This document shows, in pieces, positions 1 to 53,560 of a stretch of 53,560 bases of DNA. Source of the stretch: Girardia tigrina (lineage: Eukaryota). Under the pieces are notes generated by a model that worked only from the letters and a program-made list of their open reading frames with translations, made no database searches and had not been told where the DNA came from. How positions within the stretch are numbered: position 1 is the first letter of the stretch; each line of letters opens with the position of its first letter. Position numbers and translations under genes: made by a program. The stretch is taken from contig MQRK01228290.1 of assembly GCA_001938485.1 (NCBI GenBank), positions 1 to 53,560 on the forward strand, written 5' to 3'.

Positions 1-4
1 GAAA

Positions 5-46
5 ATTGCTGATGATGATTTTTTTAAAAATCGAAACATGTCCAAT
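5..46 (+). ncRNA. Minimal type I hammerhead ribozyme (PLE-type), intact
   Basis: ATTG-CTGATGA-T-[GATTTT TTTA AAAATC]-GAAA-CATG-TC-CAAT: full core, 6-bp stem II, palindromic ACATGT stem III, GUC cleavage triplet, stem I ATTG/CAAT. Confidence 0.85.
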
Positions 47-116
47 AGTTGTATTAAAAAAGCTTTAATCAAATTATATTTTCGAAGTACTAAACTTGCG
101 TTCACAAGACTCAATA

Positions 117-120
<4 letters not shown>

Positions 121-159
<39 letters not shown>
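121..159. repeat. (AT)n microsatellite
   Basis: About 19 perfect AT units. Confidence 0.95.
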
Positions 160-162
<3 letters not shown>

Positions 163-195
163 AAAACTCATCCATTAAAAAATATACTTATAGGC

Positions 196-235
196 AATCT
201 ATTTCGACGGATCTACCGACTTCTTCAGGTCACTG
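196..235 (-). ncRNA. Degenerate minimal hammerhead ribozyme at a PLE 3' end
   Basis: Minus strand gtgac-CTGAAGA-A-gtcgg tagat ccgtc-GAAA-taga-TT-gcc; core intact, mismatches in stems I and II. Confidence 0.55.
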
Positions 236-389
236 ATTAATAATCAATTCACCTGTATATAAATACAAAAATGATGATTGTGTAACCGATAAGTTAAATT
301 ATTTAATATATTACGGAAACACTGTTTTTTTATTTAATTACAATACATTAAACAGAAGAACAAAAAATAAAACCAAAGGTGTTTTATTA

Positions 390-1626
390 TCCTTCATCAC
401 TGTTAGAAATTACTCTAATTCTTTTTTTCGGAATCGAAGGTTCGAATTCACTTTCATCACTCGAAGTTATTTGTGCCGATTCGATGTTTGAAGTAGAAAT
501 ATTTACATTATGAGAGATGGTAATAAAATCGGTTATTAACAATTGCTTCGATTTTTTTTGTAAGATCTTTGTAAACTTCTTCATATTGAGCCAAGCAGTG
601 ATTTATGTCACGTTGGAATCGTAAAGTCCTTTCAACGTTTGTGTCATTTTGTATAAAATGATTACCCAGTTTTCTTCCCAATGCGAATCCTTCGCGGATG
701 ACTTCAGTAGTGAATGTTACTGGTACTAATTCCTCTTCATCAGATTTGTCGGACTCACTTTCGCAAACTAAGTTAACTAAATCATCCTCATTTACTTCTT
801 TATCAGCCATTAACTCTACGATATCACCATCAGTAAAATCCTCAAAACCTTCTCTGCCCAATGAATGCGCCATCTGTACTATCTGCGAATATTCATTATT
901 TAAAGTTGAAATGGAATGTTCATTATTGACTACATTTGGCCACAATTTTTTCCAACAGCTATTGAGCGTTGTTTGCTTAATCGCAGTGTATGATAAGGCG
1001 ATATGCTTCACACACTCTAATATTGTAAAATTTTTCCAAGCACTAATAACTGTTAAAAATTCATTGTTCTCCATTTGTTCCAAAATATATGTAAAGGCTC
1101 GTTTTATGTACAAAGCTTTAACAGTAGAAATTATGCCTTGGTCCAATGGTTGTAATAATGAAGTTGTATTTTTTGGTAAAAATTTTACTTCAACGTTCTC
1201 ATACTCTAGATCTTGTGGGTGACCCGGCGTATTGTCAATTAACAAAAGCACTTTAAAAGGCAATCCCTTTGAACTTAAATATTTTTTGGCATTTTGGATA
1301 AAACATTCATGAAACCATTCAGTAAACATTGCAGCAGTAACCCACGCTTTTTATGGAAATTTTAATGTGTTATTATGTAAAGTAAGAATTATTTTTTTAG
1401 GTTATTTAATATTTTTTTCAATAATATGTATATTAATTTTTTAAGAGATTTTAACATGTAAATAACAAGAAGACGTTTTTAAAATAACATTTATTCCAAA
1501 ACATCTTGCTTTAAAAGCGACTCCGGAAAAAAGTCTTTATGTGCTTGACATACTTCGATAGATTTGAGTAAACCGTGTAAATCGAAAACGTGTAAAACAA
1601 GTACCGTGTAAATCGGGGGATAGGTG
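390..1626 (-). mobile_element. pogo/Tigger-like DNA transposon, internally deleted (DDE_1 transposase C-terminal part 508-1350)
   Basis: ORF motifs KAWVT..MFTEWF, LLLIDNTPGHP, FLPKNTTSLLQPLDQGII; terminus TA-CACCTATCCCCCGATTTACACGG at 1628-1604; the other terminus was not found. Confidence 0.85.
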
Positions 1627-1628
1627 TA

Positions 1629-1945
1629 CTAACATCACATTTACATTCATTCCAATGTTCTGCAATATTACTCTCACTCCCTTGTCGACCATGTTCTCGA
1701 TTTCGTTTACAGAGATGACGGGCAGTCTCTCCAATAATTGTGGCATCGCACCCATTACATTTATGTCCATAAACAACATCAGCACAAGGTGTTAAAGGTG
1801 TAATCGATTTATTACTGAACATATTTTGAATTTCATGAGATCGTGATATAATTTTTTGTTAGTTGATTTTAACAATGCATTTATGAAGTTTTTAAATCCT
1901 TCAGAATAAGGTACAATTGAACAATATTTAGGCATATTATTAATA
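1629..1945 (-). mobile_element. Penelope-like element, GIY-YIG endonuclease remnant
   Basis: VPYSEGF...DVVYGHKCNGCDATIIGETARHLCKRNREH...SNIAEH. Confidence 0.85.
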
Positions 1946-3228
1946 TTAGGATGGTCGCAAAATAATGGCGATTTGGGACACAAAGTTCAAAGACGTGCAA
2001 ATTCACAGAAACAAAAGTTTATTAATCAAAGTATGAACCGTTGGCATCAATACATTTTTTCCAACGACAAACAAGTTGTTTTATTCCATCAGCATAAAAT
2101 GCATCGGTTCTCGAAGTGACGAATTCTTGGAAGGCATTTTGAGCATCATTTTGGTTTTTGAAAATTTTTTCACGTAGGAAGTTGTAAAAATGTCTGAAAA
2201 AGTAGAAGTCCGTTGATGAGAGGTCTGGTGAATATGGTGGATGAAGCAGGGTTTCATAGCCCAACTCATTAAGCCTTTGAAGAGTCACTTTTGAAATATT
2301 ATCATGAAGAAGGAAGGGACTTTTTCGATTGACCAATCCCAGACAAAGGGTTTTCAATGTTTTATGCATTTCATCAATTTCATGACAGTACCTCTCCGCT
2401 GTGATTGTTTCACCTGGATTCAAGAAACTATAGTTAATGATTCCAGCATCACACCACCAAACTGTCACCATAACCTTACGGGGTGTTAGTTTCGGTTTTG
2501 GAAAGTGTTTCGGTACTTAATCTTTGTCCAACCACTGTGCAGATCGACGTCGATCCATTTCTCATCTCAGGTAACAATACGATAGAGAAATGGATCGTTT
2601 TTATTGCGAAGATGATTGGCAGAACAAATTTCATAGCGTCGGTTCTTTTTATTTTCATTCAAATCATGTGGAACCCATTTATCAAGTTTCTTGATTTTTC
2701 CAAGNNNNNNNNNNNNNNNNNNNNNNNNNNNNNNNNNNNNNNNNNNNNNNNNNNNNNNNNNNNNNNNNNNNNNNNNNNNNNNNNNNNNNNNNNNNNNNNN
2801 NNNNNNNNNNNNNNNNNNNNNNNNNNNNNNNNATCTTCAAGGTTTTCATCTCCATCAGAAAATTTTCGGAACCATCGTTGCACTGTGCGCTCAGCAGCTG
2901 TTCCCTTGCCAAACGCTTTATTGATATTGCGAGCCGTTTCTGCTGCTTTACTACCCAGTTTAAATTCGTACAAGAAAATTGCTCGAATTTTAATTTTTCC
3001 ATTATTAATTTAGCACCGTAAATATTGTAAAAAATAACAGCAATATGTTAATAATGGCTATAGGAATATACNNNNNNNNNNNNNNNNNNNNNNNNNNNNN
3101 NNNNNNNNNNNNNNNNNNNNNGATTTCAAATAATATCTAACACTAATGCATTTAAACTTATATACATATCAAAGTAGATAAACAAAGTATAAAGCTCAAA
3201 AACCGCCATTATTTTTCGACCAACCTAA
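1946..3228 (-). mobile_element. mariner element (about 1.28 kb), degenerate transposase, inserted in the PLE
   Basis: TIRs TTAGG(A/T)TGGTCG(C/A)AAAATAATGGCG at both ends, flanked by TA; motifs MYEFKLG..ETARNI, VTVWW, LLHD, HPPYSPDLSSTD. Confidence 0.93.
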
Positions 3229-3230
3229 TA

Positions 3231-3690
3231 TATAATCATACTTCAATTTCTTTCTTAGATCCATTAGGAGAAGCCAAACTCTGATTTTCCAAACTATCTT
3301 TCAAAAGTATTTTATTCAATGTTTTCTTTATTAATTTTTCATGAAAAGATTTGAATTTTGATTCTGATTCAACAAATAACTCAATTAATTAACACTTTCC
3401 ACAGATTGAAGAAAAGTTGAAGACAACGACCAGGAGCGATAAATTAAGCCTCTAATCGTGTTTCATTTATACTTCAGTTAACAAAAACTCTCCGGTGAAG
3501 TATATAAACCGGTATCAGCTTGCTTCCTATAAAAACAATATTTTCCAGTCTCGTAACTAAGAGATTGTCTTTCAGCCAAAAGATTAAGAAATGGTCAGAC
3601 TCCGTTAGATTCATTTTCAACTGTAAAAGCAGCATTGGGATGTAAGGAATTCATAAAATTTAAAAATGAAAGTACATTTTTTATGAAAAT
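3231..3690 (-). mobile_element. Penelope-like element, RT C-terminal remnant (same copy as 1629-1945)
   Basis: Manual translation FLNFMNSLHPNAAFTVENESNG.*PFLNLL...YRKQADTGLYTSPESFC..KYK..IRGLIYRSWSLSST. Confidence 0.85.
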
Positions 3691-3715
3691 TTAATGAATT
3701 TATGAAAATTGTATA

Positions 3716-3945
3716 CAGTAAAACCTGCCATAAATACAAAAAAAATTCTTTACCTCTTTAAATTCCAATTTAAATTTTTAATTGAGATAATTTTAAATAT
3801 GTTATAAAATAAATAAAATTAAAATCGTATAAAATATACATTTAATACTATGTTTTTTTTGCCCAATTTTTTCCTGTACCTCTCTGAATTCCAAAAAAAA
3901 TCAAATTTACGATTGGAATTTAGAGAGAGTTGGGATTTACTACAA
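3716..3945. mobile_element. Possible Tc1/pogo-type MITE remnant
   Basis: TA-CAGTAAAACCTGCC start; internal CCTCT..AATTCCAA repeats with an inverted copy TTGGAATTTAGAGAG. Confidence 0.35.
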
Positions 3946-3999
3946 CTATAGAAACAAATAAATTTTAATGAATCTATAAATCAATCGATATTCTCTCAC

Positions 4000-4136
4000 A
4001 AATTCAAATAGATTTGTCTCATCTCGTTCATTCGTTTTTCCCGATATTCCTCAAACAATTCATCCAATCCATCGACATTCTCGAATAATTCCCGAAATTC
4101 GTCTTCATTTTCTTTCTCTTTTGTTCTTTCTTCCTT
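4000..4136 (-). CDS. PDCL: Phosducin-like protein PhLP1, coding exon 3
   Basis: ttcag|KEERTKEKENEDEFRELFENVDGLDELFEEYREKRMNEMRQIYLN|gtgaga; matches the phosducin EFLQQYRKQRMEEM segment; phase 0 join to exon 2. Confidence 0.88.
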
Positions 4137-4472
4137 CTGAATTGTATTTTCTTTCAATTGATTTATATCCATACATTGATTAAAGAGTTATGCTAATTTG
4201 TTTTTTTTAATTTTAAGCGATTTATTTTACTTTTTCAATATCGATTTAATTGTGTGTTTATTTTTATAAATTAATTTTATGTGTTTTCTATTATCAATAT
4301 TTATTTTTTATTTTTTTTTAATATTTATTGTTTGTTTTTTGGTTTTTATTTATGTTATTTGAAAAAAAATGTTACATTGATTTTTGATAATTATTTATTA
4401 TGAGATGTTATTTGATTTTTAGTTCACTACTCGAAATTTAAATAGTTTAAAAAAATTATTTGCAATTGAAAT

Positions 4473-4620
4473 TGTGAGGAATATTTTGTGTGTTGATGTT
4501 TTTGTGTAGTGTTTGCATGTTTGAATGTTGTGTGTTGATTTGAGATTGTGCCTCTCCTAACCAGATGGATGATCAATATTTTAGTTCTTATTATCTGAAA
4601 CTAATTTATTCAAATTTACA
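4473..4620 (+). mobile_element. Gypsy LTR fragment (TGTGAGGAAT family)
   Basis: Similar to the LTR at 17381 (TGTGAGGAAT...TGTGTTGAT...CTCTCCT..CAGATGGATGAT). Confidence 0.6.
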
Positions 4621-4759
4621 GTATTTATGTGCGTGTGTATGTATGTGCATGTAAATAATGTTCTTAACCGACATCCAATAAGAATACAGCTTTAGTAGCC
4701 TCTCCACTATGGTATTACGATACATAAAAGTATTTGTGACTATTCCGACATGACTTGAA

Positions 4760-5460
4760 ACCAACTTTTACCCACTCTGATGGCACAAATCGTCGCTTTA
4801 CAAGACACTGGAGTCTCGAACCGTGTAACTGCCCTACGATTAAATATTTGCCGCGCTGCAGTAGCCGACACTCTCCGTATTCATCAAGCCACCGGAGCCT
4901 TTGCCTATACGAAACGCAGTGGAAGACCGCGTATCACAAGCAAGATGACAGATCGAGCCATTTTGAGATCCAGCAAGACCAATCCATTTGCTGGTTCCCG
5001 CGCAATACAAGCTGATCTTCCGGCTAACATTGATAGATTGCCTAGCGATCGTACCAGCCTGTCAAGAAACCGCGTTTATCGTCGAAGGATATTCTTGACA
5101 GGTTCGCGCTTGCAAAAGCTTACCAATATTGGACAGTGGATCAATGGCGTTCGGTGATGAAACCACAATCTGTCAGCAAGGCACATGGATCCGCACGGTG
5201 CGTCGGCCGCCTGGTCACCGCTTTAGGCCACAGTACACTGTTCCCACTGTGCGGAGTGCGCCGAAAGTTATGAGTTGAGGCGCAATTGCTGCCAGAGGTC
5301 GCTGCGGTCTTCGGTACTACTATCACTTCGCCTGTGTACAACGGCATTGTTCGCGACAAGGTCCAACGCGGTGTAACTGATTTCCCCGTTGCACTAAGTG
5401 CGTCTATACAGCCAGAAGTCTCCAGAATCACTGAACGAAGGCACATGACTGGTCAGTTCT
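4760..5460 (+). mobile_element. Tc1-like transposase remnant
   Basis: HTH followed by RSGRPRITS; after frameshifts KKPRLS..RFALAKAYQYWTVDQWRSV and VRRPPGHRFRPQYTVPTV...VMS*GAIAARG. Confidence 0.8.
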
Positions 5461-5749
5461 CAGAGGGAAGCCGAAGCGTGCCCGTGCATTTGAAGCCGTG
5501 TGAGAGGATCAGAAAACTTTGTATTTGTGAAATGGTTTCTGTCCGGTTTAAAACTGGAAATTTCGATATTGCTAATTTGTTCTTTGAGATTTGTGTCGTG
5601 AAAATTGTTTTCACTGGCGATAATTCGTGTCGTTTCGAAATAGTTTTTCATGTTTTCCACTAATATCGGTATTGGTATTATTAAATTATTGATAAAAAAA
5701 TCGATTTCGGGAAATTTAGAATTTTTAATTGACAACTTTTACGAATTTA

Positions 5750-6680
5750 AAAATAATAACTAAAAAATAGAGAATATTTTATAAATAAGTAAAAAAATAA
5801 CTAAAAATAGAGAATATTAAAAAAAACAAATAAAAATAGTTATTTTTTGTTATTTTTTTAAATATTCTTTTTTTAGTTATTTTTTGTTATTTTTTAAATA
5901 TTCTTTTTTTAGTTATTTTTTAAATATACTCTAAAAAAGAATATTTAAAAAAATAACTAAAATATAGAAAATTCAAAATAACTAAAAATAGAGAAAAATA
6001 ATAAAAAATAACCAAAAAAGAATATTTAAAAAATAACTAAAAGAAATATTTAAATAAGTAACTAAAAAAGAATATTTAAAAAAATAACTAAAGTATAGAA
6101 AATTCCAAATAACTAAAAATTGAGAAAATTAAAAAAAATAACCAAAAAAAAGAATATTTAAAAAATAACTAAAAAAATATTGAAAAAAATAACTAAAAAG
6201 GAATATTTAAAAAATAACAAAAAATAGAATATTTAAAAAATAATTACAAAATAGATTATATTTAAAAAATAACTAAAAAAAGAATATTTAAAAAATAACT
6301 AAAAGAAATATTTAAATAAGTAACTAAAAAAGAATATTTAAAAAAATAACTAAAGTATAGAAAATTCCAAATAACTAAAAATTGAGAAAATTAAAAAAAA
6401 TAACCAAAAAAAAAGAATATTTAAAAAATAACTAAAAAAAGTATATTTAAAAAAAATAACTAAAATGTAGAAAATTAAAAATAACTAAAAATAGAGAAAA
6501 TTAATAAAAAAATAACCAAAAAAAGAATATTTAAAAAATAACTAAAAAAATATTTAAAAAAATAACTAAAAAAAGATTATTTAAGAAAAATAACTAAAAA
6601 TATAGAAAATTAAAAATAACTAAAAAATAGAAAATATTTAAAAAATTAACTAAAAAATAGAGAATACTTAAAAAAAAATA
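5750..6680. repeat. AT-rich minisatellite (about 22-25 bp unit AATAACTAAAAAAGAATATTTAAAA) with an inverted block and a higher-order duplication
   Basis: Dozens of visible units; about 5836-5930 is in reverse orientation; about 6020-6170 recurs at about 6280-6435. Confidence 0.85.
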
Positions 6681-7119
6681 TTATTTTGATTTGATTACAA
6701 TTTTAAATAAATGAAAAATTATTGGAAAATAGAGATGGGCGAATCGATTATTAAATTAAGAAAATATTTGGAAATTTCGTTTGAAAATTGTTCACGATAA
6801 ATGTATAAATTGAGTACAGAAATGATTTCTAAAATTGATGTAACAAACACTTCTCACATTTATATTTTCTAATATTTCTTTTATTATTTTCTAAAAGTTT
6901 ATATATTAATTTTCTAATCTGAAATGTTTTAATTAATTTTAAAATAATTATTTTATTTTTAATTTTAAATATTTATCTTCGTTATTTTGATTATTTATTT
7001 CCTTTTTATTGTGAATATTTATTTTCTATTTTTTTGGATTTTAACTAAAACATTTCTTTTTAAATAATTATTGTTTTACTTTTAATTATTTTTTAATTAA
7101 TTATTTTCAATGATATTAC

Positions 7120-7245
7120 ATGGGGCTGGCTGGCGAGAGACATGTTCCTATACAGATTCCTGACCTCAGCCTCGTCCTCGGTCCTCTTGAGCGCCTCGAG
7201 CTGCTTGTACCGCCTCCAGTCCTCCATCACGCCTTTCGGGCCCGT
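7120..7245 (-). CDS. PDCL: Phosducin-like protein PhLP1, coding exon 2
   Basis: ttcag|TGPKGVMEDWRRYKQLEALKRTEDEAEVRNLYRNMSLASQPH|gtaata; TGPKGV..DWR is the phosducin G-beta-gamma-binding signature. Confidence 0.95.
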
Positions 7246-8321
7246 CTGAATCCATTAACGCTCTCGTCACTCCATTTCCATCACCATCATCATCGGGTTT
7301 ACTTGATTATCGGTTCTCATTTGTTTAAGAATGTAAACGTGTGGAAAAATAAACTTAAACCACTTAAAGTGTCTCCTTTGTTTAATTAGAAATTTTTAAT
7401 AATTCAAAAAAATTATTTTCATTCTCAGAAAAATATTTTTAAATTATCAAATATTAACTGAAAAAAAACAAAAAAATAAAGAGTTTATTTAAAAAAAATC
7501 AAAAAATTAAATACTCTATTAAAAAATATTTTTTATAATTATTTAATTTATTATTGAATTTTTACTGAAAAAAATATTTTTTGAAATTAAATTAAAATAA
7601 TTTTGAAATGTTTAAAATTATTAAATTATAGTAGAAAAATATATTTAAATTTATTTAAATAAAAAATATATTTAAATTTTTTAAATAAATAATAATAATT
7701 TTTTTTAATAATTTGTTAAATATTTTTGAAATAATTAATTTATAGTAGAAAAATATATTTAAATTTATTTAAATAAAAAANNNNNNNNNNNNNNNNNNNN
7801 NNNNNNNNNNNNNNNNNNNNNNNNNNNNNNTAAATTTTTTAATAAATAATAAAAATTTTTTAATAATTTGTTGAATATTTTTGAAATTATTAAACGAAAA
7901 ATAGTGGAATTAAATTAAAACTGAAAAAATAGACATTTTAAGAATTAAAAAATATATTTAAAATTTTAAATAGAGACATTTAAAAATAAATTATTAAAAA
8001 AAGATAAAAATTATTTTTAAAATAATAAAAATCTTTATCATAAAAAATTAAAATATTAAAAAAATATTTTCATATTAAATAAAAATTATTGAAAAAATAT
8101 TTAAAAAGATTTTTTAAAAATTAATTAAAATAATTTATTAAATATTTTTTTATAATTATTAAAAAAATAGCAAAAATAAATTTTTAATAAAAGAAAAGTG
8201 ACGCAAAAAAACTAAAATGATTTAAGCAAAACGGTTTAAGTTAATTTTTCCATAGGTTAACACTTTAAAACCCTTGTGGATCAATAATCAACTAAAACCT
8301 CATCATAATTTAATCAGAAAC

Positions 8322-8519
8322 ATTTAAACTGTATCCGGGAACCGTCCCAAACATTTCATTCTTATTCAACGCCACTTTCTCCACCATCGCATTCGATCGC
8401 TTAACGATCTCGTCATTCGAGTCTTGCTCACTCGCCGAGTCGTCCGCTTCGTCTTCACTGCTGCTGCAATAATTGTGCACTTTTTCACCGAGAAGTTTAT
8501 CGTCGAGTGAAAGAGCCAT
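8322..8519 (-). CDS. PDCL: Phosducin-like protein PhLP1, coding exon 1
   Basis: MALSLDDKLLGEKVHNYCSSSEDE matches the PhLP1 N-terminus (LDDKLLGEK...SSSEDE); ends GYSLN|gt in phase with TGPKG. Confidence 0.93.
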
Positions 8520-9092
8520 TTTTTTGTTATTGCACAAAAATCAAAACAAATAAAAATCTAATTTGAATTTGAATTGTTCGACAATAATTTCAGTATATTG
8601 AAACAAATTCGAATTTCGTGTTGTCAACCTGATTTTCGAATATATTATTTTTTATTATTATTAAAAAAAATTTCCTAAAATTTTTTAGTTTCTTGTTAAT
8701 TTCTTTCTTTTGGTTGAAAATTTTTTTGAGATAAATTAAAGAATCAAAATAACAGGGGAATTGATATTTTTTGATGTAGAATATATTGAAGTCAGTATTT
8801 GTAAATGTTTGCTCCATTCAAATCGAAAATTCATGTTTTTGATGATCGTGATGTGTAATTTATCAAGTATGATTTATATATAAAATTGATACATAAAATT
8901 TCTGAAAAAAATATTATTTTTTTAATTTTAAATGTCATTTACAACCTTATAAAGTACTATAAAAGCTCAATAGAATATTAAATAAAGAATGATTGTGCAA
9001 GGAAGGACATCGATAAAGAGGAGTCGGATATGAAATCACGTGTCCCGCACTTCGCGATGATTCTACCAAATGCAGAAAACACAAAATTTTCT

Positions 9093-9580
9093 TGTGAGGA
9101 ATACATTAAATTGTATACGAATACATTATGTTGTTTTTAAAATTATTAAAATCATGTTTAAGAGTATATTGACCAGAGTATTGACTTTTGAAAAGATATA
9201 ATTTTGATTTGCTTTTATACTGATATTTTAATGGTTCTTATTAAATAAAAATCTCCTCCTTTAGCGGATGTCTATTCTTATTTCAACTATTCTTGATTCA
9301 CAGTAAATAACGTCTTTCTCTTTCGTAAGATACCATTACTTATGTGGTCTTCACAAGTCAAGTCGAAATAACCGTTTATTTGAAATCTAAAAATACAAAA
9401 TCAAGATTCAAATTAATGCTATATCTAATAACATTTAAACAAATACTACATTCTTACTTTCAATCAAAAGTCCGTGACATAGTCCTCCAAATGCTTCAGA
9501 AGATATTTCTTTCTTTGGTGTCTGTTTTCAATCTGTTCTCCTAATTGATTGTCAAATATATTTACAAGTTGTTCCTCATC
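9093..9580. mobile_element. Solo LTR (about 490 bp)
   Basis: TGTGAGGAA...TTCCTCAtc terminal inverted motif with TTCT on both sides as a 4-bp TSD; terminal CA is mutated. Confidence 0.55.
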
Positions 9581-9625
9581 TTCTTCTCATTGGCTGCTAC
9601 TTTCTCGAAAGGTTTCCATGCCACG

Positions 9626-10235
9626 TCAAGTATCGACATTGTATCTTCTCGACCATTCTTTTTTGAATTTAACCTTCACAACATAAGGTGATATTGATCG
9701 CAGAGCGGCAGTTTGAGCGCGGCAGCCTCGCCCAGAGCTCAACAGGTCGTATTTTGTTCTCGTTTTAGATTCGTGATTTATGCGTGATAAATATATCCTA
9801 TATAAATATTTAATCTTATAAGCAAACAATACACATATTGCTTCCAATGAACAAGAACCGCAGTCCAATAAACAATTATCTATCAGTTGATAATTTTTTA
9901 CACAATAAATATATTACATTTAGATATTTAATTTTATAAGTAAACAACACACATAATGTTTCCAATGAATAAGAACCGCATTCAACATAATCCCTAAGAA
10001 ATAAATATCTGTCAGTTGAAGATTTTCCACTATTTTGGAATATTATCGTTAATTCATTCCATTCATCATGAATGTCTTCACAATTTTTAATAAGAACTGA
10101 AATTTCGTCAATTTCTTTGATACACAATCTCTGATCGGGAATTCTTTCATAATTATCTTCGAAAGTCTTCATAAAATAATCCATATTAAAAATATAGCCA
10201 AAATGCAAAGTAATCTGTTCTTTTAAATTAGACAT
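9626..10235 (-). pseudogene. Unidentified intronless ORF with an internal repeat of about 40 aa, broken near 9870
   Basis: STDRYLF..ECGSYSLETLCVLFTYKIKYL..IYL recurs as STDR*LF.MDCGSCSLEAICVLFAYKIKYL..IYL. Confidence 0.5.
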
Positions 10236-10719
10236 TCAATCTCAAATAATGACAAGAAATCGATATTGCAATCATATTTATTGGATATCAAAATGCATGT
10301 ATAATAATACATTAAAACAATACCAATAATAATTCTAATTCTTTTTCAAATTTACATTTTTTCCATTACAAAAACTAAATTAACTATGTAAAGTAACTAC
10401 TTTACTTTCCCGATTGTGCAAGAGTTGGTTGATGATATCACATCAACCAGAACAATATTGCACAAAAAGGTCAAATTGCGCAAATGTAATTTGAAGAAGT
10501 AAGTGCACAAAATTAATATAAAAGTAATTTTGTATTTTTAGAAAAATAAAAGTTTTAATTTATGTTTTAGCGTTATCATTTTATATTAATATAAAATTGA
10601 ATGATTCCAAAAAACTAAAACAAAATTTTCTAAACTCTAATTTTTCAATTTTATTACATTTTCTTTTTACTTCAAAAAACTAATTCAACAAAAATACAAA
10701 TTTTCTAAACTTTTTCAAA

Positions 10720-11403
10720 CTACAAATTCAACGGGATCTCCTCCATACTGATTTACAGGTAATTTTTGACAACTAGCAAAATCTATATTATTCTCTCTAT
10801 TTTCTGCCATCGTTTCTTTTTTAACTTTTCTACGATTTCTCAAAGGATAATTAGACGTTTTGATACTTTTTTCGTAATTTCAATTATTAAAAGTATACTC
10901 TCTTTTGTTTCAAGAACAGAGGGCTCACCAAATATATTTATGTTGGGATTTTAATTATTAAAAATTATCTTTAATTCAATTATTCACTTTTTAAAACACA
11001 AATCTTAAATCTTTATCTTTAATCGTAAATCTCTTTTCTTATTTCTTTAATCAATAATCTTTTATCTTTTGATCTGACTCCAATTATTCAGAAAGGTCTT
11101 CCAACATAAATATATGAATAATGAACGCAAATTCTTTTATCAACTTTATTTCAAATAACAAATATCAACAAGTCACAAATAATAATAATAATTCAATTCT
11201 TTGATGACAGAATACAAATACAATCAATATTTCGTGTGAGTTAACAGATTACAGTAAAAACTGTGAATCTCCCAAAACGAACAATGCTTTGATTTAAACT
11301 TAAAACTTTTCTATAAACCTTGTTCTCCCATACAGGGTACTACAGGTTTTATTCAACTTTGAAAAGTATAAAGTAAATATTACTAATAACTCTACTTACG
11401 AAC
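10720..11403 (-). mobile_element. 5' part of an LTR retrotransposon (LTR, PBS, gag start)
   Basis: PBS-like TGGAGTCAGATC at 11082-11071; gag-like YPLRNRRK...KLPVNQYGGDPVEF. Confidence 0.45.
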
Positions 11404-11437
11404 NNNNNNNNNNNNNNNNNNNNNNNNNNNNNNNNNN

Positions 11438-14400
11438 NGGGGCAAACTAAAACTGAATTTGATGTTGTTTATATAGTAATTTTCCTCAGCCTTGAAAATT
11501 GATGAGATAAAACAAAGAGTAAAATATTTATAATTTTTGATGAAGTAAAACAAATATTTATAATTTTGATTCCAAGTTTTCTTAAACTAAATATTATTTC
11601 GTTTGAAATTAATAATTTTATTAAAAGAATTATTTAAAAATTTCCTATATAAAATTTTATCAAAAATGTTCACACGTATTTTTTCGGAACCCTAACAAGT
11701 TCACGCTTGTTTTTAAACGCAATGAATAGAAATTTTAAAGTAAAACAAATTTAAATTTAAAACATTAAAAGAGCAAATTTAAAAATTTATAATTAATTGA
11801 TTTATAAAATTATATTTAATTAATTTATCCCACTTTAAAAATGAAGAAGATTATTGATTTCTTTTCGGCTTCGCATTCAAACAATTTTCCGGCAAATAAA
11901 AAAATCAGACTGAGTGAAGAAATAACGACAGAAGGTGTCACAGAAAAGACCATAACGGAACCGTCGGAACTAATGCATTCAGATAGGGGGTCTAGCCTTT
12001 CTGGATCGTCTGTTACTTTTGAGCAACTGCAGCCAACAGATTCTGACTGGCCTACCTGCTGGACTTTGGATCAAAGAAATGATTTCTATGCCATATATGA
12101 CTGCCTATTTATTCATAATACAAAACTTGGTTGTACCCCTTGCCGAAAAGTTGGCTACCTTGGAGTAGAGGCAAAGATGGGAATGAAAATATCCAAGGAA
12201 TGGGCCAACAATCAAATAACTTACTTCGGTACTAATCGAAAACAACAGCTAATGTCTTTACGAAAAAAATTATTCAATCACAAGGAAACTGCTGCACACA
12301 AAGCTGCACTTAAAATACTAGCAGAAGCCGAGACGGCACCTATTGAGAACGTGTTTTTAAAGGCATTATCTCGTGAAAAAATCGTGACGGCAAAGAATTT
12401 TCGTACAGGATATAAAGTAGCCAAAGAAAACCAATCGTTTCATAATTTTGAATCTGATATTGATTTACAAGAACTGAACGGAATTGAGATGGGCCGTATT
12501 CTTCATTCAACCAATGCATGCATTAACGTAGTGAATCACATTAATTGTGAAATGAGAAAAAAATTGGCTAAAGAAATTGTAAGGTCATACAATAAAATTT
12601 CATTGATTAACGACGAGTCAACAACGCTTAGCCAGAAATCTACTTTAATTGTGTACATTCGTGTTTGTCTTGCAGATAGTGGAATGAACTTACCAGTGAA
12701 TGTATTCTTGGATTTAGTAGAACTCGAAAGTGTAACTACAAAGGGAGTTTTTGATTGTTTACTGAATTGCCTTAATTCCTATGGGATAACAGAAGAATTT
12801 CTAAAAAAAATTTAGTTTGTCATGCATGTGATGGAGCAGCTGTAATGTTGGGATGCAAAAGTGGAGTCAAGAAATTGCTGAAAGAAAAGTTTCCATCTGT
12901 TCTGGTTTGGCATTGTACAAATCACCGACTGGAACTATCTGTTGGTGATACAGTAAAACAAGTTTCGGGGATTAACCGATTTAAGGTATTTATTGATAAA
13001 TTGTATGACCTTTATCATGATTCGCCAAAAAATTCGAGAGAATTGCAAATATGTGCTAATTTGTTAGAAGCTGAGTTGCTAAAAATTGGAAGAATGTTAA
13101 GCACGAGATGGGTTGCATCCAGCTTCCGTTCAGTTTTAGCAGTTTGGGGGGATTATGCAGTGTTGGTGCAACATTTTGAAGAAGCAAAACTTGATCCAAC
13201 CAGAGACAAAAAAGATCAATGCACACATGAAGGTCTGCAGCGAAAAATTACTTCTACTGAATTTGTATTAGACCTCGGATTGATGTGTGATGCCCTCCAA
13301 GAATTGTCAGAGTTAAGTTTGGATTTACAAGAGCGCAACATGGACATCTACAGAGTAGATCAAAAGATCAAGGCTCTTGCACCGGTTTTTGAAGAACGGC
13401 AAATTATTTCAGGCCCATATTATAAAATTGCGGCCACTGCTGCAGATACTAAACTTTTCAAAAGAGTTTCACTTCATAAAAAAGACTGTAAAAATGATCC
13501 ACCGATTGATGTGAAAGCTTTTTACAAAAAACTAAAAGAATCAGTTGAACAAAGGTTACTTTCCAGTGAAGATGCTGATTTGGCAGATTGGGCTGGAGTG
13601 CTCGATGTAAAACAATGGCCAGACAATATTGATACTCACTTAACGTTTGGCGAAGCAGAAATAAGAAACTTGTCAACAAGATTGCAATTAAACGAAAGAA
13701 CAATGATTTGTGGATTTCGTGAATATCTTATCAAGAAAAGTGTTCCGGATAAACTGCTTCCTTTGCAAATTGCTCTCAATACAATCCCAATTTCTTCAAG
13801 TGAAGCTGAAAGAAGATTTTCGCAAATGAATCTTATCATCACCCCGACAAGAGCTTCATTGATGACAACAACTGTTTCTTCACTTTTATTTATAAGATTA
13901 GTTGGACTACCACTCCTACGTTTTGATCCCACAAGATACGTTGATTCATGGCTGCTTCGAGGCAGACACTCAGCAATAGATACCAACAGCAAAGAACGCA
14001 GACGTGAATATGTGTCAGATGAAAACTTGATAAAACTTTGGAATTTATTATGAATTATTTCACACCAATGGCAATAAAATTTCTATTAAATTTTCACTTA
14101 TAACAGTTTTTTTAAAACAAATGAAAAATAGACACATTTTTTCAAAATAAACTGAGAATAAGTCGTTAGTTAAATCTTAAAACTATATTATACAATTTTA
14201 TTTAACAAATTTAATTGTTTTAAACTTTTAGTATCTTTGAAGTAGTGGTTTACATAAATAAATGATATCATTAATACCTATGCATCAGTTGCTTACAAAA
14301 CCACTTCTGTGTTAGATTCCGAAAAATGTACGACCTCAACTCCGTACCGGCTAGGTTAACAACATGTACCNNNNNNNNNNNNNNNNNNNNNNNNNNNNNN

Positions 14401-14809
14401 NNNNNNNNNNNNNNNNNNNNNNNNNNNNNNNNNNNNNNNNNNNNNNNNNGGTAGAAAACTTGATATAATGTTCCTGCATCACCAGTCTTTTTAGTTTTTA
14501 CCATTCACAAGCAAAAAACATGATTTTTTAAAATTCGCTTACTTTTTTCTTTTTGAAAAATACAATTGACAAAATTATTTTTTTGGTCCAAAAACGAGCT
14601 CCTTTTCAAGCCAAATGCCTGAAAATGCGTTGGCGGCTGGGGCTCCGCCCCAGAATCCCAAATCGCGAGCAGCTTAGCGTCTTCGACGCTCGCGCTCAGG
14701 TGCCTTCGGCACTCTTGTTCGTCCACTTCAAAAATAACATCCCTGAATGGCAGAACAGAAATGTGCTCACCCTAGTACCGGCACCTATTTTTTTACAAAA
14801 AAAGCACTA
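11438..14809 (+). mobile_element. hAT transposon (KIAA1586/ZNF862-like transposase)
   Basis: Right terminus GTACCGGCACCTATTTTTTTACAAAAAAAGCACTA; left end lies in or next to an N gap; contains a long transposase. Confidence 0.85.
11841..14053 (+). pseudogene. hAT transposase of about 735 aa with one frameshift at the A-run near 12803-12810
   Basis: Motifs DESTT, ACDGAAVMLG, HCTNHRLEL, STRW, ISSSEAERRFSQMN (hAT dimerization region). Confidence 0.9.
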
Positions 14810-14997
14810 TATATATAGATATATTTACAAAAATTAATATATTAAATAGTATAAGGTTTTTTGTTTAAATGAAGAAAAAAGGACCCACATTTGAAAAGCG
14901 TTAAAAATGGTGTTATGAACTATTTTCTCATATATTTTTGTGGACTCATCATTTCGCTGGAATAAATATTATTCGTCCACTTTTTTCTTCATTATTT

Positions 14998-15584
14998 TGT
15001 TGGCATATCGAGGTGATTTGATAAAGTATAAAATGAAAAGTAAAAAAATTGAAGATTTATCTATAAATATTTATTTGCTTTATTACAATAACTACAATTT
15101 ATTTTAAAACAAAAAACTTAAACCTTATAGAATGATTTTTTATTTTTTATGTGTAAAACGAGAAGATTATTCTCTTTCTCGAATTATTTAAAAAGGTATA
15201 TAAAAATATGTTAATCAAATATATAATTTATATATAGCCTTTAATCCGTACTTTGGATTCCAATGATTTTTCTATACAGAGTACTGATCTCTCTTTCATT
15301 TCTTTTCAAATTTTTTCTTCTGACAGTTGAAGTTTATTCTCAACTTTTAAATTCGTCACTGAATTAAACTAACTCTGTGTGAGATAATTTATGCAGACAG
15401 AGTCTTAAACTTTTGAAATTCTTTAAAATATAATTAAAATCTTGCTCTTTTATAATCTTCTTTTTAAATATAATTGCCTTTATTTATCTTTTACAATATA
15501 GTTCTTTCCTTTCTTTCATAAACATTCTCTTATTTTATTTAGTTTGTTTATCTTTTTAATAAATTTTATTTCAATTATTTATAT
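14998..15584. mobile_element. Truncated LTR related to the solo LTR at 18858-19585
   Basis: Shared start TGTTGG.ATAT..GGTGATTT and shared pyrimidine-rich block TCTTTTTAAATA.AATT..CTTTATTTATCTTTT. Confidence 0.6.
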
Positions 15585-17380
15585 CGGAAAGGTGAGAAAC
15601 ATTCAAATGCTGACGCGATTCTTGCCAATTGTGTAGCCAATGTCAGACGCATGAAGAAGTCAAGAAAGGAAAGATCAAGACGAGAATTCTTGCATTGAAC
15701 GAATAGTCAGAGGGTTTCAAATGGCAAAAGAATAATGAAGAAATAAAACAAATTGTTGAACATATCAGAAAAGGTAAAACGAGGAAATGGATACTAAAAA
15801 ATGACATCGTGGCAACTCAGGACAATAAATTCTGGATCACAAAAGAAAAACGAACAGATTTTATTGAAGAGATGCACAAGCTGTTATGCCCAGAGCCGTG
15901 GCAACCACCCCCCGCGCCCCCCGGTCGGGGGGGCCTCACGCTTGCATGGGGCCTCACGCTTGCATGGGGCCTCTCCAAATTGGGTCAATATTTGAAAATG
16001 TAATAGAATAACAATAATAAGATCTAACACACACACACACTGCATATCGGCATGCTTCGTCTACCGTATAATTCAATCCTTCAAATAAATAATGGCTGCC
16101 NNNNNNNNNNNNNNNNNNNNNNNNNNNNNNNNNNNNNNNNNNNNNNNNNNNNNNNNNNNNNNNNNNNNNNNNNNNNNNNNNNNNNNNNNNNNNNNNNNNN
16201 NNNNNNNNNNNNNNNNNNNNNNNNNNNNNNNNNNNNNNNNNNNNNNNNNNNNNNNNNNNNNNNNNNNNNNNNNNNNNNNNNNNNNNNNNNNNNNNNNNNN
16301 NNNNNNNNNNNNNNNNNNNNNNNNNNNNNNNNNNNNNNNNNNNNNNNNNNNNNNNNNNNNNNNNNNNNNNNNNNNNNNNNNNNNNNNNNNNNNNNNNNNN
16401 NNNNNNNNNNNNNNNNNNNNNNNNNNNNNNNNNNNNNNNNNNNNNNNNNNNNNNNNNNNNNNNNNNNNNNNNNNNNNNNNGCAAGAATTTCTGGGGCAGA
16501 ATTTATTGCACCGCCATTAGCACGAGAGGATTGACAGTGAAAAAATCTAAGGGGCCACATAAATTTTTTCGGGGGGGGGCCTCCGGGTACTCTGCCACGT
16601 CCCTGGTTATGCCATGCTGGTAGTAAAAAAATCTAAAACTATCTTCGACAAGATTTTGACATGGAATATATGAGGAATTCCATTAAAGAAATAGTCCAAA
16701 GTTGTTTAAATTGTCAAAAAAGAAAGACATTAACAGCGAAAAAGAAAGAAAAACATATAAAATTTTCGGCAGATGAACCTTTCCAGAAAATATACATGGA
16801 CTTCCGTGGACCATTCAAAAGAAACATAAACGGATATCAATACGTACTTGCAATAGTAGACCAATTAAGTAGATATATTAGCCTGAATGCTGTTGCTAGT
16901 AATGATGAAAAAACAGTTCGTAGAGTGATATTGTAAAGATGGATATGGAAATTTGCCCCTCCAAAGGAAATCCATGTTGATAGAGGAAAAACATTTGAAT
17001 CGGCTTTGTTCAAAGATACAGTTAAAAGGTTCAAAGTCGAGATAATCTATTCAAGTCCATATCATCATAATACAAATGGCATAATGGAAAGACAATTCCA
17101 AACAATCAGAGATGCTATAAATATTAGAATGAAGGACGGAAACCACAGAGATTGGACAGAAGTTTTATCGGAAATAAAAATTATGTTGAATAGTACAGTC
17201 CAAGCTACGACAGGTGTTTCACCGGCTGAAATAATATTTGGGAGACGATTAAGACATTGGTGGAAGAACAATAAAATTGTGTTGAAACGAAATCACGAAA
17301 TGAGTTACGAGTTACAGCTCGAAGATGGTAGAATTTTAATTAGAAATGTTGAATGGCTAAAGCCATTTAAACCGAGGGGA
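15585..17380 (+). mobile_element. Gypsy pol 3' part (RNase H end, integrase) with polypurine tract
   Basis: RKGEKHSNADA; HKLLC/HAG..CLNCQ zinc finger; PFQKIYMDF.GP, LAIVD, EIHVDRG, SSPYHHNTNGIMER; PPT AAACCGAGGGGA directly before TG. Confidence 0.92.
15891..16605. mobile_element. hAT-type MITE (spans an N gap) inserted in the integrase zinc finger
   Basis: TIRs CAGAGCCGTGGCA / TGCCACGTCCCTG; perfect 8-bp TSD GTTATGCC; internal 18-bp tandem GGGGCCTCACGCTTGCAT. Confidence 0.9.
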
Positions 17381-17670
17381 TGTGAGGAATGTTTTGAATT
17401 GTGTGTTGATATTGTGCATGTTGTATGTTGATTCGGATTATATCTCTCCTGCACAGATGGATGATTGATATTTTCTTTGATTCTTACTAATTAAAAATAA
17501 TTAAATTTAATTTTAAAGTAAAAAGATTTAAAATAATTTTTGAATGTATTATTTAATTTTGAATGTAATTTAAAATTTAAATATATTAATTTAATATGTT
17601 CTTTTTTTAAAAAATGTTTAGATTTAATTTCAACCAATTAGATTCTTTATAATTAATATTTTTTATTAAC
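17381..17670 (+). mobile_element. Gypsy LTR (3' end approximate)
   Basis: Starts with TG directly after the PPT; related copies at 4473 and 41271. Confidence 0.7.
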
Positions 17671-17728
17671 AGATTTCCATTTATTGAAAATAATTAGTTT
17701 GAACTCAGAAATAAATTGATCAAGAGAG

Positions 17729-18070
17729 ATGTCAAATAGTGAATGCGCTTGTGATAATAATAAATGTTGCAAAAATCATATTGATGTTGTTAATATGGCG
17801 ACCACAGCTCATGTGACAACGAACATTATGGGACACGAAAAATTTGATGGATCCTAGGCGAAATTAGAAGACTTCATAAAAAATTTCGAACGTTATGCGG
17901 ATATTATGGGTATAACAGAAGATAGAAGATTAGTGATGGTGACAATCTTCATAACTCCATCAGCAATCACAAAATTTTCAGAAGCAGATGGAAATACGTA
18001 TAAAGAAAAGCTTAAAACGGCATTTGTGAAAGAAAAATCTTTGCTCGACACAATGAAGGATTTTTTAAAT
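17729..18070 (+). mobile_element. Gypsy gag N-terminal remnant
   Basis: MSNSECAC...EKFDGS*AKLEDFIKNFERYADIMGITEDRRLVMV, a gag-like FDG...FE.Y pattern. Confidence 0.65.
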
Positions 18071-20090
18071 CTCGACATAGCATCTGCATTTGAGTGTCTT
18101 TCACCTTTCGTGTATTCCATTCTCATATCAAGACCGCTGAGAAAATTTATCCTTGTTTGAAATTGCGGTGTTATTGGATTCTTTGAGGTCATCATAAACG
18201 TAATAGTTCTGTGGTCTGTTCTCAACAAGTATCTTTTCCCATATAAGAAATGCTTAAAATGCTGAGTGAAATAATATATCGCTAGTAATTCTTTTCTGGT
18301 AATGCAATAACCAAGTTCATGTTTATTCATCTTATGAGAACCATATGCTATGACTCTTTCTCTTCCACTCGAGTCTTTTTGTGACAGTACTGCTCTAATC
18401 GTATCGAAACTTGCATCTGTGTCCAATATAAATTCTTTATCGAAGTCTGGATACGCCAAGATTGGAGTTTGAACCATTCTTTCTTTTAATCTCTGAAAAG
18501 ATTCGTCACATTCTTTTGTCCATATTATTTTCTTATCCTTGTTTTTACCACACATGCCTTCTAAAACTTTCGAATATCTTGCATAATATTTTATGAATTT
18601 TCTGAAATAATTTGTCAAATACAAGAAACTCCTTAGATGTTTAATACATGATTGGTTTGAAACTTGTTAATCGCATCAATCTTTGTTTTATCAGTTTCTA
18701 AACCATCTTTACTTATTACGTAGCCCAGAAACTTGGTCTTTTCTATTAGAAATTGACATTTTTCCTTATTTATCCTCAAACCTGATTCTTTGATTTTTTT
18801 GAAACACATTCTTTATTCTTTGTAGATGTTCGTTCTTATCTTTAGAAAATATCAAGATGTTGGGATATAGGTGATTTTATAAAATAATTTAACGAGAAAA
18901 TCAAAACACAGAGAGATATTATTATTCAAGAATATATTTCTCTTATCTACAAATTTTATTTTCAAATTAAATGGACTACTTAATTCTAATTTTTAAATAA
19001 TGTGAGAAGAGGAAGTACTCTTGCCCACAGATGATTTTAAGTATATAAAAAATATATTACAGGTAATATAATTATATAAATATTTTACTTAGTATCTTTC
19101 TTTTTTCGATTTCCTTTTATAGGTAAGGAAAGGTGTATTTTGACCCTTCAGTTTTTTCTTTTATTTTTTGAGAACCTATTCAGATCACCTGGAAAGTTTG
19201 ACAGGTGATAATTCTAAATTCTTTGGGCGTTTCTCTTTCTTGTAATAAAATTTTTAAACTTTCTTTTCTTTAAACTTTCAGAATATAATTAAGCTTATTC
19301 TTAGATAATATAATTATAGGCCCTTTTCTTTTAAAAATCCTACTCTTTTATGGTCTTCTTTTTAAATACAATTTTCTTTATTTATCTTTTTAAATATAGT
19401 GTTTTTCTTTCTTTCGTAATCATTCTTTTTATTCTATTTAATTTATTTATCTTTTTAATGAGTTTTATTCTTATTATTTATATATATTATATTTATTAAG
19501 ATAGATGGATAAATAATATTTATTTAATCCAATAATTAAAACAATAAATTTTATAATTATATTAAATTAAATACCATACTCAACAAAGATATCATCTAGG
19601 TATACGACTGCTTCCTTCCAGTTCAATTCTTCAAGAATTTTTTACCATTAGTTCTTGAAAGGTGGCCGTAGCGGCTGCTATTCCGAAATGCATTCTTTTA
19701 AAACAATATTGACCATTCTTTGTCGAGAATGCCGTTTTAATCTTTGATTCTTTATCAAGTTCAACTTGATAGTATGCGTTACCCAAGTCAATTGTAGTGA
19801 AATACTTTGCACCATTCAATGTATTCAACATATCATCCACATTTGGTATGGGGAATGCTGGTCTGAGAGTAACTTTATTTAATTGTCTAAAATCCATGCA
19901 CATTCGTATTTCTTGTTTCTCTTTCTTCCAGACGCATACCAATGGAAAGTTCCATGGTGAACTACATTTTTCAATTATATCAATTTCTTCAAAATTTTTA
20001 ATAACTTCGTCTAATTTTTCATCAAAATGCCTTGGAGACTCGTACCTTTTCATTATAAGTCGTTTGAGAGGATCAGAAGCTCCTATAATT
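18071..20090 (-). mobile_element. Gypsy RT-RNase H remnant
   Basis: SSPWNFPLV.V.KK, RMCMDFRQLNK, IDLGNAYYQV, KTAF, VYLDDILIFS (split by a solo LTR), FILDTDAS, KELLAI, RTDH, HSNADAMSR. Confidence 0.93.
18858..19585. mobile_element. Solo LTR (728 bp) inserted just after the RT YLDD motif
   Basis: TGTTG...CAACA ends with a 4-bp TSD AAGA; removing it restores YLDDILIFSKD. Confidence 0.88.
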
Positions 20091-20316
20091 TTTGAGGTTT
20101 CCACCCGATAAATAGTCCGCCAGCATTCGCACGGATTGTTGAATAAAAAGAAGAAATTTGTGAAACTTATTGAAAGGCCAGATAAACCTCCATTAACTCA
20201 CCCTGAAAACATGATACAATTGGTTGCATTGGCTCCAAACCTTCTTTTGGCACAACAAAATTGAAAATGTGGTCGTACTTATTAAATATATGTAGTAATT
20301 CATTGATTTAGCCTTA

Positions 20317-20588
20317 GTATTTAGCCTTAGATGTAGTTTACCACCGATTTGGACTGCATTCTCAAGCAATCTGACTCATAAGAAGCGTCAATAAAAGCCT
20401 CGCATACTCCCACGGGTCTAACACCCTCTATGGACTTTATCACAATCAAGTGAATTTGGAGTACACTCAACCAATAAAGACACAACCTTTACACCACAAT
20501 TCCTAGTACCAAAGGCACAGGATTCGGTGCTGGGCTTTTTCCAGGTCGTTCGCCACTACCATAGAAATCCTTGTTAGTTTCTTTTCCT
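20317..20588 (-). rRNA. Dispersed 28S rRNA 5' (D1 region) fragment or pseudogene
   Basis: AGGAAAAGAAACTAACAAGGATT...AGCCCAGCACCGAATCC and GAGTCAGATTGCTTGAGAATGCAGTCCAAA..GGTGGTAAACT.CATCTAAGGCTAAATAC are conserved LSU motifs. Confidence 0.92.
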
Positions 20589-21285
20589 AATGTATAAAAA
20601 CATTTCAAATACATTCCAGAATCGTGCATATTGATAAATTGTTGTCTGTTGATTAAAATTTTTCTTTAAAATCAGAACAAAACATTTAAATTGATTCCAA
20701 ATAGAATTTCATCAACAGCACAATATTCCACATTTGCATGTAGAAGTATGCATAATAATGAGAGAAAATAACAAAATCATTTCAAACATTTCTCTCATTG
20801 ATAGTGATCCAGTTTATTATCGCAGTTTAATATACATAAACAGTTATTCGTCACCTCCGGGGTAAGCTTAATTCATGATCATAGATATTGTAAAAGTACT
20901 AAATAAATTTCTTAATCCATAATAAATTTTGCGTAGACTAAATTTTCAATAATTTTATTAATTTATTAAACATAATTTCTTGAATAATAAAAAATGAAAA
21001 ATAATTTATAAATATTTATAAAATAGTTTTCCTAAAAATTCTTAGAAATATTATCCTAGAGTGAAATAGAAATTTTCAATGAATATTTATGCAAAAATAA
21101 TAAGATTGCAGAAGACAAGCGGACATATAATTTGTTTAAATCGTCCAATAAAAGTTGTTTTATAATTTAAATCTCCGATTATCTAGACAACGACTATTGA
21201 TAAATTTACTTGTTTTCTATTAATTCCGCCAAAGAAAATCGACAATAAACAAAAGCTGGTGTTTTAAAAAAGACAAATATTTAAC

Positions 21286-21345
21286 ATGCAAATTAATCTC
21301 GAAGTTTTCAAAGAACCGAAAGGTTTCATAAGAATATTACAACTT
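21286..21345 (+). CDS. Synaptophysin-family MARVEL protein, exon 1
   Basis: MQINLEVFKEPKGFIRILQL|gtaatg; KEP.GFI..LQ signature; a 50-nt intron follows. Confidence 0.9.
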
Positions 21346-21395
21346 GTAATGATTGTTTTGTTTTATTGCAATACAAACAAATCCACTATTTCCAG

Positions 21396-21496
21396 TTGTT
21401 TGTTCTCATCACAATCATATCGATTTGCTCGTTTGGAGGGACACTGACATTCACGGGCGGTCTCAATGGCACCGCGACTATCGCGTATCCTTTCGG
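21396..21496 (+). CDS. Synaptophysin-family protein, exon 2
   Basis: tccag|LFVLITIISICSFGGTLTFTGGLNGTATIAYPF gg|gtaaat; YPF motif with phase-2 intron. Confidence 0.9.
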
Positions 21497-22578
21497 GTAA
21501 ATTATATTGATCTCTCTTTTCTGTCGAGTGGCTGGACTTTGCTGGCTCGCTTTGAGTTACGACTGAATATTAATACTAATTTAATTCAAGAAAGTAAAAT
21601 AATTATAATTGATTAAAATAAATAGTAATTAATTAATAATATATTTTTTAAAAATAATTATATATTATTTTAATATTATAATTAATGAAAAATAATTCAT
21701 AATAGATCAGCATTAAATAATAATTTTTAAAGATTTAATATTAAATTTTAATTTATGAAGAATAATTAATATTTAATAAATATAAAATTATAAATAACTA
21801 TTAATATATAAATAATATTTATAATAATAAAATATAAAATAATAATTAATGAAAAATAATTTTTAAATATTTATTTTATATTTAATAAATAGTAAATAGT
21901 GAATATTGATAAAGAAATAACAAATTATAAATAATAATTATTTAAAAATTATTCATAAATAATGAAAAATATTTAATAATGAGTTTTAATTCCGAAATAA
22001 TAAATCTAGAATAATTATTAATAAAAAATATCTTTTAATAAATAATTATTAAAAAATTATAATAACGGAAAATAATTAAAGAATAATAATTAATAAATTA
22101 TTTTTTAATAATAATTAATGATAAATAATTTATAAAGAACAAACAAATTAAATTATATTATTTAATATATTATTATAATAATATTAAATATTATTATAAT
22201 ATTAAATGAATAATAACTGAAAACAAATTTGTAATTAATAAATAATAGTTAGTGAATATTATTTGAGAAATAGAAAATTGTTATTAAATTATTAAAAAAT
22301 AATAAATTATGAATATTAATTTATTATAAAAAATAATTAATAAATATTTTGAAATAATATTTAATAAATAGTAATTAGTGAATATTAATTAATGAATACA
22401 ATTTAAGAAATAATTATTAATAATAAAAAAATAAATAATAAGAAATTATAATTATAGTTATAAAAATTGTTTTAAATAATTAATTATTAATAATAGTTAT
22501 AATGACGGTCGATAAGTAAAGTCTGGTCGTTAATCGAGACACAAATGATACATTTCCAAATAAATATTTTGACATTAG

Positions 22579-22753
22579 CTCGATCAACGTGATACCTAAC
22601 AACACGCAGATACCGCTGAAGGGTAGCGCGGAAAGCACGAGCCAGTTCTCGGTGTTCGTGGCGAGCGTCAGTCTCATTTATTGCGTCTCGGCTCTCATTA
22701 TTTACACGGTCTTTGACGACTTCATTTACCGCGATCAGAAGATTCGGAAATCG
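22579..22753 (+). CDS. Synaptophysin-family protein, exon 3
   Basis: ttag|c SINVIPNNTQIPLKGSAESTSQFSVFVASVSLIYCVSALIIYTVFDDFIYRDQKIRKS|gt; TM2; phase consistent with exon 2. Confidence 0.88.
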
Positions 22754-22949
22754 GTTATTTTTATATTCACTATTTGAATTATAGTATCAAGTTTATTTAT
22801 AGTGTCTAAATTATTATTTTTATCTGTTATTATTCGCACTATTTATTTTTAATTTTATTTTTATTATTTTTAATTTATATTATTATTTATTATATTTTTG
22901 GTATTATTAATTATTATTATTATTGATTATTACACATTAATTTTTTAAT

Positions 22950-23795
22950 TGAATTTTTATTGATTTTACAAAATCAAGTTTGTTTTCAAAGAGCCATTTT
23001 TTGAGATTTTTTTGTAAAATTAATTTTTTATTTATTTCTAAAATGATTTTTCGAGGAAAGAAATTAAAAAAAAATTTTCAGATCGAATATTTATTTTTAA
23101 ATATTTTTTATTCCATTAATAATACTTTTTACTGTTTCGTAAAAATAGAATGATTAAAATTATTTAAATAAAATTTTTTTTATTCTATTTTTTAAATAAA
23201 CGCCTAAAAATTCTCTTTTTATAATATTCCTTTTATTTTTTATTATTTTAATTTTTATTATATTTTTTTCGTTTTAGTAATTATTATTACCATTATTATT
23301 ATAATTATTGATTATTACATATTTATTTGTTATTAATTACAATGATTAAAAAACCGGTCATTTTTATTGAATTTTTATTGATTTTACAAAATCAAGTTTG
23401 TTTTCAAAGAGCCATTTTTTGAGATTTTTTTGTAAAATTAATTTTTTATTTATTTCTAAAATGATTTTTCGAGAAAAGAAATTAAAAAAAAAATTTCAGA
23501 TCGAATATTTATTTTTTAAAATTATAAATATTTGTTATTCAACTAATAAAAACACTTTTTACTGTTTCGTAAAAATAGAATGATTAAAATTATTTAAATA
23601 AAATTTTTTTAATTCTATTTTTTAAATAAACTCCTAAAAATTCTCTATTTTTATAATATTCCTTTTATTTTTTATTATTTTAATTTTTATTATATTTTTT
23701 TTTGTTTTAATTATTTTTATTACCATTATTATTACAATTATTGACTATTACATATTTATTTGTTATTAATTATAATGATTAAAAAATCGGTCATT
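22950..23795. repeat. Tandem duplication, period about 418 bp
   Basis: GAATTTTTATTGATTTTACAAAATCAAGTTTGTTTTCAAAGAGCC at 22951 and 23369, with the following sequence also matching. Confidence 0.9.
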
Positions 23796-23899
23796 TTAGA
23801 CATAATATTTAGACATTTATTGAAGTTTTAGACATAACAAAGGTAAAAAATTTAAGACTCAGAAATATTTATTACATAAGAGTTACATAAATGAGTTTC

Positions 23900-24782
23900 T
23901 GAGCTACAAACAAGAGATTTCAATGAATATTGCAGTATTATTATATTTTACTGATTAGAATTGGTTGCTATCACTCATCTACATCAAAATGAAGCTTAGT
24001 GTGGTAAATACGGAAACAATTTGGTACGCATAATGGCACATTACACTCAAGGCACATGAAATAACTTCGTTGTCGAATTAGTTTCGCATTACAAACAATA
24101 TAATTTCTTCTACTTCGTTCTCTACTCTTTGGATCTTGTGGAACATTGTCGGGAAAGTGACGAGCAACTAATCTCAAAGGTGTAGGAGCATTAGAAGGTC
24201 TACCAACTCTATTTCTCTCTGAAGTATTTCTCTAACCAAAAGCAATTTTAAATGAGCAAGCATTGTGCTTCATTCTGTATGCTATATACGAATTGAATAT
24301 CGCCATATCCATCATATGAATGAATAACTTTTTATACCACTTCAAAGTCTTCCTAATTGAAGCAGAGAATGATATCTGCATGTCTGTTTCATCAACAGCT
24401 CCCATTTTTTGAGAATATTCCATGACTATTGCGGGCTTCGTAATTTCTGTTCTGTTTGATCTATCAATTTTTTACTGTTCAAGAAATTAGTACTATATAC
24501 AGTCGATAACATGTAGGCATCTCGTTTGTCTTTCAATTTCATTGCTAGAAGAGCTGAAGACGAAAACCATTGAAAATCTCCTTTTCGTGATTTTCCAGTG
24601 AATTTTGGCGATCCTTTTCGATTTTTTCTCACTGTTCCACATGCTCCAGTTTTGTTCTGATGCAATAAATTGAATAGAGTTGAACTAGAGTAATATTTAG
24701 AAAAAAACCGCATTAGAAAATTCCTCTTCTTTCAAAAGTTATAAGCCGTAAACCCATATACGGGTCTCCGGTAGTCAACGGG
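23900..24782 (-). mobile_element. piggyBac element, internally deleted (PGBD4-like C-terminus)
   Basis: TTAA-CCCGTTGACTACCGG terminus; ACGTVRKNRKG, KDKR, MGAVDETD, KWYKKLF, Cys-rich CLECNVPLC..CF..YH. Confidence 0.9.
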
Positions 24783-25768
24783 TTAAACAATTTTATAAAA
24801 AAATTTTTATTTTGAGTACCGGGATGTACCGGATTTCGGCTCCGACAAAAATCTAACGGTTTTGATGCCGGCCTTCTGCTCACTGTTTACTAACTCTCAT
24901 AAATAAAGCTCTAAAAAAACAAATTATGTCAAAATAAGATCTCAAAAATGATGCGTTTACAAATGCAGTTCTACTGATTTTATTATGGAAGTGACATCTT
25001 ACAGTAATTTTGATTTCATTTTCAAATGATTTTATATTATAAAATGAATTATTTCCCATAAAAGTAAATCGTTTTATACAATTATTTCTATATACAGTAG
25101 TACTCAAGTTTGGAGCAACATTTTCACAAAAATGCCCCCAAAAGTGGCTTTATCTTAAAAAACAGGTTTTTTTAAATTATCAAAACTTTTATGGCAAATA
25201 AAAATTTGTCTACCCCAAAAACCCGACTGGCTAAAAACCCAAATGAATCACACAAACCAAAAATAAAAAATGTTTATATATATCGTAAAAAAGGATTTAA
25301 AAAGTAAGAATTTGAGGCAAAAAAATAAAAAATAAAATAATTTTTTAAACGTTTCAAATTATATAAAATTATGAAACAAATGTAAAAAAAAGGAAAAATT
25401 CATAGTTACAAAAAAATAAAAATTACAATATTATTTATCAGTAAATAATTACAACTAATTTTTAATTACTTTATTTTTTTTAATTTTTTGATTAAGAAAT
25501 TAACCATAATGTAAATAAACATAGAAAATATCCTAAAATAATGACCTGTAAAAAAACTTCACAATATTTTATTGATAAAGTAATAATTTTAAACTAAAAT
25601 AATAAATTCAAAATTCAAATAAAAATATAATTAAGAAAGAAATCGGTTTAATTGCGAAAAGGAGTTGTAAATTGAGCTAACCAAGAAGAGTTCTGCCCGC
25701 ATAAAGCATGGATGTAATTTTTTTTTTGATTTACTAGTTTTAATAATTTTCTTCACTACGATAATCTA

Positions 25769-26607
25769 CGTGGTGCGCTCAATAAGTAGTGAGCCTAACA
25801 TAAAAATAATAATCCGATTACAATGAAATTTATTTTTCATAACAAGCAAGTTATAAAGGTATCATTTCTCAAAGAAATCTCCATTCACACCAACATAATT
25901 TTTCCAGTGCACAACAAGGTCCAGAAAGGCTTTTTCGAAGAATTTCGGTGACTGTTGAGCCAAGAAATTTGAGACTGCATCCTTCAAGTCTTCTTTCGTA
26001 GCAAAATGTTGACCCCTGAGAGCTCGCTTGAGGTGGTTGAAGAGATGATAATCGGATGGCGCCAGATCCGCGCTGTATGGAGTGTGAGAGCAGGGCGAGG
26101 CCACAACCCTCAATTGATGACATTGACAGCCAACTTGTTTGGAAGGGTGCATTTTCGTGCAAATAATATAACTCACAAACTCTGCTCTTCCTTTTCAGCT
26201 TTCTGGGCTGTAGCACTAGCCGGGAGTAGTATTCACTGTTGACACGAACACCAGCTTCCGCAAATTCAGCAAGGATCATTCCATTTGCATCACAAAAAGT
26301 GGTGAGCATGAGAGCTTTTTTGTGAGAGGTTGATGATCGCATTTTCTTCGAACACCCTTCCCCTGGCAGCTTCCACTCTTGAGACTCACGTCTTGATTCT
26401 GGGATATAAAGGCCAAGTGGTGTTTCATCCATTCTCATAATATTCTGATAGAAGCGGTCTTATGCGCTCTCTAACCTAAACACAAATAATAGATTAAAAC
26501 AAATATCACAAATATTACCTTAGTAACTTGCTTGTTATGAAAAAAATATTCATTGGAATCAGAATATTATTTCTATGTTAGGCTCACTACTTATTGAGTG
26601 CTCCACG
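25769..26607 (-). mobile_element. Internally deleted mariner with inverted ends of about 93 bp
   Basis: TA-CGTGG.GC.CTCAATAAGTAGTGAGCCTAACAT at both ends; DET, YLHENAP, PYSADLAPSDY. Confidence 0.92.
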
Positions 26608-27024
26608 TATTATATCATTAATCATATTGTAGTGCCTTAATCACATTTACAAAAAATTTAAGATTTCAAAAATATATTTCGAAAAAAGATTTAATTCAAT
26701 AATGTAAATAATTTCTACAACAATTGAATATTTGAGATCTGTACTGATTGGAGAGATATTAATTGATACGATACCACCAAACAGTTGATCCCAAATATTT
26801 TAATATAAATAATAATAATAATAATAGTAATATATAATTGATTAAGAAATAAAATTAAATACAGATTTTCGGTTGTTGGGATTTTGGCCCGCTTCCAATA
26901 AAAATATATTTCGATTTTTCTTCCAAAAAATTTCTTTTTTCTTATGTTTACTTTGTTTCTTTCTAAAATTTGTTAAATATTTCTCATTTGTTGGGATGAC
27001 ATTTAGTACAGTACTGCTTTAAAT

Positions 27025-27100
27025 CAGTGATTGCCAACCTGGGTGCCGCGGCACTTGTGGGTGCCGCAAGTGTCAGAAAAGGGTGCCACGAGTTCGTGAG
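27025..27100. mobile_element. hAT (Charlie-like) terminus
   Basis: CAGTGATTGCCAACCTGGGTGCCGCGGCAC with repeated GGGTGCC motifs; partner end not found. Confidence 0.55.
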
Positions 27101-27659
27101 ATGTACGAAATTATAAAATAATAAAATTTATATTACACAAATATATAATATATGAAAAATATATAATAAATGAAATTGTACACAAAATATCAATAATATA
27201 GAATAAATATTTAAATTACTTTTACTTTTAATTCATTGATAAATAATAACACTCAGTAAATTCATAGTGTGTATCACGACAGAGACTGTTAGTTATGCCT
27301 CTGTCGACATCCATAAAAAAAATTTTAAGAACAATAATATAAATATTTATTGATGACATTTCAAACAAATCTTCATCTACCATTTTCACTTCACTGATAT
27401 CCAAACTTTTACAATTTCAATCAACTTTTATAATTAGGGTAACCGGGTTGCAAAAAATTACAATTTCTGCAACTTTTTGCAACATTTTCGGTTGTCCTAT
27501 TTATAACTCTAATAAATTTCAATACAATTTTTTTGTTGTAGAGAATGACAATGAATAATAAGTTCCTAAATTGTATTAAATAGAAAAAAACTTGTTTTTC
27601 GCAATAAACGTAATATTCAAACAAAGTATAAAAATCGAATTAACAAGATTATTATTTTC

Positions 27660-29880
27660 GATTATCATCCCATCCCATATCCCCACCAGATTCCTCCGTA
27701 CCCGAATCTCCATCTACTACGTAGTCATCCAAGTATTCAGGCCTTCTTCGCACACGCTTCATGTGGGTAATCACTGGTTCATCGACTTCTTACTCTGTGT
27801 CCCAAGACAAAGCTGTGTTCTTCACGTTCGACTCTTCTCGGCCGTAAATCAGTAACATGCCGAAGGAACCTCGACCCATTACAATCCACTAAATATTTAG
27901 AGTATGATAATTTTTTAATACTTGACCCTTTATCCATTGTTGCGTGCACCTTGTGCTTCCCATTGGTTTCACCCAGACTAATTGATAGTCACAATACATT
28001 GTACCCTTTGTACTGCCCTCTTCTCATTGTCACTTTTATGGCTTACGGGTTTCATAAATTTATAACTGTATATCATCCAACTCGGTGGTTCTTTGTTCTC
28101 CGACGGCTTATTGTTGTACCACCATACTGCTTCTGCAAATGTAATGCTTGATCTCGCCGCAATTCTTTTGATCGTCCTATGGTTTCTTTCAATGATCCCG
28201 TTTCCACCAGGTCGATTGCACGCTCGATAAATTAACTCTACTCCCCATCGATTGCAAACCTAAACAAACTCCTTTGAGTAAAAAGTGGTGTAATTGTCTA
28301 TTAACTATTCGCTGGGGGCTTCGCGTTCAAAACATATAGAATCTATTAACGCTGGAGATGGAGTTCGAACTTTCGTCACCAATTTCTTTCTAAATTGCAA
28401 ATCTGGATGGTCTACAATCGATTAAGCTTAAATACTTCCTGTCATTGTATTTTGTCACATCGATTGCCAATCTATACCAATTCTCCCTTACTGCCACGTA
28501 ACCGTGATTCTATTTTACCGGTGCGGGATCAATTGACTGGCATTTTTGACATTTTGAAATCATGTTCGTGATATCTTTATCCGTTACTTGAGTGTTTTCA
28601 ATCCCACAGAGAAATTTCATTCGTTTCGCTCCCAAATGGCATTTCTTATGAAGGTTGTCTAATTTCCCGATTTCACTTGTCGTGGCCACGCAGCATACGT
28701 TTTTAGTTAATGCCTTAGGTACCCACGTCATCTCATCCCCTTTATTCAGACTGCTCGCTACAAACTCTATCTTTATCATTATGTTAAAATCATCAATCAA
28801 TATATCAATATATCATCAATTAAAATATCAATCACGACTTCTTATTGTAATCAACTTCTCTTTTGTTTTTTCACTCTTTATTTATTGGGTGAAAATATCA
28901 TCAACGTATGATCCAGTGACAGCATTAATCGTTTGATCGGACGACAATTTCCGTCATCATGGTTGGGGCTGTATTGAGACCGAATCTCAGATGTGTTAAT
29001 GCGAACTTTTTTCCGTTGATAATATATGACTGAAACCGCCACATGGCGGGATCAACATGGATTTGCATGTATGCATCAGATAAGTCCAAAATTGCAAAAC
29101 TGTCACTCTTCCTTCTCCACACACGTAACTTTTCTACACAAACGTCTGAAGAACCACTGTAAACATCGATATATTTGTTCAATTCCCTGAAATCGAACAC
29201 GGGTCTTATCTTATCCTTATTCAACTGGGCTATACCATAAATGGGGATCGACCCCACTGACGCGCCCATTTTCTCGTCGTCATATTCTATTAAGTACCCT
29301 GTTTCCATCCATTTATTTAAAATATCCATCGTTGATTTGTCTTTTGGTTTTGACTCCTTCAATACGGTTTTTCTCCACGGTAAATGATCGGGGACATCCT
29401 ATTTCCAATCCCAAGAAACTGTCCACACTTTGTCGAAACGAATCCTGAAATTATGTTTCTTCGTGCCTCCCTCTTCAGTAATTCTAGTCCCAGACAACTC
29501 GACACTTGAACCCGAACTACAAACATTTACTAGATCGGAACTCACCCCAAACTTTACATTCCATTATGGAACACCATTCCTCTTAATTTCGCAATCATAT
29601 CAACACCCAACATTAAATCCAAATTTTCCGGTAACGCATTCATTACAATACAATTTTCGATTACCTCTTTATCATCCACGTTGATCCTTGTTGCCACAAA
29701 CACCTGAGACCCATTAGCCAGAGTAACTTGCTCTCGATTCCGCTGCATCAACGATCCTTCCACATTGCATCTTTTCACGACCGATCGCGAACACTCAGTA
29801 TCCACTAATGCTCTGCAGTTTTTTCCATTGACGATACATCGAATAACTGGAAGCGCCTTTAATCCCTCTGAGAAGCCGCT
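27660..29880 (-). mobile_element. Gypsy pol remnant (PR-RT-deletion-IN)
   Basis: ALVDTECSRSVV; RPVFDFRELN, LDLSDAYMQI, FGLNTAP, SYVDDI; HKKCHLG...CQKCQSIDP; RLAIDVT. Confidence 0.9.
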
Positions 29881-30070
29881 GACGCTGCGGACTCTTCGCT
29901 CACGTTTGAAATTGAAATTTACTTTAATATTATTATGATTTTCTTGGATAGTTTTTTTCACATTTGACAAATACAAGTGAAGAAAAGTGATTAGAAAAAG
30001 ATTGTTTGAACAAACAGAACTTTATTTTGATTGATTGTTGAGGAGAGTTTTTTTTAACAATTTTCTCCAG

Positions 30071-30241
30071 GATTTTGTAATTGGGGCTGTTCTGTCGTTT
30101 TTGTGGCTGGTAATAGCGATTGCCTGGTCGGATGCGGTGCGCACTCTGAGTAGTCTCGTGTCGAATATCTCTCAGTGTAAAAACAGTACTTGCACAATTG
30201 ATTTCACAAAACTACCGTACACGGCGGCTTATATCGGAATT
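30071..30241 (+). CDS. Synaptophysin-family protein, exon 4
   Basis: ctccag|DFVIGAVLSFLWLVIAIAWSDAVRTL...C....C...AAYIGI|gtgagt; matches DF...F.WLV...AW of TM3. Confidence 0.93.
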
Positions 30242-30363
30242 GTGAGTTTAGATTATCGATCATTTATATGTTTATATCTATATATATTTACATTAACGAT
30301 TAAATCAAATGGTAAGTTTGCAATTGGACTCAAATAACATCATTTCCATTTTAAATTTTTATT

Positions 30364-30404
30364 CGAAAACATGTTTCACCACTTTTATGGCTTCTTCAGT
30401 TTTG
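30364..30404 (-). ncRNA. Minimal hammerhead ribozyme motif in the inverted pLTR
   Basis: caaaa-CTGAAGA-A-gccat aaaa gtggt-GAAA-CATG-TT-ttcg; stem I partly decayed. Confidence 0.7.
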
Positions 30405-31063
30405 TATTTAATTAACAAAGTTATTGTTTATCTAGTAATATGACCATTACGTCATAATGTGTTACGTCAAAATACTGTAATATGATTGAACGAATCACTT
30501 TGCACATTTTACCTAGGTTTACAAAACTTTTTTAACAGTGCTTCAGTAATTGTCCTTTCATAATTGTGATCAAAGTTACTAATCAAAACCCTAAAATCAT
30601 TATCAAAGAAATTTTATCTAAAAACTCCGTGCCCAGGATTTTAAACGAATTTTAGAAAAATAGGCCCCAGTAGATGTTACAATTAAAATATTGTTTCTGA
30701 CTAATAAAATTTCTAATTATTTTTCAAAGAAATTCAAAACACAATCGGGTATGAAAGCAAATTTAGTCTACCAATATAAATAGCACAAGTGTAAATCCTT
30801 GGACATTGGAGAGAAAATCATCACATGTGTACTAGAATTACAGAACATACCCACTCAAGTAGAAAGAGCTCAATTTTTGACCACATAGGAGAGTATATGA
30901 TAATGATTATCGGGTTTTGATTAGTAACTTTGATCACAATTATGAAAGGACAATTACTGAAGCACTGTTAATAAAGTTTTGTAAACCTAGTTTAAATGTT
31001 CAAAGTGATTCGTCCAATCATATTAGACTATTTTGACGTAATGATCACCTTGGTAATACAGAA

Positions 31064-32131
31064 TAGAGATGGGCTTTCATCCTTAAAAGTCTCTCAACCC
31101 GATCCGGATTTATTATAATGCGACCCGACCCGACCCGAGTATATTTTATAACAATCCGAATTAACCCGAATGTAAATGAATATTTATTGGACAACAAATT
31201 ATCAGTCTTATTCAAGTAAAGGGAGGCTAATAAAAGGTAACACAAAAAGAATTTTATCTAGGGTAGTTGGTGAAAAATGAACACGTCTTTTAGTTATTAT
31301 AAAACCAGTTTCACTGAAGCTTCTCTTTGATGTTGCAGAAGAAGCTACTCTAAAAATAAGTCGAGAGACTAAACAAAAATGTAAAAAAACTCGAATGTAA
31401 ATAAATCTTTATTGCACTACAAATTATAAGTGACAAAATAAGTGACGACACTTTCACTTACATCAACGAATGACTGAACTAGTTTCAAAGTCTCTATTGT
31501 GTACTGAAGAGCGAATGACCGTTGCTCAGAGATCAGAAAAGTGAACGAATTTTTAGCCCGAGGATCCAGGAAAAAATCAGCGAAATGAATAAGAGAAAGT
31601 CGAATAGTAAGACTTACTACTCGCTTTCCTGTATTTAGTGAAACTTGCTGGCTTTGTTGAGAGCACAAATACTGCACCCCCCTTATCCAGTAAAGTACAC
31701 GGTGGATTGTTGCAGTTCTGTCTCTCTCCAAATCGTTTGAAGCTCGACGAAATTCTGTCAGAAAGCTAATCGAATCATCCAATAGACACTTATTGATATT
31801 GTATTGATATATAATACCATTAAGGAGAACTTCATTGCCACTGTTGATTATTTTTAATGTCAGTTCGTCCCATGTGGATGATACGCTTTCCAACATGACA
31901 AGATCGCTATTGCAACGCACAACAACACTTTACTTTATTCTCGTTGGTAAATCTCGATTGAAGCCGGAACGCTTGGCGTATTGAATTTTAATATATTGAA
32001 TTTATATGTATAAATATTTATATAGAAATTAATTTTCTAAATTTATCTTAAAATGGTGATCACTACATGTCGGTTTTGAAACATTGCTAAATCGGAAATT
32101 TGTCAACCCGGGTCACAATCGCCCATCTCTA
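31064..32131 (-). mobile_element. Non-autonomous hAT element (1068 bp) with a transposase remnant
   Basis: TIRs TAGAGATGGGC/GCCCATCTCTA; 8-bp TSD ATACAGAA/ATGCAGAA; RCNSDLVML (RWNS-like) and FFLDPR motifs. Confidence 0.88.
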
Positions 32132-32134
32132 ATG

Positions 32135-32176
32135 CAGAACTGAAGATGACGCAAAAGTGGCGAAACCTGTTTTCTG
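32135..32176 (+). ncRNA. Minimal hammerhead ribozyme motif at a PLE 3' end
   Basis: CAGAA-CTGAAGA-T-gacgc aaaa gtggc-GAAA-CCTG-TT-TTCTG; perfect 5-bp stem I. Confidence 0.72.
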
Positions 32177-32235
32177 ATAAAAAAATTCAAATTGAAATGG
32201 TTTTATTTGANNNNNNNNNNNNNNNNNNNNNNNNN

Positions 32236-32266
<31 letters not shown>

Positions 32267-32432
32267 TATAATGGTGTGTGTATATATTTAACAAATTGAG
32301 CGAGAAAATATCATCCAAGTAACAATTACCCTCATGTTTATTATATCAATAAAAATGAACATTTGGTATTTTTATATTACAATGTAAAAATCATTTTTAT
32401 AAATTTGGGTTTTTTTTTAAATATTTTTAATC

Positions 32433-33739
32433 TAAAGGGTGGGCCAAAAGTAAGTACACAATTTATTCTGTTTAAATTTTTTTTTCAGGTTTACTTTTAT
32501 TTAAAATTTTTTAAATTATTTTATTCCACGGGCCTTGAATTTTTATCATGCCAAGATACACAACGGAGCAAAGAATATTTATGTTCGAATCTTCAATAAA
32601 ATTCAATAATTCAATTATTTTTGTTCAGCGCGAATTTCAAAAGCGTTATAAAACTAAAAATGTTCCAGAGAGAAGAACAATTTTAAATATTTTAAATAAA
32701 TTTTTGACTTCTGGATGTGTGGTAGATTTGCCAAGATTTTGGCGTCCTAAGATTGTGAGATCCGAAGAAAATATCCAACGCGTAGAAGAAAATGTTCAAT
32801 TCAAACTAAGATTATCGAAAAGAAAACGTTCGAGTCATCTGAATATTTCGATGACATCTCTTAGGCGAATTTTAAAAATTGATCTGAAAATGAAAGCATA
32901 CAAAATTCAGATCTGCCAAAAACTTCAACCGAATGATTTTCAGAAACGAGTTCATTATTCTGTCAGAATTCTGCAAATGGTGGTCGAAATTACAGATTTC
33001 ATTGACAAAATGATAATGACTGGTGAAGCTCACTTTTGGATGGGTATATAAATAAACAAAATTGAAGTTTCTGGTGTTCAGAAAATCCCATGGAGGTTAT
33101 TGAACAAACTTCAAGTCCCCCAAAATGCACAGTGTGGTACGGTATTACTTCTGAAGCAATAATTGGGCCTTATTTTTTCGAAGATACTGATGGTCACCAA
33201 ATCAATGTGAATGGAATAAGATATCGTCAAATGATCAGAGAGATTGTTTTACCATTCATCGAAAATAAACCGGATATGTGGATCCAACAGGACGGGGCCA
33301 CATGTCACACTGCAAATGAGATTATGAATTTGCTAAGAGATAATTTTGGTGACAGAATTATTTCAAGACGTGGTAACATTTAGTGGCCTCCCAGATCTCC
33401 AGATCTTAACGCACCTGATTTCTTCTTATGGGGTTATCTAAGAGACTGTGTATACAAAAGAAACCCAAGTCCAATATCAGATCTAAAGAAAATTATAACC
33501 GAGGAATTAAGATCGATTAAGCCATCAGTTTTAAACAGGGTAATGGAAACTGCCCTAGAAAGATGTAGAATTTATCAATCGAGAAATGGAAAACACCCAA
33601 ATAATGTAATCTTTAAAAGATAAATTAATAAAATATAACTTTTAAAGTTTATTTTTGTTTTATTGTTTGTTAAATTTAATAAAAGGAAAAGAAACTATAG
33701 GTTAAATAAATTGTGTAGTTACTTTTGGCCCACCCTTTA
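32433..33739 (+). mobile_element. DD41D (rosa) Tc1/mariner element, full length, transposase pseudogene 32548-33623
   Basis: TIRs TAAAGGGTGGGCCAAAAGTAA.TACACAATTTATT; EAHF, IIGPYFF, QQDGATCH...WPPRSPDLNAPDFFLWG with 41 residues between the last two Asp. Confidence 0.93.
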
Positions 33740-33869
33740 TAAAAAAACATTATTTTGCTTAAAATATATATTCACTATATTAGCATTTTATATTATCCAA
33801 TCAGAATTCTGATAAAGAAAATTTCTGTGTTTGATACAGACGATTCAATTAGATTTGAAAGTTTAATAA

Positions 33870-34170
33870 TTATTCTCTCAATGGATGTATTGAATTTTCG
33901 GTTCGTGACAATTAGGCACAGAAAAAATAAATGATAATATTTAGGTAATAGTAAAATTCATAAAAAAATAAGAACAAAAATAAACATCGACTTTTAATTG
34001 AGTTTCATTTGTTTACCAAAGAACGTTGGAAACGATGAAAGGACAAACAATTATGCAGAAGCTGCTCATAGACGTCTTCAAGTACAATTTAGAATTGATC
34101 ATTCTACAATATGGAAGTTCCTAGATGGTTTAAAAAGAATCCTTAAAATTAATGATCAAATACTTAAATA
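33870..34170 (+). mobile_element. MULE transposase C-terminal remnant
   Basis: RTNNYAEAAHRRLQ...HSTIWKFLDGLK. Confidence 0.75.
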
Positions 34171-34189
34171 GTTTAATTAACGATACGAG

Positions 34190-34719
34190 AAACACGATCA
34201 TTGACGAAGAGTTCCTCAAGAAGAAGAGCCGGAGGGATTCAATTGCCATCTATGCCGAAAGAACTACAAGACCAAAGAATGGCTCATCAGACATTTCAAA
34301 ATAGCACACAAAATTGAAGAAGAATAATTAGTCCAAATCTTTCTGAGCAGAACCAATCAACAATCAAGTCCAGACAATCATAGAATCAACCACTGAACGC
34401 GATACCAGAAGACAACGCAACTGAAGTACCAATCGTCTATCCGAATGCTGCTTCGATAGGAGAGTCAGAAGCGAGTCCTTTAGGAACCTATCTGGACTAC
34501 CGCCTTACAGATCTAACTGCGAGAGGAACCTATAAATTCCCGTTTCGTGGATGTGTAAAGTCCACGTACGCAGCCACAGGGATGCATGAATTATGGGACT
34601 ACTCTCCATGACTGGTCGTTTCTGACTGGATTGCCAAAGCGTGCGCGGTTTGGGTGGACCATCTAAAGAGCCTATAGGCTCAATACCATTCTTGAAAGAG
34701 ATGAGAGGCCAGTGCGATA
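34190..34719 (+). pseudogene. Decayed ORF with a C2H2 zinc finger, possibly the N-terminus of an REL-clade non-LTR retrotransposon
   Basis: FNCHLCRKNYKTKEWLIRHFKIAH; second finger-like YKFPFRGCVKS; several stops. Confidence 0.5.
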
Positions 34720-34727
34720 GTTTAATA

Positions 34728-35393
34728 CAGTGTTTCTCAACCGGTGTGTCGCGACACACTAGTGTGTCGTAGTTGTGTCGCGATGATTTGCTTGATAATA
34801 TGCAATACTCTTAAATTTTATATAATAATTTTCAAGATTCAACTTTGTAGTGTAGACTCTACACTGTAGACCAGTGTTTCTCAACCCCTGTGTCGCGACA
34901 CATAAGTGTGTCACGAGGTTGATGCAGATGTGTCGCAAAAATAAATCTAAACACGGTTAGGGTTATGGTTATTTAAAAAAAAACATTTTTTATAAAAAAA
35001 TATTCTTTGAAATATTTGAAATTCAAAGTTAAAATATTTAATTATCAATCTACTTAATTTTTAAAATTTTCAATTTAATTTCAGTTCAAAATAATTTTTA
35101 AGACCATTTAAATTTTGATTTTTGAACTAAATTAAATACCTTCTCATATAATTGTTTACATAATTGCAATTTATTTAATTGATCAATATGTATTGTAAAA
35201 ATTACATTGAGCATTTAGAATGTTAATTTTATTTGTTTCAAAAAATTCGCAAAATATTATAAATAAATCAATTTCATATGTATAAAAATGTGTTATTATT
35301 TCGATAAAGAAATGCCTTTTCATTTGTGGTGTGTCGCGAAAATTTAACGGTCATTTAAGTGTGTCACTAACTCAAAAAGGTTGAGAAACACTG
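34728..35393. mobile_element. hAT (Charlie-like) MITE with a second internal left end at 34872
   Basis: TIRs CAGTGTTTCTCAACC / GGTTGAGAAACACTG; perfect TSD GTTTAATA; GTGTCGCGACAC subterminal motifs. Confidence 0.92.
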
Positions 35394-36059
35394 GTTTAAT
35401 AAGTTATGATCATTTAAATTTTCTGCACCCAATTGTCCGGTTTCGTCGAATTTTAATGAAATAAATTGTTACTTAGATGATATATATATATAGGGTTTTT
35501 CGATCTACTTTGAAATCTTTTCAGTCAATCTGGAAGTTTTTCGATCAATATGGAAATTCTTGTCACCAATGTGGAAAGTTAAATTTATCTAAAACAGAAT
35601 TTACCCATTAAACCTTAGATTTTTATGATTATAAAATTTCAAACGAATAGTTAAATGTTTGAATTGTAATATGATACGTTGAAAATTATAATCTATAAAA
35701 ATTATTTCAAGAATAAAAATTCTTAACCACCTTTCATTGATCAAATGCACATCTAAAAATATTATTTTCTAATAATTTCTCTTAAAAAAATCTTTAGATT
35801 AAAAATTTTACAAGTGAAAAAAGAAAAAAAATACAACATCAACAAACATTTATTCAATTATCTCTTGCAACAACTCACCTCTTTGCACATATCCCAACAT
35901 CTTCCGATAAAAACTACTGCAATGCTCTTGCGTTATTTCTCCAAACTACTCACTTATCAACCTTCGTAATTCAATTTCAGAAGTTGCGCCACTTCTTTGA
36001 TTTTCCAAACCGAAAATACGTTTCAATTATATTTAGAAACGGAGAGTATGGAGGTAGAT

Positions 36060-36462
36060 ATGAGGTTGATCGAAAATAATGGCGGTTTTGGGACACAAAC
36101 TTCAAAGACGTGCAAATTCACAGAAACAAAAGTTTATTAATCAAAGTATGAACCGTTGGCATCAATACATTTTTGCCAACGATAAACAAGTTGTTTTATT
36201 CCATCAGCTTAAAATGCATCGGTTCTCGAAGCGACGAATTCTTGGAAGGCATTTTGAGCATCATTTTGGTTTTTGAAAATTTTTTCACGTAGGAAGTTGT
36301 ACAAATGCCGAAAAAGTATAAGTCCGTTGGCGAGAGGTCTGCTGAATATGGTGGATGAAGCAGGGTTTCATAGCCCAACTCATTAAGCCTTTGAAGAGTC
36401 ACTTTTGAAATATGAGGTCTAGCGTTATCATGAAGAAGGATGGGACTGTTTCGATTGACCAA
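36060..36462 (-). mobile_element. mariner 3' fragment, same family as 1946-3228
   Basis: Near-identical to 1946-2335; LLHDNARPH..HPPYSADLSPTD. Confidence 0.92.
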
Positions 36463-36856
36463 TGTAATATTATATTACACAGAAGCTATCTCAACTACGC
36501 CATGACCTTCGAGTGTTTTCGTCACAATCCAGCTCCTGTCATCATTGGAAACCGTGAGTTTCCTCAGTTTAGCCCTTGGTGGTTGGTCGGTACTCCTAGT
36601 GGTGCTACTTGCACTTTCTAGATTCATCCTTTCCCCAAGTAAACTTTGCTTCAAGTCGTCCAGTGTTTGTGTTTGAATTAGTCACGAGGGTTGTTAATAT
36701 AAATAATAAATAATGATTTCCAAAATTGACAGTTTGGTCGCAAAACTTTCCATATTGATCGAAAAAATTTATTTATCAATATTATCGGTTCAAAAAAATA
36801 CTTCATCGATAAATAATAAATCGATATAATCGTGGATTTTTGTGTGGTGACAATAG

Positions 36857-37048
36857 ATTGCCTGTTTCACTGGTTTCGGTTTGTTCTTGAGTGGCCTCTG
36901 GTTCCTCTGGAAGGAGACCAGCTGGTTCCAGCAAACCAACAAGTCTGAATCGAGTCACAACGCTTACGTTTCCAATGACAACGGGGATCCCAACGCGGGA
37001 GAACAGCAGCCACAGTCGCAATACAGCAGCAACAAACCCTACTATTAA
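36857..37048 (+). CDS. Synaptophysin-family protein, exon 5 (last coding exon)
   Basis: aatag|IACFTGFGLFLSGLWFLWKETSWF...QSQYSSNKPYY*; LWF..KET is the synaptophysin TM4-end signature. Confidence 0.92.
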   Translation: MACFTGFGLFLSGLWFLWKETSWFQQTNKSESSHNAYVSNDNGDPNAGEQQPQSQYSSNKPYY

Positions 37049-37519
37049 ACATTCGTACACATTTCCTTTCTCTCTGTCTCTCTCCGTGTCCAATAATCAA
37101 TCACTATTTGTATATTTATTGATTGGTTTCACAATGATGGTGACAATTATAACTATGGTAAACTTGATTACTTACTGCCACAAAAGACACGCATATGCAA
37201 ACACCGCCTTATGATTATTGCTTACTGATTGTCTCGTGAGATCGATCAATTATTTATTCCTTCTTGTCTTCATTCACTCATCCAATCAATATTCCATTGT
37301 GTCTTCATGTTGTACTATTTCGCTATTTATTGATGTAATCGCAGTTTTATTCCTGGTTTATTTTTTCACGTTCTTTTAATCGATCATTCGAAACGATGAC
37401 TTTATTTTACTTTGTTTTTGACGGTGTTATAATTATACAGACATTCGAATATTAACATTCACACTTATCAATTATACGTTCGTGTGAGTGACTGGCGATT
37501 TAAATTTATGGATGTTTTC

Positions 37520-37650
37520 TATTATTACTTGTATTATTGACGTCACTGATTTTTATGGAACAAGTTAATTAATAAACCTATTATTAATATCACTGTTGAA
37601 TGACTTCTCTCGTTGAATGGGTGGGTGGTGCAAATTGTCCTAAGAAGGAA
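37520..37650 (+). repeat. Dispersed repeat with a diverged second copy at about 39400-39550
   Basis: Shared TATTATTGACGT...ATGGA.CAA...AATAAA..ATTATTAAT..CACTGTTG...TTGAATG...GTGGTGC...AAATTGTC. Confidence 0.55.
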
Positions 37651-37909
37651 TATAATTAATACTGGATTACTCAGGCAGGAAATAGTAACCCAGGGGGCTG
37701 TAAGGGAAGGTGGTTGCGTCAAGATACACTCTGTGATTGGTACTAATTATTTGAGCTAGTCTTAACAAAATAAACTGTTCTGTTTAATATTTATAAAAAC
37801 TACTTCTTAAATAAACCGAGCTGAGCTATATAAGATTAACACCAGTGTTGTTCTTTAAAGACAACATAAAGAAATGACAAGTGTGTTAGGAATTTCGACG
37901 GCACTCTTA

Positions 37910-38025
37910 ACCCGAAATTCAATCGAAAATATGGCTATTCTGAAATAATAATATACAGTTTTCATTAACATGAAAACTTTATATTATTATTTCAGAATAG
38001 CCATATTTTCGATTGAATTTCGGGT
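37910..38025. repeat. Near-perfect palindrome (56-bp arms, 4-nt loop)
   Basis: ACCCGAAATTCAATCG...GTTTTCAT-taac-ATGAAAAC...CGATTGAATTTCGGGT with one mismatch. Confidence 0.93.
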
Positions 38026-38169
38026 CCCGAACTCCTCGTATGCCTCCGAGGATCCGAAATTTTTTAATAATCGTCCATTTCGAAATCATCATCGGAAATA
38101 TTACTGTCAGCGATTTCTTGAAAATCAATCTTGTATCGTAGAAAACCTCTAATACCTCCAAACCCTGGT

Positions 38170-39029
38170 TTCACAGTATATAGACAAGCGTGTGATATGA
38201 GGCGTTAGGACAAAGATGCATCACTTTTATATGACTTGTAGCGATTCCCGTGCAATGATCAATATTATGACTGAAAACCAAATTGGTAGATTCAATAAGT
38301 ACCCGGGCCGACAAAGAAAACGAATTCCAAAACAACACTAACGTATCTTCAAAGAACGCAGTTTCCACTATGATTACTCACGCCTTGTTTCCGGCAAATA
38401 TAATCTGAGTGGGGTTTCATCCTCCGTATTTAAATTTATCTGGAAAGTCTCACCATGCTGGTCCTACAGATTCAAGTTGTTCAGACTGCACTCCAAACGG
38501 TTTCCCATCATTCACAAGTCAAGAAGCCGGGTACGAATATGAAGCGCGGTTTTCTGATATCCATAGTTTTCAATTTGCCGCGAGCTGTACCAACACTGAT
38601 GTTGAGCTTCGTTGACGGCCTTTTCATCGTAATTTGACGCTTTTCTTGCACAATATTCTCCAATTTTTAATCAACTGTCTCGAAAATTTTTGTGGCCGAC
38701 TTGATTTTATTTATCAAAAACGGAGGTGTGATCACCTTTAAACTCTCTGATCCAATATTTAACAGTTGTCAGAAATAGTGAGTCATGTCGATAAGTTTAC
38801 TGCAAAAGATCGTAGATTTCCCTACACATATTCTTCTGCAACACAAAGAACTTGATGACGCTGCGATATTCGATGTCTGAAATCATCGCTCTGACGAAAA
38901 TTCAAAATTTTAATGTGCTTAATAAAATAAATTAAATTCCATATTAATTTATTTTATCGCACCAAAAAAACTAAAATTTGGGATTAGATTTTTTCTACCT
39001 CAGGTCGGGAACTTATTGACCGCACTACA
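38170..39029 (-). mobile_element. Old mariner remnant (5' part)
   Basis: Terminus TA-TGTAGTGCGGTCAATAAGTTCCCGACC; KLENIVQEKRQITMK..STKLNISVGT...FVPGFLT (HTH plus WVP-like linker). Confidence 0.7.
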
Positions 39030-40163
39030 TACGGGGCTATGTTTAAAGAATTTTGTCGAAGTCAGAGATAATTAGACATTTGCAGGGTTCTACCTTGATA
39101 ATCTTTCCTCTCGGTAAACTATTTGTCTTTGATCAAAAGAATCAAGTCTGCAAGATGCTTAGAGATCAAGAATGATCTTCTACAGCCCCGATTGATCCAA
39201 ACATTGACTTATCAAAAATCTGATACAACAGCACAAATAGTCAGTTCGTCAGATGGTAGAAGCAATCAATCTGATAAATTCTGGTTGTTCACGATGTTTT
39301 TAAAAATGGGTTCTGTATCTGGGTCTTGACCGGGTTGCCTTTTTCACAGACATAATCTGTCTTTGATTATTGATTGATGATGTAAATGACTGTTTTTCTA
39401 TTATTAGTGATATTATTGACGTGTACATTTTAATGGACAAATAAGTCAATAAAATTATTATTAATGGCACTGTTGTAGGACTCTTCTCATTGAATGAATA
39501 CGTGGTGCTTGAGAGGAATTATATGACTGTTATAAATTGTCTTAAAAAAGAAAAAGCATGAAAAATTAGACTACAGAATGATACTAAGGTTTGACTTAAT
39601 AACCTATAGATGCTTCAGCACCAAGACGGAGAATTCTTCACCCGAAATTGACGAACAGAAAAGTCATGATTATCTTTGTCTTCACATGTGACGGAAAAGG
39701 TTAATCTGACCTTTTAGGAGCAGTATCAGTGAGATTTTCGTGAATTCATTTGCAGCTTAAGAGAGAAAAGAAAACATGTCGAAAAATTCTTCTTAACCCG
39801 AATGGGGCCACCGTCCTTTTAAAAGAACACTGCTCAAATATTTTTTACATCAATTTGACGACTCAGCAACAGGCGGCATTAGGTGCAATAGTCTTTGTAT
39901 ATATGAGTCATGAGTTTGAACTCATCAGTTTATTTTTTAATGTAGAACAAGTTATTTAGATATAATAAACGAGAATTAATATCAAAAATTCATTTTTTCT
40001 AAAGGAAATAGTTTCGGCCCCATTAGGGTTAATTGTGTCAGCTTTGGCTGCAGCATCGCAATGCATTGCTACTACAAGTTAAAGACTTAAAGAAATGCAA
40101 TAGGGCGCGATGTTAAAAGAAATGAAAATGACTATGCGACAAAAGATTTTCAGTTCTTCTCAG

Positions 40164-40265
40164 CTACCGTTTTACCTCGAAAAAAACGTCTAGGTGTTGT
40201 GTTCGAATAGTACACATACTGGGCACACAATTCGAATAAAGCACTCAGGGCGTAATATTCGAGAG
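40164..40265. mobile_element. Short foldback MITE remnant (Tc1/pogo-like)
   Basis: TA-CCGTTTTACCTCGAA...GGGCGTAATATTCGAG imperfect palindrome. Confidence 0.45.
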
Positions 40266-41270
40266 AAGTTCAAATATTTATCAAAAAATATTTTTGTAGA
40301 ATAAATCATTAAAAATAATTTTTTACAATTAATTTTAATAAAAACATATTTAATGAATTTAAAATTTGGTTCAAAAATCTGAGAAAAATTCCTAAGAATT
40401 GTACGAAATATAGTAATTAAGATACTGGGCTATGTACAAGCCACACCACACAAAAAACGTTTTTTAACTATGGCAATTGACTTTATTGTTTGTTAGAAAA
40501 TAAAATTAAATTGTCGTAAATATTTGTCATTTATTCGAGGATCTTATGTAAATCCATCTGGATAATAGTAAATGATGACGGAAATATAATTCATTTCATA
40601 TAAATTGACACTTTTTGGTTTTCAATCGTAAGAAAATGTTGATGTCATATAATTTTAAATTGGTGGAAAATGAAGGTTGTTTTTAAAAAGAACGTACATT
40701 TTTCCCTGAAGTGAATCTACAGATGAGAATGTGCATTATCCTTGATTAGTCTCACGTTATAAAAACGAATTGGATTAATGTCCCGAAATATAAATCTTTC
40801 CATGCGTCACTTAATTATTAATTAATTTATTCTATTCATCGATTAATTTATTCTAAATTTATAATTTCATATGATGGCAAAATCTCATCCGGTAAGATAT
40901 TTTAAAACATATAAACGTTTTTTACTTAGTTGATCTTCTTGGGGTTTGAATAATATTTTAGTCTTGACCTAATGTAATCTAACATGCTTGTTCTGAGGCT
41001 TGAATGACATATTCTGGGAGACGAAACATCTAACAAATCATGGCATCTTTCTATGTGGACTGTTCTAATAATGCTTGGCTAAATATGAGGGACCCATTTT
41101 GGTGGTTTTCACTGTACATATCAGCAATTTTTTTGTTTGAAATATAATATAAATATTTAAGTATAAACAACATATGTTTATTGTTAAAACTTGTATATAC
41201 AATTTGGATATATTCAACACTATTGCTAATTTAAGTGACGTTGTTTTCATTCAAAATGTTACAAAATGTT

Positions 41271-41400
41271 TGTGAGGAATATTTTAAATTTGGTATGTTG
41301 AATTTTGTATGTTGAGTTTAGTATTTGGAAATGTGTTTCTCCCACCCAGGTGGAAAATTGATATTTTGGATGTTCACGATAAATAATTATTCGAGTATAA
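41271..41400 (+). mobile_element. LTR fragment (TGTGAGGAAT family)
   Basis: Similar to 17381 and 4473. Confidence 0.55.
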
Positions 41401-41850
41401 TTTATATAATTTAAATTTTAATTTATATTTTAAAGTACAGCATAAGATATTTAAAAAACTTTTAAAATATTAAATCGTTTCAAATTTTCATATTAAAAAT
41501 TTAAAGAGAGTAAATAGTTTTAACTAAGTTTTAAATTAAATAAATGTTCGTTCTTTACATACAATCATTTTTTAAATAAAATTAATATCTAGATAAAATT
41601 ATTACTAAAATTACAAAATTAGAACTTTAAAAATAAAATCTAAAAATAATAAAAAATTTGTTCGAATAATTGTTTATTAAAAAACATTAACTAAAATTTA
41701 TCAATTTAGAACGATGTCGAATTACGAAAGTTTTGTTGAGAATTGTACAAAAGACAATTCTAATTGTTTTGAAAATAAAAGTTCGAAAAACCATGTTGGT
41801 GTTCTTAATAATGTTATTACCAGATTAAGGCGTTATGTTGTGTATATATA

Positions 41851-43120
41851 GTTAGACTGTCCGAAAAGTTCTTAGCCTAACACAGATATGGCGCTATAAA
41901 CTGCAAAAAAGATAAGTGTGTTAGAAAATCATAAGAACACATGTTAAATTTCATTATGATGTGCCATTTCTTTCTTTGTTTAAAAGCCATTTAAAATTGA
42001 CTTGACATTGTTTTTTTAGTAATGAATAAATTCAAGAATCTGGCCGTAATTGAATATTTATTTATGAAAGAAGAAGAAATTCAAACTGATGTGGTGAATG
42101 TGTTATGTGAAAGTGCTTCTTCGTATGCCACAGTAAAATTTGAATTTTGGAATTTAAACGTGGTCTTAAAAGCAATAAAGAAGAACCGTGTAGTGGACGT
42201 TCAAAAACTGCAACAACTCTAGAAATCGTTCGTGTAGTACATGATATGGGGTTAGATGATCGACGTTCAAAGTACGCGAAATAGCTGATGTCATGGACAT
42301 CTCAAAAGATCGAGTTGGATATATTTTGCATGAGGCATTACACATGAAAAGGCTTTGTGTAAGATGGGTGCTCCATTTGTTAACGATTGATCAAAAACGC
42401 TTTCTAATGAAAAATTCTCAATCTTATTTGGGTCGTTTTAGACAAAATAAAGTGGATTTTAAACGTCGTTTCATAACTGTTGATGAAACATGGATCCACC
42501 ATTATACTCGAGAAACAGAACAACAGTCAAACAAAGGATTGATTCTCCATCCATTGGTAGAAGTTCATCAAAGAAGGTTAAAACAGTTCATTCAGCCGAG
42601 AAGGTTATGACAACAATTTTTTGGGATTACAAAGAAGTTTTATTGATCGATTATCTTGAGAAAAGTAAAATAGTGAACTCAGAATATTATTCAAGACTTT
42701 TGGATCAACTTTATGCATGAAATCGTGAGAAGAGACATGGTTTGGTGAAGAAAAAAATCATTTTTCATCAAGACGATACACCTGTTCATAAAAGTGGTTT
42801 GTCGATGGCTAAATTGAATGAATTGAAGTACGAATTGCTTGATCATCCATCGTATTCACCAGATTTGGCTCCCAGTGACTATTATTTGTTTTCTAACCTA
42901 AAAAAGTTCCTTTTGGAAAGCGTTTCACATCAGCTGATGAAGCTATTGCAGTTGTAAACGGTTATTTTTCTGAGCTCAAGGAAAATCATTTTAATCAACC
43001 GATAGAATTGTTAGAAAAACGTGGAATAAATGTATTAATGTTTTGGGAGATTATATTCAAAAATAAATATATCTTTTTTAAAATTTAACTTTTGTTTGTC
43101 ATTGTTAGGCTAAGAACTTT
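41851..43120 (+). mobile_element. mariner element, transposase pseudogene 42022-43065
   Basis: Inverted ends AAAGTTCTTAGCCTAACA / TGTTAGGCTAAGAACTTT; RWVLHLLT, ITVDETWIHHY, HQDDTPVH, HPSYSPDLAPSDY. Confidence 0.92.
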
Positions 43121-45179
43121 GCAAAATGGAAATGATGAATATATACGATTTATGAAAATTTGCCTGAATCTTAGTACATTGCTCGAATACATCCGCATGC
43201 ATATACATAAAACATGTGATTCTGATTGATGAGTACCCAACTTTTCGAGCTTGTTCGTAAACAATTATATTTTTTAATAATACATTCAAAAGAGCCCCAT
43301 TGTATAACAATAGATGTATATCTAATTTGCCATTTTTATCTTTAAATTTTTTGTCAGCCCTTGGTTTATTAACTCTGGATTTTTTATATTCAAATTTAGT
43401 GTCAGAAATATGATTCATTCTGAATATTGTGACATTGTTTCTCAATACCAAACTACCGAATTCAACATACTTTTTGGTATCGTCAACACCTTTGGCATCG
43501 GCCTTTTAAAAAGGAATTTTTATATTTTTTGCACAAAAACTTTATTTATATTTTGCAAACTTTCAAAAGAATTTTTAAACAATGCGGTCGCATTTTTTTC
43601 AACTGAGCGAAATTTGAAAAAAAAAACATTAAGGTACTCATTTTTATTTGTTTAAACAAAATCAGGATTCTTTTGAAAACAATAAATAACAGCACTCACT
43701 CACATTAAGTTGATTGAAAGATGTAAATAATTTGAAGAAAGCACATACAAAACAAACACAATATGACATGATTTTCGCACTCATCATTTCACTGTACATC
43801 AGTTAGCATCGCATACCATAATATTGTTTAAAGAAGTTTTTACACTCGATGGATTTAAATGTATTTATGATCATTCTCGAAAGCGATTTGAATTCTATAA
43901 AAACTGGTTAAAGAAGACTAAGAAATTAACAGCCTTTTAAAGATACTCCTATGTTAATAATTTAGATATTCCACAACCTTTGGAAGAAAGCTCTTTAAAA
44001 TTTTAATGTTTCAAATGTAGCTGTATCTTGTCAAAATATTTAGTAATTAAATAACTGAACATTGTGTGAGTATCAGCAATACATTGACTTCTTCTGGCAT
44101 CGGTGTATTTATTGTTACCAGGCATATCATATAACATTCTCGAAATAATAATATAGGACGTCTAACAGTTTTTAATAATGTTTGGTCAATCTAAAACCAA
44201 TTCTTATTTCTGAAATCCTCCTTTTCAACGAACATTGATCATTTTTGTCACTTTACTCAATTATCTTTCAATTTCACTAAGTAATTATTGAAATAATAAA
44301 ATTATTTGTTTAGCGATCTCATAAATGTCAAACATTTAACAAAGATGACATTCTCAAACTAAAACAATTGTATAAAGTTTTCAGCTTTTTTTGCTTCAAG
44401 ACTCAATATGTTTTTATAACAGACAATTTTTGTACACTTTTAATTTTTTTCCAATCTTTCATGATTTTTATGATTACTAAGGCACTTGAGGCCAAAATCT
44501 AAAGATTTTATTAAACTTTTAAAAATTTCAATTTCTCAAAAATTTCGCTACCATAAAATATATCACAAAAGTTGTGTTTCACTTTTGATAATTTCTTTAT
44601 GATGGTTTTTAGAGAAAAGATTCTAATTTATTGTGAAACAAGATATTTCAATTCTTATCTTTCTTATTTTCGAAAATTTTTATTATTTCATTATTTTCTC
44701 GAATTTTAAGTCTTATATCCTAAAGATAGACCTGAGAATTCTTTAGATTTTTGAGAACTTCTGAATTCTAAAATAAATTTTTAATAACCAGAAATTACAT
44801 CTCAGAAATGACAACTTAGCACTGAAGAATTAGAGATTATCAAGTATATTCAAAGATACTTATAGTAACGATATTTCAGTGAAAAACGTTTCTTGAATAA
44901 TGAGTAGGATTCATTATTTTTCTTGTTTCTCCACTTGTTCAATTCATTTGTTTTTTAATGGAATTTTGGAGCTGTATTCTGAAGAGAACAAACATGATTA
45001 ATAAGCTTTAAATGTTTGACATAGCTTATCTAAGATCTTCATTGGGTCTTCTATAGTTACTAGTGGTTTTTTTCTTTTGAAAAATAATTTTGAAAATGTT
45101 CATGAGTTGAAGAAGAAACATTTTAGATCTTAACAACTTCCTGAGAAACAAACCTAGTACTTCAAACGAATTTCAAACG

Positions 45180-45870
45180 ATTATTGTTCACGCATAAATA
45201 AATTTTAATTCAAGCAACAACCGACGAGGAATTTACAAAGGCCGTTCTCCACCTCAATGACCAAAACAAACAAGACTTAGTCGCCAGGTATTTCAAAACT
45301 TACAGTTTGGGAAACACACTACCCTCAGAGTACCTTCGAAAGGCAAAACTCGAACAAACATGATTGAATGCTACTTTCGCGACTAATGATGACATTTTAA
45401 GGCAAGTATTTATCCAGAGTTTACCATCCAATCTACAGCTCCTTCTTTCTAGTGTACCCGCATCAGTCTCTTTATATGATATCGCAGTCACACGGATAAA
45501 TCCATTGATGTTATTCAACAAAATCAGGTTCGTCCAGTTGTTACCGCGGTTATCACCCCAGTACAGCAGAAAATAAATGTACTCAAGAGTTCCACATAGT
45601 CCATATTAGACTCTATCGTGTCCTTAACGCGCACAATAAGATATATTACCACGAGAAATTGACATTCACCTTACCGGAGTTCATCCACTTCACCAACCCA
45701 TTAAAGATCAAAATACAATTCATTGCCCACGTGTTATATCACAAATTCAATAAACATGCCAAATACTGTTACTTTGGGTTAAATTTTTTTAATCCTGATT
45801 TTAAGTTCAACATATGCGTATATCACGCCCAATTCTGTGAAAGTGCATGAAAATACGTCCAAGGTTGAAA
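45180..45870 (+). mobile_element. Gypsy gag remnant
   Basis: LGNTLPSEYLRK...DDILRQVFIQSLPSNLQLLL and repeated (C).YH..F...A..C knuckles. Confidence 0.75.
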
Positions 45871-48800
45871 ATGGAATTTGTAAAAAATTGTTTGAATAGA
45901 TTGTACAAAATCACACATAAAAATTTTTGCAGAATTTCGATTTTTGATTTGTTCAGACATGATTGAGTTGAATAATCGAATAAATGTATTCTTTGCGACC
46001 TTTGCAACAGTTTTGGCAATCCTGACATTCGCGACAGTTTTTGATTCGTTTTTTATAATGCGCCAGAGTGAGTCCAAAGTCGGTATCGATCGATTAATAT
46101 TCACCGAAACAACGGATTTGTCGATCGTGGATATTTTGTGTGATCTGTTTTTTATAACTGCGATATTGCCAGTCGATTTAACTTGATTTCAGATGCTTGA
46201 CGCCGATCTGCCTTTTACTGAATTATTTCCTGAAGTTCGGAGTGAAATACGGGGAATCGGTCGTTCGAATTCTGATAAGATTTTTCCACCGGCATGTATT
46301 TTTGTTCAGAATACCGGACGAATGAATGTGTCGTCAACCTGCGGTTATAAAGACGTTTATCATTATGTCAATAACAATTTATTGACTCAAATCCAGCGTT
46401 TCAGTTGAGTACCCAATCATCACAATACCAAATCCGCTGCCTCCGTACTTCCTAGTGCGCAACTTAAAGCCACCGATATTTAAGAAAAATGTGAGTTTCA
46501 AGATGCTATTAGAAGCATCCAAATGTTCGAAAGCTTTGACAAAGACGGTCCTGAGGAAAATCAAACATATAATACTAACAAGAATATGGATAGTCCTAAT
46601 GCTGTTAATAATATTAAAATATCAGGATATTTTGTAAGAAATAAAGATAAGATTTAGAATAATAATTAATAATTGGAAGACATAAAATCAAATACTTAGT
46701 GAGTTGGTTACTAGTATTATTTTAATTTTATTGATTTTTAAAATTAACATTACGGTTTTATTCAATCATTAAATCAATTTTATTATCATATTGGGTTGCT
46801 TTAGGTTAAATAATAATATTTATTTCTTTATGTGTACAGTGCAAACATTCGATAGATCTCCGAATAAAATCCAATCGAATTTGTACTATTTTGATATTTT
46901 ATTTTATGTGATCATCATGTATATAAGTCATAATGTCCCACGATCGATGCTTTACAAACGATGAGTTAAAATCATAAATTGTTAATTTCCCCTTGTAGTC
47001 ACGTGACCCACTAGTGGGTTATAATGTCATGAATTTATTAAAAATAGGATGTGTTTCATTGCCTCGATTCAAGGCATCCGAAAAGTTAATCCAGCATCGC
47101 CACTTCAAATAAATTATAACAAAGAATGTTTATCTTTTGGTCATTTTTTATAAATCAACTGACTAAAACTAAAACGAAGATAAACATTAAAAACTTAAAT
47201 TCTTACTTCAGCCTAAAAATTGACTGATATTATGATAAACAGATTAAATAGCATTACAATGCCAAAGAATTTCCCCAAAATTAAACAATAATCGACAATT
47301 GCAAACCCTATGGTATTAGAATCATTCAAGAATTATATAAAATATTTGATAAACAGTATTCCTATGAACATCTTCTAAGATAAATATTCTTTGTCATAAT
47401 TATTTGAAGTGACAATGCTTGATTAACTTTTTGATTCTACCAATATTTCTTCTTTCTAAATATCTTTAAAATGTATAACGTAACTAAATTTATTCGATTC
47501 ATAACAAAGTCGTTAATAATCTTTAAATCTTAAGTATTGATAACTTATCGCAATATCTAATTTAATAAAAAAACTGACAAATGCTAGAAAATGTGTAAAT
47601 ATCGTTATCAAATTATTTAAGAATAATTATTAATCAACATTTTATAAGTATTTTTTTAGACTTCACTTCAAATTTAAAAATAATTCACCAATTTTGTCAA
47701 AACATTTCAGAATTAATTTTTTAATTGTAATTTATTTTCTTTTTCAAATAAATATTTTTTTTACAAAAAATTGTCTTTGTCAAATTTAATTAAATTTGTT
47801 TAAATTAATTAGTTATAAAATTTGAAATTTCGATTTTACATTTTGAGAAACACATGGCTGACAAAAAATTGAATTTACGATTCGCTAAGAAATGATGATG
47901 ATATTTATTTGATCGTTGTTCATAATTGTGTCATTGTAGAATGTCATTCAATCGTGGCAATAAATGAGAGCGAATCAAGTAGAAATAGAGCCATTGTAAT
48001 CTTGATTGAGTGTGATAATGATTGAGAAAGTGATTGAGAAATGAATGAGAAAATGGAATTAAAATTAAAACAGTAATGAGATTTATCTTAAGTTAGACTT
48101 CATAAAGTACGACAATTAATAAATCGATTAAAATGAAAATGATCGAAAAATTGTGATTAATAAATGCAATTGTTTGCTTTTCTATTTAATAAGAAAAGGA
48201 ATCTATTTTTATTCAATTAAATTAGTAATTTTTTTGAATTGTTTGTGTGAATCAAAATAAAATGGGTTGATTGTAATCGATATGTAAGTGGTTAATCGAG
48301 TGACAAATAATTATCGTATTGCTTTCATCGACTGCGAAAAAATCAGTTTATCGCTTCTAGCTTCATAGCTATGATCAAAAGTGTAAGAACTGTTCTTCTC
48401 AGTTTAATCTCTGGGACAAAGCTCATTGAGCTTCATTCGAGATTAAATTGATTTTTGAAAAACGACAGACGCTTCATGGCTTGCCTAGCTCTGTCAAGGT
48501 TGACCTTACATTGCATTACAGTTTGGTCGGCCGATTTTGAATTGGAAATTAATTTAAATTATTAAATCTTCAAGCAACGTAATAATTATTTTAAAATGCT
48601 CTTTAATTTCTCTGAAATATAAATATTTATATGAGTGTTGTTTAAATGTACTATTTAATTAATTATTTGAAGCGGTTATTTAAGAAACCGAATTTTAATG
48701 GTCAATTTATCACGAAATTTAAGTCTTTAAATTGAGTGTAATTATTCGTAGGATAACGATTTGTTCTGATTACTGTGATTATTATAAATGATTTGCGAAA

Positions 48801-49499
48801 TAAGCGATTGAAAAAGACAATAAAAACTAGAAATACGATTTGTAATGTAAAAATAAATAAATTGATTTGTTTCTACCATAGTTCTATGAGCTCTCATCCT
48901 CATGCAATATTGTCGGAATGTTTAATTCCCATAACAATACGTGAATCATTTAAATAAATAACATCTCAGTGATTATTTTTTTTGGCAAAAAACGAATTTA
49001 TGATACATTTGTTCGCTATTAGAGATACAGTATAGACATTTATAAATGATGTCCGTATGATTTATTCATTTTTATTTCGTTTCATATTTATCAATGGAAA
49101 TATTTCTATTAATTATGTTGTGATTATTAATTAATTTTTCATTGATTATTTTATGAGTGTTGTTTAATTCACTTTAATATATTTAAAATAGTAAATTCTA
49201 TTGGTCAAATAGATTGTCATTGAATTTTAATTAACAAAATCAATTTCTTTTTTTGAATATTATAGTCATGTTTTATGCTTATTTTTTGAGATTGTTTAGA
49301 CGATATGGATTATATATTTGGTTGCTGCGTGTATTATTGATCTATTTTAAAAATTTAATTTTCGAAAAAATGATTGATTATTATAACTTAATAAAATTTG
49401 AAATTTTAATAATTGATCAAAATTTTTTCATGAATATTTCATTAATAAATGAATTAAAAAATAATGGCATTTATATTTTTTATTAGAAACTGAAAACCA

Positions 49500-50372
49500 C
49501 TTTTCAAAATTTATTTTTGTAATTAATTTGGGCGGGTTACTCGTCATCTTCAGATTAAATTAACACTGGCTTTGCAGCTCAGATATGAAGAGGTGATTAT
49601 GTAATCGATTGTGTCATAAATGCTCTATTTGAAAATGATTAACAGATAAGTTGAGTGTAAAGCTTGAATATTAATTTATGGATCTTATTAATAAGGCCTT
49701 ACACGTTACTTTCTCCCAGTAATTTTTAAATCGATTGCACAGAATTTGCAAATCATTTTCTCCGATTTTCTTTTTACATTTTAAGTTATGTTCGGCAATA
49801 TTGCTCCCATTATCCAACCGACTATGCTATTTGATCCGTTTGCAGAGATGACGAGATGTCTCTCCAATGTATGTGGTGTTACACCCATTACATGTATATT
49901 TATAAACAAGATCATTGCACAAACCGAGAGGTGTGGGAGATTTATTACTGAAAATATCACGATTTTTATATAGTTATGAGATAATTTTTAGATTCATGGT
50001 ATTCGGAATCAAACTTTTCAAAATTGATGATTTTAAATGTTTAAAGCCCTCTGAATAAGGAATCGATAAGGTACCTTGATTCAAGTGGCTTATGATTTGT
50101 ATTAGGGGAAATGGTTTGATGAATCGTATTATTAAGATTTTTATTATTACTATTTGACTCATTTAATATTTTATCTAAAGTTTGATGAGTTAATGTTTCG
50201 ATAAATGATTTCGACCATCCATTCTTATTTAATAAGCTTGTTAATTTATTTAAACTTTCATGGGTATTTAAATATGTTGATGAAAGAGAGCAAGAACGAT
50301 ATATTAAACATTTAATCATGTTGCTTTTGTACTTAGTTTCACAGAAACTACCCGGAGTTGTGTACAACCCCT
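49500..50372 (-). mobile_element. Penelope-like element, 5'-truncated (RT end plus GIY-YIG)
   Basis: GLYTTPGSFCETKYK..IKCLIYRS; IPYSEGF; DLVYKYTCNGCNTTYIGETSRHLCKR; related to the copy at 1629-3690. Confidence 0.9.
49517..49558 (-). ncRNA. Degenerate hammerhead motif at a PLE 3' end
   Basis: CTGAAGA-T-gacgag taa cccgcc-CAAA-TTAA-TT; G12 mutated, at the expected position downstream of GIY-YIG. Confidence 0.45.
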
Positions 50373-50381
50373 TGTACAACA

Positions 50382-51732
50382 TTTGAGCTCCTCCCGCAGC
50401 TGACTGACGAGCTTTCAAAGAAAATTTTCAATGGGTACGTCGAGGTACTCACCTAGATATCAAAGCTGCTCCTTGTGAACGGCCGTTCAGACGGTCTTTG
50501 CGGCTTGTTGGACGATCTTGCGTCTCTTCAGAACATCCTGGACGCCCAACGCGACATCCTTGCGTCGTGTATCAAGCGACCTGCTGGGGCTGCGGAGGAG
50601 GGCTCTAAAAGGACCGGTGATTCTGATCCATTACTTCATAATATCTGATATGTGATCCGGGAGCCCCTTGTAACGTCTCCTTCCAAACATCTCATTTCTT
50701 CTCCTCATCTTAGCGGTCCGAGGGATAGTGCGGATATCCCAAAGTCATGGGGTGAGATTGCAAACACCTTGAAGGTCAATTATACATCTAAGCCTGCTGC
50801 CCTCTCACCTCAGGACCAAGGCAATCCTAATTCTCGCGTCTCCAACAGTGGACCTCAGGGTCCTTCTGATGGGACGTCTAAATCAAAAGGATTGACAACA
50901 AAAGGCCCGAAAGGACCATTTGCTGGGTTATCAACCGACTTTTTCATCCGCAGGTGTGCGTTCTCTAAGCAAGGACGACATCTCTTCCTAGCAGTCCTCA
51001 ATTACTGTAGATACCATGGATCGCGACCCTTTGATCTTACTGGCTTCTGCCGATCATAATACGCTGATTACTTTGAGGACTTGGATCTCCCTAGGAACAC
51101 TAAGAACATAAAATCATTCACATGCACAGTGTTCCCAAACATATCAAAGACGAAACTCAATAAGGATATCCGCTCGTTCTTTAAGCTTATTTCATCTGGA
51201 GAGTTTCGACTTTGGCATCCTCGACAGGTTCCACCCACCCAACCGAGTCGCGCAAACAAAGTTGACCCTCCAAAGGAGTCTGAGGCTGAGGCCGCCCATT
51301 CTGCTCCAACTTTGGGTGCTGGTTCTCCACCTGGAGTTCTAGCACACCAATCCCTGACATCCGCATCGAAAGGGAATAAGGATTTCCTTCCTGTGATAAA
51401 AAAGAATAAGATTCGTTCTTCTAGCAAAGATCTTGTTAAGCCTGTTTCCGAGACATTTTCCAAGCCTAGCGTGTCTCGTCAAAACTCCGGGGCTAGTTTT
51501 GGTGTTCCTCTATCCTTGGCTTCGTATCTCGAAAAACTTGGTGCCCCCCTAATTCTCATCTACTATTTTGTGATTTGTTTCAATGGCTACGATTTCAATG
51601 AAACAGGTTGATAATCCAGACAGTATTTGGGTTATTTTTGAGAAGGATGCTCTAGTATCTCAACATTGTGTGTATCTAGTTGAAGGACTAGGAACTTTGA
51701 GATGGGAGGTGGCGAAGCAGGTCGACAGGGCA
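50382..51732 (+). pseudogene. Long decayed ORF of unknown family (about 450 codons)
   Basis: 50382-51611 is one frame with only three internal stops (it joins track ORFs 50652 and 51081), then a frameshift into 51583-51732; GC-richer than its flanks; no introns evident. Confidence 0.6.
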
Positions 51733-52014
51733 TGTCCCCCGGACCTCTTAATTTTACCAAGTTCATAAACTTATTCGGAGAAAAATTATCTGGATCTGAT
51801 CCTGAAGATTCCTTGAGGAATGCCTTCAAATGTTTGATTCCGAAAATAAAGGTTTCTTAGCAAAAGAATACATGAAAGATCTGTTAGAAAATATGGGAGA
51901 CAACTTTACCGCCGACGAGATTCGACAAACTCGGAAAGAAGCACCCCTTGCTGGGGCAAGTTAGACTATGAGGCCTTTGTAAAACAAATCAAGCGGGGCA
52001 AAGATGATGAATAG
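51733..52014 (+). pseudogene. Myosin regulatory light chain, 5'-truncated intronless copy
   Basis: (C)[87 protein letters not shown]; two 1-nt frameshifts. Confidence 0.93.
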
Positions 52015-52056
52015 ATTAATCAAATCTTAGTTTGTTTTCAATGTTCTCTATGAAAA

Positions 52057-52389
52057 ATGAACGACGAGCTCCACCAACAAGTAGTACTACAATGGGATGC
52101 CATCTACACTTGGCAAAAGAATGTGGAGTGGCATCAACGTCGATTGATAAGTAAGAAGCAACAGTGGAAGGCCCTCCTTAAAACGGTATCGAAAGGCCAT
52201 CATAGATACACACGTATCACCCAGGTGATTGGAGAACACCAAACGAGAATCGAAAAAATGCAGAAGAGAATCGCGCAAGAGCAAGTCTCTCTGATAACCT
52301 TCGAGAAGGAGACCAGAATAAGAATGACGAAGAAGGGTTGGAATTATTCCTATAATATTGGCGGAGTTAAAATATTTCAGAATCCTTAA
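52057..52389 (+). CDS. Hypothetical helical/coiled-coil protein, 110 aa
   Basis: Intact ATG ORF, AAAATG context, GC higher than spacers, AATAAA about 25 nt after the stop. Confidence 0.55.
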   Translation: MNDELHQQVVLQWDAIYTWQKNVEWHQRRLISKKQQWKALLKTVSKGHHRYTRITQVIGEHQTRIEKMQKRIAQEQVSLITFEKETRIRMTKKGWNYSYNIGGVKIFQNP

Positions 52390-52616
52390 TGTTTAGATTG
52401 ACAACAAATGTAAAATAAATGTTTTAGTAATAATTAGTCTTTACGTTTTGGCTTGTTTAGTATAAAAATAAAAAAAATTTTTGTAAAAAATTTTTAAAGA
52501 AAATTTAAAGAGAAATAGAAGTAATTATAATCATGTTAAGCTAAAAGGAACAATAGATTATATTTATTATAATTGGATCAAATACGAAACTCAATAATTA
52601 ATGGGACATTTTTAGC

Positions 52617-52994
52617 ATGAACAAGCCCATCGCAACTGTTCAACCGATACCGCAAGATCCGCGAGTGGTGGAGTTGAATGCACAAATTTGCCTAGCAATG
52701 AACATAATCGCCNNNNNNNNNNNNNNNNNNNNNNNNNNNNNNNNNNNNNNNNNNNNNNNNNNNNNNNNNNNNNNNNNNNNNNTCACCATGAGCGAGGTAC
52801 AGACATTGAATCGCGAAGTCAAAGTGGTGCTCGATGAAATAGAGACAAAATTGACGCAGTACGACGCCGACTTCAACCAAAGAAGCTTGGAGGAGTTCCG
52901 TGCGCACCATTTACGACTCTTAGAAATACAAGACCGAGACCAAGCAGACGAATGCGAACGTCTCATATATATTAACATTAACAGCTACTTGTGA
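52617..52994 (+). CDS. Hypothetical coiled-coil protein, about 125 aa (spans a gap)
   Basis: Open on both sides of the N gap; heptad-like pattern; TTTTTAG-C-ATG; AATAAA after the stop. Confidence 0.55.
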   Translation: MNKPIATVQPIPQDPRVVELNAQICLAMNIIAXXXXXXXXXXXXXXXXXXXXXXXXTMSEVQTLNREVKVVLDEIETKLTQYDADFNQRSLEEFRAHHLRLLEIQDRDQADECERLIYININSYL

Positions 52995-53092
52995 TTTTAA
53001 AAGGTAAAATGATAACAATAAAATAAAAATTTTTCTCATGTTATATTTAATTGTAATTGAGTATACAATATTTAATTATGATATTTTGGTAG

Positions 53093-53428
53093 ATGAAAAT
53101 TGACAAAGTAGCATTAATGAGAAAATTGAGAGAGTCCCAAAAGGAACTAACGAAACTTTTGGACAAACAAAAAGAATTGATGAACACAATAGAAAAGATC
53201 GAGGATCGACTACAAATAATGCGACAACGGCAGCTATACCCTTTAGGGGCAATCAGGGAACAAAAGGCAAATTTGGCACAACACACCAAAAAACTTAAAG
53301 AATATAGAAATCGCACAAAAATTATATTAACACTGATTGAAAATTATGGGAGACAGATTCGAACTCTGTCTGAAATAAACTTCAACTATTTTGATGATAA
53401 CGTCAATGATGATGATGAAATACAATAG
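53093..53428 (+). CDS. Hypothetical coiled-coil protein with acidic tail, 111 aa
   Basis: Intact ORF, K/E/Q/L heptads, TTTTGGTAG-ATG, AATAAA at about 53494. Confidence 0.55.
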   Translation: MKIDKVALMRKLRESQKELTKLLDKQKELMNTIEKIEDRLQIMRQRQLYPLGAIREQKANLAQHTKKLKEYRNRTKIILTLIENYGRQIRTLSEINFNYFDDNVNDDDEIQ

Positions 53429-53500
53429 AGTTATTGCAGTGATGTCGTATTAATAGAAACTATTAATTATGCTTGTATAAGGTGATTAAAGAGAATAAAA

Positions 53501-53556
53501 ATTTGAGTCTATGGGAGACATTTAAAATTTATTTGAGCCTACGGGAGGCGATTAAA
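53501..53556. repeat. 30-bp-period tandem repeat containing a small hairpin
   Basis: ATTTGA-GTCT-ATGGG-AGAC-ATTTAAA and ATTTGA-GCCT-ACGGG-AGGC-GATTAAA. Confidence 0.7.
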
Positions 53557-53560
53557 ATAA

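Follow-up and report, generated by a model that had tools for sequence, protein, structure and literature searches.

A truncated retroelement fragment at the end of a contig

The window analysed here, 53,560 nt of Girardia tigrina DNA, is the entire contig C228290 (MQRK01228290.1) of an AT-rich, fragmented 1.43-Gb assembly. Three co-oriented ORFs lie on the plus strand near its right end, at 52057–52389, 52617–52994 and 53093–53428, where an earlier sequence-only reading had placed them. Comparison among copies identified the surrounding DNA as a 5'-truncated fragment of a Burro-type LTR retrotransposon (52061–53560, plus strand), derived from the leader region that runs from the primer site to gag. 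The fragment is 97% identical to contig C47422 across 52097–53558, and the homology of five further contigs begins at 52061. It reaches the last base of the window and, because the window is the whole contig, the element runs off the contig end.

We designate the three frames ORFs A, B and C. ORF A (52057–52389, 110 aa) is a remnant lacking approximately its first 37 codons: full-length copies encode 147–150 aa, and the ATG at 52057 is supplied by an adjoining myosin light-chain pseudogene piece, with element homology beginning at 52061. ORF B (52617–52994) encodes a 125-aa accessory protein that is shared with a nine-ORF sister family; it contains 70 N (52713–52782), and its length and frame are confirmed by C47422, the closest copy, which has the same 378 nt in frame with 6 mismatches beyond the N run. 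ORF C (53093–53428) encodes a putative coiled-coil accessory protein of 111 aa and is open in the window. The three had been described as open frames of 110–125 aa; the frames were indeed found, but the first has a borrowed start and a cut 5' end, and the second spans the run of N. The description of short AT-rich spacers with AATAAA after each ORF was accurate: the spacers measure 227 nt (19% GC) and 98 nt (15% GC), compared with 33–47% GC in the ORFs, and AATAAA occurs at 52414, 52467, 53017 and 53494. Acceptor-like sequences precede two of the start codons on the plus strand, a T-rich AG at 52609–52615, 1 nt 5' of the ORF B ATG, and, at 53084–53092, a site whose final TAG abuts the ORF C ATG. 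Beyond ORF C, 53429–53560 is the start of a conserved non-coding stretch that leads to a further ORF, D, and gag in other copies. The window copy is a dead fragment and ordinary in itself.

Upstream and outside the element lies a piece of a myosin regulatory light chain gene (51554–52062, plus strand), intronless and frameshifted, that is 98% identical to C227760 and 100% identical to part of C173752; its best PDB matches are mollusc light chains (E 2e-29). It joins the element through a 2-nt overlap. There is one other near-identical locus, and here each end of the piece adjoins a different repeat, pointing to either a templated insertion or an assembly misjoin. The neighbouring stretch at 50376–51549 belongs to another repeat, decayed and fragmentary, with 89% identity to contigs that carry an 899-aa open low-complexity frame. 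Seven other stretches of the window (508–1350, 2022–3047, 11820–14053, 16937–20197, 25862–26459, 28925–30021 and 32539–33383) look by eye like decayed transposon fragments, which we take to be Tigger/pogo, mariner, hAT-like, Tc1 and ordinary gypsy elements.

Anatomy of the element and the place of the accessory genes

The ORFs had been called orphans, yet many genomic copies were found: the ORF C region has at least 53 DNA matches at 70–100% identity, and ORF B has at least 150 scored matches among 405 candidates, approximately 36 with internal stops by hand count. The full row consists of five ORFs, Z-A-B-C followed by about 1 kb of non-coding DNA and then D (113–117 aa), after which gag begins. 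In loci with at least three genes matched, the order Z-A-B-C-D-gag and the common strand are kept, barring deletions and duplicated or nested pieces; these loci overlap and do not amount to a count of independent copies. The copy-number and gene-order check suggested by the sequence-only reading thus returned a multicopy, dispersed module of constant order.

No hallmark gene lies inside the window, as that reading had remarked, and the search it proposed beyond the window was productive: other contigs carry the same ORFs linked to LTR, gag, env and pol. Z-A-B-D-gag is linked on C230465, in this case on one contig with no N gap, and on C190245; Z-A-B-C-gag is linked on the single contig C223608 and B-D-gag on C254888. 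C181156 joins D, gag and a Monjiviricetes-type fusion env, and C243577 joins env and protease (PR), so that the mononegavirus-type fusion env sits between gag and PR. C239256 runs from D through gag, PR, RT, RH, IN, 3' ORFs and the polypurine tract to the start of an LTR, and the order PR-RT-RH-IN recurs on C233293 and, in the sister family, on C249044. C232571 and C247209 carry B-C or Z-A-B-C together with the polypurine tract or 3' LTR start on one contig. A joint between C and env in C232571 was considered as a splice and rejected; it is a 4-nt microhomology deletion.

The resulting layout is LTR (TGTTAC...GACA, approximately 1.5 kb), tRNA-Pro primer site, Z, A, B, C, non-coding stretch, D, gag, then env, PR, RT, RH, IN, extra 3' coding sequence, polypurine tract and LTR. 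The LTR end (…GCACGACA) lies upstream of Z and is followed by the primer site, which is present in exact form before Z in C47422, the closest copy to the window. Beyond the LTR end, solo copies show unrelated flanking sequence, and the primer site before Z is present in those copies that run on into the element. Because the LTR stops short of Z, we rejected a layout with the ORFs inside a 5-kb LTR. The primer site pairs with the 3' terminus of host tRNA-Pro(TGG); it has 16 genomic matches, and all 5 primer-site matches in three scanned loci were to this tRNA. Ty3/gypsy LTR features are present, namely TG...CA ends, primer site, polypurine tract and, in one solo LTR of 1522 nt, a 4-nt target duplication. 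Pfam detected Monjiviricetes fusion, zf-CCHC, RNase H and integrase domains in the window-type family, with the gag of C181156 matching zf-CCHC (E 7e-7) and Ty3_capsid (E 0.019); dUTPase and ubiquitin-like domains were not detected by Pfam in the scanned fragments of this family, and a search for gag among longer proteins gave no match. Segment lengths sum to about 25 kb, an estimate from a fragmented assembly, and the window-type copies seen were all broken, with a single continuous polyprotein frame present only in the sister family.

In that sister family, nine small ORFs precede gag in fixed order (L053:275-6535, L157-L159, L165). One is a clear homolog of B, two are weakly like C and D, three are paralogs of one another, and the B-like ORFs are duplicated in some copies. 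A single open frame of 4142 aa encodes gag, ubiquitin-like, env, PR, dUTPase, RT, RNase H and integrase regions, of which the ubiquitin-like (E 0.0026), dUTPase (E 0.0043) and protease matches fall below Pfam cut-offs; the gag matches zf-CCHC (E 7.6e-6) and Ty3_capsid (E 1.4e-4). A strong acceptor precedes this gag (L176-L205, 83 exact genomic matches), and in 30 of 34 copies the second codon after it is a stop, though codon 1 varies. A leader AUG that starts gag in phase 0 was rejected on account of this stop. In three Burro-type families, more than 100 codons ahead of the first ATG of gag form a conserved open frame with an RRSxR motif (L090:2368 on, L157-L159, L057:3572 on, L176-L229), and 20 of 22 and 24 of 25 motif matches have an ACG close to where the frame starts. 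ACG is retained no more than other four-fold sites, which leaves a non-AUG start of gag as only a lead.

Other elements adjoin the accessory cassette in individual copies. A non-LTR element with a Ulp1 protease and RT, presumably NeSL-like, is inserted directly behind ORF C in one copy (L031:3602-8782). A more distant LTR family with ankyrin, a membrane ORF and a DEDDh (RNase_T) exonuclease behind integrase (L021:5255-7450, L038:1190-5719, L065:539-2574) adjoins or is joined to several copies of the cassette; in the segments scanned with Pfam, the ankyrin match is confined to the 3' ORFs of this more distant element.

Altogether, it is probable that the three window ORFs are A, B and C of a set of five accessory genes that a multicopy Ty3/gypsy element with a Burro-type env carries between its 5' LTR and gag, each likely expressed from its own spliced message. 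One suggestion of the sequence-only reading, accessory genes of a giant LTR element comparable to planarian Burro, is upheld by linkage of LTR and primer site to Z-A-B(-C)-D-gag, of gag to env and of gag to pol. That reading had also offered a lineage-specific host gene cluster or the cargo of a Polinton/Maverick or Helitron, and had named exons of one spliced gene as a case that would overturn it. A window without a hallmark gene, and ORFs without a family or fold match, are compatible with any of these. However, the ORFs occupy one constant position, after the LTR and primer site and before gag, in many copies that are dispersed and partly decayed; the genes linked to them are gag, env and pol, with LTRs at the ends; every ORF has a separate ATG and a conserved stop; and pPolB, capsid and Rep/Hel were absent from the neighbouring ORFs scanned, a subset of all ORFs. 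Linkage already largely refutes this set of alternatives, and we regard them as very improbable.

Selection on the ORFs and predicted products

We estimated dN/dS among open, N-free copies only, dropping broken or gapped ones (Z n = 10, A n = 6, B n = 37, C n = 14, D n = 10). For pairs with dS > 0.15, values were 0.13–0.26 for Z, 0.16–0.27 for A, 0.17–0.23 for B, 0.22–0.25 for C and 0.10–0.13 for D, 0.11–0.27 for the sister-family ORFs and 0.10–0.27 across all 13 ORF types, where NG86 saturates at dS > 1 and copy pairs are not independent. Close pairs gave 0.27–0.58, as expected if decay after insertion adds neutral change. A +1-frame control mostly gave 0.7–1.5 but 0.45–0.54 for ORF C, making the contrast weaker for that gene. 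Purifying selection acts on every ORF type, and the test of constraint among copies that had been proposed earlier came out positive, at 0.13–0.27 for diverged Z, A, B and C.

The encoded proteins match no known family and are predicted to form helical hairpins or bundles. In AlphaFold models, a full copy of ORF A folds into a long hairpin of helices plus a small sheet (pLDDT 88.6) and ORF B into three long helices (pLDDT 80.8). The earlier description of all three as coiled-coil or helical agrees with these models for A and B, whereas C gave only sub-threshold coiled-coil matches, as did Pfam on the window ORFs generally. Homolog searches returned two proteins for A and, with the B profile, five; none of them has a name and all come from a single source. 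A library of 1.84 billion sequences yielded five homologs; an ESM Atlas search gave no usable match. Fold searches with A (PDB, viral and wide sets) and B (viral set) found nothing at E ≤ 0.001 (best Z 8.8), and the best sub-threshold matches were generic hairpins (ESCRT-III/PspA, prefoldin) that we do not count as evidence. A, B and C show no detectable paralogy to each other. With low confidence, we suggest that the accessory proteins most likely work as oligomeric adaptors, with host or particle proteins as their targets.

Expression of the row and relation to known systems

An AG lies 0–4 nt 5' of the ATG in 50–100% of copies for 13 of 13 ORF types, which are not all independent, as three are paralogs. 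Chance levels are 0.22–0.39 in shuffles, 0.32 at internal ATGs (n = 362) and 0.21 at spacer ATGs (n = 264). The AG is present in 97% of 36 copies of ORF B and 14/14 of ORF C, and is usually a YAG behind a T-rich tract. In addition, the final 260 nt of the LTR hold seven conserved ATG columns, so that scanning would reach even the first ORF with difficulty. Since the AG recurs in every ORF type, expression by splicing is likely, with each accessory ORF probably gaining its own message through an acceptor at its start codon. Upstream ATGs and stops would be too numerous in the LTR transcript for scanning to work; the spliceosome would join a short 5' leader to one acceptor per transcript and so place one ORF first; and part of the RNA would stay unspliced to serve as genome. 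AATAAA lies within 100 nt past the stop in 50–86% of copies versus 13–40% in shuffles, an excess over chance of modest weight, because the copies are related. Against the splicing model, AATAAA after each ORF would, if used, cut the genomic RNA. No splice joint was seen at the acceptors in eight public runs, available as contigs only and with two on record as RNA; run contigs (word shares 0.04–0.23) cover LTR, ORFs and spacers alike and so cannot show transcription or splicing. For a related element, BURRO1, transcripts are reported to rise after smedwi-2 knock-down (PMC8532177, excerpt).

As the source of the leader we tentatively favour a donor in the LTR, at a little short of even confidence, over host spliced-leader trans-splicing. 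GTAAG occurs within 700 nt of the primer site in 0 of 8 LTRs of the window-type family, against 4.6 expected by shuffle, which speaks for trans-splicing; these LTRs have only weaker donor-like sites, which count towards an LTR leader. In the sister family, however, 7 of 13 LTRs share a GTAAG in the same context, a donor-like site that speaks against trans-splicing, although GTAAG overall shows no excess there (9/13 versus 7.0 expected). Under the donor-first rule, moreover, a cis donor out-competes the spliced leader and even a weak GT can serve (PMC4558846, excerpt). If the leader instead came from the host, an enveloped retroelement would have built an operon of 5–9 accessory genes before gag, with the spliced-leader machinery cutting a polycistronic LTR transcript and 3' ends forming at each AATAAA. 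Three features suit that arrangement: spacers of 98 and 227 nt, AATAAA downstream of the stop, commoner than in shuffles, and a T-rich YAG where the next ORF starts; in excerpts, flatworm operons are defined by spacing of up to 300 bp and UUNYAG (PMC12582326), and operon intergenic spacing peaks near 100 bp (PMC8629364), so both spacing and acceptor form fit. No leader-bearing sequence was seen in the eight runs (contigs only), and we consider the operon possible but doubtful.

The same element might instead express each ORF from a short internal promoter in its AT-rich spacer, or by reinitiation, the AG then belonging to an initiator or to the context of the start codon. Some Oikopleura Tor elements are reported to transcribe env from an internal promoter (PMC4402516, excerpt), and AATAAA follows the ORFs more often than in shuffles. 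Against this, spacers of 100–230 nt would have to house a 3' UTR as well, and the pyrimidine and T-rich tract before the AG, with a variable 0–4 nt to the ATG, resemble an acceptor. We judge separate promoters or reinitiation unlikely, and return to splicing from a common LTR leader as the preferred reading.

The element class and the existence of upstream accessory ORFs are already known. Burro-type elements have been proposed to be integrated proviruses that shape planarian genomes. Burro-1 to -4/GYPSM1 are giant gypsy-like LTR retrotransposons of Schmidtea and Dugesia, and section 7 of PMC6431247 gives them a CCHC gag, a mononegavirus-like fusion env between gag and protease, a very long polyprotein, weak ubiquitin-like and dUTPase matches and upstream accessory ORF(s). 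The elements here have the same kind of gag, env position and upstream ORFs, and the sister family also has a very long polyprotein and sub-cut-off ubiquitin-like and dUTPase matches. Only a single upstream accessory ORF, bearing a MATH domain, is named in that section, which gives no expression route, whereas here five (window-type) or nine (sister) small helical ORFs form a fixed row with an acceptor-like AG each. The LTR here is ~1.5 kb; a length above 30 kb is expected of the Burro type, and the ~25 kb estimated above comes from incomplete copies. MATH, BIR and BCL2 gave no Pfam match in the segments scanned here, whereas the published Burro calls used HHpred. Our assignment to the Burro type is by layout and domain content as described for Burro-1 to -4.

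Complex retroviruses and adenovirus late units use one promoter, a short leader and alternative acceptors that each place another ORF first, and the accessory genes of complex retroviruses lie mostly 3' of gag-pol. By contrast, the accessory genes here lie 5' of gag, between primer site and gag. Spliced-leader operons of flatworms and nematodes, as excerpted, likewise have co-oriented genes 100–300 nt apart with a polyadenylation signal and then an acceptor (PMC12582326, PMC8629364), whereas the row here belongs to a mobile element, which has to preserve its full-length RNA. Oikopleura Tor elements are also env-bearing LTR elements that express a downstream gene through LTR splicing or an internal promoter, but the excerpt describes one env gene there, compared with a row of accessory genes before gag here (PMC4402516). 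We did not find a 5–9-gene row with acceptors described in the literature searched; Grohme et al. 2018 and Figure 2A of PMC6431247, outside that search, may draw such ORFs.

The accessory ORFs constitute 13 new small protein families, and a row of selected, family-less helical genes with their own acceptors provides a testable model of expression. If trans-splicing proves true, a mobile element would be organized as a host-style operon, and host trans-splicing would set the balance between accessory proteins and packaged genome.
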